Shown here: piece after piece, positions 1-64,000 of the stretch
Numbering within the stretch: position 1 is the first letter of the stretch
Layout: every line of letters begins with the position of its first letter
Program-made: the position numbers and the translations under genes
Notes under the pieces: model-generated
Seen by the model: only the letters and a program-made list of their open reading frames with translations
Database searches by the model: none
What the model was told of the DNA's origin: nothing
Source of the DNA: an uncultured delta proteobacterium
Lineage (GTDB): Bacteria > Myxococcota > Myxococcia > Myxococcales > Myxococcaceae
Assembly (NCBI GenBank): GCA_963796055.1
Contig: CAWCKH010000004.1
Location: 3,392,001 to 3,456,000, forward strand
Direction of reading: 5' to 3'
DNA: 64,000 bases

Positions 1-1503
<1,503 letters not shown>

Positions 1504-1558
1504 GAGGGTGCGGCGAGCCTCGTCAGCCCTGAAGCGTGACGCTCGGCGGCGCGAGGGG

Positions 1559-2485
1559 TCAAGACCTGCCCCTCCGCCGGCCCGGTGTGAGGCGACGGTG
1601 GAGGAAGTCGAGCACAGCGCGGTTCACTTCCTCCGGTCGTTCCAGGAGGGCGGTGTGACTCCCACCTCGGACCAGGAATAGCTCGGCAGAGGGGATCTCC
1701 AGGGCCATGCGCCGCGAGAGCCAGGTGGGGGTGAAGCGGTCGCGGTCTCCGGCGACGATCAAGGTGGGCACGTCCACGGCCGACAGGTGGTCCTCGGCCC
1801 CGTGCTCGGCGGCGGCCTGCATGGAGCGGAGGAAGAAGCGGGGGTCCATCCGCTCGACGTGCTCGAAGTAGGGCTGGAGGTCGCTGCGTCGGAGCAGGCT
1901 GGCGTTGACCTCGACCGACATCGCCACCTCCATCGCCAGTCCGCTCCGGACTCCGACCCGGGTGAGCGCGGCGGCCATGCGCGGGAATCGCTCGGCGCCC
2001 TTCCGGAGCGACGGCAGCGCGCGGCGGAGCAGGGTGGTGTCGTGGAATGTGTCCAGGGGGTGGCCGGAGCTGCCGGAGACCAGCACCAGCCCCCGGACGC
2101 GGGCGGGGTGCTGCCGGTGGAACTCGAGCGCCAGCTGCACGCCCATGCTGTGCCCGACGACGACCGCGCTGCGCACGCGCACGGCGTCGAGCACCGCCGC
2201 GAGGTCATCGGCGAACTGGGGGATGGAGGGCGCGACGCCCGGAGGCGGCAGCGGTGACTCGCCGTGGCCGCGGTAATGCCAGTGGACCACGCGGTGGTGC
2301 TCGGCGAGCGCGGGGCGGAGGTACTTCCAGGCGAAGCCGTCGCAGGCCAGGCCGTCGCAGAGGACCATGGTCGAACGGCCGCTCCCCTCGACCTCGACGT
2401 GGACCTCCGCGCCATCCGGTCGCGCGACGCGGAAGGTCCTGGGAGCGCCCCGGACGGGCGGCGAGGGCATGGCGTCGCGACTCAC
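1559..2485 (-). CDS. alpha/beta hydrolase
   Basis: GHSMG nucleophile elbow, YRGHGES, GDRD acid and GGSH His motifs; start may be ATG 2470. Confidence 0.9.
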   Translation of the reverse strand: MSRDAMPSPPVRGAPRTFRVARPDGAEVHVEVEGSGRSTMVLCDGLACDGFAWKYLRPALAEHHRVVHWHYRGHGESPLPPPGVAPSIPQFADDLAAVLDAVRVRSAVVVGHSMGVQLALEFHRQHPARVRGLVLVSGSSGHPLDTFHDTTLLRRALPSLRKGAERFPRMAAALTRVGVRSGLAMEVAMSVEVNASLLRRSDLQPYFEHVERMDPRFFLRSMQAAAEHGAEDHLSAVDVPTLIVAGDRDRFTPTWLSRRMALEIPSAELFLVRGGSHTALLERPEEVNRAVLDFLHRRLTPGRRRGRS

Positions 2486-2523
2486 CGGGCCATAGTGTAA
2501 CGAGGAGCACCGAGCACTCCCAC

Positions 2524-3489
2524 GTGACCCACGTCCATCCCCATCCGGCGTCGTTCGAGGAACACCCTCATCCGGCGGACCATGCCCAGCCGTGCGACAG
2601 TCCCGGCACCCGGGCCGCGGACCTGGGGCGGACGCGGGACGCCCGGCGAATGACCGCGGCGCTGCTGCTCACCTGCCTGATCGCGGTGGTCGAGGCGGTC
2701 GGGGGCTGGCTCACCCACTCGCTGGCCCTGCTCTCGGACGCCGGCCACATGTGGACCGACGTCTCGGCGCTCGGGCTGGCGCTGCTCGCGGCCTGGTTCG
2801 CCGGCCGTCCGGCCAATCGCAGGCGGACCTACGGCTACGTGCGGCTGGAGATCCTGAGCGCCCTGATCAACGGTGTCCTGCTGCTGGCCATCACCGTCTT
2901 CATCGTCGTCGAGGCCCTGGAGCGGCTGAAGCACCCGGCGGTGGTGCACCTCGGCCCGATGGCGCTGGTGGCGACCGTCGGCCTGGGAGCCAACCTCCTG
3001 GCGATGGGCTTTCTGCGCTCGGGTCATTCGCTGAACACGCGGTCGGCGTTCCTGCACGTGCTCGGGGATGCGCTCTCCAGCGTGGGGGTGCTGGTCGGCG
3101 CCGGGGTGATGGCCTTCACCGGCTGGGCCTGGGTGGACCCGGTCATCTCCATCGGCATCTCGGGGGTGGTGGTGGTCGGCGGGTGGCGGGTGCTCCGCGA
3201 GGCGGTGGACGTGCTGCTGGAGACGGTGCCGCCGCACGTGGACGCGGACGGGGTGGAGAAGGCGCTGCAGTGCATCCCCCGGGTCACCGCGGTGCACGAC
3301 CTGCACATCTGGACGGTGGGGAGCGGGATGGTGGCGCTCTCGGCGCACCTGGTGGTGGACGAACCGAGCGCCTGTGAGAACGACACCATCCTGGTCGCGG
3401 CGAAACGGGCGCTGGTGGAGCGGTTCGGCATCGACCACAGCACCCTGCAGATCGAGAGTCAGGGTTACGCCGGCTCGGGAGCCGGGTAG
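2524..3489 (+). CDS. cation diffusion facilitator (CzcD/ZitB-like Zn/Co/Cd efflux)
   Basis: SLALLSDAGHMWTD, RTYGYVRLEIL, HVLGD, VHDLHIW and His-rich N-terminus; start moved to in-frame GTG 2524. Confidence 0.9.
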   Translation: MTHVHPHPASFEEHPHPADHAQPCDSPGTRAADLGRTRDARRMTAALLLTCLIAVVEAVGGWLTHSLALLSDAGHMWTDVSALGLALLAAWFAGRPANRRRTYGYVRLEILSALINGVLLLAITVFIVVEALERLKHPAVVHLGPMALVATVGLGANLLAMGFLRSGHSLNTRSAFLHVLGDALSSVGVLVGAGVMAFTGWAWVDPVISIGISGVVVVGGWRVLREAVDVLLETVPPHVDADGVEKALQCIPRVTAVHDLHIWTVGSGMVALSAHLVVDEPSACENDTILVAAKRALVERFGIDHSTLQIESQGYAGSGAG

Positions 3490-3502
3490 TCCGGCGCCGC
3501 CC

Positions 3503-4063
3503 GTGCGCATCGTCGCCGGCACCCACCGGGGACGTCCGCTCGTCGGCCCGAAGGGGCCCGGGCTGCGTCCCACCGCCGACCGGGTGCGCGAGTCGCTGTT
3601 CAACCTGCTCGGGCAGTTCTTCCACGGTGGCGAGGTGCTGGACCTCTACGCCGGGACGGGCGCGCTTGCCTTCGAGGCGCTCTCCCGGGGGATGACCCGG
3701 GCGGTGCTGGTGGACCCCGGCGCCGAATCGGCCCGGCTGGTGGCGGAGAACGCCCGGGCGCTGGGCCTCGAAGGCTCGATCGAGCTGCTCCGCATGCCGG
3801 TGGTCAGGGCCCTCCCGCGGCTGGCGGCGGAGGGCCGGCGGTTCTCGCTCGTCTTCGCCGACCCGCCGTACGCCGAGGCGGCGGTGGCGGAGGTGGTGCG
3901 TGGGGTGGGGGAGGGCTCGCTACTCGCCGCCGGCGGAACGCTGGTGGTGGAGCACGGACGGCGGGAGGTCGTTCCGGACACACTCGCCGGCCTCGAGCGG
4001 GTGGACTCCCGGCGGTTCGGCGACACCGTGGTCAGCCTGTACCGGTCGGCAACGGTTCCTTGA
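3503..4063 (+). CDS. rsmD: 16S rRNA m2G966 methyltransferase
   Basis: RIVAG..RGR, LRPTADRVRESLFN, LDLYAGTG, DPPY; adjacent to coaD. Confidence 0.93.
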   Translation: MRIVAGTHRGRPLVGPKGPGLRPTADRVRESLFNLLGQFFHGGEVLDLYAGTGALAFEALSRGMTRAVLVDPGAESARLVAENARALGLEGSIELLRMPVVRALPRLAAEGRRFSLVFADPPYAEAAVAEVVRGVGEGSLLAAGGTLVVEHGRREVVPDTLAGLERVDSRRFGDTVVSLYRSATVP

Positions 4064-4084
4064 CGGTCGCGCGACGGAGCGAAG

Positions 4085-4588
4085 ATGCTCCCCGCCGACG
4101 TGGCCACCGCCATCTATCCCGGCTCCTTCGACCCGCTGACCAACGGGCATCTGAGCATCATCCAGCGCGGGCTCACGATGTTCGACCGGCTGGTCGTCGC
4201 GGTGCTGAACAACCCTCGGAAGCAGGCGATGTTCTCCGTGGAGGACCGGAAGCAGCTCATTCGCGAGGCGTTCCCGGACCCGCGGGTGGAGGTGGACGCG
4301 TTCGAGGGGCTACTGGTGCACTACACCCGGCGGAAGGGCGTGCACCTCATCCTCCGCGGCCTCCGGGCGGTGTCCGACTTCGAGTACGAGTTCCAGCTGG
4401 CCAACATGAACCGGAAGCTGGACCCGGACTTCGAGACGGTGTTCATGATGACCGGGCAGGACAGCTTCTACATCTCGTCGCAGCTGGTGCGGGAGGTGGC
4501 CTCGCTGGGCGGAGACGTGGCCGAGCTGGTGCCCCCCAACGTGTTCCGGGCGCTGCGGGAGAAGTTCCCGCCGAAGAACGGCGGGTAG
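4085..4588 (+). CDS. coaD: phosphopantetheine adenylyltransferase
   Basis: [32 protein letters not shown]. Confidence 0.97.
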
Positions 4589-4589
4589 C

Positions 4590-5463
4590 TCAGCTGCCGA
4601 GGCCCGCGCGCCGCAGCTCGGCCCGGATGCGCTCGACGAGCTCCGTGGGGACGGCCTCCGGCTCGAGACCCACGTTCACATGTCCGTGCAGGATCGGGAA
4701 GAGACCGGTCCAAAAATTCCCGTAGCGGATCCACACGTGGTCCAGACCGCCGCAGTCGATCTCTCCGCGCCGTCGGAGGAGCGTGAGGACGGTCGGGTTG
4801 ACCAGGAGCTCCTCGTAGCGGTCGGTCTCCTGCGCGCTTGCGCCGGCGAGTCCGGGGTGGGTCGCCGTCAGGCGGGGCGACCGCTCCCTCGTGGGGATGC
4901 GCCGGAAGCCACTCCACCCGAGCGCCGCCGGCTCGGGCGAAGAGCGGATGCAGTGGCGCCACCGCGAAGACCGGCTGCGGATCTCCGTTGGCGCCGGAGT
5001 GGTAGTTCGGAAAATCGATGGTGAGCGTGTCCCGGTCGTCCCGCGACCAGCGCGAGCGATCCGGCTCCCGGCACGACTCGGCATGGAAGAAGTGCGCCGC
5101 CCCGACGCCCCGGAGCTTCCGCAGCCAGAGCCCCATGTTCTGATGGTCCCGGGCGGTCAGCACGCCGCCTCCGGACCGCTGGAAGGCGTCGATCGCGCGG
5201 CACTCCACCTCATTGCACGCTTCGCCACCGTCCACGGCGAAGAGCCACAGCTCGTCGAAGTCCCGGAGGTCCAGCCCGGCGAGGACAGGGTCCCGCCCGT
5301 TCGCATCCGCCTGATGGTTCCGTGCCGTGACCTCGGCCAGAGGCGTGCCGTCGGACCGGCGCAGCGCACGGAGGGTCCCGACCAGCGCCGAGAACCGGCC
5401 CACGTGCCAGTCGTCCTCGGCGAACGGGATGCTGCACTGGACGAGGATGCGAATCGGGCTCAT
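4590..5463 (-). pseudogene. truncated conserved hypothetical protein joined out of frame to the 3' part of another ORF
   Basis: MSPIRILVQCSIP...DDWHVGRFS...NYHSGANGD...HPHEGAV reads as protein until about 4860, then degenerates; a second frame (THPGLAG...RAGLGS*, stop 4590) is protein-like only downstream of that point. Confidence 0.55.
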
Positions 5464-5667
5464 GGCCGTTCGCTCTGTAGCGGGAGCCACGGCGCCGCGC
5501 TCGGGTCCGATGAGGCGGCTGTACTCGGCCGGACAGGAGCGCTCTGGCCGTCGCAGTGGGGAACACCGGGAGGCGCGATCGGCGGGGCCTAACAGTTTGC
5601 AGGCGGATCCGGGGACCAGTCGTTCGCGGCTTGAGCCGCGTCGGCCCGGGCTGGTACGGGTGGTTCC

Positions 5668-6864
5668 ATGAAGCTTGCCCGCCGCCTTGCCGAGATCCAG
5701 CCCTCCCCCACCCTGGCCCTGAACGCACGGGCGAAGGCCCTGGCCGCCGCCGGGAAGGACGTGGCCGGGCTGTCGGCCGGTGAGCCGGACTTCGACACCC
5801 CCGAGCACGTGAAAGCGGCCGCCGTCCAGGCGCTCCGCGAGGGCTTCACCAAGTACACCGCGACCGCCGGCATTCCGGAGCTCCGGGCGGCCATCGTCAA
5901 GAAGCTCCGGGAGGAGAACGAGCTCGACTTCGGGCCCGACCAGGTCATCGTCACCAACGGCGGCAAGCAAGCGCTCTACAACTGCTTCCAGGCGCTGCTC
6001 TCGGACGGCGACGAGGTGGTGATGTTCGCGCCGTACTGGGTGAGCTACCCGGAGCAGGTGCTGCTCGCCGGCGGCCGCCCGGTGGTGGTGCCCACCCGGA
6101 TGGAGGACGGCTTCCAGCCCGACCCGGACGCGCTGGCCCGGGCCATCACCCCGCGCACCCGGGCGGTCATCTTCAACAGCCCGAGCAACCCCACCGGGGC
6201 GGTGCTCCCGAGGGAGAACCTCCTGGCGCTCGCCGCGGTCATGGCCGTGCACCCGGACGTCCTGGTCATCGCCGACGACATCTACGAGCGGCTGCTCTAC
6301 ACCGGGCACCCCTTCGTTGACATCCCCATGGTGGCGCCCGCGCTCCGCAGCCGTACGCTGGTGGTGAACGGGATGAGCAAGGCGTACGCCATGACCGGCT
6401 GGCGGGTGGGCTACGCCGCGGGCCCGAAGGCGCTCATCACCGGGATGCAGCTGGTCCAGGACCAGGCGACCTCCAACGTGAACAGCATCACCCAGCGGGC
6501 GGCCCTCGCCGCGCTCACCGGACCTCAAGAACCCATCCAGGCGATGGTGAAGGAGTTCCACCAGCGCCGCGACCTCCTGCACGCCGGCCTCTCCCAGATT
6601 CCCGGGGTTCGCTGCGCCAGGCCGGAGGGGGCCTTCTATGCATTCCCGGACGTGAGCGTCTGGATCGGCAAGAGCTGGAAGGGCAAGCGGCTCGGGTCGG
6701 CGCACGACATCTCCGAGAGCCTGCTCGACGATCTCCTCGTCGCCGCGGTTCCCGGCGAACCGTTCGGGGCGCCCGGCCACCTCCGGCTCTCGTTCGCCGC
6801 GTCCCGGACCACCCTGGGGAAGGGGCTCCAGCGCCTGCGGGACTTTGCCGCCGCGCTGACCTGA
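5668..6864 (+). CDS. PLP-dependent class I/II aminotransferase (aspartate aminotransferase-like)
   Basis: [32 protein letters not shown]. Confidence 0.93.
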
Positions 6865-6947
6865 GCGCCGGCATCGAAGGTCAGCCCTTCTTCCTCGGAC
6901 CCGGGCGGGTGGATCCGTCCGGCGGACGTGGTACAGGCACGCCTCCG

Positions 6948-10178
<3,231 letters not shown>

Positions 10179-10208
10179 GCCCGGCTCGTCTAGGGTGCGC
10201 CGCCCTGG

Positions 10209-10706
10209 ATGAGCGGCGCACGCATTCCCATCACTTCTTCGGGGCTCCGGCGGCTCAAGGACGAGCTGAAGCAGCTGCAAACCGTGGAGCGGCTGAAGAT
10301 CTCGAAGGAGATCGAGGTCGCCCGGGCGCACGGTGACCTCCGGGAGAACGCCGAGTACCACGCGGCCAAGGAGAAGCAGTCGCACATCGAGGGGCGGATT
10401 CTCGACCTGAACGACTGGATCGCCCGCGCCGAGGTCATCGACGTCTCCAAGCTCTCGGGCGACAAGGTGGTCTTCGGGGCGACGGTGAAGCTGCTCGACG
10501 TCGATAGCGACAAGGAAGTGACCTACACCCTGGTCGGCGAGCTGGAGGCGGACATCAAGCGCCGGCTCATCTCGGTCACCTCGCCGCTGGCCCGCGGGCT
10601 GATCGGGAAGGCGGTGGGCGACCTGGCAACCGTGCAGAGTCCGGGCGGGCCCCGGGAGTACGAGGTGGTCGAGGTGCTGTTCGAGGACCCCGACGCCGAG
10701 GAGTAG
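10209..10706 (+). CDS. greA: transcription elongation factor GreA
   Basis: ARAHGDLRENAEYHAAKE, ISVTSPLARGLIGK; follows carB. Confidence 0.96.
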   Translation: MSGARIPITSSGLRRLKDELKQLQTVERLKISKEIEVARAHGDLRENAEYHAAKEKQSHIEGRILDLNDWIARAEVIDVSKLSGDKVVFGATVKLLDVDSDKEVTYTLVGELEADIKRRLISVTSPLARGLIGKAVGDLATVQSPGGPREYEVVEVLFEDPDAEE

Positions 10707-10741
10707 GGGGGACCCCGGGAGTAGGCTCCTCGCCCTCGTCC

Positions 10742-13585
10742 GTGGCGATGCCCTCCGCATCCTACCTCCAGCCGCTGGTCGCGCCGCTGCGCTTTCTCGC
10801 GCAGCGCGACTACGCGCGCCTGTCCACGGTGAAGGGGCTCGACGCGCTGGTGCGTGCGGCGCTCGAGGGCGCGCGGGCGGCCCGCTCCGGCAGCGACGTG
10901 CAGCTCCTGGAGCGCGTTGCCCGGGCCCTGGAGCGCGAGGGTCCCGAGTCACAGCAGCAGGCGCTGCGGGCGCTTGCCCCGCGTGTCCAGGACGCGGGAC
11001 TCGTCTCACCACCGCCCGGAGTGGCCTCGGCGCGCGCCGCTCGGCCAGCCGGCGGGGCAAAGAGCGGCCCCGGAGCGCGGGCCGTTCCCCCTGCGTCGAC
11101 GGACGCTCGGGGCGGCCGCCGGCCCGCCAGCGATTCCGGCCGGCCCGAGGTCCCGCCGAGCTCTGACTCGCCCGTGTCGACGGCACCGCGCGACCCCCCC
11201 GCCCCCAGTGAGCGTCCGGTTCGGTATGTGGAAGCGGCCTCCACATCCAAAACCGGTCGGCCGACTGCCCCGGGGGGTCGGGCCGACCGACAGTCGGAGC
11301 AGGAGCGCCCCGACGCCACGTCCCGGCCCGTGGCCAGCCCCGGGCGGGCGGGGAACCGCACGGGGGCGCCTCAGCTGCTGCTCGACGAGTCCCGCCCGCC
11401 CGGTGGTCGGACGCGACGCCCGGCTCGCCCACGTCCGCCGAAGCCCGAGCCCGAGGAGATGGCCCGGCCGATCGCCGCCGCTCCCAGCCGGGGACCCCTG
11501 TCCGAGCCAGTCGGCGGCGCGGGGATCCGGGTCCCGCCGCGTCTGGTCGAGGCGCTGAACAAGAAGGGCCTCCAGCGGGTGGGAGATCTCCTGTTCCTGC
11601 TGCCCCGGACGTACGAGGATCGCCGTCGGCTCTCGAGCCTCCGGGAGCTCCGCCCCGGGGAGCGCGGGGTGGCGGTGGGCACGATCCGGATGGCGCGGGA
11701 GCTGATGATTCGCCCCGGCAAGCGCGGCTTCCAGGCGGTGCTGGCCGACGAGACCGGCAGCATCGCGCTCACCTGGTTCCAGAGTGGCCCGTGGATGAAG
11801 TCGCGGGTGCCGGTGGGCAAGCGCCTCATTGTTTCCGGCGAGCTCCGGGCGACGCCGGGCGGCCGGGAGATGGTTCATCCGGAGATCGAGCCGGCGGACG
11901 AGGGGCAAGGCCCCTCGCTCCACACCGGCCGCATCGTTCCGGTCTACCCCGGCTTCGAGCGCCACGAGCAGCGACAGGTCCGGGCGCTGGTGGCGCGGGT
12001 GGCCGCGGCGCATCTCGGCGCGGTCGAGGACCCGCTCCCGGCCGACCTTCGCCAGCGCCTCGCGCTCCCCCCGCTCGCCGAGGCGCTGGCCCGCATCCAC
12101 CAGCCAGCTGCGGACGCCGACCTGGCAGCGCTCGAGCAGCATCGCAGCCCGGCGCACCGGCGGCTGGCGTTCGACGAGCTGTTCCTGCTCCACCTCGGCC
12201 TGGCGCTCCGCCGCCAGGGGGTGAAGCACGAGCCGGGCATCGCCTTCCACGTCGACGGTGAGCGGCTGGCCCGGGCGCGGGCGCTCCTCCCCTTCACCTT
12301 GACCCGAGCGCAGGCCCGCGCGGTGGCGGAGATCGGCCGCGACATGGCCCGTCCCGAGCCGATGCACCGGCTCCTCCAGGGGGACGTGGGCTCGGGCAAG
12401 ACGGCGGTGGCGGCGGTCGCGGCGGCGCTCGCGGTGGAGGACGGGTGGCAGGTGGCGCTGATGGCCCCGACGGAGATCCTCGCCGCCCAGCACCACGTGA
12501 CGTTGGCCCGGGTGTTCGGGCCCACCCGGGTGGAGGTCGCGCGCATCACCGGAAGCGGGACCGGGAGCGAGAAGCGGCGGGCGCGCGAGGCGCTGGAGAC
12601 GGGACGGGCGCGCATCGCGGTGGGCACGCAGGCGCTCATCCAGGAGGGCATCGCCTTCGAGCGGCTGGGCCTGGTGCTGATCGACGAGCAGCACCGGTTC
12701 GGGGTGCTGCAGCGTCAGGCGCTGGGCCACAAGGGTCGCCGGCCGGACGTCCTGGTGATGACCGCGACGCCGATTCCCCGCACCCTGGCGATGACCCTGT
12801 ACGGGGACCTCGACCTCTCGGTCCTGGACGAGCTGCCCCCGGGCCGGACCCCCATCACCACCCGGGTGGCGACGCCGTCCCGTCAGCCCGAGGTGTGGGA
12901 GGCGGTGGAGCTCGAGCTGCGGAAGGGTCGGCAGGCGTACGTGCTGTACCCGCTGGTGGAGGCGTCGGAGAAGATCGACCTCGCCGATGCGACCCGGGGC
13001 GCCGAGGAGCTCCAGACGAGGTGGCCCCACCGCCGGGTCCAGCTGCTTCACGGGCGCCTCAAGCAGGAGGACAAGGATGCGGTGATGGAGGCGTTCCGGA
13101 CCGGGAAAGTGGACGTGCTGGTCTGCACCACGGTGGTCGAGGTGGGGGTGGACGTGGCGAACGCCTCGGTCATGGTCGTCCAGAACGCCGAGCGGTTCGG
13201 GCTCTCACAGCTCCACCAGCTGCGGGGGCGGGTCGGCCGAGGGGCGGCGGTCTCGTTCTGCTACCTGCTGCCGTCCCCGGCGGGCGGGCCGGACGCGCGG
13301 GCGCGGCTGGAAGTTCTCGAGCAGAGCACCGACGGGTTCGTCATCGCGGAGAAAGATCTCGAATTGCGCGGACCGGGGGAATTCCTGGGAACCCGTCAGA
13401 GCGGGCTCCCGGAGCTGAGCGTGGCCAACCTGGCCCGGGATCAGGCGCTCTCGGCGACGGCGGCCGAGGAGGCAAAGGCCATCGCCGCGGCGGACCCCCG
13501 GCTGACCCGGCCCGAGCACCGGGGGCTGCTGCGGGCCCTGGAGGAGCGGTGGGAGGGGAGGCTCTCCCTGGCGAGGGTGGGGTAG
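10742..13585 (+). CDS. recG: ATP-dependent DNA helicase RecG with long low-complexity N-terminal linker
   Basis: LLQGDVGSGKT, DEQHRFG, MTATPIPRTL, QLHQLRGRVGRG, DLELRGPGEFLGTRQSG. Confidence 0.96.
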   Translation: MAMPSASYLQPLVAPLRFLAQRDYARLSTVKGLDALVRAALEGARAARSGSDVQLLERVARALEREGPESQQQALRALAPRVQDAGLVSPPPGVASARAARPAGGAKSGPGARAVPPASTDARGGRRPASDSGRPEVPPSSDSPVSTAPRDPPAPSERPVRYVEAASTSKTGRPTAPGGRADRQSEQERPDATSRPVASPGRAGNRTGAPQLLLDESRPPGGRTRRPARPRPPKPEPEEMARPIAAAPSRGPLSEPVGGAGIRVPPRLVEALNKKGLQRVGDLLFLLPRTYEDRRRLSSLRELRPGERGVAVGTIRMARELMIRPGKRGFQAVLADETGSIALTWFQSGPWMKSRVPVGKRLIVSGELRATPGGREMVHPEIEPADEGQGPSLHTGRIVPVYPGFERHEQRQVRALVARVAAAHLGAVEDPLPADLRQRLALPPLAEALARIHQPAADADLAALEQHRSPAHRRLAFDELFLLHLGLALRRQGVKHEPGIAFHVDGERLARARALLPFTLTRAQARAVAEIGRDMARPEPMHRLLQGDVGSGKTAVAAVAAALAVEDGWQVALMAPTEILAAQHHVTLARVFGPTRVEVARITGSGTGSEKRRAREALETGRARIAVGTQALIQEGIAFERLGLVLIDEQHRFGVLQRQALGHKGRRPDVLVMTATPIPRTLAMTLYGDLDLSVLDELPPGRTPITTRVATPSRQPEVWEAVELELRKGRQAYVLYPLVEASEKIDLADATRGAEELQTRWPHRRVQLLHGRLKQEDKDAVMEAFRTGKVDVLVCTTVVEVGVDVANASVMVVQNAERFGLSQLHQLRGRVGRGAAVSFCYLLPSPAGGPDARARLEVLEQSTDGFVIAEKDLELRGPGEFLGTRQSGLPELSVANLARDQALSATAAEEAKAIAAADPRLTRPEHRGLLRALEERWEGRLSLARVG

Positions 13586-13620
13586 CCAGGCCCGCGTCCC
13601 CGTTTTAGGTTCGGATCGGC

Positions 13621-14250
13621 ATGGAGGACGCCCGTCTCATCCTGGGGTTGCGCCGGAGCGGCATCCGGGACGAGCGTGTGCTCGCGGCGATGACCTTGCT
13701 CTCGCGCGCGGACTTCGTGCCGGACCGGCTCCGCGACATCGCCGCGCAGGACGACGCCCTGCCCATCGGAGAGGCGCAGACCATCAGCCAGCCATACGTG
13801 GTTGCGCTGATGAGCGAGGCGCTGGAGGTCCGGCCGGGGGACCGGATCCTCGAGATCGGCACCGGATCCGGCTACCAGGCGGCGGTCCTGCATCTGCTGG
13901 GGGCGGACGTGTACAGCATCGAGGTCCGGGAGGGGCTGGCCCGGACTGCGGCCGAGCACCTCCAGCCCTTCGCGGGTCCGAGGCTGCACCTCCGCGTGGG
14001 CGACGGATTCGACGGCTGGCCCGAGGCGGCGCCGTTCGACGCCATCGTGCTGACCGCGGCCCCCGAGCGAATGCCAGTCACCCTCGTGGAGCAGCTCGCG
14101 CCGGGTGGCCGGCTGGTGGGTCCCGTCGGCGGCCAGCTCGAGGGGCAGGAGCTGCTGCGGCTGCGCAAGGGCCATGACGGGCAGCTGCAGAGCGAGCGGC
14201 TGCTGTCGGTCCGCTTCGTCCCGATGACCCCGGCGCCCCTTCCGACCTGA
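13621..14250 (+). CDS. pcm: protein-L-isoaspartate O-methyltransferase
   Basis: QTISQPYVVA, LEIGTGSGYQAA, GDGFDGWPEAAPFD, VRFVPM. Confidence 0.95.
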   Translation: MEDARLILGLRRSGIRDERVLAAMTLLSRADFVPDRLRDIAAQDDALPIGEAQTISQPYVVALMSEALEVRPGDRILEIGTGSGYQAAVLHLLGADVYSIEVREGLARTAAEHLQPFAGPRLHLRVGDGFDGWPEAAPFDAIVLTAAPERMPVTLVEQLAPGGRLVGPVGGQLEGQELLRLRKGHDGQLQSERLLSVRFVPMTPAPLPT

Positions 14251-14261
14251 GGCGACCGCGC

Positions 14262-14816
14262 GTGCGCCCCTGTCCCGTCTGCGAGGCACCGGTCACCGGC
14301 TGGATGTGCGAGGTGTGCGGGAAGCAGGTGGGGCCATCCCCGGCGTCGGCCAATCTCACGGCGCCGCTGGAGGGGCTCGAGTCGACGCAGCTGCCGCCGG
14401 ACGGGCTGGGGCTGGACATCGAGCCGGCGCCCGGTCTCGAGTCGACGGCGGCGAGTCCGGTGCCGGAGGTGCCCGGCGAGCCGCTGCTCGGCTGGGAGAT
14501 GACGCACGCGGGCCTGGGCCCGGACGTGCGGGCAGGGGGGCTGCCGGACCTCGACCCGGGGCGGGCCGCTCCCGAGGGGCCGCCGGCGGTGGCACCCTCG
14601 GTGGTGACCTGCCGGTACTGCCGCAACGTCCAGACCTCGGGGCTCTTCTGTGACCGGTGCGGGATGCGGCTGCCCTGGGCGACGCGGCCCCCGGTGGCCA
14701 GGGCCGCGGGGGCGGACTCGACCGAGCGTCGGGTCTGCAAGCGCTGCGGAGAGCGCAGTCCAGCGTCGATGGAGCGGTGTGGTGCCTGCGGCGCGCTGCT
14801 CGAGGCCGAGCCCTAG
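14262..14816 (+). CDS. multi zinc-ribbon hypothetical protein
   Basis: Six CxxC motifs in three pairs (CPVC/CEVC, CRYC/CDRC, CKRC/CGAC). Confidence 0.75.
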   Translation: MRPCPVCEAPVTGWMCEVCGKQVGPSPASANLTAPLEGLESTQLPPDGLGLDIEPAPGLESTAASPVPEVPGEPLLGWEMTHAGLGPDVRAGGLPDLDPGRAAPEGPPAVAPSVVTCRYCRNVQTSGLFCDRCGMRLPWATRPPVARAAGADSTERRVCKRCGERSPASMERCGACGALLEAEP

Positions 14817-14963
14817 AGGTCAGGGCGGCCGCAATCGAGGTCCAGGTCAGGGTGTCGTCAGGCGGGCGATAGTCTGCGAGGTCTGGGCGGCCGCACGCAG
14901 CTAGGATGGGTCACCGTCTGCGCTCGACGGGCTCCTAGCAATCCCGGGCCCGGCTGCCGTAGG

Positions 14964-15332
14964 GTGCGCCCCCGCTTGCAGACCCAACCTTCGACCGAGC
15001 TGTCACCCGAGATGGCACGGGCGCGGCTACCCGAGCTCCAGGCCCAGCTGGCGGTGCGTCAGAGCACGACGCACTTCGCCCGCGCGGGGGCGGCCCTGGT
15101 GGCCTGCGCCATCTTCACCGGGGCGGCGGCGAAGCTGTTCTGGGACTCGATTCGCTTCCCGGTGCTGGGGGTGGCGTCGACGGCGGTTGCCATCGGGCTG
15201 GTGGTGTTCGCCTGGGCGCAGTACCGGCGCGGGCTGGCACACCATCGCCGGGAGATGGAGCTGTTCGCCTCGCTGCAGGCGGTGCACCGGGCGCTCCACC
15301 TGGACGATCCGGCGGCGCTGCTGCCCCGATGA
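14964..15332 (+). CDS. small hypothetical membrane protein (2 TM)
   Basis: Two hydrophobic segments; ATGA overlap with tmk. Confidence 0.7.
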   Translation: MRPRLQTQPSTELSPEMARARLPELQAQLAVRQSTTHFARAGAALVACAIFTGAAAKLFWDSIRFPVLGVASTAVAIGLVVFAWAQYRRGLAHHRREMELFASLQAVHRALHLDDPAALLPR

Positions 15333-15958
15333 GCTCCAGGGCTGGGCGGTTCATCGTCCTGGAGGGCATCGACGGCTCCGGGACCACGACCCAGGCGGCG
15401 CGGCTGGCCGCGGCGCTCCGCGAGGCCGGACACGCGGTGGTGAGCACGCGCGAGCCGTCGGACGGGCCGATTGGGATGCTTCTCCGGCAGGCGTTGACCC
15501 GCAGGCTGATGGGGTTGTCGGACCGGGTGCTGGCGCTGCTGTTCGCGGCGGACCGGCTGGACCACCTCGCCTCGGTGGTGGAGCCTGCGCTCGCCGAGGG
15601 CAAGGTGGTGGTCTCGGACCGCTACGTGCTCTCGTCGCTGGCCTACCAGGGGATGCGCCTGCCGCTCCGGTGGGTGGAGGCGCTGAACGCGGCGGCGCGG
15701 CCGGCGGACCTGACCCTCTACCTGGCGGTGGATGCCCGCACGGCGGCTCGGCGGCGGCACGGCCGCGGCGGATCGGCGGAGCTGTTCGACGCCGACGAGG
15801 TGCAGCGGTCGGTGGCCCGCGCGTACGAGCGGGTGGTGAAGAAGCACGCGCGGGCGCAGCATGTGAAGCGGGTGGACGGCCGGGGAGCGCCGGACGCGGT
15901 GGCCCGGGGGATCCTGACCCGGGTCGAGGCCGTGCTGTCCCGGGGGGCAGGGAAGTAG
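15329..15958 (+). CDS. tmk: thymidylate kinase
   Basis: FIVLEGIDGSGTTTQ, TREP, LLFAADR, SDRY..SSLAYQG. Confidence 0.95.
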   Translation: MSSRAGRFIVLEGIDGSGTTTQAARLAAALREAGHAVVSTREPSDGPIGMLLRQALTRRLMGLSDRVLALLFAADRLDHLASVVEPALAEGKVVVSDRYVLSSLAYQGMRLPLRWVEALNAAARPADLTLYLAVDARTAARRRHGRGGSAELFDADEVQRSVARAYERVVKKHARAQHVKRVDGRGAPDAVARGILTRVEAVLSRGAGK

Positions 15959-15959
15959 A

Positions 15960-16706
15960 GTGGCCAGCGGGATGGCACGGACGGGCGCGGCGGCGGTCAT
16001 CATCGGCAACGAGGTCCTCTCGGCAAAGGTGGAGGACGCCAACGGACCGCACCTCGTGCGCCGGCTCCGCGAGCACGGCATCCCGCTCCGGGCGATCTTC
16101 GTGGTCCCGGACGAGATCGAGGCGATCGTCGGCGCGGTGGTGACCGCGCGCTCGGTCGCCCGATGGGTCATCACCAGTGGGGGCATCGGTCCGACGCACG
16201 ACGACGTGACGGTGCGCGGGGTAGCGCTGGCGCTGGGCCGCGAGGTGGTGCGGCTGCCGCGCATCGTCGAGCTGCTCTCCCGTGCGCACTCCGGCGCGAT
16301 GCCCGCCGAGGCCCTGCGTCTGGCCGAGGCCCCGGAGGGGACCGAGCTGCTCGCGCCCGAGGGCACGGTCTACCCGGTGCTCGCGGTGGAGGGGATGTTC
16401 CTGCTCCCCGGGGTGCCCTCGCTGTTCAAGGTGCAGCTGGAGACGGTGCTCTCGTCCCTTCCCAAGGCGGCGGTGCACGTCCGCTCGCTCTACCTGTCCC
16501 AGGGCGAGGCGGAGATCGCCGCGACCCTGGACCGAGTGGCCCTCGGAATGCCCGACGTGGGCATCGGCAGCTACCCCGCGGTGACCTCCGGCGCCGACCA
16601 CCGTGTCCGGGTGACGGTCGAGGGCGCCGAGCCCGAGCGAGTCGAGCTGGTGGTGGCGCGGCTCCAGAGCGAGCTACCGGAAGGCGTCGTCCTGCGGGTC
16701 GAGTAG
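15960..16706 (+). CDS. CinA-like molybdopterin-binding domain protein
   Basis: IIGNEVLSAKVEDAN, TSGGIGPTHDDVT, LPGVP, IGSYP. Confidence 0.88.
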   Translation: MASGMARTGAAAVIIGNEVLSAKVEDANGPHLVRRLREHGIPLRAIFVVPDEIEAIVGAVVTARSVARWVITSGGIGPTHDDVTVRGVALALGREVVRLPRIVELLSRAHSGAMPAEALRLAEAPEGTELLAPEGTVYPVLAVEGMFLLPGVPSLFKVQLETVLSSLPKAAVHVRSLYLSQGEAEIAATLDRVALGMPDVGIGSYPAVTSGADHRVRVTVEGAEPERVELVVARLQSELPEGVVLRVE

Positions 16707-16844
16707 CTGGGCCGCGAAAATGGTTCTCAAGTTGCGTTCGAGGAACCGGATCGGACGCTGGACGAGACCTCGAGCACCCCCACCCGGGTGACCGTCCGAA
16801 AATGTTCCTGGGGTTCAACTTGGGAACCCGTCCTGCCATGAAAA

Positions 16845-16884
16845 GGTTCCAACGTGACAACCCGGGTTCCAACGTGACAACCCG
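16845..16884. repeat. perfect 20-bp tandem repeat x2 (GGTTCCAACGTGACAACCCG) in a convergent intergenic region
   Basis: Read directly: units 16845-16864 and 16865-16884; related imperfect palindrome at 16811-16829. Confidence 0.9.
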
Positions 16885-17019
16885 CCACCGCACATGGTCG
16901 GGGCCAGGGTCGTCCGGGTCGCCAAGCCTGTGACCCCGTCTGGTCGCGCGTCCCTTCCGGGCCGAATGCGAAACACGCGACTCCGTCCCGCGACCCGGGA
17001 GCCGCGCCCGGCTCAGGGT

Positions 17020-20000
17020 TCACACCGCCCGTTCGGGCAACGTCGGCCCCACCCGGTCCCGCAAGGTGAACAGCTCCTCCGAGACCGAGAATGTGAGCAG
17101 CGCCCGCAGATCCGGCCGCTCCCGCACCGCGCGGATCACGCCCTCCGGCGACTCCGGCGTCTTCGACGTGGCGAAGGCCGGGTCCTCGCGCAGAACCATG
17201 GTCAGCGCCACCGCCGGGTCGCCACAGACGAGCAACCCCGCCCGGTTCCCGGAAGCGAACAAGCCCTGAAGCGTCTTCGCGAGGTCCGGAACCGGCCCCC
17301 GGGCCACCGCGCGCGCTGGCTCCTCGAGCGCCCGGAGCGCCTTTCTCGGCAGCAGCTTCCGCAGCGTCCGGATCCGGCTCTCGTCCCGCTGCCCGAGCCC
17401 CTCGAAATCCGGCACCTCCAGACGGATGCAGTCCCCGAGCAGGTCCGCGACCTCCGACTCGGGAAGCTTGGCGGCCAGCGCCGTCCGCTCGAGCAGGGCG
17501 AACACCGCCCGGCCGATGAGGAATTTCTGCTCCCGCGAGTTGAACCGCCGCACCACGTCCTGCCCGACACAGATGCTCGGCGGGTCGCTGGTCTCGGCCA
17601 CCATCAGGCCACGCCTGGCCTGGTAGACGTCGAAGTGGTCCACGCCAAATCCTTCGGCCACCAGCCGGATGGCCCGCACCACCGGATGGTCCGACCGCAG
17701 CCGGTCCGCGCGCGGGTCCACCCCCAGGGTCTCGAAGTCCGGCGGGTACAGCTTCGACACCTGGTCGCCGACGGCCCGGAGCACGTCGGTCAACGAATTT
17801 CGTGCATCGGGGTGCAGCAGGAGATCCAGCGACGTCCGGTCGACCCGCGCGTGGGACTCCGAGGGAAGCCGGCCTCGCCAGTCCAGGTGCAGGTGCATCG
17901 CCCTCGGCGGACCCGCGTTCAGAAAGGCGCTGGCTGCGGCACAGCAGAAGCTCCGGTCGAGCAGCCGCTGCGAGTCCCAGATCTCGTAGAGCGTCTCCAG
18001 GCTCAGGAGGCGCACCGGGTCGAGCGCCAGCACGTCCCGGTGCGCGTCGACGGCGATGTCGGCCGACCCCGGGTCCTTGCTGAGCATGTCCGCCAGCGCA
18101 GTGCGGGCCTCCACGCTGCCGGGTTCCAGCTCCACCGCGGTGCGACAGGCGGCCACCGCCCGCGTGAGGTCGCCCAGGGTGCGCAGGTAGAGCTCGGCGA
18201 GCCGGACCCGGATCTGTGCCGCGGCGGCCGGAGGGCAGGGCGGCTGGGCGCGCTCGTCGAGCAGCTGCAGCAGCATCGCCATCCGTCCTCGCCGCTCGAA
18301 CAGCGGGACGATGCGCTCCAGCGCCTGGGGCTCCTCGATCAGCAGCGGAAGCGCCTCCTTCGCCTCGGCGACCGAGCGCTCGGCATCGTCGAAGCCCTCG
18401 CTGAACGCCTCGGCCAGCCGGAGCGAGGTGCGGGCCCGGTCCACCGGACGGGTCTCCATCGCCCGCAGCTGCTGGAGGCAGTCCACCACCCCGGTCCAGT
18501 TCCGCGAGGCGCGGTGCAGGGTGGCCAGCCGGTCGAGAGGCTCGGCCGAGCCCACGGAGGCCAGCGCGGCGTTGAAGGCCGCCACCGCGCGGGCGGGCTG
18601 ATCCAGGCGCTCCTGGTAGAGGATGCCCAGCCGGAGCTGGAGCGCGGCGAGCGTCTCGGCGTCCCCGCCGATCCGGAGCCGGTCCTCCAGCGCCTCCGCG
18701 GCGTCGGACCAGCGACCCTGCTCGGTGGCCAGCACCGCGCGCAGCTCGAGCGCGTCGGCGTGCTCGGGCTCGGCCTCGAGCGCCCTCCCCAGCGCGGTCA
18801 GGGCCCGCCCGCGGTCGCCCACCCCGTCCAGCCAGCCCTGGGCGGCCTTGAAGAACTCGTCGGCGGCGCCGGGCCGGTCTCCGGACGCCAGCCGGGTCTG
18901 CCCGCGGCGCTCGTTCAGCGAGGCCAGCTCCGCGGCGCCGCCCTTCCGCGCGAGGAGCGATTCCACCGCCTCGGAGGCCTCGACCTCCAGGGGGTCCAGG
19001 TCCAGCACGCGCTCGAAGGCGTCGATGGCGCGCTCGGGCTTGCCGAGCACGTCCATCCACAACCGTCCCGCCTCGAGCCAGGCCTGGACCGCGCCCTCCC
19101 GGCTCCGGGTGGCGGCTGCCTCCGCCTCCCAGGCGAGCGCGGCGGCCTCCGTCTCCTCCATCCGCAGCCGGACGCGGCGCACGCCCTGCAGCGCCACCAG
19201 CTCGGCGGGCTCGAGCGCCAGCGCGGCCTGGTAGGCGCCGAGCGCCAGGGGGAGCGTCTGGGGTGAGCCCTCCCCGAGCTGCCCCAGTCGCAGGTGCAGC
19301 TCGAGGCGAGCGGCAGGCGCCTGGGTGACCGCGAGGCGCCGCTCGTAGAACTCGCGCAGGCCCTCCACGTCGCCGGCCTGGCGCAGTGTCCGCTCGAGCT
19401 GGAAGGCGATGCGGGGGTCCTCGGGGTCGACCGCGAAGGCGCGCCGGAGATGTTCCAGCCGCTCGTCGAGCCGCGGCCGCCCCTGCTCCAGCTCGGCCGA
19501 GAGCGTCAGCGCGGCGGCCAGCCCCGGGTCGCCCACCCGCGCGGCGAGCCGCAGCCGCACCTCGGCGCGCCGGGCCCGGTCCGCGGCCCGGGTGTGCTCG
19601 AGGAGCAGGAGTGCCCCGACGTCGTCCGGATGCAGCTCGAGGGCCGACTCGGCCACTGCCGCGGCCCGGTCGAGGTGCCCGGCGGCGAGCAGCGCATGGG
19701 CGAGGCGGAGCCGCGCCGCGACGCGCTCGGCGCTGCTCCCGGCCACCGTGGCCCGCTCGAGCGACTGCAGCGGGTCCGGTCCTCCCTGCTGGCCCGAGAG
19801 CGCCTCCAGCTCGCGGAGCGCCGGGATGTGGTCGGGGGCCACCCGGAGCACCGCCTCCAGCGTGGCGGCGGCGGCCTCGCGGTCGGCGAGCGCGTCCAGC
19901 TGCAAGGTGGCGACCTCGAACAGCGCGTCGGCGCGCGCCCGCGGGTCGGTCCGCGCCCGCGCCATGCGCTCGAGCGTGCTCACCAGACCGGCCCAGTCCC

Positions 20001-21993
20001 CCTGGCCGCGCTGGATGCGGGAGAGCGCCCGGAGCGCGGCGCCGTGGTCGGGGTCACGCCGGAGAACCTCGTCCCAGGCGATGCGGGCCGCGTCCAGATC
20101 CGTGAGCCGGAGCTCCTCGAGGTCCGCGATGCGAGCCCAGAGCTGGACGGCCCGGGCGGGCCCGGCGAGCCCGGCCTCGCGGCGGTACATCTGGCCGAGC
20201 TCGTTCCAGCGACCCTCGCGGGCGTAGAGCCGCCCCAGGGCTTGTAGGGCCGGGAGGTAGGTGGGATCGGCGGTGAGCAGCCGCTCCAGGACGGCGATGG
20301 CGGCGCCCACGTCGTTCAGCCGCTCCTCGAGGACCTGCGCCGCGCGGTGCCGCAGCGCGATGGCCTGGCCCTGGTCGGTGGAGAGCTCGGCCTGACGCTC
20401 GAGCAGGGGGACCAGCTCGTCCCAGGCCTCGCGTCGCTCCGCCAGCCGGGCCAGGTGCACCAGGGAGGGGAGATGGTCGGCGACCAGATCCAGCGCGCGA
20501 CGGAGCGCGTCGGCGGCGAGGTCGAGATTCCCCAGATGCTCCTCGGCCTCCTGGGCGATGCGCCCCAGGGCGGTGACTCCGTCCGCCGGCGAGGTGATGG
20601 AGAGCAGCTCCTCCTCGTGCAGGGCGACGAGCTCCGCCCAGCGCTGCTCGCGCCGCAGCACCCGCTCCAGCCCCTGCCGCGCCGGGAGATAGCCGGGAAC
20701 GAGCTGGAGCGCCTCGCGGAACCGGGCCAGGGCCTCGTCGGTGCGGTGCAGGCGTGCGTCGAGGATCTCCGCGGAGCGGAAGTGGAGCTCGGCGCGGGTC
20801 CGCGGGTCGCCCACCCCCGCCAGCTCGGCGTCGTACACCGCGACCAGCGCCGGCCAGTCCTGGGTCTTGGCGTGGAGGCGTCCAAGCCCGGCGAGCGCCG
20901 CGGGATGCCCCGGCACCCGCGCCAGCACCGCCTCGTAGCGCTGCACTGCCTGCGGGTCGCGGTGGAGGGTGTCCTCGAGGAGCGAGGCCAGCCGCAGCTG
21001 CACCGTGAGCCACTCGCGCTCGTCGCGCACCGAGGTGGCGAGCGAGGCGAGCACGTCGGCCAGCTCCTCGGGCCGGTCGAGTGACTCGTGCAGGGTGGCA
21101 AGCGCGGTGAGGACGGCGGTGTCGTCAGGGTTCTGGTGGCGGGCGGCGTTGAGCGCGGCGACCGCGTCCTCTGGCCGCTCCTGCCGGACGTAGGCCCGAG
21201 CGAGCGCGGTGTACGCCGGGACCGAGGTGGGGCCGCCCAGCTCGGCCTCGGCGGCGAGCACGGCGATGAGCGCCTCGTCGTCGCCGGTGGCCTCGGCGGC
21301 CCGCCGCAGCGCGCCCAGCGTGACTGCGTCCCTCCGGTCGAGAGCGAAGGCCTCGCGCCAGCGGCCCAGCGCCTCGGGGTGCTGCCCGAGCCGCTGGTGC
21401 AGGGTGGCGGCGGTCTGGAGCGCGTGCGAGGCGAGCCGCGCATCGGGCAGCGCGCGCGCGAGCAGGACCTGGACCCGGAGGAGCCCGGCCACGTCCCCAT
21501 GCGCGGCGAGCATCCCCTCGGCCTGGACCAGCAGGCCCAGGTCCGCCGGCTCCAGCTCGAGCGCCGAGGCGAGCACCTGGGTGGCCTCGTCCCACCGGTC
21601 GAGCCGGTCCGCCAGCACCTCGGCCTTCTCGAACAGCAGCGCGGCGCGTCCCCGGGCCCCCTCGGTGGCGGCGAGCTCGGCGTCGAGGAGCTGGAGCACC
21701 ATCGGCCAGTTCCCGACGTCGGAGAAGATGCGGCGCGCCGAGCGGAGGTTCTCCACGAAGCGCGGCGCCAGCCGGTACGCGGCCTGGAACGCGGCGGCGG
21801 CGGCGCGGAGGTTCCCTAGCGGACGCTCCCAGAGCAGACCGAGCTCGTGGTACAGCCGGGCGCTCCGTGGATCCGGCTCCAGCGCCTTCGCTTCGCGCTC
21901 CAGCGCGGCGATGCGGGCCCGGACCTCGGCGACCTCGGTCTCGCCGGAACCGGCGGGGCGCGGGGCCGGCGCCTCTCGCTCCGGAGCGGTCAT
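17020..21993 (-). CDS. giant tetratricopeptide-repeat protein (about 1657 aa; myxobacterial AgmK/GltI-like class)
   Basis: Continuous TPR-like helical repeats from [10 protein letters not shown] 21993 overlaps the hutH stop (ATGA). The upstream extension in the ORF track is a hutH alternative frame. Confidence 0.85.
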
Positions 21994-23510
21994 GCGGCGT
22001 GGGCCGCGGCCAGGAGCGCCCCCGAGTCGATGAGCGCCGAGACCGCCTCGATGTCGCGGTGGATCTCCCGGTCCTCCTCCATGGTGGGGACCACCTCGCG
22101 GACCCGGGCGTGGGCCGCGGCCACGCCCCGCCCGGCACGGAGAGGCCTCCGGAAGTCGAGCGCCTGGGCGGCGACCAGCACCTCCACCGCGAGGCAGGTC
22201 CGGGTGAAGTCGATGACCTGTCGCGCCTTGAGCGCAGCGGTCATGCCCATGCTCACGTGGTCCTCGCGGCCGGCGGAGGAGGGGATGGAGTCCACCGAGG
22301 CGGGGTGGCTCAGCACCCGCGACTCGGCGACCAGCGCGGCCGAGGTGACCTGGGCGATCATGAAGCCGGAGTTGAGGCCCGAGTTCCTCGCCAGGAACGG
22401 AGGGAGCCCGCTCAACGCCGGGTTCACCAGCTGCTCCACCCGCCGCTCGCTGATCGCCTGAAGCTGGGTGCAGGCGATGGCCAGCACGTCGAGGGCGAGC
22501 GACACCGGCTGGCCGTGGAAGTTGCCACCGGAGACGATGAGGTCCTCGTCGGGGAAGACCAGCGGGTTGTCGGTGGCCGAGTTCACCTCGATGGAGAGGA
22601 CGCGCCTGGCGTGCTGCAGCCCGTCGCGGGCTGCTCCGTGCACCTGTGGCATGCAGCGCAGCGAGTAGGGATCCTGCACCTTGGAACAGTCGGCGTGACT
22701 CTCGACGATCTCCGAGTCGCGCAGGAGACCGCGCAGGTGCTCGGCCACCGCCACCTGGCCCGGGTGGGGGCGCGCCGCCTGGATGGGGGCGATGAACGGG
22801 CGGTGGCTCCCCAGCAAGCCCTCCAGCGTCATCGCCCCGGCGAGGTCCGCAGTCTCCGCCAGCGCCTCGCCCCGGAGCAGCGCCAGCGCGCCCACGGCGC
22901 ACATCGCCTGGGTGCCGTTGACCAGCGCCAGGCCCTCCTTCGCCTCCAGCACCACCGGCTCGAGGTCGGCGCGGGCGAGCGCGGCGCGCCCCGGGAGCCG
23001 ATCGGCTCCCACGAAGGCCTCCCCCTCGCCGATGAGCACCAGGGCCAGGTGGGCAAGCGGGGCGAGGTCGCCCGAGGCGCCCACGCTGCCGCGCTCCGGG
23101 ACGACCGGGATGACCCCGCGGTTGAGCATCTCGAGGGCGAGCTGGAGCGTGCGGGGGCGGATGCCGGAGTGGCCCTTGGCCAGCACGTTGCATCTCAGGA
23201 GAAGCAGCGCCCGGGCCTCGGGGATGGGCAGGGGCGTCCCGACGCCCGCGGCGTGGGAGAGCAGGAGGTTCCGCTGCAGGGTCCGGAGGTCCTTCCGGTC
23301 GATGCGCACCTCGGCCAGGGTGCCGAAGCCGGTGTTGATGCCGTAGGCCGGGGCCTCGCCTGCCGCCACGCGATCCACCAGGGCGCGCGCCCGTTCCACG
23401 CGCGCCAGGGCCTCGGGCGCGAGTTCGACGTGGACTCCCCCGCGCGCCACGTCGCGGATCTCCTCCAGGGTCAGCGTCTCGCCGTCCAGGAGCAATCGCC
23501 GGTCGGTCAT
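21990..23510 (-). CDS. hutH: histidine ammonia-lyase
   Basis: [11 protein letters not shown]-forming [38 protein letters not shown]. Confidence 0.96.
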
Positions 23511-23594
23511 GGGCGGCGGAAGGTACCCCGAGGTGCGGCTCTGCGTCTAAGGTGGATCGCTTGCTGCAAGCGGGGGCAGGAGGGCCGTTCCAGG

Positions 23595-24826
<1,232 letters not shown>

Positions 24827-24830
<4 letters not shown>

Positions 24831-25219
24831 GGCACGGGCGCACCGCGGCGCTGGCCGTCGTCCTGCCGTTCGCCCTCGGGGCCGGATGGGCGGTCCAGAC
24901 CCGCTGGCCGGAAACGGCTGCGGCGCTGGACTGTCCTCCGGAACGGGTCCGCTGGTCGGGCGCGGGCGCGCTCGGGGTCGCCCGTTGCGACCAGGGCGAG
25001 GCGCCCCCGGACGCGGTCCGGGTCGCACTCGGGCTCAGGCTCCCGCTGAACCGGGCGGCGGAGGCCGAGCTGGCCCGGCTCCCGGGGGTGGGACCTGCGG
25101 CGGCGCACGCGCTGGTGCAGGCGCGACCCTTCCGCAGCTGGGAGCAGGTCGACGCGGTCAAGGGGGTGGGTCCCGCCCGTCTCCGCACGTTGCAGCAGGC
25201 CACTGAACTCGATCCCTGA
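24827..25219 (+). CDS. ComEA-like helix-hairpin-helix DNA-binding protein
   Basis: N-terminal hydrophobic stretch; [17 protein letters not shown]...VKGVGP HhH pair; GTGA overlap with lysC. Confidence 0.8.
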
Positions 25220-25253
25220 AACCTTTCCTGCTAACGCTTCGCCTCGGCCCCGC

Positions 25254-26930
25254 GTGCAGATCGCCTGTCCCAACTGCCACACCCGCTACGCGCTGGACGA
25301 TCGCCTGGTCCCCACCGGTGGGGCGCCGGTGCAGTGCACGCGCTGCGGCCTGGTGTTCACCGCCCAGCGGGGTGAGGCGCCGGCAGGGCAGGGGCCGCAG
25401 GCCGCGCCCTCGGGAACGCTGCCCTTCGGGAGCGCGGCCCGGACCGCGGGGCCGATCCGCACCGAGGCGTACGGCCAGAGTCCGCCGCCGTCCCCGTCCA
25501 CCCGGGTGTTCGGCGCCGGTCCCGCTGCGGCCCATTCCTCCTCCGCTCCCCCCGGGGGGGGGCGAACGCAGGTCTTCGGGTCGGGCCCGGCCGAAGGAGC
25601 GCGGACCCAGGTGTTCGGCGCGGGGGCAGCCCCGCCATCGCCGCCGGCACCGGCGGGGGCCGCACATCGCACGCAGGTGTTCGGCGGCGCGGCCCCGCAT
25701 GCGTCCGCCAACCGGACCCAGGTCTTCGGTGGCACTCCGGCGCGTCCTCCCGCGCCCTCCGAGCCCCCACCGACGATGCGCACGCAGGTGTTCGGCGGCG
25801 CGGCGGCTCCGGGCGCCGGTGCCCCTGCCGCATCGCCGATGCGAACCGCGGTGTTCGGCGGGGCCGCTGCCGAGCCCGGCCCTCCGGAAGGGCTGGACCT
25901 TCCGCCGATGCCCGAGGACCAGTTCCTCGCCGGCGGGACGCCCTCGCTGGAGCTCCCGGGCACCGGGCCCGAGCCCCTGGGGATCCAGGGCGTCGTCACC
26001 GGGCGGCCCACGCGACTGGACCCGGCGGAGCGGGCGCTCGCCGAGCAGCTTCGGCGGCGCAGGAGCCGCGCCGTCTGGGGGCTGCTCGGGCTGCTGGTGC
26101 TCGGCGGGGTCGTGTACGCCGGGTGGAGCTGGTTCACCGGCCGGTCCGCCGTGCCCGAGTCGGTCCGGGGCGACCGGGACGCGGCCTTCGCACTCCTCCG
26201 GCGCGACGACCCGCAGTCGCGGGCGGCCGCGCTCAAGGTGCTCGACGCCCTCGTCGTCCGGTACCCGCAGTGGGTGGGAGCCCGGGCGACGCAGACCGTG
26301 GCGCAGACGCTGGAGCTCGACGACCAGCGGGCGCTGCTCCGCCGGAGCCTCTCGGAGGCCGAGGCGCTGAAGACGCAGCTCGCCCGCTTCGAGGCGGAGA
26401 AGACGCCCGCGGACTGGAGGGTCCAGGCCGATGCGGTCCGGGTGCGGCTGGATCAGCTCAGGAAGCAGACCGACCCGATGGTGGACGGGGTGAACGCGCT
26501 GGAGGCCAGGCTGACCGCCAGCCGCGATGCGCTCAACCGGCTGCCGCCGGGAACCGCGGACGACGAGCGGGCACGGCTGCGCGCCGACGCCTTGTTCGCC
26601 GGGGTCGCGGGTCGGGCCGAGCGGGCCATCTCCGACGCCGAGCACTACCGACAGCTCGGCGGAAAGGACGGCTGGGGCGAGGTGGCCTACGCCGAGTACG
26701 TGCTCAGCGCCAAGAACGCGCCCCCCGACAGCGTGGAGCAGGCGGTGAAGTCGATGAGCGAGGTCATGGCCCACGACTCGACCTTCATCCGCCCCTACGT
26801 GCTGGCCGGGCGGTTGCTCCTCGTCCTCCGCCGCAAGGACGAGGCGCTGTCCAAGCTCGATGCGGCGGTGGCGCTGAACCCGAGGCACGTGCTCGCCCAG
26901 GCGCTCATCGACCAGGAGCGGGCCAAGTAA
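25254..26930 (+). CDS. MJ0042-type zinc-ribbon membrane protein with RTQVFG repeats, coiled coil and C-terminal TPR
   Basis: MQIACPNCHTRY...VQCTRC, repeated RT(Q/A)VFG, one TM segment, TPR at the end. Confidence 0.85.
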   Translation: MQIACPNCHTRYALDDRLVPTGGAPVQCTRCGLVFTAQRGEAPAGQGPQAAPSGTLPFGSAARTAGPIRTEAYGQSPPPSPSTRVFGAGPAAAHSSSAPPGGGRTQVFGSGPAEGARTQVFGAGAAPPSPPAPAGAAHRTQVFGGAAPHASANRTQVFGGTPARPPAPSEPPPTMRTQVFGGAAAPGAGAPAASPMRTAVFGGAAAEPGPPEGLDLPPMPEDQFLAGGTPSLELPGTGPEPLGIQGVVTGRPTRLDPAERALAEQLRRRRSRAVWGLLGLLVLGGVVYAGWSWFTGRSAVPESVRGDRDAAFALLRRDDPQSRAAALKVLDALVVRYPQWVGARATQTVAQTLELDDQRALLRRSLSEAEALKTQLARFEAEKTPADWRVQADAVRVRLDQLRKQTDPMVDGVNALEARLTASRDALNRLPPGTADDERARLRADALFAGVAGRAERAISDAEHYRQLGGKDGWGEVAYAEYVLSAKNAPPDSVEQAVKSMSEVMAHDSTFIRPYVLAGRLLLVLRRKDEALSKLDAAVALNPRHVLAQALIDQERAK

Positions 26931-27035
26931 TCGTTACAGCCGCCGCCCGGCGGGATGGCGCATCTGCCCGGAACTCCTGTCCAGCCCCGGGGCATGGGCG
27001 TTGCTGCCGCCCCCCTGGTGCCCGGGAGGGCGTGG

Positions 27036-28178
27036 ATGGCGACGGTGGCGTTCTGGGCGGCGGCGGTGCTGCTGGCACAGACCTATTTCCTGTACCCGTT
27101 GTGGCTGCTGCTCCTGGCGCGGGTGAGACCCGGGCGCCAGCTCTCACCTCCCGAGCCGCCGGTCTGGCCGATGGTGTCGCTGGTGGTGGCCGCTCACGAC
27201 GAGGCGGGGTGCATCGGCGAGAAGCTGCAGAACAGCCTGGCGCTCGACTACCCGCCGGATCGGCTCGAGGTGCTCATCGGATCCGATGGCAGCACCGACG
27301 GAACGGACGCCACCGTCCGGGCGTACCCGGACCCGCGGGTGCGCCTGTCGCCGGCGGACCGGGCGGGGAAGACCAGCGTCCTGAACCGGTGCATCCCGGC
27401 GGCCCGCGGCGAGGTGGTGGTGCTCTCGGATGCCAACACCCGCATCGACCCGGGCGCGCTCCGGGCGCTGGTCCGCCACTTCGACGATCCCGAGGTGGGC
27501 GCGGTGTGTGGGCGGCTGCAGCTCTACAACCCGACCCGTGCCGAGTACGAGGAGAGCGCGTACTGGAAGTACGAATCCTGGCTGAAGGCGCTGGAGGGGA
27601 CGCAGGGCGCCGTGGTCGGTGCCAACGGCGGGCTCTACGCCCTCCGCCGCTCGCTCTACACCCGGCTGCCGCCGTCGACCATCGTGGACGACTTCGTCAT
27701 TCCTCTCCGGCTGCTCGACCAGGGGTACCGGGTGCTCTACGAGCCGGCCGCGCTGGCGTCCGAGGAGACCACGGAGGACTACGGTCGCGAGTTCGGGCGC
27801 AAGGCGCGCATCGCGGCGGGGAACTTCCAGAGCCTGGGGCTGGTGCCGGGGCTGCTCTCGCCGTTCCGCGGGTTCCCGGCGTTCGCCTTCTGGTCCCACA
27901 AGATCCTGCGCTGGTGCGCGCCGGCGTTCATGCTGGTGGCGCTGGCGGCGAACGTGGCGCTGCTGGACCGGCCGTTCTACCGGTTCACCCTGGCTGCGCA
28001 GATCGGCTTCTACGCTCTCGCGGCGCTGGGCAGCCTGGCCGTCGGACCGTCCCTGGTGGGCCGGGTCGCGAGCGCCGCCTACTACTTCGTGACGATGAAC
28101 CTCGCCATCGTGGTCGGCTTCTGGCGATTCCTGCGACAGTCGCAGGGAGCCGCGTGGGAGCGAACTGCCCGCGCCTGA
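27036..28178 (+). CDS. glycosyltransferase family 2 (membrane-bound)
   Basis: SDGSTD, GK..LN, SDAN, DDF and RxRIAAGNFQ motifs with TM helices; ATG 27036 has a GGAGGG RBS. Confidence 0.9.
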   Translation: MATVAFWAAAVLLAQTYFLYPLWLLLLARVRPGRQLSPPEPPVWPMVSLVVAAHDEAGCIGEKLQNSLALDYPPDRLEVLIGSDGSTDGTDATVRAYPDPRVRLSPADRAGKTSVLNRCIPAARGEVVVLSDANTRIDPGALRALVRHFDDPEVGAVCGRLQLYNPTRAEYEESAYWKYESWLKALEGTQGAVVGANGGLYALRRSLYTRLPPSTIVDDFVIPLRLLDQGYRVLYEPAALASEETTEDYGREFGRKARIAAGNFQSLGLVPGLLSPFRGFPAFAFWSHKILRWCAPAFMLVALAANVALLDRPFYRFTLAAQIGFYALAALGSLAVGPSLVGRVASAAYYFVTMNLAIVVGFWRFLRQSQGAAWERTARA

Positions 28179-28229
28179 GGGGGCATCCATGAGGTGGGGA
28201 CTGGCGCTGGTGAGCGCCTGCGCCCTGAG

Positions 28230-28946
28230 TCAGATGTCTCCGCCCTGCGGCTGGGGCGAGAGGACCGGGAGCGGCGAGCGGACACCCTCGGGCGCGGGCG
28301 GAAGCACGGCTCCGAAGACGGCGAAGAGCTGGCCGGTGAGCACCGCCCTGCCCGTGCCCGAGGAGCCCCGGATCCAGTCGTTGAGCACGCGGCCGGAGCC
28401 GGGGTCGCTGCGCAGCCCGGGTCGCTCGAGGTTCATCCGGTAGCGCATCACGCCGCGGCGGACCCGGTGGATGATGGAGACGGTCCCGTCGGCGTCGACG
28501 CTCTCCACCAGCGCGATGTGGGTCAGGCCGTCGTCGAGCTTGCCGTCGTGGTCCCGGTCGTAGGTGTCGTGGAAGAAGACCAGGTCGCCGGGGTCCGGCT
28601 GGCCGGTACGGAAGAGTCGTCCTCGCGCCGAGGTCCACCGCCACACCGCCGTGACGCCATTGTCGCCGGGGCGGGCGGAGCCGGTGAGCGGCACTCCGAC
28701 GCTGGCGTACACCCCGAGGACCAGGCCGCTGCAGTCGTCCGGGAAGTGCTGGCCGGGCCACTGCACCGAGGTCCGCCCGAGGAGGCGGCGGGCGGTGGCC
28801 ACCACGCGCCACCGGGTCTCGACACTGGCCGCCGGGTCCCCCTGGACCGAGGGCTCCTGGGCGACGGGGGTCGGGGGAACACCGGAGCGGGTGGTGGCGC
28901 ACGCAGCGCACACGAGGAGAGCCCAGGCGGCGAGAAGGCGGGACAC
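28230..28946 (-). CDS. NlpC/P60-CHAP family lipoprotein (putative peptidoglycan hydrolase)
   Basis: Lipobox-like CAAC, DCSGLV catalytic Cys, PGDLVFF, THIALV His; DRDHDG loop. Confidence 0.85.
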   Translation of the reverse strand: MSRLLAAWALLVCAACATTRSGVPPTPVAQEPSVQGDPAASVETRWRVVATARRLLGRTSVQWPGQHFPDDCSGLVLGVYASVGVPLTGSARPGDNGVTAVWRWTSARGRLFRTGQPDPGDLVFFHDTYDRDHDGKLDDGLTHIALVESVDADGTVSIIHRVRRGVMRYRMNLERPGLRSDPGSGRVLNDWIRGSSGTGRAVLTGQLFAVFGAVLPPAPEGVRSPLPVLSPQPQGGDI

Positions 28947-29051
28947 GGCAGCGCCGCATCGTGACCTCGGCCGGACGGCCGTCAAGAAACCCCCCGGGGG
29001 CGGAGTGTTGGAGGGTGACGGCCTCCCGCGTAAAGTCGAGGGCTCGACCCC

Positions 29052-30659
29052 ATGTCCGAGAAGCCGCGCATCGTCGGGATCGACCTCGGGACCACCAACA
29101 CCCTGGTGGCCTCGGTGCGGAACCGCATCCCCAAGGTGGTTCCCACGGACCGGGGGAATCTGGTGCTCCCGTCGGTGGTGGCGCTCAGCGACAAGGGCGA
29201 CCTCCTGGTCGGCAAGATGGCCAAGGACCAGATGGTGGTGAACCCCAAGAACACCATCTACGGGACCAAGCGGCTCATCGGGCGGCAGTACGCGAGCCGG
29301 GTGGTGCAGGAGCTCAAGGAGTACTTCACCTACCAGATCCTCGAGGGCAACAAGGGCGACGTGGCGGTGAACCTGGGCGGGAGCACCTACTCGCTGGAGC
29401 AGATCGGCGCGTTCATCCTCGGCCACGCCAAGCGCATCTCCGAGCAGTTCCTCGGCGGCCCCTGCCCCGAGGCGGTCATCTCGGTGCCCGCCTACTACAA
29501 CGACCTGCAGCGGGCGGCGGTGAAGGAGGCCGGGCGGATGGCGGGCTTCGAGGTGAAGCGCATCGTCAACGAGCCCACCGCGGCGGCCCTGGCCTACGGC
29601 TTCAACCGCGGGCTGGATCAGAACGTCCTGGTCTACGACCTGGGCGGCGGCACGTTCGACGTCTCGGTGCTGCAGATCACCGGCAACGTGTTCGAGGTGC
29701 AGGCCACCGGCGGGGACACCTTCCTCGGGGGCGTGGACTTCGACAACCGGATCATCGACTACGTGCTGGAGACGTTCCAGCAGCAGACCCGGGTGGACCT
29801 GAGCCAGAGCCCCATCGCCATGCAGCGGATCAAGAACGCTGCTGAGGCGGCGAAGATCGACCTGACGCTCATCCCCAACGTGGTGATCGAGCTGCCGTAC
29901 ATCGAGGAGCGGAAGGGCAAGCCGCTGGACCTGCGCATCCCCCTGTCGCGCGAGCAGCTGAACGCGCTGACCCGGGACCTGGTGGACCGGACCTTCGACC
30001 TCTGCGACCGCGTCCTCTCGGACAAGGGCATCTCCAAGTCGAGCATCGACGAGATCATCCTGGTGGGCGGCCAGTCGCGCATGCCGCTGGTGCAGCAGGA
30101 GATCACCCGGCACTTCGGGAAGCCGCCGCGCAAGGGTGTGCACCCGGACGAGTCGGTGGCGCTGGGGGCGGCGCTGCTGGCCGAGTCGCTGGGGAACATC
30201 GACGCGGTCACCCTGCTCGATGCGCTGTCGATGCCGATCGGCTTCGCGATGGCCAACGGCAAGTTCCGGAAGATCATCGACAAGAACTCGGTGATTCCCC
30301 TGACCACCAGCTTCCGGCTGCCGGGGCCCAGGGAGGACAGCCCGGTCATCGAGCTGGACATCTTCCAGGGCGACTCGGAGTTCATCGTGGACAACGAGTA
30401 CCTGGGAACGGTGAAGGTACCGGCCTCGGCGGCGGGGCGGCGGATCGACTTCCGGCTGAACGAGGAGTGTCTGCTGGAAGTGGTGGTGGAGCTGAGCACC
30501 GGCCCGCGGCACGTGGCGCTGGCCACCCGGGACACGCCGGACACCTTGAAGCGGCTGCTGGCCGAGGAGAAGGCCGCGCGGGCGCGCCCGGTGGGTGCCA
30601 CGGCGCAGACCGACAGCGGGCTCTTCCGGAGCATTCGCCGGATCCTCGGGCGCGACTGA
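29052..30659 (+). CDS. Hsp70-family protein (divergent DnaK paralogue with short C-terminal domain)
   Basis: [51 protein letters not shown]. Confidence 0.93.
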
Positions 30660-30674
30660 GGTAGAGGAGGGCCA

Positions 30675-31097
30675 ATGCCGGTCTTCCCCTCCCGCGGCTG
30701 GGCCGAGGCGGCCATGGCGCTGGTGAACGCCGATCCGGAGAGCGTGGCGGCGGGCCGGGGCTGGACCGGCGACTTCGGGCTGGTGATCGAGGCCGAGCCG
30801 GGCAAGCTGGACACGCACTTCGTGGCCTGGGTGCGGCCGGACGCGGGGCGCATCGCCGAGCTGCGCGTGCTGGTGGACCCCGACGACCTGGACGAGTTCG
30901 AGCCCGCGTACCGGATCCGCGCTCCGTACTCGGTGTGGAAGGGGATGCTGGTCGGCGAGGTGGACCCGGTGGAGGCGATCCTCGAGCGGAGGCTCCGGGT
31001 GGACGGCGACGTGCAGCCGATCCTGGAGCGGATGCGCTACAAGGACATCGCGAGCCGGGTGCTCGCCAGGCTGGAGACCCGGTTCATCGACGAGTGA
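30675..31097 (+). CDS. SCP2 sterol/lipid-binding domain protein
   Basis: FPS..W N-terminus, W..ML.GEVDPV.AIL..RLRVDGD; GGAGG RBS. Confidence 0.75.
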   Translation: MPVFPSRGWAEAAMALVNADPESVAAGRGWTGDFGLVIEAEPGKLDTHFVAWVRPDAGRIAELRVLVDPDDLDEFEPAYRIRAPYSVWKGMLVGEVDPVEAILERRLRVDGDVQPILERMRYKDIASRVLARLETRFIDE

Positions 31098-31105
31098 GGG
31101 GCGGC

Positions 31106-31399
31106 ATGGGCGGCAAGCGGAGCCTGCGCGCGCGGGCGCTGGGGATGTCCCAGAAGGCGTTCGAGCGGCTGATGGCCGACGAGCAGCGGGCCCAGTGGGT
31201 GGCCCAGGCGCTGGGGCGGATGCAACGCGGGAAGAGGGCGCTGGACCGTGGCCAGGAGGAGCTGATGCACGCGCTCCAGCTGGCGGCGAAGAGCGACTTC
31301 GGGAAGATGGGGAAGCAGCTCTCGGCGCTGAAGCGGCGGACCCGCGAGTTCGAGGAGCGGGTGGACCGGATGGTGAAGCCGCCCCTCGCCGGTGATTGA
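31106..31399 (+). CDS. small coiled-coil hypothetical protein (phasin-like amphipathic helices)
   Basis: MGGKRSLRARALG...; compact ORF with host-like codon usage filling the gap before the tRNA. Confidence 0.65.
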   Translation: MGGKRSLRARALGMSQKAFERLMADEQRAQWVAQALGRMQRGKRALDRGQEELMHALQLAAKSDFGKMGKQLSALKRRTREFEERVDRMVKPPLAGD

Positions 31400-31442
31400 C
31401 AGGCGAGGTCGGGGTCTGGCACGTATGCCCGCCTTGCAGTCC

Positions 31443-31514
31443 GGGCGTATAGCTCAGCGGTAGAGCACTGCCTTCACACGGCAGGGGTCGCAGGTTCAAA
31501 CCCTGCTGCGCCCA
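31443..31514 (+). tRNA. tRNA-Val (anticodon CAC), CCA not encoded
   Basis: Acceptor GGGCGTA/TGCGCCC, D arm GCTC..GAGC, anticodon arm CTGCC-TTCACAC-GGCAG, T arm GCAGG-TTCAAAC-CCTGC. Confidence 0.97.
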
Positions 31515-31540
31515 ATGAGTTAGAAGGGCAGAGGGGTCCA

Positions 31541-31562
31541 GGGGTAACAGTGGGGGTAACAG
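31541..31562 (+). repeat. direct repeat GGGGTAACAG x2, resembling tyrosine-integrase arm-type sites
   Basis: GGGGTAACAG-TG-GGGGTAACAG, 26 nt downstream of the tRNA 3' end. Confidence 0.6.
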
Positions 31563-31678
31563 CCGTTCGTCCAGCCTAGGTGACGTAGTTAGCTCGCACA
31601 CACCGCGCAATGGTTAGGCTAGGAGCCCCTGGTCTTGGGACTTCTAGGTCCCGTCGTCGGTTGTCCGGGGAGCCCGCC

Positions 31679-32044
31679 ATGGCAGACGAGACGAGTTCTG
31701 CGTACCGAGTTCAAACCCTCCCCAACGAGGATGGCATCCGCCAGCCAGTCACGTACGCCAACACCTCGCTCATCGTGGGCGACCAGGTTGGTCTCACGGT
31801 CTACTTCTTCTCGGCTCCCGCCGATTCGAACAACCTCCCTGAGAGTGTTCAGGCACTCAAGGCGAAGACACCGGACGGCATCCCGACCGTGACGGTGAAG
31901 CTCGCTCCGGTCGCGAAGCTCTTCATCCCGCATGAGCACGGCAGGACCTTGCTCCAAGCGCTCGCGGAGAACGTCGCGCTTTGGGAGAAGGTACGGCAAG
32001 CCGGAGGCCTGAACCCTGCTGGGGTTGTGGAGAAGGCGGGATGA
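31679..32044 (+). CDS. DUF3467-like small protein
   Basis: YAN...L.VYF...VAKLFIP...LLQALAENV pattern; GGGGAG RBS before ATG 31679; ATGA overlap with the next gene. Confidence 0.65.
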   Translation: MADETSSAYRVQTLPNEDGIRQPVTYANTSLIVGDQVGLTVYFFSAPADSNNLPESVQALKAKTPDGIPTVTVKLAPVAKLFIPHEHGRTLLQALAENVALWEKVRQAGGLNPAGVVEKAG

Positions 32045-32943
32045 AAGGCTCCACAGAACGAGCTGCTCAGCCGGACAGCATTGTCGAGATTCCGTGTTCG
32101 CGTACGTACGAGGAGCCCGAGAGCCAGGAGCAGCTCGCCAGGATCATCCAGAGCTCGATCACGCGACGAGTCGCTCCCTCAGAGCGCACTCACGAGGAGG
32201 TTGCTTCGCTGGCGCTGGGCGGCAGTCCGTCGGAAGTGGTCATCATCGAGACGCCCAAGAGCGAGCCGGAGGAGTGGATCAACCTGCTGCGCAAGACCCT
32301 TGCGACAGCCGAACCCTCGCCTTCCGCGGTGGCGTTCCGCATCATCGATACCTCCAAGAGCGAGCCGGACGAGTGGATCAACCTGTTTCGCAAGAACCTT
32401 GCGATGGCCGAGCCTTCGCCTTCCGCGGTGCCATTCCGCATCATCGAAGCCTCCAAGAGCGAGCCGGAGGAGTGGATCAGCTTGTTTCGCAAGAACCTTG
32501 CGATGGCCGAGCCCTCGCCTGTAGAGGCGGCGTTCCGCATCATCGGGCGCGAGCTACCGACGTATCGGCCGACACCGATCCCTCTGTTCGCTGGAGACTC
32601 ACGCGAGCGTCAACGCGACTTGTTGATGGAAAGCACCCTCAACTCGCTCCCTCAACGCCAGGGCGTTTCGGCCGAAGCAAGTCGGTCAGCGCTCGCGTTT
32701 TGGAAGAGACTTCGCACGTGGATTCCAACCGTCACGCTCCCGCAGACACAGGTGACGCCGGAGGGCGGCATCCACATGGCTTGGCAGCGAGGTGGACGCT
32801 TTGCCAGCATCGACGTGAGTGGCAACGCAGCAGTGGACTGGTTCTTCCAAGACCCAGGAACAGGTGAGGCTGCGAGCGGTGACGACCAGGAGAGCCCCCT
32901 CGGTTTCATCTCGTACCTTCAGAAGCTCTTTGAGCAGAGATGA
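32041..32943 (+). CDS. hypothetical protein with three 33-aa repeats and a C-terminal antitoxin-like domain
   Basis: ATGA overlaps at both ends; C-terminal P.TQVTPEGGIHMAW...SIDVSG pattern. Confidence 0.75.
   Translation: MKGSTERAAQPDSIVEIPCSRTYEEPESQEQLARIIQSSITRRVAPSERTHEEVASLALGGSPSEVVIIETPKSEPEEWINLLRKTLATAEPSPSAVAFRIIDTSKSEPDEWINLFRKNLAMAEPSPSAVPFRIIEASKSEPEEWISLFRKNLAMAEPSPVEAAFRIIGRELPTYRPTPIPLFAGDSRERQRDLLMESTLNSLPQRQGVSAEASRSALAFWKRLRTWIPTVTLPQTQVTPEGGIHMAWQRGGRFASIDVSGNAAVDWFFQDPGTGEAASGDDQESPLGFISYLQKLFEQR
32242..32545 (+). repeat. 99-bp coding tandem repeat x3 (plus start of a fourth)
   Basis: Units start ATCATCG at 32242, 32341, 32440, 32539; peptide II(E/D)xxKSEP(E/D)EWIxLxRKxLAxAEPSPxxxxFR. 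Confidence 0.95.
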
Positions 32944-33431
32944 GTACCTCGGGCACGCCGTTGCCCGATGGATCGAGAGTCCTCCGCCTCCGCAACAAGC
33001 CGGAGATCGAGGCAGAGGAAGGTCCAGTACTGGATCCCGTCATGTTCAGACCGAACAAGGCGGACCTTGATGATGCGAAGGCCAATGGGAACCCAGTCCG
33101 TCTGTCGGACTGGGATCGCTCTCGGACCACCGTTCAGCAGGCAATCGAGTTCCGGACCAGTGACAAGCTACAACAGGTGTTCGAGTTGGGCGTTGACGAT
33201 GTCTCGGAGGTCGCTAGCGCGTTCGAAGCCCGGTGGCCGCCATGGAATGATCGCCTGAGGGTGGTCGAAGACCCGAAGGCCGAATATTGTGTGCGGCCCG
33301 GAGGTGACGGGCACTGCGGAATAGAGGGGCTACACAGGCCTGAGGAGAGGAAGGCAGAGAAAGCCTTCTTCAACACCGTTCGCCTGGAACTTGCTCGTCG
33401 CGTGAAGCTCCTCGATCCCGATGAGTGGTAG
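32940..33431 (+). CDS. putative ADP-ribosyltransferase-fold toxin
   Basis: Motif order RVLR...F.P...LS.W...L.V..V...LRVV.DP...GHCGIEGL...R.ELA resembles small R-S-H ART-like toxins; function inferred. Confidence 0.55.
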   Translation: MSTSGTPLPDGSRVLRLRNKPEIEAEEGPVLDPVMFRPNKADLDDAKANGNPVRLSDWDRSRTTVQQAIEFRTSDKLQQVFELGVDDVSEVASAFEARWPPWNDRLRVVEDPKAEYCVRPGGDGHCGIEGLHRPEERKAEKAFFNTVRLELARRVKLLDPDEW

Positions 33432-33707
33432 CCAGTCGGGGGACTGGTGAGAAGCAACGTCTTCGAACGAGTCCAGCCGAAGAAGCCCTCCATTACGCCA
33501 CACGAAACGCACCACGTCCGCGCCGCTGGTCTTCGGGATGGGCTCGGCGCGGAAGTCCCACACGCTCCAGTCCTGGGGTCCGTACTTCTGGACCGCACGC
33601 TCCATCACGCGTGCGATGGCCGACTCCGGTGTGCCACCTAGCTCGACCGCGTTGGCGTGCTTGATGCCGGTATCTCCGCCCCAGCAATCCCAGCCGAGCA
33701 CACTCAC
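33330..33707 (-). CDS. hypothetical protein
   Basis: GAGGGAG RBS before GTG, protein-like first ~85 aa; 3' end overlaps the convergent ART-like gene. Confidence 0.3.
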   Translation of the reverse strand: MSVLGWDCWGGDTGIKHANAVELGGTPESAIARVMERAVQKYGPQDWSVWDFRAEPIPKTSGADVVRFVWRNGGLLRLDSFEDVASHQSPDWLPLIGIEELHATSKFQANGVEEGFLCLPLLRPV

Positions 33708-33899
33708 CGAAATCTCCCTCCGATTGCGCCTCCGCCTCTAGTCGGGCGGGCTGCCGGTCTGCGAGGAACGGCGTGAATTCTGAATTCCGTAGGATCCGAG
33801 CGTATGGACAGGCTGGAAACTTGCCGCTAGTCTGTACGCCTAGGGCCCAAGCGAGCGACTTCGGTCAGGCCGCCTTCTCCACGGGCCCGGGGGGGACGC

Positions 33900-34802
33900 G
33901 TGGACTGGCGAGCAAAGGTCCTAGGTGCAGCGATCCTCGCGGTGTTCGCGGCAGTGGCCGGCTCGGCCTGCTCATCGGCTCTGGCCCAGGACGGTGAGCT
34001 CACGCTTGAGGACGTCAGAGGCCGGGCATCCGCATTGTCGACCTCTTCTTGCCCGACGGGGGCAGTCAGCCGTGCCACCAACTCAACATCATCGGAAACG
34101 ACTGCCACGACACGACGGGTTTCCCTGTGGCCTGCTGCTTCTACACCGCGTCTCCCTCCCCGACTCAGCTTCAGGGACCGGCGTGCACCGAGTACTCAGG
34201 AACCACCGTCATGATTCAGCAGGTCGGAAAGGGATTCTGCTGTGAGCGCTATGCGCCTGGGTACGGACCAACAGACTGGGTCAGATCGGAGGACCCGAAC
34301 TTGGCCACCCCGTGTGCGTTCTGCGGTGGCGAGACGCCCAACGACAATCAATGCTGCACGCGAGACCGAAACGTCGTGCAGAAGTTTCCAATCGTGAACC
34401 TCGACGACTGTCCAGACCGGGTGCAGATAAAGCCACCGGAACAGACGACGCCCGCCTGCGGGCCAGCGGATGCGGGCGTCTTCACGCGCGCCGTCATTCC
34501 GCAGCGTTTCGGCCCTGTTCCGTTTGAGCCGTCTTGCATTGAGCACGACTACTGCTACAGCACGTGTAGGCGGGACAAGGGGTTCTGCGACCGACAGATT
34601 AACGAACTCCTACGGGCTGCCTGCATGGACGCTTTCGCAGCTCAGATTGAGGCGATCGGGAGGGCCGGCGGCGACCCGAGATCGCTGAGCGCCGTACTCA
34701 ATAGCTGCCTCTACGCGGCTGACAGCTTCTTTGGGGCAGTGGTGAGCAGGGACAAGAGCCTACGACAAGGCGCAGAAGGAGTTCTGCAAGTGCTGCGAAT
34801 GA
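33900..34802 (+). pseudogene. secreted Cys-rich group XII-like phospholipase A2, interrupted by frameshifts
   Basis: Signal peptide in the 33900 frame; PLA2 core CG...F.PSCIEHDYCYSTC...K..CD in the 34049 frame; typical tail AYDKAQKEFCKCCE* in a different frame ending 34802. Confidence 0.75.
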
Positions 34803-35233
34803 CCAGACGAATCCTCTGCCTGCTCCTGCTCGCTGTCGCCTGCAAGGAGGCCCCAATCAGCGGTTCGCCCGACGCTGGCCAATCGAGTCTCGCTGGGAAA
34901 TGGCAGGGCGTTCAGTCGGTCGACCCCAACGGCCAGGGCAGTCTCGCTAGACTAGAGTTACAAGGAGCGCCGGGTGGGCAGGTGCGGGGCGCCTTGGACG
35001 TTTCCTATGGCATGGACGCCAACGACCTCGCCACCATCGGCTTCCTCTCCGGACCTGCCCAGGGCGGCACGTTCATCCGGGGCACATCCTTTCTTCCTGA
35101 TGGCGGTCTGGAGCCTCGTTTGACGATGACGATCACGGTCTCTCAATCCCTCAACCACATCGACTGGGTCGAGCAGCAGCACACCCTCGACGGCGGTCCG
35201 CTACCCATCTACTACCGGATGGACAGACAGTAG
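34799..35233 (+). CDS. lipoprotein, candidate immunity protein for the PLA2
   Basis: MTRRILCLLLLAVAC lipobox; ATG overlaps the reconstructed PLA2 stop (ATGA). Confidence 0.7.
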   Translation: MTRRILCLLLLAVACKEAPISGSPDAGQSSLAGKWQGVQSVDPNGQGSLARLELQGAPGGQVRGALDVSYGMDANDLATIGFLSGPAQGGTFIRGTSFLPDGGLEPRLTMTITVSQSLNHIDWVEQQHTLDGGPLPIYYRMDRQ

Positions 35234-35270
35234 TTCTCACCTCCGCCTGGAACGACGAACCACGACGCGC

Positions 35271-35620
35271 GTGGGAAGAAAGAAGAGCCCCCCAATCCGC
35301 TGCGTGGTCCCGGGCTGCGACCACCTCATCCAGCGCCGGCAATACTGCATCCGGCACTATCGCGAGCGGGTCCTGCCGCGGTGCCGGGTAAGGGGGTGCG
35401 GCCGGCTTCGGCTTCTGCGAGCCCCACTACAGGAACGGCGGCAAGCCGATCCCCGTGAGAGCCAAGCGTAGTGCCGCAACTGGCCCCCGTGTCTTCGCCT
35501 GGAGCCGACTTTACGGTGCCCGTGTTCGAGGGAGAGGCCCGGCGGCTGGGGCTGAGGAACACGGGGATGCTGGCCGAGATCGTCGAGGCTTGGGCCCGAG
35601 CGCGTGACCTGCCCCCGAGC
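35271..35620 (+). pseudogene. frameshifted relic of a CxxxxC..CxxH zinc-finger protein
   Basis: CVVPGC...YCIRHY, then CRVRGC continuing as GFCEPHYR in another frame. Confidence 0.45.
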
Positions 35621-36020
35621 TGTCAAAGCGGCTGCGGCGCACCGCCGCGTCGCGCCGCATCGCCGTCGCCGAGCTGTTGCGCCAGGTGCTGGAGGCGGGG
35701 CTGCCCTGAGCCGCGGGCATCTCGGCGCCATGCCCCGGCCAGTCCCAGCTCGGCTAGTAGCGCAACGTGAACCTTCACATCAGCAGGCCTACGCATCCGG
35801 GGAAGCGCACCGTGCCGCAAGAGATTCGCGCAAATGCGCAGACACTACGTTTTAGCTGGTTATGAGCTGATGTTTGCGCATTTCTTGCACTTCGCGACCG
35901 ACGGCTCGAGCGATTAAGACCAATAAGTATCAATGAAATTGCGGGTCCGGCCTTCGGGGCATGGGAAATGCTGCCAATTTGCGTATATCACCTATGCGCT
36001 GGGCGCAGGGAGGGGTCCCG

Positions 36021-36188
36021 ATGAGGCCTCTAGACCGCGCAGCGGTAGCGGTATCGCTATGCCTGCTCGCTTTGGGCCCTGCGTATGCCGCATCAACGCC
36101 TGGCGTTGCGAGCGCAGACGCTGAGAGCAGCAATCCGCCGACACACTGCGGTTCCTGGGGGTGCCCAATGAGACGACTGACTTTCTAG
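36021..36188 (+). pseudogene. signal-peptide-only remnant of a secreted protein
   Basis: GGAGGGG RBS, MRPLDRAAVAVSLCLLALGPAYA, early stop. Confidence 0.3.
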
Positions 36189-36315
36189 AGGACATCGCCT
36201 TGAAGAGCTTTGTCCACGCCGACACTCTCGGCGAATGCCTGCGCGGGCGCTTCTCTCTTGAAGAATTCGCTTCGTTCGGGAGCCTTGCGTCCTCCTGAAG
36301 AAGCTCGGAGGCATC

Positions 36316-36993
36316 ATGAAAACATCAAAAAAGTCCATGGTGGTTGCGGCTGTCGTTCTTTCGCTCTTCATGCCGGCACGGTCTGCGCTTGCCCAGGTGC
36401 AGCACCTGCCACTCAGCAGGTTCATCGACGTGCAGTTTGAGCAGGCCGCCTGGCAAGATCCTGCGTCGGGCGACACCCTCGTCTTTGATCTCTACGGAGC
36501 GCGCGCCGCGGCCTTCGGCCTTCAGCTCGGCACGACGGTGCAGGGCGGCGTGGACATCCGTGATCTGGGCAATGGCACCGAGCGAGTGACCGTGAACTGG
36601 CAGACGCGGAACGCCGTCTGCGCCGGTCTCAACGCCAATGGCGATGCGGCATTCGGATTCTTCGCCGTCGAGATCGCCGCCGGTGCTCCCGCATCCCTGG
36701 GCCACGGTCACACGCTCATCGAGTTCACCCAGCCCACCGGAAGCCCCATGCCGACCCAGTTCGAGATCTTGAACGGCGTCGGCGGCAGGGTCTGGGAGAA
36801 GACCCTGACCAGCATCATGTGCCAGAACGGAGAGCTCAGGGCCGGATCGGGCTTCCCGGAGGGCACTCGCGGCTTCGCCCAGACGACGCAGACGGCCCTG
36901 CTGTCCACGGGAGTGCCGTCCGGCTGTCCACCCGAGAAGGACGCTGACTGCTTCCCCGCGGAGAAGGTGCAGTTCAAGCCGAACGGCCACTGA
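36316..36993 (+). CDS. secreted hypothetical protein
   Basis: GGAGG RBS, signal peptide ending ALA-Q, beta-rich body with Cys pairs. Confidence 0.8.
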   Translation: MKTSKKSMVVAAVVLSLFMPARSALAQVQHLPLSRFIDVQFEQAAWQDPASGDTLVFDLYGARAAAFGLQLGTTVQGGVDIRDLGNGTERVTVNWQTRNAVCAGLNANGDAAFGFFAVEIAAGAPASLGHGHTLIEFTQPTGSPMPTQFEILNGVGGRVWEKTLTSIMCQNGELRAGSGFPEGTRGFAQTTQTALLSTGVPSGCPPEKDADCFPAEKVQFKPNGH

Positions 36994-37319
36994 GGCTGCC
37001 ACCCAGAAGCGTGAGCTCGCGCGCAGCCGCGGCCCGCTGCCTGCCAGGCCTGCCTCGGGCTCCCAGCCAGCGACGCATCGCCGAACTGGCGCGTGACCGA
37101 CGCCCACTGAGGCTGCGGCCACCGCCACGACGGCCCGGACGAGTGCCGAGGCTTGCGGACGGACGTTGCACGATGCCGATCTCGATCGACGAGCTGCTGT
37201 GCACCAGGCTGCGCACGCCGAAGAGGAGCTCGCTCCACGCCTTGCTCAGTCCATGGATGTCGCGGAGCGGCAGTCGCAGCGGAGCGCCACGGTCGCGAGC
37301 AGCTCCTGGAGCTTTCGAG

Positions 37320-37652
37320 TCAGAGGGTCGGGCAGCGGTGCGTCTCCAGGGCCTGGTCGAGGGCCTCGAGTGAGTCCTGGGTGTACGCCAGCTCCTGCTT
37401 CCAGGCGTCCTTCTCCCAGGCGGCCGCATCCGGCTGCGCGAGCTGGTCGAGCAAGTGGACCTCCTGCTCCGCCAGCGCGGCCTCGGTGTCCCGGAGCTCG
37501 ACACACTGCTCTGACAGGACCGCCACGGTCGCTGCCACGCCGGCGACTGTCTCCCTTTCCGACATCTCCCGAGGCGGAACACTGGCGGCAGGAGGGGATG
37601 ACCCCGTGGGGAGGAGCCCCAAGAGCAGGAGTGGCAGGTACTTCACCTTCAT
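37320..37652 (-). CDS. small secreted helical hypothetical protein
   Basis: MKVKYLPLLLLGLL signal-like start, acidic coiled coil, two Cys. Confidence 0.55.
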   Translation of the reverse strand: MKVKYLPLLLLGLLPTGSSPPAASVPPREMSERETVAGVAATVAVLSEQCVELRDTEAALAEQEVHLLDQLAQPDAAAWEKDAWKQELAYTQDSLEALDQALETHRCPTL

Positions 37653-37985
37653 CGAGCCTGGTCCTGTGCATTTGCCAGGCCGAGCCGCGGAGCGAGGGTT
37701 CCGCGAGATGGGGCGACGGGAGCCGGGTCATTCATCTCCTCTGGGGAGAGATTGACCCGGGGGAGAGTGTTACACGATGTGCGTCCAGGGGCGACGGGCT
37801 CGCCCTCGTGCTCGCGGGCTCCCGCCTGGGGCCGCCGCTTCGGTGCGGCGTGCAGTCTGCTGCCGGCAGATCCGCCCGTCCGATCTTGGTCTCGAGGCAG
37901 GGCGAGCGATCGAATCGCGCCGGGGTCTCCGATGGCCGCTGGCGCACCAGGGACGAGCGCACCAGGGACGAGTTGACAAGAAATG

Positions 37986-38013
37986 GGCGGAGGTTTATTG
38001 ACCGCCGCCTTTT
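37986..38013 (+). terminator. putative intrinsic terminator
   Basis: GGCGG-A-GGT / ACC-G-CCGCC hairpin followed by TTTT. Confidence 0.5.
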
Positions 38014-38350
38014 CGTGAGGTCCGTCGTGAGAACGCAATTCTCGATCGATTGCTTGTCCAGGGCGCCGAGCGCCTCCGGGCATGCGTCAGGTCGCGTTCT
38101 CCGCGCGTATCTCCGACTTCCGGGAGAGCCAGTCTCAGACTCGAACGTCTGAGCTGCTGCTCCCGGAGGCCGAGTTCTCGCGAGGGAATCCGGCCTTCGA
38201 ATTTCCACGAGACATGGCGGTGCGCCCCAGCGGCGCCGCGGTGACCTCCGGGGAGCACCAGCGTTCCACAGCGCGGGCGTTCTCCTCTCGGGATTTCACA
38301 CGCGGTTGGCCGCGCATCGGGCTCCGCTCGGCGAAGGGAACGGCCGCTGA

Positions 38351-38440
38351 CGGTTCTCGCCCCGCTCTGAAAGGAGCACTGGACTTGAAATCCAGCGCCC
38401 GCGGTTCGAATCCGCGGGCACGTGCATTGGACACGCACCG
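38351..38440 (+). ncRNA. tRNA-like element upstream of slipin gene (D, anticodon and T arms intact, acceptor stem broken)
   Basis: GCTC-TGAAAG-GAGC; CTGGA-CTTGAAA-TCCAG; CGCGG-TTCGAAT-CCGCG; only GCC/GGC pair contiguously in the acceptor position; no CCA. Confidence 0.75.
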
Positions 38441-38704
38441 AGGCGCCGGCGTGAGCCGGCCCGGAGTCCGGCCGCACCAGGCGACCGGCCCGCGAACGAA
38501 TGCCGTGAACCGGCCATCCCGGGACGCCGCCGCTGCCATCGGGCGGCAGCCATCCCATGGACCGCCGCTTCGCCGCCTCGGCGCGCGCCGGACGTCCCTG
38601 GGCGGAGGGGGACGGAGCACGGCGCCCGTGAGCGTCCGGCGCCTCACTTTTCTTGTCTTCGACACCTGTCGTTGCAGCACCCCGAAGGAAGGAGGTCGTC
38701 AGTC

Positions 38705-39787
38705 ATGCGAATCGATGTCGCCGTCAATCAGCGGGCCCTGGTCCTCGTGGACCAGATCCCGGCGCGCTACCTCGGGCCCGGTCGTCACCGGATCCGGGTG
38801 GCTCCGTGGCGGGCGCTCGAGGTCCGTCTCTACGACACCGAGCGCCTCCTGGCGGAGCTCCGTCCCGAAGAGCTGGCCCTGGTGCCTGAGCGGGAGCTCG
38901 CGCGACTGATCGTGACTCCTGATCAGCGCGCGGTGCTGTCGCGGCGCGGGCGGCCGGTGAAGTGGCTCCAGGCGGGAATGCACCTCGTCTGGACCGTGGA
39001 TCCGACTGTCAGCCTCGAGGTGCTGGACGTGTCGGGTGTCGAGGCCGCGCCGCTCCGCGACGAGGTCAAGGCGCTCGTTCCGGCCGGCGACTACGTCGAG
39101 GCCACCGCGGCCGAGGGGACTGCCGTCCTCCGGTACGTGGATGGCGCGCTCGAGGCCGTGCTCGGCCCCGGGCGTCACGCGGCGTGGACCGTGCGCCGGA
39201 AGGTCCAGCTCTCGGTGATCGACACCCGCGAGAAGCAGCTCGCGGTGAACGGGCAGGAGGTGATGACCCGCGACCGCGTGTCGCTGCGTCTGAACCTCGT
39301 GGCGGCCTGGCGGGTGGCGGACGTCCGCCGCCTCGCCACCGTGGCCCGGGCGCCGGAGGAGGTGCTCTACGTGGCGGTGCAGCTCGCCGCGCGCGAGGCC
39401 GTGTCGACCCGGACCCTGGACGAGCTGCTCGCAGCGCGGGAGCAGCTCGGCCTGCAGCTGGTGCCCAGCGTGCGCGAGCGCGCGCAGAGCGTGGGCCTCG
39501 AGCTGCTCGACCTCGGCGTCAAGGACCTGGTGCTCCCGGGGGAGATGAAGACCCTCCTCAACCGGGTGATCGAGGCCCAGAAGGAGGCCGAGGCCAACGT
39601 CATCCTCCGCCGTGAGGAGACCGCGGCCACCCGGTCGATGGCCCAGACCGCCAAGGTGCTCGGCGAGAACCCGCTGCTCGTCCGCCTCAAGGAGCTCGAG
39701 GCGTACAAGGAGCTCGCCGCCAAGGTGGGCCAGGTGCACGTCGTGCTCGGCGACGGCGCGCTGCCGCAGCTGCAGCTGAAGTCGTGA
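38705..39787 (+). CDS. slipin family SPFH/Band-7 protein
   Basis: GQEVMTRDRVSLRLN, RTLDELL, KDLVLPGEMK.LLN.VIEA.K.AEANVI.RREETAATRS; GGAGGT RBS. Confidence 0.92.
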   Translation: MRIDVAVNQRALVLVDQIPARYLGPGRHRIRVAPWRALEVRLYDTERLLAELRPEELALVPERELARLIVTPDQRAVLSRRGRPVKWLQAGMHLVWTVDPTVSLEVLDVSGVEAAPLRDEVKALVPAGDYVEATAAEGTAVLRYVDGALEAVLGPGRHAAWTVRRKVQLSVIDTREKQLAVNGQEVMTRDRVSLRLNLVAAWRVADVRRLATVARAPEEVLYVAVQLAAREAVSTRTLDELLAAREQLGLQLVPSVRERAQSVGLELLDLGVKDLVLPGEMKTLLNRVIEAQKEAEANVILRREETAATRSMAQTAKVLGENPLLVRLKELEAYKELAAKVGQVHVVLGDGALPQLQLKS

Positions 39788-39791
39788 GCGG

Positions 39792-39830
39792 GGGGCCCGC
39801 CCGGAATCCGCCGGGCGGGCCCCGATTTTT
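39792..39830 (+). terminator. intrinsic terminator after slipin gene
   Basis: 13-bp stem GGGGCCCGCCCGG / CCGGGCGGGCCCC followed by GATTTTT. Confidence 0.85.
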
Positions 39831-39837
39831 CACCAGG

Positions 39838-40527
39838 TCAGGCCGCCTGGGCGGCCATGTCCCTGCGCCTGGACGGAAGCGAGCAGAGGAGCAGCAGCCG
39901 GTCGCCGTGCGCCTCCTCGATCTCCAGCCGCCGGAACAGCTCCGCGCTCTCCCCGTGGGACGCATCGAGGATGCGCCGCCGTTCGCCGGCGGAGTGGCGG
40001 ATACCCCTCGCCAGGCGCGAGAGGACGAAGGGGCGCTCCGCGCATCCCGAGGCGCCGAGCCACGCCCGCGCGGCGTCCGCCAGCGGCAGGAGCTCCTCGC
40101 GGAACGAGCCGTCGGGCGCGGGCTGCACGTCCGCCCAGAACGCGCGGGCATCGCGGAGCGCCAGCGGCGTGGCGGTGGTGGTGAAGAGGCAGAGACGATT
40201 GCCCCGCGCCTCCTCCTCGTCCTGCGCCTCGGTGCTGAACCGCGCCAGGACCGCCGCGGCGCTGCGCTCGTCCCGGGCACCGCTCAGCCCGAGGTACCGC
40301 GCTTCCCGGCGCTCGGCACCGACCGGGAGGCGTACCCGCGCGACGAAGAGGAAGGCGCACGGACCCTCCGCATCGGCCGCCAGGTACAGCAGGTCGCAGC
40401 GGAGGAGCTCGTCGGTGAGCACGGAGCACCCCGGCGCGTAGCTCGGGGCGACCAGCCTCGCCATTCCGTCGATCAGGTCGTGGTTCCAGGCACCCTTCTG
40501 GAGTTTCGTCACGGAGATGTCGCTCAT
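39838..40527 (-). CDS. hypothetical protein (possible GNAT-like fold)
   Basis: Protein-like from ATG 40527 (MSDISVTKL); YLGLSG strand pattern; fold is a guess. Confidence 0.65.
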   Translation of the reverse strand: MSDISVTKLQKGAWNHDLIDGMARLVAPSYAPGCSVLTDELLRCDLLYLAADAEGPCAFLFVARVRLPVGAERREARYLGLSGARDERSAAAVLARFSTEAQDEEEARGNRLCLFTTTATPLALRDARAFWADVQPAPDGSFREELLPLADAARAWLGASGCAERPFVLSRLARGIRHSAGERRRILDASHGESAELFRRLEIEEAHGDRLLLLCSLPSRRRDMAAQAA

Positions 40528-40667
40528 GGGATGGCGGTCGACGAGCACGCCGGATGCCAATCTCGAACGCCATGAGATCGAGGGGTTGGCCCTGGCCGGT
40601 GTAGCGCCGGAGGCAACTCGTCGCGGCGGATGAAACACGGAAATCCCGCGCGGGCTCCCCCGGCTGG

Positions 40668-41507
40668 CTAGCGCTGGAGGAACCCGAGCGGCAGCGAGTC
40701 GCTGATCAGCAGCTCGTAGGGTGCCAGTGCGGCGAACACGTCGGCCGTGCCGTCGCACGCGTCGTGAAATCCGAACAGGACCCAGCCGCCGCCTGACGTC
40801 CCGGCGCGCTGCACGGCAGCCACCCCTGAGCTGGGGTTCTTGCGGCACCCCGCCCTGAAGACCGCGTTGCCCACCGCGACCTGGGTGACACCCCCCTCGG
40901 GAGCCGGGTCGACGGACGCGAGCAGGACCTGGTCGCCGCTGGAGATCTCGAGGGCGTCGTCGGATGGATCGTCCGTCCCCGCCGTGTCGACCGCGACCAC
41001 CCAGGCGACTTGCTTGACTCCCGCACTGGTGGCCCTCCCGTTCCCCACCAGGATGTCCTCCTCGCCGTAGGCGATCACGAGGTGGGTGGGGTCCGTCGGC
41101 ACGACGGTCATGGTCGCGATCCCCACCACGACCATCGGTCGGCCGCCGTAGGACGCTCCGGTGAAGTCCATCACGAAGGTCGCGCCCTGGGGCGTCCAGC
41201 TGCCGGTGACCACCACCGTCCCGCGCTCGTCGGGCCCCAGCATCTGCGGGCAGCCCGGACCGAGGCTGACCTCGACACGGATGTCGGGTCCGGATCGGCT
41301 GGGCGTGACGACCCGGGCGCACGGGGACGGGCGACCGTCCAGCGCCGCCATGGAGACCGCCGCGAAGTACGCCGCCGGCACCGCTGCGCCGAGAATGGTC
41401 TCGAGCGGACGGACGATCTCCGCGGGGTCCGGCTTCACACAGCCCACGGCGGAAGCCAGCAGGGTGATCATCCAACCGGCCCGGACCGTCGCGCGCGAGC
41501 GCCTCAT
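40668..41507 (-). CDS. hypothetical lipoprotein
   Basis: LASAVGC lipobox, beta-rich body with several Cys. Confidence 0.75.
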   Translation of the reverse strand: MRRSRATVRAGWMITLLASAVGCVKPDPAEIVRPLETILGAAVPAAYFAAVSMAALDGRPSPCARVVTPSRSGPDIRVEVSLGPGCPQMLGPDERGTVVVTGSWTPQGATFVMDFTGASYGGRPMVVVGIATMTVVPTDPTHLVIAYGEEDILVGNGRATSAGVKQVAWVVAVDTAGTDDPSDDALEISSGDQVLLASVDPAPEGGVTQVAVGNAVFRAGCRKNPSSGVAAVQRAGTSGGGWVLFGFHDACDGTADVFAALAPYELLISDSLPLGFLQR

Positions 41508-41520
41508 CGTGCCCGCGGCG

Positions 41521-42099
41521 CTACTGCGGCCCGGGAGGCTGTCGCCTCGCGGGGCCCGGCGACACCTGCGCCGTCGCGGTGTGCGCGGCCCTCGGCGACG
41601 GCACCTCGTCCAGCCGCGCGCCCCTCGGGCTCACCATCGCGCTCCAGCTGAGGGTGATCTTCCCGGTCAGGTCGGTCACCGTCGCGCCGTAGTGCCGCTC
41701 CCCGCTGCCGTAGGTGCGCAGGTAGAGGAAGTCGTTCCGCCCCCGGAGCTGGTCCTCGTCGTAGTCCGGCGACGAGCGCCCGTAGCTCACGAGGTTCGGC
41801 CCCGCGTCACGCTTGCTCCGCCTCAGCACCAGGGAGGCGAACGGCCTGGCCGACGGATCGTCCGGCTCGAGCGAGAAGCGCGCCGTTCGCCGGTCGTAGA
41901 CGATGAAGCAGAACTTGCCCGGGTACCGCATCCGCGGGGGCGCGGTCATCTCCGAGTTCCCCATCAGATCGTTGTCCCGCACTTCCACCCAGACCCGGTG
42001 ACACACGGTGCCCTGGGCCCACGCGGTGCTCCCCTGGAGCAGGGTCGCCAGCAACAGCAGCCACCCGCTTTGACCCACCCGACTCGTTCTCGAACCCAT
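41521..42099 (-). CDS. secreted hypothetical protein
   Basis: Signal peptide ending AWA-Q from ATG 42099. Confidence 0.6.
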   Translation of the reverse strand: MGSRTSRVGQSGWLLLLATLLQGSTAWAQGTVCHRVWVEVRDNDLMGNSEMTAPPRMRYPGKFCFIVYDRRTARFSLEPDDPSARPFASLVLRRSKRDAGPNLVSYGRSSPDYDEDQLRGRNDFLYLRTYGSGERHYGATVTDLTGKITLSWSAMVSPRGARLDEVPSPRAAHTATAQVSPGPARRQPPGPQ

Positions 42100-42395
42100 C
42101 GGAATCCCTCGCGACACTCCCTTTGGAGCGGAGGGGTTCTGCAAGAAGCAGGCAGCAGAGAAGATCACCCCGGCTGCACGGTGCGGGTGAGGCCGCTGGC
42201 GTACGGCGGGGCACGGCGTTAGCGTCCGCGGACCGTGCCGCTTCCATCGGCCAGCGCCTGCAGCACCCCGGTGACCACCCCGGTCGCGGCGCTCTGTTGC
42301 TGTTGTCGTTGAGCGGCTGACGGGCCGGGGGTGCTTCCCCGCGATGCTCTCGGCTCCCCGCTCTCGTCCCGTCCCCTCGCCGTTAGAGGACCCCG

Positions 42396-43361
<966 letters not shown>

Positions 43362-43395
43362 TGGAGTTTCACGAAGAAGCGAAGGAGCAACCGTC

Positions 43396-44247
43396 ATGGC
43401 CGAGTACGCACACCCCGAGGTCCTGGTCTCCACCGACTGGGTGAAGCAGAACCTCAAGACTCCCAACGTCCGCATCGTCGAGGTGGACGTGGACCCCAAG
43501 CTCTACGCCGCGGGACACATTCCCGGGGCGGTGGGCTGGGACTGGACCACCCAGCTGAACGATCAGGTCAAGCGGGACATCATCTCCAAGCAAGACTTCG
43601 AGAAGCTGAACTCAGAAGCAGGCATCAAAAACGCGGACACCGTCGTCATCTACGGCGACGCGAGTAACTGGTTCGCGGCCTACGGGTTCTGGCTCTACAA
43701 GATCTACGGGCACAAGGACGTGCGCCTGATGAACGGCGGACGGGCCAAGTGGCTCAACGAGGAAGGCGCGCCGCTCACCACCGACGTCGCGAAGTTCGCC
43801 CGGAGCGAGTACCGCGTTCCCTCGGTGGACACCTCGCTGCGGGCCATGGTCCAGGAGGTGCGCGCCGCCAGCGAAAAGAAGGCCCCCCTGGTGGACGTCC
43901 GCAGCCCGGACGAGTTCACCGGGAAGGTCATCGCCCCGCCGGGGATGACCGAGACCGCGCAGCGCGGCGGTCACGTTCCGGGCGCCACCAGCATCCCCTG
44001 GAGCACGGCGGTCACCAACGAGAACACCTTCAAGAGCGCCGACGAGCTCCGGGCCATCTACCTGGACCAGAAGCGGCTCGATCCCGGCAAGCCCACCATC
44101 GCCTACTGCCGCATCGGCGAGCGGAGCAGCCACACCTGGTTCGTCCTCAAGTACCTGCTCGGCTTCAAGGACGTGAAGAACTACGACGGCAGCTGGACCG
44201 AGTACGGGAACCTGATCGGCGCGCCCATCGAGAAGGGCGGCGGCTGA
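43396..44247 (+). CDS. tandem-rhodanese thiosulfate sulfurtransferase (CysA/SseA-like)
   Basis: GHIPGA, DVRSPDEF, active site CRIGERS, YDGSWTE. Confidence 0.95.
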   Translation: MAEYAHPEVLVSTDWVKQNLKTPNVRIVEVDVDPKLYAAGHIPGAVGWDWTTQLNDQVKRDIISKQDFEKLNSEAGIKNADTVVIYGDASNWFAAYGFWLYKIYGHKDVRLMNGGRAKWLNEEGAPLTTDVAKFARSEYRVPSVDTSLRAMVQEVRAASEKKAPLVDVRSPDEFTGKVIAPPGMTETAQRGGHVPGATSIPWSTAVTNENTFKSADELRAIYLDQKRLDPGKPTIAYCRIGERSSHTWFVLKYLLGFKDVKNYDGSWTEYGNLIGAPIEKGGG

Positions 44248-44264
44248 GCCGGACGTTTGGCCGA

Positions 44265-44295
44265 CCCCGGGTCGCTCGCGCGAGCCGACCCGGGG
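44265..44295. terminator. GC-rich hairpin between convergent genes
   Basis: CCCCGGGTCG...CGACCCGGGG 10-bp inverted repeat; no U tract. Confidence 0.5.
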
Positions 44296-44308
44296 CCCGT
44301 CTCCAGGC

Positions 44309-45745
44309 TCAGCTGCGGGCCAGCTGCCGGCGCGCCTGCGGGCGGATGAAGCCGTACACCCCGTTCAGCTGGTTGTAGTCCGCTGCCTCGCGGAAGGCCT
44401 CCGCCGCCTTGCTGCCGTTGCCTTTGCCCTGCCAGGCCAGCCCGGTGAGGTAGGAGACGCGCGGGTTCTGCCCGCCGGCCTTCCCCAGCTCGGCCAGGGC
44501 GGTGTCCCACTCCTTGCCCTGGACGGCGATCATCCCCGCCAGCTCGTGCGACTGCCGCACCTCGAAGGGGACCTTCTTGGCCTCCACCGCGGTGGAGTAC
44601 TTCGTCGCGGTGGCCCGGGCGCCCGCCAGGTCGCCCTTGAGGAGCGCCACCCGGGCCATGTCGAACATGTGGTTCCGGTGCGCGGCTTCCTTCACCGCCT
44701 CCGAGGCCTTGGAGCTGTCCACCAGCTTCATGCTCTCCTCGAACTTCTGCGCCGCCTCGGCAGGCTTGCCGGCCCCGAGGAGCAGGTTGCCGATGAAGTT
44801 CACGTCCTGTGACGCGGACAGGAGATCGCCGCTGGCGTCGGCGATCTTCTTCTCCTCCTCGATGCTCCGGATCGCGTCGGGCCAGCGGTCCTCGTGCATG
44901 TAGGTCTCGGCCATCCAGAACCACGCCTGACGCTTCTCTCCATCGGTCCGCGCCTTGCCCAGCATCTGCTTCAGCGTGACGCGCGCCTCGTCGCCCTTGC
45001 CGAGGTAGATCTGATCGTTGGCGATGCCCACGTACGCGCTGAGGAAGAACGGGTCCACCTGGAGCGCCTTCCGGTAGCGCCCGATCGACTCGTCGAATCG
45101 CCCCATCCGCATCAGGAGCTCGGCGTAGGAGTCGTGCGGGTTCGGATCATCGGGGAGGAGCTCGGCGTATTTCTGGAAGGTCTTCTCCGCCTCGGCGAGC
45201 TTGCCCTGGGCGCGGTAGGCGTAGCCGAGCTGGTTGTAGGGGAGGGTGAACTTGGGGTCGATCTCCACCGCCCGGGACAGCTCGCGGATCGCGGTGTCGA
45301 AGTCCTGCCGGCCGAAGGCGATGATGCCGATCTGGTTGTGGATCCGGGGATCCGAAGGGAACTGCTTCGCCAGCTCGGCCAGCAGCGCATCTTGCTCCGC
45401 CGGACGGGACTTGGCGCCCGCCTCGGCCGCGCGGATGAACTTCTGCTCGGCGAGGGTGGCGTGGCTGGCGGTGGCCATGGCCTTGTCCAGCCCGGCGAAG
45501 AAGTCCTTGGCCGTCCCGGCCGTCTGGGCCCACTGGAGCCAGGCCAGCGCGAACTGAGGGTCCTTCTTCACCGCCTGGTCGGTCCGGAGGTGGCCCTCGG
45601 TTCCCTTGAGGCGCTCCACGAGGTCACGTCCCTCGACGTACAGCGCGCGAGCCTCGGGGGACGAGGTGGTGATGGGGACGGTGGCCGGATCGGCTGCGAA
45701 GGCCAGCGCCGGCACCAGGAGCAACGGGGGAAGCAGACGTCGCAT
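44309..45745 (-). CDS. secreted TPR protein
   Basis: Signal peptide MRRLLPPLLLVPALAFA, TTSSPEA motif, multiple TPRs. Confidence 0.88.
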   Translation of the reverse strand: MRRLLPPLLLVPALAFAADPATVPITTSSPEARALYVEGRDLVERLKGTEGHLRTDQAVKKDPQFALAWLQWAQTAGTAKDFFAGLDKAMATASHATLAEQKFIRAAEAGAKSRPAEQDALLAELAKQFPSDPRIHNQIGIIAFGRQDFDTAIRELSRAVEIDPKFTLPYNQLGYAYRAQGKLAEAEKTFQKYAELLPDDPNPHDSYAELLMRMGRFDESIGRYRKALQVDPFFLSAYVGIANDQIYLGKGDEARVTLKQMLGKARTDGEKRQAWFWMAETYMHEDRWPDAIRSIEEEKKIADASGDLLSASQDVNFIGNLLLGAGKPAEAAQKFEESMKLVDSSKASEAVKEAAHRNHMFDMARVALLKGDLAGARATATKYSTAVEAKKVPFEVRQSHELAGMIAVQGKEWDTALAELGKAGGQNPRVSYLTGLAWQGKGNGSKAAEAFREAADYNQLNGVYGFIRPQARRQLARS

Positions 45746-45908
45746 CGGAAATCTCCCGCGGCATGCACGGCCGCGACGACGGGAATGCGCCCTTGTACGC
45801 CACCGTCCCGGATGCCATGGCGGAGCGCCGCTGCACCGTCTGGACCGTTCACTGGACTCGCCCGGTGCCCTCGCCGCTCGCTGCACCCGCCAGGCCGCTC
45901 GCCGCGAA

Positions 45909-48209
45909 TCAGATCGGGAGCCGGACCTCGAAGGTCGCGCCGCTCCCGCGCTCGCTCGCCGCGGACACACTACCGCCCAGCAGCTCCACCACGCTGCGGC
46001 TGATGTAGAGGCCGAGCCCCAGACCGCCGTAGTGGCGCTCGGACACCGCGCGCTCGTAGCGCCCGAAGATGGCGTCGAGCTTGGCCGGCTCGATCCCGAT
46101 GCCCTGGTCCGACACGGTCAGCACCGCCCAGCCCGGCTCCGACCACAGCCGCACCTGGATCGGCTTGGCGTTTCCGTACTTGATGGCGTTGTCCACCAGG
46201 TTGGTCACCACCTGGTCGATGCGGAGCCGGTCGGAGTGCGTCGGGAGACTCTCCGGAGCCTCGAGCGTCAGCCGCGAGCCGGCGCGCTGTGCCTGTGGCT
46301 CGAAGCGGGTGACCACCTCGCGAACCACCGCCGCCAGGTCCACCGGCTCCCGCTCGACGGTGAAGCGCCCGGCCGCGATGCGGGAGACGTCCAGCAGGTC
46401 CGAGACCAGGCTCGACAGACGGGTGACCTGGCGGCGGGTGGCGTCGGTGTACTCCAGCACTCGCCGGGCGAAGGGCGCCTCGGACTGGGTGCGCGCCTCG
46501 CGGGCGAGCATCTCCAGCTTCAGCGCCAGCGGGGTGAGCGGCGTCCGGAGCTCGTGGCTCGCCACCGAGAGGAAGGTGTCGCGGGCGGCGAGCGCATCCC
46601 GGAGTGCGGCGGCCTGGCGCCGGTGCTCGTCCACGTTGGTGTTCACCCCGAACCACCGGACGATCCGGCCCTCCGAGTCCCGGAGTGGCTGCACCCGGGT
46701 GAGGAACCAGCGGAAGACGCCGTCCGCCCCGCGGAGCGGGAACTCCATCTCGAAGGGTTCGCCGGTGGCGAGGCTGTGCTTCCAGCGCTCCACCACCCGG
46801 GGCAGCACCTCGGGGTCGTGCACCGCCTGCCAGCCCCAGCCCTCCACCATCTCCGGGGTCGTGCCGGTGTACTCGAACCAGCGCCGGTTGTAGTAGTCGA
46901 TGAATCCGTCGGGGCGCGCGCTCCAGGCGAGCTCGGGAATGTTCTCCACCACCGCCCGGAACTGGCGCTCGCTCTCCCGGAGCGCCACCTCCGCCCGCCG
47001 GCGGTCCTCGATGTCGATGACGCTGCCGATGTAGCCCACGAACTCGCCGGCCCCGTCGAAGCGAGGCACCGCCGAGTCGATGAACCACCGGTACTCGCCG
47101 TCCCAGCCGCGCACCCGGTACTCGGAGCGGAAAGGGACCTGCATCTCGTTGGCGGCGACGAAGTTGTTCCGGACCCGCTCCGCGTCGTCCGGATGGAGCA
47201 CGTCGAGCCACCCCAGGCCGAGCCCGGCATCCCGGGCCTGCCCGGTGTACTCGAACCACTGGCGGTTGAGGTACACGCAGGCCCCGGCGGGGTCCGTCAC
47301 CCAGAGCATCACCGGCGCGTGATCGGCCATGTTCCGGAACCGGGCCTCGCTCTCCTCGACCTTCTTCCGGGCCACCACCTGCTCGGTCACGTCCCGCCAG
47401 GCCATGGCCACACCCTCGTCGACGCGGGAGATCTGCAGGGCGAGCCAGACGCCGGCGGAGTACAGCCCCTGCTCGGACTGGTACGGGTACTCGTCCTCGA
47501 CGATGGCCTCTCCGCTCTCCCAGACCTGCCGGTACATGCCCAGGAAGCCGCTCTGCTCGGCGTTGGGGAAGACCTCGGTGATGAGCCTCCCCTCGTAGCG
47601 CTCGCGGGGCAGCCCCGCGTACCGCTGGGCGACTGCGTTCACGTACTCCACCCGGAAGTCCAGCGCCTTCCCGTCGGGGCCCAGCACCGGGGTGAGGAAA
47701 CCGAAGGCGTCGAGCATCCCCTCGACGGCGTGGCGGAAGCGACGCTCGCTCCTCCGCACCGTCTCCTCGAGCGCCCGCTCGCCGGTGATGTCCTGGGAGA
47801 GGGCGACGAAGCCGCGCACCCGGCCGTCGGGGCCGAAGTCGGGGGTGTAGGTGGCGCGCACCTGGATCGAGGGGGCACCCTCGCGCGGGACCTCCATCTC
47901 GAAGGTCACCGTGCGGCCCTCGAGCGCCGCCCGGAGGTGTGGACGGATCTGCGCGTATCCCTCCTCGCCCATCACCTCGCGGACGGTCTTGCCCTGGATC
48001 TGCATCCGGGGCCGGAGGTGGGTCTGGTGGTAGCGGTTGCTGAAGACGAAGCGCTCCTCGGTGTCCACGTAGACGAGCGCCGCGGGGACCGTGTCCAGGA
48101 TGAGCGCCAGGCGCTCCACCTCGCTGGCCGGACCGGTCACGGCGGGCACCGCCTTGGAACGCGCTGGAGGTGCATCGAGGCCCGGGCGCCCCTCGGAGAA
48201 CGGCGACAT
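45909..48209 (-). CDS. multi-PAS (four) sensor histidine kinase
   Basis: Repeated PAS/PAC, FLSVASHELRTPL, NLVDNAIKY, DQGIG, GLGLGL. Confidence 0.93.
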   Translation of the reverse strand: MSPFSEGRPGLDAPPARSKAVPAVTGPASEVERLALILDTVPAALVYVDTEERFVFSNRYHQTHLRPRMQIQGKTVREVMGEEGYAQIRPHLRAALEGRTVTFEMEVPREGAPSIQVRATYTPDFGPDGRVRGFVALSQDITGERALEETVRRSERRFRHAVEGMLDAFGFLTPVLGPDGKALDFRVEYVNAVAQRYAGLPRERYEGRLITEVFPNAEQSGFLGMYRQVWESGEAIVEDEYPYQSEQGLYSAGVWLALQISRVDEGVAMAWRDVTEQVVARKKVEESEARFRNMADHAPVMLWVTDPAGACVYLNRQWFEYTGQARDAGLGLGWLDVLHPDDAERVRNNFVAANEMQVPFRSEYRVRGWDGEYRWFIDSAVPRFDGAGEFVGYIGSVIDIEDRRRAEVALRESERQFRAVVENIPELAWSARPDGFIDYYNRRWFEYTGTTPEMVEGWGWQAVHDPEVLPRVVERWKHSLATGEPFEMEFPLRGADGVFRWFLTRVQPLRDSEGRIVRWFGVNTNVDEHRRQAAALRDALAARDTFLSVASHELRTPLTPLALKLEMLAREARTQSEAPFARRVLEYTDATRRQVTRLSSLVSDLLDVSRIAAGRFTVEREPVDLAAVVREVVTRFEPQAQRAGSRLTLEAPESLPTHSDRLRIDQVVTNLVDNAIKYGNAKPIQVRLWSEPGWAVLTVSDQGIGIEPAKLDAIFGRYERAVSERHYGGLGLGLYISRSVVELLGGSVSAASERGSGATFEVRLPI

Positions 48210-48306
48210 CGCGGGCAGTGTGTCAGCCCGACCCCGGACGGGAGGACGGGCGCGGAGTGATGCGGGCTGACGTTGCTCGCAACCGGACACTCAACGCGCC
48301 CTCCGA

Positions 48307-49740
48307 TCAGGAGTCGACGAGGTCGGGAAGTGTGTCCAGCTCCTCCAGCGACCGTCGCTCGGCTGAAACGCCCAGCACCGCCGCCACCGCCGCGGCGGCG
48401 AGCATCAGGGCTGCGCCCAGCGCATCTCCGGCCGCGACCCGCACCCGGCTCCCGGAGGCGATGAGCGCCCCGAAGAGCGCAGGGGCCAGCAGTCCTCCTG
48501 CCGCCGTGCCCACCGCGTAGAAGAGGGCGATGGCCAGCCCCCGCATCGCCACCGGGAAGAGCTCCGAGACCGAGAGGTAGGCGGCGCTCGCCGCCGGTGA
48601 GGCGAAGAAGAACACCGCGCACCAGAGGACGGTCTGGGTCTCCGCGGTGAGCCAGCCCCTGGCGAACGCCCACCCGGTGGCGAGCAGCAGCAGGCCCGAC
48701 GCTGCGTAGGTGAAGCCGATCATCCGCCGGCGTCCGATGGTGTCGAAGAGGTGGCCGAGCAGCAGTGGCCCGGCGAGGTTCCCCAGCGCGAACGGCAGCA
48801 GATAGAGCCCGATGCGTTCCGCCGGAACTCCGTAGAACTTTCCCAGCACCAGCCCGTAGGTGAAGAAGACCGCGTTGTAGGCGAACGCCTGCGCCACCAT
48901 CAGTGTCAGGCCCAGCAGCGCGCGGCGGCGGTGCCGGCGGAACAGGATGCGGGCGATGGTGCGGTAGTCCAGGCCCGCCCCGGGCTGGAGCTGCAGGGTG
49001 CGCTCCGGGGCGGCGAGCGGTCCGTGGCGGCCGGTGACCTCCTCCTCGACCGCCCGGACGAGGCGCTCGGCCTCCTGGCGGTGACCATGGAGCAAGAGCC
49101 ACCGCGGACTCTCGGGCACGTGGCGGCGGACGAGGAGGATGGACACCCCCAGCAGTGCGCCGAGTCCGAAGCACACCCGCCACCCGAGCCAGGGCGGAAG
49201 CACGTGCGGGTCGAGCAGCACCAGGGTGGAAAGCGCGCCCAGGGCCGTGCCCAGCCAGTAGGTGCCGTTGATTGCGAGATCTGCCCGCCCCCGGACACGC
49301 GCCGGCAACAGCTCGTCGATGGCCGAGTTGATGGCGGCGTACTCCCCACCGATGCCTGCACCGGTCAGGGCGCGGAAGAGGGCGAAGGTGACGAATCCCG
49401 TGGAGAGCGCGCTGAGCAGGGTGGCGACGAGGTAGACCGAGAGCGTCACCAGGAAGAGCCGCTTCCGGCCCACCAGGTCGGTGAGCCGGCCGAAGACCAG
49501 CGCCCCGAGGATGGCGCCTCCCAGGTACGCCGTCGCCGATTGACCGATCTGCTGCTCGGTGAGGGCGAGCGTGTCTGGCCGGACCAGCGCACCGGCCACC
49601 GCCCCCACCAGGGTGACCTCGAGGCCGTCGAGCACCCAGGTGACCCCGAGCGCGATGACCACCCGCCAGTGCCAGGCCGACCAGGGCAATCGGTCGAGCC
49701 GTGCGGGGATGTCTGTCTCGGTCAGCCTCGGGGCGTCCAT
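48307..49740 (-). CDS. MFS transporter
   Basis: GRLTDLVGRKRLF motif A, GAGIGGEY, PESPRWL; multiple TM helices. Confidence 0.93.
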   Translation of the reverse strand: MDAPRLTETDIPARLDRLPWSAWHWRVVIALGVTWVLDGLEVTLVGAVAGALVRPDTLALTEQQIGQSATAYLGGAILGALVFGRLTDLVGRKRLFLVTLSVYLVATLLSALSTGFVTFALFRALTGAGIGGEYAAINSAIDELLPARVRGRADLAINGTYWLGTALGALSTLVLLDPHVLPPWLGWRVCFGLGALLGVSILLVRRHVPESPRWLLLHGHRQEAERLVRAVEEEVTGRHGPLAAPERTLQLQPGAGLDYRTIARILFRRHRRRALLGLTLMVAQAFAYNAVFFTYGLVLGKFYGVPAERIGLYLLPFALGNLAGPLLLGHLFDTIGRRRMIGFTYAASGLLLLATGWAFARGWLTAETQTVLWCAVFFFASPAASAAYLSVSELFPVAMRGLAIALFYAVGTAAGGLLAPALFGALIASGSRVRVAAGDALGAALMLAAAAVAAVLGVSAERRSLEELDTLPDLVDS

Positions 49741-49800
49741 GCCAAGCTCCAGTCTGGGTCGAACGCCCCCACTGGGACATGGAGGGGCCGGGTCCAGTGT

Positions 49801-50223
49801 TCAGGAACGGCGACGGGTGAACGCCAGCGCGGTCACCCCCAGCGCGAGGAAGGCCAGCGGAGCGCCGCCCGCCGTGCTGCAGCTCCCCTCGACGTTCCCT
49901 GTCGCGCCGCTCCCGGAAGCAGGATCCCCACCACCGTCGGGGCCGCCGCCACCGGCGTCGGGGGCCGGCGAGGGTCCCCCGTCGACTCCGGCATCCGAGG
50001 AAACGCTCGGGGCCGGGACCACGAGCATGCCGATGCTCCGGGCGGGGAGCGTGACCCAGCGGGTGAGCGCCAGCTTGGCCGCCACCACCTCGGAGTCCGA
50101 CGCGAAGTTGATCCCGTAGATCAGCGGAGAGATGGGATGGACGTCCGCGGCCGTGTCGACCGACACGGTCGCTTGCCCCAGGGCCAGGGCAGGGCATAGC
50201 GCGAGCAGGGCGATCGACCGCAC
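49801..50223 (-). pseudogene. GH44-like glycoside hydrolase with in-frame internal deletion, retaining signal peptide and MYXO-CTERM
   Basis: VSVD....HPISPLIYGIN...TRW joined directly to VTLPARSIGMLVVP; C-terminal GSCSTAGG-TM-RRRS. Confidence 0.7.
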
Positions 50224-50400
50224 GCTCGAGATCCAACGGTCGGGCCGTGCGGCCGGGCAATGGGCGGCGGCAGAGGCCGGAGTACGCCCCTGTGGTCGCC
50301 GCGCGGCTGTTGCGCAGCGGATGCATCGCTGTCCCTCGGGGGTGAACCCCGGGCGTCCGTGCGCAGCTTGGACGCCTCGAACACCCCGGGAGGTCCGAAC

Positions 50401-50925
50401 ATGCGAAGCATCTCCTGGCTGGCTGCGGGCGCGGTCGCGCTCGCGGTCGGCTGTGCGTCCAGCAACACCGCCGGCCCATCTGGCACGGCGGACACCTCGA
50501 AGCCCGCGGCCGCCTCACACCCCGCGGTCGCCCGTGGACCTCAGCAGACGGTGAGTGGCGGGATCCAGAACTACACCACTGGGCCCAGCGGGCAGCAGAA
50601 CGGATTCGTTCTCGCCTCGGGACAGCGGGTGCACGTGCCCGAGGAGATGGGAGCCAAGGTCGCCGACCAGTTCCCGCCCAACACGGTGGTCAAGGTCACC
50701 GGGTACATGATCACCGACAGCGACGGTCGTCCGTTGCTCGAGGCGTACACCATCACTGCGCCCGACCGGAACAACGCGACGCTCGACCTCACCTCCGCCC
50801 AGGCCGCGCCTCCGTCGCCGCCGTCGTCGGTCGGTGGCTCTGGCCCCGCTGGCACCCAGCCGGTGAATCCGCCCGCAGAGGTCCAGCCGGGCACCCCGGG
50901 CAATCCGCCGCCTGGGGGACGGTAG
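50401..50925 (+). CDS. hypothetical lipoprotein (OB-fold-like core)
   Basis: GGAGGT RBS, LAVGC lipobox. Confidence 0.8.
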   Translation: MRSISWLAAGAVALAVGCASSNTAGPSGTADTSKPAAASHPAVARGPQQTVSGGIQNYTTGPSGQQNGFVLASGQRVHVPEEMGAKVADQFPPNTVVKVTGYMITDSDGRPLLEAYTITAPDRNNATLDLTSAQAAPPSPPSSVGGSGPAGTQPVNPPAEVQPGTPGNPPPGGR

Positions 50926-51067
50926 CGCCGCCCCGGGCGTCCACACCCAGGAGCAGGGCGTGGTGCTTTCTCGACCCCCGCGCAGACCTGCGCGCCCCCA
51001 CGACCGCGGAGGACATGACCCTCCGTTGCACGCACAGGCCGGCGGACCCGTACGCTGGGCATCGATC

Positions 51068-51343
51068 ATGAGGTCGCGTCCGGCTCGCCTCTTCCCTCTT
51101 CTTGCCCTGCTCGCCGCGGTGCCGGTGTCCGGCTGCTCCGAGGCCTCCGGGCAGACCCAGGGCGCCGAGCCGTGTCCGAAGACGAAGTACGACGCGATGT
51201 ACTTCGCCGTGGACCCCTCCGGGACGGTGGTGAAGTTCCCGCAGGAGGAGCTCGAGGGCTACCAGCGCCGCGGCTTCAGGCCCGCGACCCAGGAGCAGGC
51301 CCGGGCCGTGGTCCGCCGGGAGTGCCCGGCCGGCTTCCGCTGA
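51068..51343 (+). CDS. small hypothetical lipoprotein
   Basis: VSGC lipobox-like motif after hydrophobic stretch; host-like codon usage. Confidence 0.65.
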   Translation: MRSRPARLFPLLALLAAVPVSGCSEASGQTQGAEPCPKTKYDAMYFAVDPSGTVVKFPQEELEGYQRRGFRPATQEQARAVVRRECPAGFR

Positions 51344-51514
51344 GCGGGCAGCGCCGGAAACCCCAGCGGCTGAGCCTTGGCACCTCCCCACGTGTCCACC
51401 ATCGTGCGGCGCAGGTCTCCGTCGTCCGGACCGGGGCCATTCGTCACACGAATGAGCTGCAACGAAACCCGCCCAGTGCGTCACATCGGGACAAACCTCG
51501 AAAGGAACGCCTCG

Positions 51515-51826
51515 ATGGCAGCGCAGTCCAAGGTGACCGTGGGACTCTTCGTTCGGCTGGTGGCGAAGGAGGGCAAGGAGCGGGCGGTGGAGGAGTTCCT
51601 CCGCTCGGGCATGGCGCTGGTCCAGGCCGAGCCGGGCACCTTGCAGTGGTACGCGGTGCGCTTCGACCAGCGCACGTTCGCCATCTTCGACACCTTCGGT
51701 TCGGAGGAAGGCCGGCAGGCCCACCTTTCCGGGCGCGTGGCCGCGGCGCTGATGGCGAACGCGGCGGAGCTGCTGGCCGAGCCGCCCCGGATCGAGCGGC
51801 ACGACGTCCTGGCCGCAAAGACCTGA
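51515..51826 (+). CDS. antibiotic biosynthesis monooxygenase (ABM) family protein
   Basis: AKEGKE, EPGT..W, FAIFDTF..EEGRQAHL.G; AAGGA RBS. Confidence 0.88.
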   Translation: MAAQSKVTVGLFVRLVAKEGKERAVEEFLRSGMALVQAEPGTLQWYAVRFDQRTFAIFDTFGSEEGRQAHLSGRVAAALMANAAELLAEPPRIERHDVLAAKT

Positions 51827-51938
51827 CACGGCTGGGTTTCCGGCAACCGCGTCGTGAGGAGCCGGCGTCGTCTTGACGGTCGCTCCCCGGTGCGCCCAGA
51901 TCGCGCGCCGGGGAGAGCACCTCGTGGAGGGTCGTCCG

Positions 51939-52823
51939 GTGCGTGCTTCCATCTGCATCCTCGTCACCTCGCTCGGCCTCACCGGCTGTTTTGGGTATTC
52001 CGGGGGGTACGCCCGCGAGCCGCTCGTTGCCGAGACTGCGGTCTCTTCGTCGCCGCACGCCTCCATCATGGCCACCCGCCTGGCCGGTCCCGCGCGGTGG
52101 TCGTCGGACGACCTGGAGGATCTCGGTGGCCCGGTCATTCCCGAGGCGACGGTTTACGCCCTCTGGTGGGGTGAACCCTCGCGGTTCCCCGCCGACGCCA
52201 TGTCCGGGATCGACACCTTCCTCACCGGACTCGATGGATCGCGGTACCTGGCGACCGCCGACCAGTACGTACGGCGGCCGGCGCGGGCGACCTTCGTGGG
52301 ACACCTCGTGGAGACCTCGCCGGCGCCCACCCATTCGCCGTCCACCGAGGAGCTCGTCTCCAAGGTGTGCCAGGTGCTGGCTGACGCGCAGCAAACCCCG
52401 AGCCCCACCGCGCTGTACCTGGTCTTCACCGACAACTTCCCCGAGCCATCGAACTTCTGCGGCTTTCACGATGGCGGCCGCTGTCCGGGCGGGCAGCGGA
52501 TCCACATCGCGTACCTGCCGAACCTGGCCGGGGCGCCGCAGTGCGATCCGGGGGACCTCTTCCGCTGCAACGCCCTCAGCGAACCCACCCGTGCCCTGGC
52601 CAACGTGACCGCGCACGAGGTCATCGAGATGCTCACCGACCCGGACGGGAACGCCTGGCTGGACCGCTCCGGCGACGAGATCGCCGACAAGTGCAACTTC
52701 CTCTTCGGGAGCTGCGTCGCCCTCGGCAGCACCCGCTGGCAGCTGCAGAAGCAGTGGTCCAACGCGGACCACGGCTGCATCCAGGAGAAGTACGCGGCGC
52801 CGAGGGTGGCGATCGCCCGATAG
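51939..52823 (+). CDS. lipoprotein with Phi-1/EXORDIUM-like domain
   Basis: LTGC lipobox; FCGFH, AHEVIEMLTDP..NAW....EIADKC, LQKQWSN motifs. Confidence 0.75.
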   Translation: MRASICILVTSLGLTGCFGYSGGYAREPLVAETAVSSSPHASIMATRLAGPARWSSDDLEDLGGPVIPEATVYALWWGEPSRFPADAMSGIDTFLTGLDGSRYLATADQYVRRPARATFVGHLVETSPAPTHSPSTEELVSKVCQVLADAQQTPSPTALYLVFTDNFPEPSNFCGFHDGGRCPGGQRIHIAYLPNLAGAPQCDPGDLFRCNALSEPTRALANVTAHEVIEMLTDPDGNAWLDRSGDEIADKCNFLFGSCVALGSTRWQLQKQWSNADHGCIQEKYAAPRVAIAR

Positions 52824-52901
52824 AGGCCCCACGGCGGTGTTGCACCTTGGTCCCATGCGCTTCGGGCCACCGCGCAGGGGGGTTCCTGGCAGAGTGCGCG
52901 C

Positions 52902-54227
52902 ATGACAGCCCGGCGGTTTCTCCTGGTCGCCGCGATGTTCTGCGCTTGCGCCGGCTCCTCCAAGGAGCAGGACTCGAAGCCGGCCCAGCCACCTCCACCA
53001 CCACCCCAGCAGCCGGCAGCCCAGGCCGCGCCGCCGACCGTGGGCACCCCTGGCCAGGCCGCGCCACCCGCATCGACCCAGAGCGGCTTGGCCCCGGAGG
53101 CACTCGAGGCTCTGGTCTCACCCATCGCGCTGTTCCCGGATCCGCTGCTTGGCCAGGTGCTCGAGGCATCGCTCCGGCCACAGGAGGTCGCCGAGGCCTC
53201 GGCCTTCCTCAAGGCGCACCCCAGCCTCGCGGGAAAGGAGCTGGAGGCATCGCTGAAGGACAGACCCTGGGACCAGAGCGTGAAGGCGCTGGCCGCGCTT
53301 CCCGACGTCCTGAAGATGCTGAGCGAGCACCAGGACTGGGCCCGAGATCTGGGAACCGCCTACCGCACGCAGCGCGAGTCGGTGCTCTTCGCGGTGCAGC
53401 AGATGCGGTCGCGGGCGATGGAGGCCGGGAACCTCAAGTCCTCGTCGCAGCAGACGGTGAAGGTGGAGAAGGGCGGGACGGCGAGCGACGGCACCCAGAC
53501 GACCATCATCTACATCGAGCCGGCCCAGCCCGAGGTGGTCTACGTGCCGGTCTACAGCCCGACGGTGGTCTACGGCACCTGGGCCTACCCGGCGTATCCG
53601 CCGCCGCCGGTGTATCCGCCGGGCTACGTCGTCGGTGGCGCGGCAATCAGCTTCACCATCGGGTTCGCCATCGGCTCGAGCTACTGGCGCTATCCGCCGT
53701 ATCCACCGTACCCGCCGCGGCCTCCGTATCCGCCACGTCCGCCGCCTCCCGGAGGCTGGGGACGGCCGCCAGGGGGGGCAGGTGGGCCGGGAGGCCCGGG
53801 CGGGCCGGGCGGTCCAGGGGGTCCGGGAGGGCCGGGTGGCCCCGGTGGCATCGGGGGGCCCGGTGGTCCTGGAAGCCCTGGTGGCCCCGGTGGCCCTGGC
53901 AGTCCCGGAGGTCGGCCCCCGGGCCCGAGTACGCTTCCCTCCGGTCCGGGCGCCTCCGGAGGCAGGCCTGCAGGCCCGAGCACGCTTCCCTCCGGTCCGG
54001 GAGCTGGAGCCGGTGCACCCCGTCCGTCGACGGGCATGCCCTCGACACCGCCCGGGTACGGCGGGGGCGGTGACCGGGGCTGGGGTGCGCCCTCGGCCAA
54101 GCCGGCCCCGTCAGGTCCGGCGTGGGGCGGGGGGATGAACAGCGGCGCACAGACCCGCGCGGCGAGCAGCCGCGGCCAGTCGAGCGTCGGAGGTGGCGGT
54201 GGACGCGGTGGCGGACGGAGGCGCTGA
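52902..54227 (+). CDS. DUF3300 domain lipoprotein with Gly/Pro-rich tail
   Basis: LVSPIALFPDPLL.QVL.AS, WDQSVKAL...PDVL, IEPAQPEVVYVP.Y.P..VYG.W. Confidence 0.9.
   Translation: MTARRFLLVAAMFCACAGSSKEQDSKPAQPPPPPPQQPAAQAAPPTVGTPGQAAPPASTQSGLAPEALEALVSPIALFPDPLLGQVLEASLRPQEVAEASAFLKAHPSLAGKELEASLKDRPWDQSVKALAALPDVLKMLSEHQDWARDLGTAYRTQRESVLFAVQQMRSRAMEAGNLKSSSQQTVKVEKGGTASDGTQTTIIYIEPAQPEVVYVPVYSPTVVYGTWAYPAYPPPPVYPPGYVVGGAAISFTIGFAIGSSYWRYPPYPPYPPRPPYPPRPPPPGGWGRPPGGAGGPGGPGGPGGPGGPGGPGGPGGIGGPGGPGSPGGPGGPGSPGGRPPGPSTLPSGPGASGGRPAGPSTLPSGPGAGAGAPRPSTGMPSTPPGYGGGGDRGWGAPSAKPAPSGPAWGGGMNSGAQTRAASSRGQSSVGGGGGRGGGRRR
53775..53912 (+). repeat. 9-bp-period coding repeat (Gly-Gly-Pro)n
   Basis: GGPGGPGGP... 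run in the DUF3300 tail with varied synonymous codons. Confidence 0.85.
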
Positions 54228-54233
54228 GCGATC

Positions 54234-55139
54234 ATGACCCTTCGACGCGCGATACTCTCCGTGCTCCTGGTCGTCCCGGGCCCGGTTCTCGCCGCCGGCG
54301 CAAAGGCGTACCCGGACCCGGCGACGGCGACCGAGGCGCTGATCGCCGCGGCCCGCTCGGGCCAGGTCGACGCCCTGGTGGGGGTGCTGGGCGACCGTTC
54401 GAGATCCTTCCTGGTCTCGGGCGATCCGGTGGCCGATCGGACCGCGCTCCAGAAGTTCGTGGCGTTGTTCGATCGCGACCACACGCTGGCGGCGCCGGAC
54501 GAGCGGACGCGGACCCTGGTGGTGGGCGAGGATGCATGGCCCTTTCCGATCCCGCTGGTGCACGGGTCGGCGGGCTGGACCTTCGATGTGAAGGCCGGCG
54601 AGGCGGAGCTCCTCGCGCGCCGGGTGGGACAGAACGAGCTGGACGCGATCCAGGTGTGCCTGGGCTACGTGAACGCGCAGCGGGACTACCTGTCGCGCAA
54701 TCCGCAGGGGGCCAGCGTCCCGCACTATGCGGACCACCTCATGAGCTCGCCCGGCAAGCGCGATGGGCTCTACTGGAAGAGCTCCGCCGGCGAGCCGGAG
54801 AGCCCGATGGGTCCGGCGGTGAGCGGCGCCCTGCGCGAGGGCTATGCGCCGAAGTACGGCCAGCGCGCGCCCTACCGGGGTTACCTGTACCGGATTCTCG
54901 GCGCGCAGGGCCCGAACGCCGAGGGCGGCGCGATGGACTATCGGGATGGGGGAAAGCTCACCCGGGGCTTCGCCCTGGTCGCGTACCCGGCGGCGTACGG
55001 CAAGTCGGGGGTGATGACCTTCCTGGTGAACCAGTCGGGGGTCGTCTTCGAGAAGGACCTCGGCCCGAAGACCGCCAAGACGGCCGAGGGACTGAAGCGC
55101 TTCGATCCCGACACGAGCTGGAAGCGCGTCGAGCCGTAG
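54234..55139 (+). CDS. DUF2950 domain protein
   Basis: WPFPIPLV, RRVGQNEL, SSPGKRDGLYW, YGKSGVMTFLVN; usual partner of DUF3300. Confidence 0.92.
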   Translation: MTLRRAILSVLLVVPGPVLAAGAKAYPDPATATEALIAAARSGQVDALVGVLGDRSRSFLVSGDPVADRTALQKFVALFDRDHTLAAPDERTRTLVVGEDAWPFPIPLVHGSAGWTFDVKAGEAELLARRVGQNELDAIQVCLGYVNAQRDYLSRNPQGASVPHYADHLMSSPGKRDGLYWKSSAGEPESPMGPAVSGALREGYAPKYGQRAPYRGYLYRILGAQGPNAEGGAMDYRDGGKLTRGFALVAYPAAYGKSGVMTFLVNQSGVVFEKDLGPKTAKTAEGLKRFDPDTSWKRVEP

Positions 55140-55150
55140 GCGTGAGAGTG

Positions 55151-55888
55151 TCAAACGCGGCCGGAGCGCAGCCAGCGCGCCCACTCGGGCCGGCCGTGCC
55201 GGGCGGCGCTGGCGGAAGCCGCGTCCCAGTCGTAGGCGATCTGGTGCTGCTCGGCCTGCCAGCCGCTGGGCGTCCGCTCGCAGACCACGAAGCGCGCGTG
55301 CGGGGACCCGTTCTCGACCTGGTGGGGGTGAGGCGCATCGCCGGTGAACGCCTGCAGACCGACGCTGCCGGCGTTGACCACCAGCTGTCCGGTGGACAGG
55401 CGCACCGTGCGCGGATGATGGGAGTGCCCGGAGAGGACGAGCGCGTGCCGGGCGCCGGCGAGCCGGTCGGCGATGACCTCGTCCGCGGCGAGCTTCACCG
55501 GTCCGCCGTCCAGCTCCTCGCAGAGGTAGACCAGGTCGGTCTCCGGGGTGCCGTGGCAGACGAGCACATCGGCGGCGAGCTCCAGCGTCGCGGGGAGGGT
55601 GGAAAGCCAGGCGCGCTGCGCAGCGGTGGTGTGCTCGAACGCGTACTGGTCGCTCGCGCCGCCTGGAGCCTCGGCGCAGGCGAGCAGCTGCCGCTCGTGG
55701 TTGCCGCGGATGATGGCCGCCTCGAGCGCCATGAGCACCTCGGCCGTCTCGGACGGCTCGAGCGGACCGGAGAGGAGATCCCCGGCGACCACCAGCCGAT
55801 CGATGTCGCCGAGGGCGCGGATCCGGGCGAGCACTGCCTCGAGTGCCCGGATGTTTCCATGGATGTCGGAGATGATGGCCAGCCGCAC
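55151..55888 (-). CDS. calcineurin-like metallophosphoesterase
   Basis: SDIHGN, GD, RGNHE, HG, GHSH, NAGSVG; GTG start at 55888. Confidence 0.92.
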   Translation of the reverse strand: MRLAIISDIHGNIRALEAVLARIRALGDIDRLVVAGDLLSGPLEPSETAEVLMALEAAIIRGNHERQLLACAEAPGGASDQYAFEHTTAAQRAWLSTLPATLELAADVLVCHGTPETDLVYLCEELDGGPVKLAADEVIADRLAGARHALVLSGHSHHPRTVRLSTGQLVVNAGSVGLQAFTGDAPHPHQVENGSPHARFVVCERTPSGWQAEQHQIAYDWDAASASAARHGRPEWARWLRSGRV

Positions 55889-55924
55889 GGTTGAGAAGCC
55901 TAGCGTGAAGCGAGGAGGGAGATC

Positions 55925-56614
55925 ATGAGCCAAGAGAGGTCGCGAGCGCTCGCCGGAACGCTCAGGCTCCCACGGCCTTCGCTCGCCGGCAGCAGGTCTC
56001 TGGGCGGGGCCCTGCGCGCGCGGCGGACGGTCCGGGGGATCTCGGATCGCCCGCTCCCGCTCCCGGTCCTCTCTGGGCTCCTCTGGGCTGCGTGGGGCGT
56101 CAACCGGCGCCGTGGGCCGTTCGGGGCGCTCGGGAGAACGGCGGCCTCGGCGAGCAACTCGCAGGAGATCGACCTGTACGTGCTTCGGCCCGAGGGGGCG
56201 TTCATTTACGATGCCCCACGCCACGAGCTGTTGCCGGTCGTGGCGAGAGACCTGCGCCACCTCTGCCTCAACCCCGGGCACGGCCTGCTGGGGGCCACCG
56301 CGCCGGTGCGCCTGGTCTTCGTGGTCGACCTGGATCGGCTCGAGCACACGCAGGGGTTCGAGGAGCCGGGGCTGCATGATCCCGTCGTCCAGCGCTCGTA
56401 CTACTTCGTGGACACCGGGCTCATCGCCGCCAACGTGTACCTGTTCGCCGCGGCCACCGGGCTCGCGGCGTGGTTTCACAACTGCCAGCGGAACGCGCTC
56501 GCTCGTGCGCTGCGGCTGGGGAAGAACCAGCGCGTGCTCTTTGCCCAGACGGTTGGTTATCCAGGCCGCTCCGTCGCCGTCCGTCCAGGTCGCGCCAGCG
56601 GCCGCCGACGGTGA
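55925..56614 (+). CDS. nitroreductase / SagB-like FMN-binding protein
   Basis: RRTVR, LLWAAWG, RTAASASNSQE, DTG.IA.NVYL, AQTVGYP. Confidence 0.88.
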   Translation: MSQERSRALAGTLRLPRPSLAGSRSLGGALRARRTVRGISDRPLPLPVLSGLLWAAWGVNRRRGPFGALGRTAASASNSQEIDLYVLRPEGAFIYDAPRHELLPVVARDLRHLCLNPGHGLLGATAPVRLVFVVDLDRLEHTQGFEEPGLHDPVVQRSYYFVDTGLIAANVYLFAAATGLAAWFHNCQRNALARALRLGKNQRVLFAQTVGYPGRSVAVRPGRASGRRR

Positions 56615-56746
56615 ACGTCGCGGGGCAGTGAGTCTCGTAGCTCCTCCACGCGCGATGGCAATCCGTCGGGCGGGCGCCGCGCTCGCCTGCGCAACACCCG
56701 TTCGAACGGCGGAGCGGCTTGTCTGCGAGTGACCCCGACAGGGACG

Positions 56747-56793
56747 GGGCTCGAACAAAGCCCGGATCCGTTCGAGTCGCCGCACGCCCTCGG
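56747..56793. repeat. 47-bp direct repeat, copy A (44/47 identical to 61319-61365)
   Basis: GGGCTCGAACAaaGCCCGGATCCGTTCGAGtCGCCGCACGCCCTCGG; non-coding copy of the DUF3141 3' region. Confidence 0.9.
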
Positions 56794-56842
56794 AAGTTCG
56801 GCGCCTTCGTCTAAGCGGCTTTGCCGATCTCCGTCGTGCTTC

Positions 56843-58234
56843 CTAATAGATCCCGGTCACGTAGAACACGCTGATGGCCACTGCCACGGCGGCGGTCTTG
56901 AGCAGCGTGATCGCGAAGATGTCGCGGTAGGCGACCTTGTGCGTCAGGCCGGTCACGGCCAGCAGCGTGATCACCGCGCCATTGTGCGGCAGCGTGTCCA
57001 TGCCACCGCTCGCCATCGCCGCGATCCGGTGCAGGACTTCGAGCGGGATGCCGGTCGAGTGCGCGGCGGCGACGAACCTGTCGGCCATCGTGGCGAGGGC
57101 GATGCTCATCCCGCCGGAAGCCGATCCGGTGATGCCGGCGAGCGCGGTCACGGTGACCGCCTCGTTGAACAGCACCCCCGGGATCGCCTTCAGCCCGTTG
57201 GAAAGCACGAGGAAGCCCGGCAGCGCAGCGATCACGGCGCCGAAGCCGTACTCCGACGCGGTATTGATGGCCGCGAGCAGCGCCCCGGCGACCGCCGCCT
57301 TGCTCCCTTCGGCGAACCGTTCCTTGAGCGTTTCGAAGGCGAACACGACGACCGTCAGGATGCCGAGGAGCAGCGCGCCTTCCACCGCCCAGATCGCGGC
57401 CACCGAGGAAACCTGCGTGACCACCGGCTTGGCCAGCCCGGGCAGCGATGTGGAAACGCTCGCGCCGTAGACGCGCGGGATGAGCAGGGTGAACACCTTG
57501 TTCATCACGCCGACGACGACGAGCGGCGCGATGGCGAGCCAGGGGTTCAGGAGCTTCTCCGCGGGGAAGGCCTCGGGCTCGTTGACGAGCTTCGTACCGT
57601 AGCCTTCGCCGGCTGCGGCGGCCTGCCGGCGGCGCCACTCGAGGTACGCGAGGCCACTCATCAGGATGAAGAGTGCGCTGATGACGCCCAGCCACGGCGC
57701 CGCCCAGGTGTTGGTCTTGAAGAAGGTGGTGGGGATGATGTTCTGGATCTGCGGCGTGCCGGGCACCGCGTCCATGGTGAAGCTGAACGCGCCAAGGGCG
57801 ATGGTCGCGGGGATGAGCCGCTTCGGGATGCCCCCCTGCCGGAACATCTCGGCGGCGAACGGATAGACCGCGAACACCACGACGAAGAGCGACACCCCGC
57901 CATAGGTGAGGAGCGCGCACACCAGCACGATCGACAGACTCGCGCGGGTGCGCCCCACCAGGCCGATCACCGCCGTGACGATCGAGCGCGCGAAACCCGA
58001 CAGCTCGATCACCTTGCCGAACACCGCGCCGAGCAGGAACACCGGCAGGTAGGACTTGATGAAGACCACCATCTTGTCCATGAACACGCCGCTGAAGACC
58101 GGTGCCACGTGCGTCGGGTCCGTGAGCAGCACGGCGAGCAGTGCGCAGATCGGTGCGAACAGGATGACGCTGAAGCCCCGGTACGCGACGAACATCAGGA
58201 GCACCAGCGCAAGCAAGACGATGACGAGGCTCAT
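56843..58234 (-). CDS. GntP-family permease (putative 3-hydroxybutyrate transporter)
   Basis: LLTYGGVSLFVVVF, PGTPQIQN, GITGSASGG, DTLPHNGA. Confidence 0.9.
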   Translation of the reverse strand: MSLVIVLLALVLLMFVAYRGFSVILFAPICALLAVLLTDPTHVAPVFSGVFMDKMVVFIKSYLPVFLLGAVFGKVIELSGFARSIVTAVIGLVGRTRASLSIVLVCALLTYGGVSLFVVVFAVYPFAAEMFRQGGIPKRLIPATIALGAFSFTMDAVPGTPQIQNIIPTTFFKTNTWAAPWLGVISALFILMSGLAYLEWRRRQAAAAGEGYGTKLVNEPEAFPAEKLLNPWLAIAPLVVVGVMNKVFTLLIPRVYGASVSTSLPGLAKPVVTQVSSVAAIWAVEGALLLGILTVVVFAFETLKERFAEGSKAAVAGALLAAINTASEYGFGAVIAALPGFLVLSNGLKAIPGVLFNEAVTVTALAGITGSASGGMSIALATMADRFVAAAHSTGIPLEVLHRIAAMASGGMDTLPHNGAVITLLAVTGLTHKVAYRDIFAITLLKTAAVAVAISVFYVTGIY

Positions 58235-58244
58235 GCGCGCATCC

Positions 58245-58718
58245 TCAATAGCTGCTCGGGTAGGGAAAGAGCAGCGTCACGCGCTCGTCGTGCATCCTGC
58301 GCAGCAGCCGCTCGTGCCGCTCGATGAGCGAGCCCGTCAGGTCGCGAACCGAGAGCACGCCAAGCACGGCTCCGCAGCTCACCACCGGAAGATGGCCGAT
58401 GCGCTCGCGGTGCATGAGCGCCACGCACTCGGGCACCTTGGTTTCCGGCGCCACGGTGTGCACACGCGTGGTCATGAGCTCGCGCACCAGCATGCGGCGG
58501 TGCAGGATCACGCCGCGGGCGATGTCGCGTTCCGACACCACGCCCACCAGCGTCTTGCCTTCCAGAACCAGCAGGAACCCGATGTCCTTTCCCTCCATTT
58601 CGCTCAGCGCGGCGCGCGCGGTGGCGCTCGGCGCGGTCGTGACGAGCCGCCGGCGCTTGTGCGCGATCAGCTCGCCCGCCGTGCCGAACGGCTCGAGCGT
58701 GCGTCGCCGGGTTCGCAC
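58245..58718 (-). CDS. CBS domain pair protein
   Basis: LVGVVSERDI, VRELMT, IGHLPVV, GVLSVRDL. Confidence 0.85.
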   Translation of the reverse strand: MRTRRRTLEPFGTAGELIAHKRRRLVTTAPSATARAALSEMEGKDIGFLLVLEGKTLVGVVSERDIARGVILHRRMLVRELMTTRVHTVAPETKVPECVALMHRERIGHLPVVSCGAVLGVLSVRDLTGSLIERHERLLRRMHDERVTLLFPYPSSY

Positions 58719-59369
58719 TCAGACCGCCATCGCGGAAACGTGCTCGGAAACCGCGAGCTCGGCTTCGGTGGCTTCACTCACCTGTCCCACGGTCACTCCG
58801 GGCGCGATCTCGAGCAGCGTCGCTCGCCCGCCCGGAAAGCCGATCACCGCGAGCTCGGTGACCACCAGATCCACCACCCGCGCCGAAGTGAGCGGCAGCG
58901 AGCATTGCTTGACGATCTTCGGCTGGCCCTTCGCCGTGTGCTGCATGGCGACGATGACCCGCTTGGCGCCGGTCACGAGGTCCATGGCGCCGCCCATGCC
59001 CGGCACCATCTTGCCCGGGATCATCCAGTTGGCGAGATGGCCCGAGGCATCGACCTGGAGTGCGCCGAGCACCGTCATGTCGAGATGCCCGCCGCGGATC
59101 AGTCCAAACGACATCGCGCTGTCGAAGGTGCACGCGCCGGGCAGCGCGCTCACCGGCTTTCCGCCGGCGTCGGTGAGCAGGGGATGGTTCATGCCTTCCG
59201 CGGGCGGGGCGCCGGTGCCGATCAGGCCGTTTTCCGACTGGAAGTACACGTTCATGCCGGTCGGCACGAACTTCGAGACCAGGGTGGGAATGCCGATGCC
59301 GAGGTTGACGAGCATGCCGTTCCTCAGCTCCTGCGCGATTCGCTTGGCAATGATTGTCTGGGCGTCCAT
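58719..59369 (-). CDS. 3-oxoacid CoA-transferase subunit B (ScoB/AtoA-like)
   Basis: VNLGIGIP, QSENG catalytic Glu, GMGGAMDL. Confidence 0.95.
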   Translation of the reverse strand: MDAQTIIAKRIAQELRNGMLVNLGIGIPTLVSKFVPTGMNVYFQSENGLIGTGAPPAEGMNHPLLTDAGGKPVSALPGACTFDSAMSFGLIRGGHLDMTVLGALQVDASGHLANWMIPGKMVPGMGGAMDLVTGAKRVIVAMQHTAKGQPKIVKQCSLPLTSARVVDLVVTELAVIGFPGGRATLLEIAPGVTVGQVSEATEAELAVSEHVSAMAV

Positions 59370-59374
59370 GGGTC

Positions 59375-60022
59375 TCAGGCGTGCGAGATGATGTAGTCGA
59401 CGACCGGCGCGGGCGTGATCACCTGGTCGGGGGCGATCACGCCGACAGGCACGATGTTGTCGGCTTCGACGATCACCGTGTCGGCCGCCATGGCCATCAC
59501 GGGGTTGAAGTTGCGCGCGGTCAGTGCGTAGTAGAGGTTGCCGATGTAGTCCGCGAGGAACGCCTCCACGAGCGCGAAATCTGCACGCAGCGCGGTCTCG
59601 AGCAGGTAGGGCTTGCCCGCGAGATCGATGCGTTGCTTCCCTTTCTCCACGACGGTGCCGACGCCGGTGGGGGTGAGCACGCCGCCGAGGCCGAAGCCGC
59701 CGGCGCGGATGCGCTCGATCAGCGTGCCCTGGGGCACGAGGTCCACCTCGAGCTCTCCGGCGAGCATCTTCTTCTGCGTCTCGGGGTTGAGACCGATGTG
59801 GCTGGCGATCGTCTTTCTCACCGCGCCGGCGCTGATGAGCTTGCCGATGCCGACGCCGGGAAGCGCGTTGTCGTTCGCGATCACCGTCAGGTTGCGCCTG
59901 CCCTGGCGCACCAGCTCATCCACCAGACGCTCGGGCGTCCCCACGCCCATGAACCCGCCGATCATCACGGTCGCGCCGTCGGGGATCATCGCCACGGCGT
60001 CCGCCAGGAGAATTGTCTTCAT
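59375..60022 (-). CDS. 3-oxoacid CoA-transferase subunit A (ScoA/AtoD-like)
   Basis: DGATVMIGGF..VGTP, PQGTLIERIRAGG, ARNFNPVMA; ATG 60022. Confidence 0.95.
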   Translation of the reverse strand: MKTILLADAVAMIPDGATVMIGGFMGVGTPERLVDELVRQGRRNLTVIANDNALPGVGIGKLISAGAVRKTIASHIGLNPETQKKMLAGELEVDLVPQGTLIERIRAGGFGLGGVLTPTGVGTVVEKGKQRIDLAGKPYLLETALRADFALVEAFLADYIGNLYYALTARNFNPVMAMAADTVIVEADNIVPVGVIAPDQVITPAPVVDYIISHA

Positions 60023-60804
60023 TGGGCGGTCCAGCCTCCGTCGACCGGCAGCGCAATGCCGCGGATCTGCGCCGCTGCGGGTGAGCAGAGGAAGAGCGCC
60101 GTGGCGCCGATCTCGTCCGGCGTTGCGAACTCGAGCGAGGGCTGCTTCTCGCCGAGCAGCTTCATCTTCGCCGCGACGGGAGAGAGATCTTCTCGCGCCG
60201 CGCGATCGTCGATCTGCTTCTGCACCAGCGGGGTCAGCACCCAGCCCGGGCAGATCGCGTTGCAGGTGATACCAGTGGTGGCGGTCTCGAGCGCGACGAC
60301 CTTCGTGAGTCCAACGATGCCGTGCTTCGCCGCGACATAAGCCGCCTTCTGCGCCGACGCCACGAGGCCGTGGGTCGACGCGATGTTGATGATCCGGCCC
60401 CAGTTGCGCGCCTTCATCTGCGGCAGGGCGGCGCGGATGGCGTGGAACGCGGCCGACAGGTTGATCGCGATCACGGCGTCCCACTTCTCGAGCGGAAACT
60501 CGTCGACCGGCGCGACGTGCTGGATGCCCGCGTTGTTCACCAGGATGTCCACGCCGCCCAGCTCGCGCGCCGCCTGCGCGACCATCGCCGCGATCTCGGC
60601 GGGCTTCGACATGTCGGCGGCGCTGTAGGACGCTTTGACCTTGTTTTTCGAGCCGAGCTCGGCGACGAGCTTCTCGATCAGCCCCTTGTCGCCGAAGCCG
60701 TTCAGCACGACGTTCGCGCCCGCCCCCGCGAGTGAGCGCGCAATGCCGAGCCCGATGCCGCTCGTGGAGCCGGTTACCAGCGCGACCTTGCCGGACAGGC
60801 TCAT
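60019..60804 (-). CDS. bdhA: D-3-hydroxybutyrate dehydrogenase
   Basis: TGSTSGIG, NNAGIQH, STHGLVAS..KAAYVAAKHG, CPGWVLTPLVQKQI. Confidence 0.93.
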   Translation of the reverse strand: MSLSGKVALVTGSTSGIGLGIARSLAGAGANVVLNGFGDKGLIEKLVAELGSKNKVKASYSAADMSKPAEIAAMVAQAARELGGVDILVNNAGIQHVAPVDEFPLEKWDAVIAINLSAAFHAIRAALPQMKARNWGRIINIASTHGLVASAQKAAYVAAKHGIVGLTKVVALETATTGITCNAICPGWVLTPLVQKQIDDRAAREDLSPVAAKMKLLGEKQPSLEFATPDEIGATALFLCSPAAAQIRGIALPVDGGWTAQ

Positions 60805-61253
60805 GCGAGTTCCAATGCGTCGATGATTTGCTTGGCGTTCATACAACCTCCGACTTGCTTGAAATGGGTCGCCGAAGCGCTCTTCAGTGTTTCAGTGGGG
60901 AGAAGGTGGATCCCGTGGAGCGCACCCAACGTCACGACGCCCCTCTCGAAACGTGAATCGTTCGGAAGCGCAGGCACTCCAGGCGGGTCCTCGACAGTAA
61001 CGTCGGCGATGATGGTGTTGCTGGGCCTCAGCGATGGCGGTGACCTAAGAGGCGGGTGGCGCGTCAGGGAAAGGTCAAACTCTGCTCGGGCGTGATCCGG
61101 AACTCGACCGGGATGTAGATGCCTTGTGCCCCGCCGAAGGTGACCCGCGTGATTCGAGAGAAGCTGGCGGCATGGTGCACCAGGGTCCCCGGCTCCAGAA
61201 GGATCTCGTCGTGGTACTCGAGCTCGGCGTCGAGCACCTCTGCCTTGGGTCAT
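60801..61253 (-). pseudogene. degraded ORF between DUF3141 and bdhA
   Basis: ATGA overlaps at both ends, but protein-like text (KAEVLDAELEYHDEILLEPG...; ...NAKQIIDALELA*) is split across frames. Confidence 0.35.
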
Positions 61254-63445
61254 CCCACGGCTCGCCCGCCGCCGCCTCGCTCCGGCCCGGTCCCGCTGGA
61301 GGCCGCCAGGAGTAGCCTGGGCTCGAACAGGGCCCGGATCCGTTCGAGCCGCCGCACGCCCTCGGGGGAGAGCGCGTCCTCCGCGCCCAGCATGCGCTGC
61401 ACGATGTCCAGCCCATGGCGCCGCTCTTCGGGGTCGGCAGGCAGCAGCGTAGGGAGGCTCTCCAGCGCGCGCTCCTCGTCGAGCCGGACCAGGAAGAACT
61501 GCTCCTTCAGGAGCTGCTTCAGCTCGGTCAGCGACCGGCGTTCCTCCGCCGGGGCCTCGGCCCGGAGCGAGGTCAACATCGCGAAGCCGCGCTCGTCGAT
61601 CCTTCCCTCGGGGAGGCGGATGTACACCATGGCCCTCGCCAGCGCCTCGAGGAAGCCGCCGCTCTCGTAGCGCGTCCGGAGCTCCGATCGGCTCCGCTCC
61701 TGGGCAATCTCGCGGGAAAGATCGCGCTCCGCGTGCCGGCGCTCGCTCGCTCCGGGGCTGAAACCGGCCAGGGCCTGGACGGCGGGGAGCCCGTAGACAG
61801 TGAGGAAGGTCGCCTCCTGAAGCCTGCCCCGCATGGCGCCCCAGCCATCGAGCGCCGAGGCGATCCACGAGGACGCGGCCCGTTCCACCGAGAGCAGGGG
61901 ATTGTCCGCCGAGACCTTCTGCCGGCGGGTGCGCACCGAATCCGCCAGCATCTTCACCGGCCGGAGGAGAGGGTTCCGGTCGGAGAGGAGCGAGAACCGC
62001 AGCCGGTTGGGGTGGAGCTGCTGGACGGCCTTGGCCACCGGTTCCGGAAAGAGGCTGCGCACCACGGGCGCGGCGAAGGTGCGGTAGAGGCTCTTGTTGA
62101 CCTCGGAGACCCTGGCCACCGTCGCGAAGCGGCGCTCATCCTCCGGAGGGTTCACTCCCAGCTTGCGGATGTCCTCGAGCGTGCGGACCTCCAGCCGGAG
62201 GAGGTACTTGTCGTTCTTGACACCCGCGTCGCTTCCGGACGCTTCCTCGGTGATCACCGCCTCGTAGAGCCCCGGCGGCATGAGGTCGATCATCTCCATG
62301 CACTGGGCGAACTCGGTGTGCTCCTTGTTGGCAACCTTCCCGGAGACGAAGATGCCGAGGTGTCCGATCGAGTCGTGCATCGTGTAGACGATGGTTTGAC
62401 CGGCGGCGACGATCTCGCTCTCGTGATCGTAGAGGTCGGTGATCCAGCCGAGCGCCTGCTGGGGCGGAGTGATGTCGTCGCCCCACGAGCAGAAGACGAT
62501 GATCGGTGAGGTGACGTTCCGCAGGTCGATCCTCGTCCCATCCGACGCCCGGAGCTGGCCGGTCGACAGCTTGTTGCCGATGAAGAGCTCGTCGGCGATC
62601 CACTGCATCTCCTCGGCGTTCATCAGGACCGGGGTGCCCCACCAGGTCTCGAACTCGAGGTACCGCTGCGCCTCCTCGTCGATCTTCGAATAGAGGTTGT
62701 AGAGCTTCTTCCAGTAGGTGTTCCCCGGGTTCATCGATTCGAAGTTGGCGATCAGGTTCGCGCCGTCGAAGCGGCCCGCTCCCATGTCGCCCGCCAGCGC
62801 GGTGAGCCACGTGCCACCGAGCAGGCCCCCGAGGTAGCGCAGCGGATTCGTGCCGCGCACCCCCCCCCAGTACGACAGCGGCGAGCCGACGAGCAGGATG
62901 GGCCCGGTGAGCTCGGGTCGGAGCGCGGCCGTCATCATCATCTGCCAGCCGGCCTGGCAGTTGGCGATCACCACCGGCTTGCCGTCCGCCTCGGGGTGAC
63001 GGGCGATGACCTCCTCCAGAAAGCGCGCCTCCGTCCGGCAGACGTCCTCCACCGTCTGACCGGGCACGGGCTCGCGGAGGAACCCGATGAAGTAGCAGGC
63101 GTGACCGGCGGCGAACGCCGCGCCGATCTCGCTGTCGTGCTTCATCCCTCCGATGCCCGGGCCATGGCCGGCCCGCGGGTCCACCACGATGAAGGGCGGC
63201 CGGGTGGGATCAATCCGCGTTCCGGGCGGCGGGATGATCCGGACGAGCTGGTAGTTGGTCGGCCGGGGAAGGGTTTTGCCGTCGAGAAGGTGCTCGAACT
63301 CGAATTCGAGCACATGCGGGGCAACCTTGGTGCTCTCCTCGAGCGAGCGGTTACCGCGCTGGCGGAGGGTGTCGAGCAGCAGCACCCAGCGCTGGGCGGC
63401 ATCCACCAGGTACTCCTGAACGGGATTTCGGATGGCATTGATCAT
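61250..63445 (-). CDS. DUF3141 alpha/beta-hydrolase-like protein (PHA-metabolism associated)
   Basis: DPRAGHGPGIGG.K.DSEIG, NCQAGW Cys elbow, GDDITPPQQAL.WI, GHLGIFVS. Confidence 0.92.
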   Translation of the reverse strand: MINAIRNPVQEYLVDAAQRWVLLLDTLRQRGNRSLEESTKVAPHVLEFEFEHLLDGKTLPRPTNYQLVRIIPPPGTRIDPTRPPFIVVDPRAGHGPGIGGMKHDSEIGAAFAAGHACYFIGFLREPVPGQTVEDVCRTEARFLEEVIARHPEADGKPVVIANCQAGWQMMMTAALRPELTGPILLVGSPLSYWGGVRGTNPLRYLGGLLGGTWLTALAGDMGAGRFDGANLIANFESMNPGNTYWKKLYNLYSKIDEEAQRYLEFETWWGTPVLMNAEEMQWIADELFIGNKLSTGQLRASDGTRIDLRNVTSPIIVFCSWGDDITPPQQALGWITDLYDHESEIVAAGQTIVYTMHDSIGHLGIFVSGKVANKEHTEFAQCMEMIDLMPPGLYEAVITEEASGSDAGVKNDKYLLRLEVRTLEDIRKLGVNPPEDERRFATVARVSEVNKSLYRTFAAPVVRSLFPEPVAKAVQQLHPNRLRFSLLSDRNPLLRPVKMLADSVRTRRQKVSADNPLLSVERAASSWIASALDGWGAMRGRLQEATFLTVYGLPAVQALAGFSPGASERRHAERDLSREIAQERSRSELRTRYESGGFLEALARAMVYIRLPEGRIDERGFAMLTSLRAEAPAEERRSLTELKQLLKEQFFLVRLDEERALESLPTLLPADPEERRHGLDIVQRMLGAEDALSPEGVRRLERIRALFEPRLLLAASSGTGPERGGGGRAVG
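61319..61365. repeat. 47-bp direct repeat, copy B, inside the DUF3141 3' end
   Basis: GGGCTCGAACAggGCCCGGATCCGTTCGAGcCGCCGCACGCCCTCGG; contains dyad GCTCGAAC-N13-GTTCGAGC. Confidence 0.9.
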
Positions 63446-63557
63446 GGTTCTACGGTTCGTCGCACCAGACCCGCCATCCGTTGCACGCGGACGCTCCCGC
63501 GCTCGGCGGGAAACGGATCTGCCGTGGCGAGCGACTCACCTTGCGGAACCCTCGCCG

Positions 63558-64000
63558 ATGGCCCGAAACCAACCACTCCCTTCCTCCGAGTCCTGGGTGA
63601 AGCAGGCGGAGCTGCTCCTCGAGCTCCTTCCCCTCGACACCGCCTACGCCGATCTCTATCTCGAGCGGGCGCGCCAGCTCGCCGCAGCCGTGCTCTCCCC
63701 GGTGGACTACCGGGCCTTGAAGCTGGCGGACGAGGCCGCTCACTCCTTACCCGGGCAAATCCAGCAGGCCATCGACGACCGGAAGTGGAGCGAGGTTCGC
63801 GCGCTCGCCGAGGAGCTGGAGGCGAAGAAGCGGCTGCTGGACGACCGCGGCTTCTTGAGGAGCCTCGGCGAGAAGCTACACGAGACGGATGAGATCCACG
63901 TCGACCCGTTCTCGCCGGGGTTCCACTGGTTCCAGCGGCGGGAGCAGCGGGAGCTCGGACCACTGCGGGACGCCACCGCCGCCAAGTTCGGCCAGGCGGC
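63558..64000 (+). CDS. hypothetical protein, runs off the window
   Basis: Open frame from ATG 63558: MARNQPLPSSESWVKQAELLLELLPLDTAYADLYLERAR... Confidence 0.75.
   Translation, partial: MARNQPLPSSESWVKQAELLLELLPLDTAYADLYLERARQLAAAVLSPVDYRALKLADEAAHSLPGQIQQAIDDRKWSEVRALAEELEAKKRLLDDRGFLRSLGEKLHETDEIHVDPFSPGFHWFQRREQRELGPLRDATAAKFGQA

Follow-up and report, generated by a model that had tools for sequence, protein, structure and literature searches.

Immediately downstream of a tRNA-Val(CAC) gene in the stretch of DNA analyzed here (64,000 nucleotides from an uncultured member of the Myxococcaceae, hereafter the window), three co-oriented genes are joined by two ATGA stop/start overlaps, at 32041-32044 (genes 1 and 2) and 32940-32943 (genes 2 and 3). 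The reading frames and both overlaps were recovered as described in a first-pass annotation of the sequence, which had proposed a new toxin-antitoxin-accessory defense system at a tRNA island. The features of the locus, in window coordinates, are as follows.

31443-31514, + strand: tRNA-Val(CAC), predicted by ARAGORN; left edge of the variable site
31516-37320, strand not applicable: low-GC variable island holding the three genes, delimited by GC content and by synteny with genus relatives
31679-32044, + strand: gene 1, open reading frame of 121 aa
32041-32943, + strand: gene 2, open reading frame of 300 aa
32041-32625, + strand: N-terminal tail of gene 2, ~195 aa, rich in E/S/P/A and, from this composition, probably disordered
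32241-32545, + strand: three tandem repeats in the gene 2 tail, 33 aa (99 nt) each
32626-32943, + strand: C-terminal domain of gene 2, ~105 aa; conserved partner of gene 3 and putative antitoxin
32940-33431, + strand: gene 3, open reading frame of 163 aa; R-S-H family
32985-32987, + strand: codon of R16, conserved residue of gene 3
33105-33107, + strand: codon of S56, conserved residue of gene 3
33108-33110, + strand: codon of D57 of gene 3, Val in 118/125 family members
33312-33314, + strand: codon of H125, conserved residue of gene 3

The tRNA and its variable flank

The three genes constitute the first cargo behind tRNA-Val, whose 3' end lies 164 nt before the start of gene 1, and their codon usage is indeed unlike that of the host, with GC3 values of 0.76, 0.74, and 0.70 for genes 1, 2, and 3 as compared to 0.92-0.98 for five flanking host genes. 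The GC content of the island is 0.62-0.64, and the genome-wide value is ~0.71 (a host genome of 5.53 Mb in 7 contigs, ~71% GC). The tRNA locus was found in 9 of 12 genus relatives and its flank was compared in 8 of these; in all eight, synteny stops at the tRNA 3' end (31514-31520) and resumes at ~37320 at the earliest, and other DNA occupies the place of the triad. The tRNA island announced in the first pass thus stands as a variable site; nevertheless, no tyrosine integrase was found within the window (0 of the genome's 23 matches) and no duplicated tRNA end (att) near the locus, and an intact integrative element was rejected on both grounds in favor of a hypervariable tRNA flank. A scan of the locus for sigma-70 promoters and terminators returned no match, the chance expectation also being near 0-1.

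Several further features of the island and of the host contig may be recorded. A 125-aa open reading frame (33330-33707, - strand) converges on gene 3, overlaps its end by ~100 nt, and has neither a Pfam nor a PADLOC match. At 33900-35233, a Cys-rich open reading frame runs into a lipoprotein-like one and appears frameshifted with respect to a signal-peptide reading frame at 33900; it matched no family and no PDB entry, and it contains a C..HD.CY motif, which we take to be that of secreted phospholipase A2. Elsewhere in the host assembly (C4:3118970-3121462), nine tRNA genes are clustered, possibly on a mobile element.

The gene 2-gene 3 pair

The R..S..H order first noticed in gene 3 (motifs RVLRL, LSDW, and GHCGIEG) has proven to be that of a large family. 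A profile of four relatives, searched against 1.84 billion representatives, recovered 488 clusters at E<=1e-3, and in an alignment of 125 full-length members out of the best 150, the most conserved polar residues are R16 (124/125), S56 (120/125, with Thr in 5), and H125 (125/125). Their order appears to fit the three catalytic strands of an ADP-ribosyltransferase (ART), the strands having been assigned by eye. The same order (R or H, then S, then H) can be discerned by eye in members of the Tse2-like (PF18648) and DUF952 (PF06108) families, although neither shows HMM or profile similarity to the gene 3 family; in Tse2, R, S, and H are the catalytic residues. Tse2 is an NAD-dependent ART blocked by Tsi2, according to the available portion of the source (PMC6099711). 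It differs from gene 3, which has no secretion context, in being a secreted type VI effector.

None of the three proteins matched the Pfam, NCBIfam, or PADLOC libraries, nor did the 125-member alignment match Pfam or NCBIfam, and a comparison of the family with solved structures (PDB) by sequence gave chance matches only. Profile comparisons with RES (24 sequences), Tse2-like (2), KptA (3), and DUF952 (5) proteins were not significant, known ART families reaching only E 0.008-0.27 among themselves, and the Atlas neighbors of gene 3 are unnamed clusters (0.95) and DUF6098 (0.92), which the Atlas flags as weak evidence. Judged from its sequence, gene 3 probably adopts an ART-like fold. This copy departs from its family at one position, for among the 125 members it alone has Asp57, where 118 have Val. 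A sequencing error was ruled out, as a public contig spans the codon with 0 differences; the substitution may weaken or cripple this copy of gene 3, whose branch is also long (1.62 against a median of 0.42) in a tree of 45 toxins. That tree, which covers 45 of the loci only, includes three poorly filled rows (L041, L043, and L080) and was used just for counting lineages.

Gene 2 ends in a domain of the form P..TPEGGI...W, in which P36 and W50 are conserved in the alignment of relatives. The suggestion, in the first pass, that this domain sits upstream of such toxin-like genes was borne out by a survey of 85 gene-3-relative loci outside the window's genome: once 9 loci with <330 nt upstream had been set aside, the domain was found to end directly before the gene 3 relative in 72 of 76 evaluable loci, and in 42 of 45 when counted as clusters at 70% identity, with 19 pair loci matching by construction because they seeded the partner HMM. 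That HMM, built from 19 relatives with the window left out, matches the gene 2 domain at 5.5e-16; when compared with solved structures by sequence, the partner-domain profile gave chance matches only. The pair occurs in seven named phyla (Acidobacteriota, Myxococcota, Chloroflexota, Cyanobacteriota, Planctomycetota, Armatimonadota, and Bdellovibrionota), yet its distribution is patchy (8/401 phylum genomes and 0/8 genomes of its own genus). That genes 2 and 3 form one functional unit is close to certain, and the C-terminal domain of gene 2 rather likely neutralizes gene 3. Together they are likely a type II toxin-antitoxin unit with an NAD-using toxin, the roles being read from sequence; type II systems usually place the partner first and the enzyme second, with the two genes overlapping.

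The partner domain is preceded by different sequences in different lineages. In five clusters it is fused C-terminally to TPR-type proteins of 640-720 aa directly before the toxin-like gene (L002/L174, L027/L175, L030, L036, and L056, of which L002/L174 is from the unpublished genome G160), and these fusions look as if a sensor had been built in. In an Acidobacteriota clade, the partner is barely more than the bare domain, with a tail of 19-52 aa. A bare pair is seen in Thermoanaerobaculia (L003-L009, L039, L040, L049, and L078), at one fixed site behind a gene labeled by eye as a lolD-like ABC gene, and on account of this fixed place it is taken to be vertically inherited there, not mobile.

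In the window, gene 2 is repeat-bearing, as had been reported. Its three 33-aa repeats are 84-88% alike as 99-nt units, and each contains one W and one or two F, with W79, W112, and W145 at 33-aa spacing; public contigs that are identical or nearly so span repeats 1-2 and repeat 3. The repeats are private to this locus (2 of 50 tail rows, both being this locus), and no counterpart of the tail was found among 87 loci searched. The idea that the repeat arose by duplication of the partner domain's first helix was rejected, the profile of that helix having no match on the repeats.

Pfam annotation of 110 neighbors at 22 pair loci, made without a control set, identified defense-type genes (type ISP and type I R-M, S_4TM, Cap12-TIR, Mrr, SIR2, NACHT, and BrnT) at 6 of the 22 and no defense neighbor at the other 16; transposases or resolvases lie nearby at 5. 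Phage and plasmid collections gave no match for the three relatives tried, and viral contigs gave none. A putative anti-phage role is somewhat favored for the module.

The first gene and its slot

Gene 1 had been called DUF3467-like, a designation that survives in weakened form. No Pfam match was obtained, including at the DUF3467 (PF11950) cut-off and for SecB, no close relative was found among 16 candidates scored, and the one PF11950 match in the host genome is another gene. Nevertheless, an hhalign comparison with 25 DUF3467 proteins gave E 2e-4 over 25 residues and a second colinear block, the profile score (28.2) lay above 40 of 40 column shuffles (maximum 20.0), and in the Atlas gene 1 scores 0.89 against a cluster of which 43% is DUF3467. 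Gene 1 may be described as remotely DUF3467-like. Comparisons of the DUF3467 and TIGR04255 profiles with solved structures by sequence gave chance matches only. Set side by side, SecB was found in none of 201 Myxococcota genomes, nor in the host genome, whereas 246 of 301 genomes of the phylum carry canonical DUF3467, nearly always as a single copy; a chaperone function for DUF3467 in these bacteria is conceivable.

A search of gene neighborhoods has upheld the conserved pair and its coupled upstream slot more than the particular triad. Of 42 pair clusters, 5 end too soon upstream, which leaves 37 evaluable; in our reading of these, a translationally coupled third gene occupies the slot in 24, in most cases between -26 and +4 nt from the partner start. 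TIGR04255, an uncharacterized NCBIfam family of about 250 aa, fills the slot in 12 clusters (9 + 2 by NCBIfam-based or follow-up assignment and 1, L081, because it resembles L080), proteins of ~220-340 aa with no family assigned fill it in 9, and small proteins that look by eye like DUF3467 fill it in 3 besides this locus. The first gene is absent from 13 clusters, comprising 8 without any and the 5 partner-TPR fusions. The nine larger proteins, typically ~230 aa, had no NCBIfam match to TIGR04255 (profile E 0.05), and the three small ones, labeled by eye, were not significantly similar to DUF3467 (E 0.26, 0.03, and 0.29). Most clusters thus have a coupled third gene, but the exact DUF3467-like triad is rare.

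Partners preceded by a first gene have the longer tails, with a median of 88 aa over 29 loci (this locus included; range 6-195). At the 19 loci lacking such a gene the median is 29 aa and the range 9-269, its upper end stemming from a spurious upstream frame. A nominal p of 7e-6 overstates this contrast, since 13 of the 16 rows labeled 'none' fall in a single clade and the label can be explained by 4 changes on the 45-toxin tree, and short tails (6-56 aa) occur at some loci having a slot gene.

Because no profile similarity between gene 1 and TIGR04255 is detectable, the two slot families are linked by position only, and the idea that gene 1 is half a TIGR04255 protein was likewise rejected (E 0.23). 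TIGR04255 also heads other toxin-antitoxin-looking pairs. Among 30 loci fetched, 22 have downstream genes, 21 of which look by eye like an antitoxin followed by a toxin, or like a toxin; the pair described here is found at 2 of the 30. The downstream genes presumably encode an HTH protein with a W.QG-motif protein, PIN, HNH, or HicBA-like proteins, and others. Throughout these loci (L121-L150), the gene after TIGR04255 is nearly always antitoxin-like and encodes a long N-terminal tail, and a toxin-like gene of changing family comes next, the combination of an HTH protein and an unnamed W.QG-motif protein being seen at about ten. They may be regarded as a candidate family of three-gene defense systems in their own right.

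There is good reason to think that gene 1 belongs to the module; that it acts as a chaperone or sensor on the gene 2 tail is a more tentative suggestion, made by analogy with the systems considered below.

Known systems and a proposed mode of action

The pair resembles PDC-M32, a PADLOC phage defense candidate, in which a gene A ending in P..(Y)PTPEGG...W is joined by an ATGA overlap to a gene B of 125-160 aa with the R..S..H order; in three true PDC-M32 loci compared, layout, overlap, and motifs are alike. It differs from PDC-M32 in that PDC-M32A is ~375 aa, has a folded-looking N-terminal part, and is accompanied by no third gene. Modest profile links were obtained at E 6e-4 (gene 3 family and PDC-M32B) and 4e-3, each above 40 of 40 shuffles; the PDC-M32A HMM weakly matches 6 of 10 partner relatives (E 4e-5 to 0.015), and the PDC-M32B HMM matches 1 of 125 toxin relatives (E 0.011). 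The window's own proteins match neither HMM at E<=1, the host genome has no PDC-M32B match, and the PDC-M32B profile gave chance matches only when compared with solved structures by sequence. The pair would thus appear to be a distant cousin of PDC-M32 and not a member by its HMMs. In the available section of the source, such candidates are presented as predictions for future study, and M32 is not named there (Payne et al., bioRxiv 10.1101/2024.01.29.577857). In the literature searched, PDC-M32 is tabulated only, and the supplements (PDC tables S3-8) may annotate it. At one locus (L090:296-1438), a sigma-70/ECF-like domain is joined in a single protein to a domain of the PDC-M32A type, and at another (L089) the A gene is split into two frames.

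With CmdTAC and HigBAC, the locus shares three genes, a putative ART toxin, a small third protein, and an antitoxin-like protein whose tail is long, of low complexity, and marked by regularly spaced aromatic residues. The order is mirrored, however, with the third gene first and the toxin last, the tail is N-terminal here and C-terminal there, and the third gene has no SecB match. In the available text of PMC11618068, CmdT, whose system includes a SecB chaperone, is described as an ART of the H-Y-[E,D,Q] type and as requiring CmdA for folding and toxicity, whereas the present family is of the R-S-H type and has no PADLOC or NCBIfam match. For HigBAC, the available text of bioRxiv 10.1101/2024.02.24.581848 describes a disordered tail whose four aromatic residues, at a loose spacing of 30 aa, dock into pockets of a SecB-like tetramer, and a phage protein that competes for these pockets. 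The likeness to TAC systems claimed in the first pass extends to the coupled third gene in the slot and stops at the toxin class (H-Y-E in CmdT), the gene order, and the SecB chaperone. By the tests run, which found no SecB homology by sequence and placed the repeats N-terminally with the conserved domain last, the triad is not a TAC member; it may, by analogy, work like one. Swaps of first gene and tail have reportedly been performed for HigC and CmdTA.

The available portions of PMC11980606, PMC13069673, PMC12457610, PMC12133291, PMC6099711, 10.1101/2025.01.08.631726, and 10.1101/2020.07.21.169896 do not describe the architecture of the triad, and broader searches, which covered papers outside subscription, yielded no description of it, no literature on TIGR04255, and nothing of bearing on DUF3467. 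The earlier remark that the architecture was not recognized as a described one agrees with these searches and with the absence of a PADLOC match, and is to be qualified by the distant relationship of the pair to PDC-M32.

Overall, we assign a probability of roughly 0.5 to a toxin-antitoxin pair gated by a swappable, chaperone- or sensor-like first gene, in mirror order to TAC. The three proteins would be made together by virtue of the observed ATGA overlaps. Gene 3 would be a small ART-fold enzyme whose site is formed by Arg, Ser, and His and which the gene 2 C-terminal domain likely keeps inactive, while an oligomer of gene 1 would bind the aromatic 33-aa repeats and keep the gene 2 protein stable, a step drawn by analogy with the aromatic motifs ~30 aa apart that the available text describes in the HigA ChAD (bioRxiv 10.1101/2024.02.24.581848). 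Removal of gene 1 by a phage protein or by stress would lead to loss of the tailed antitoxin, and the freed toxin would use NAD+ to modify nucleic acid or protein, or would drain NAD+, such that the infected cell would be arrested. Relatives without a first gene, which are observed as plain pairs, with short tails, or as TPR fusions, would dispense with this gate or, in the fusions, carry a built-in sensor. A broader and more doubtful extension would see here a second class of toxin-antitoxin defense under chaperone control, the mirror image of the first and outside the SecB world. Its non-SecB first gene (TIGR04255 or an offshoot of DUF3467) would attach to an N-terminal addiction tail of the antitoxin, serve as the phage sensor, and be combined with a variety of warheads, the uncharacterized R-S-H ART family among them.

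A simpler account, which we consider unlikely, would reduce the module to a two-gene, PDC-M32-like toxin-antitoxin pair, with gene 1 a co-transcribed passenger or a nucleic-acid-binding regulator and not a chaperone, the tail a neutral linker, and the repeats a local expansion. Such an account would explain why the first gene is missing from 13 of the 37 clusters, why PDC-M32 itself has two genes, and why gene 1 has no close relative and the repeats are private to this locus; moreover, the near single-copy state of canonical DUF3467 suggests a housekeeping-derived fold, and its strand-strand-strand-strand-helix pattern presumably also suits PC4/Whirly-type folds. It is at odds with the ATGA overlap of gene 1 and the foreign codon usage that it shares with the pair, with a slot filled in 24 of 37 clusters, mostly close to the partner start, and with a tail length that tracks slot occupancy.

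It is improbable that the gene 2 domain is instead an activator or docking domain, through which a variable N-terminal sensor (tail, TPR, or sigma-like) switches on a gene 3 that is inactive alone, given that the Acidobacteriota partner is a near-bare domain and that a partner-first, overlapping order is generally that of type II systems. Its C-terminal fusion to TPR proteins in five clusters, the fusion of a PDC-M32A-type domain to a sigma-70-like domain, and the dependence of CmdT on CmdA for folding and toxicity (available text of PMC11618068) would suit such a switch. The family may also be as described while this particular copy is decaying and no longer working, as suggested by an Asp57 that is unique to this protein and real in an independent contig, by the long branch, by the lack of an integrase nearby, and by the frameshifted appearance of a neighboring island gene; with three open frames, both overlaps intact, and R16, S56, and H125 kept together with the G-x-x-G-H-C-G-I-E-G-L motif, decay is nonetheless given little credence.

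In weighing the novelty of the gated pair, the strong linkage of genes 2 and 3 and the swappable first slot are set against the kinship with PDC-M32 and the doubt over this copy. If nothing beyond the pair holds, the gain would be modest, one more entry among candidate toxin-antitoxin pairs. If the gated reading is true, a widespread, unnamed family of R-S-H ART-like toxins (488 clusters) and its partner domain would be added to toxin-antitoxin biology, the untested candidate PDC-M32 would gain a mechanism to test, and chaperone-gated defense would be extended to phyla lacking SecB (0/201 Myxococcota searched). Should the mirror-image class prove real, TIGR04255 and DUF3467 would receive their first function, and this locus, whose tail consists of three perfect aromatic repeats, would provide its cleanest test case.
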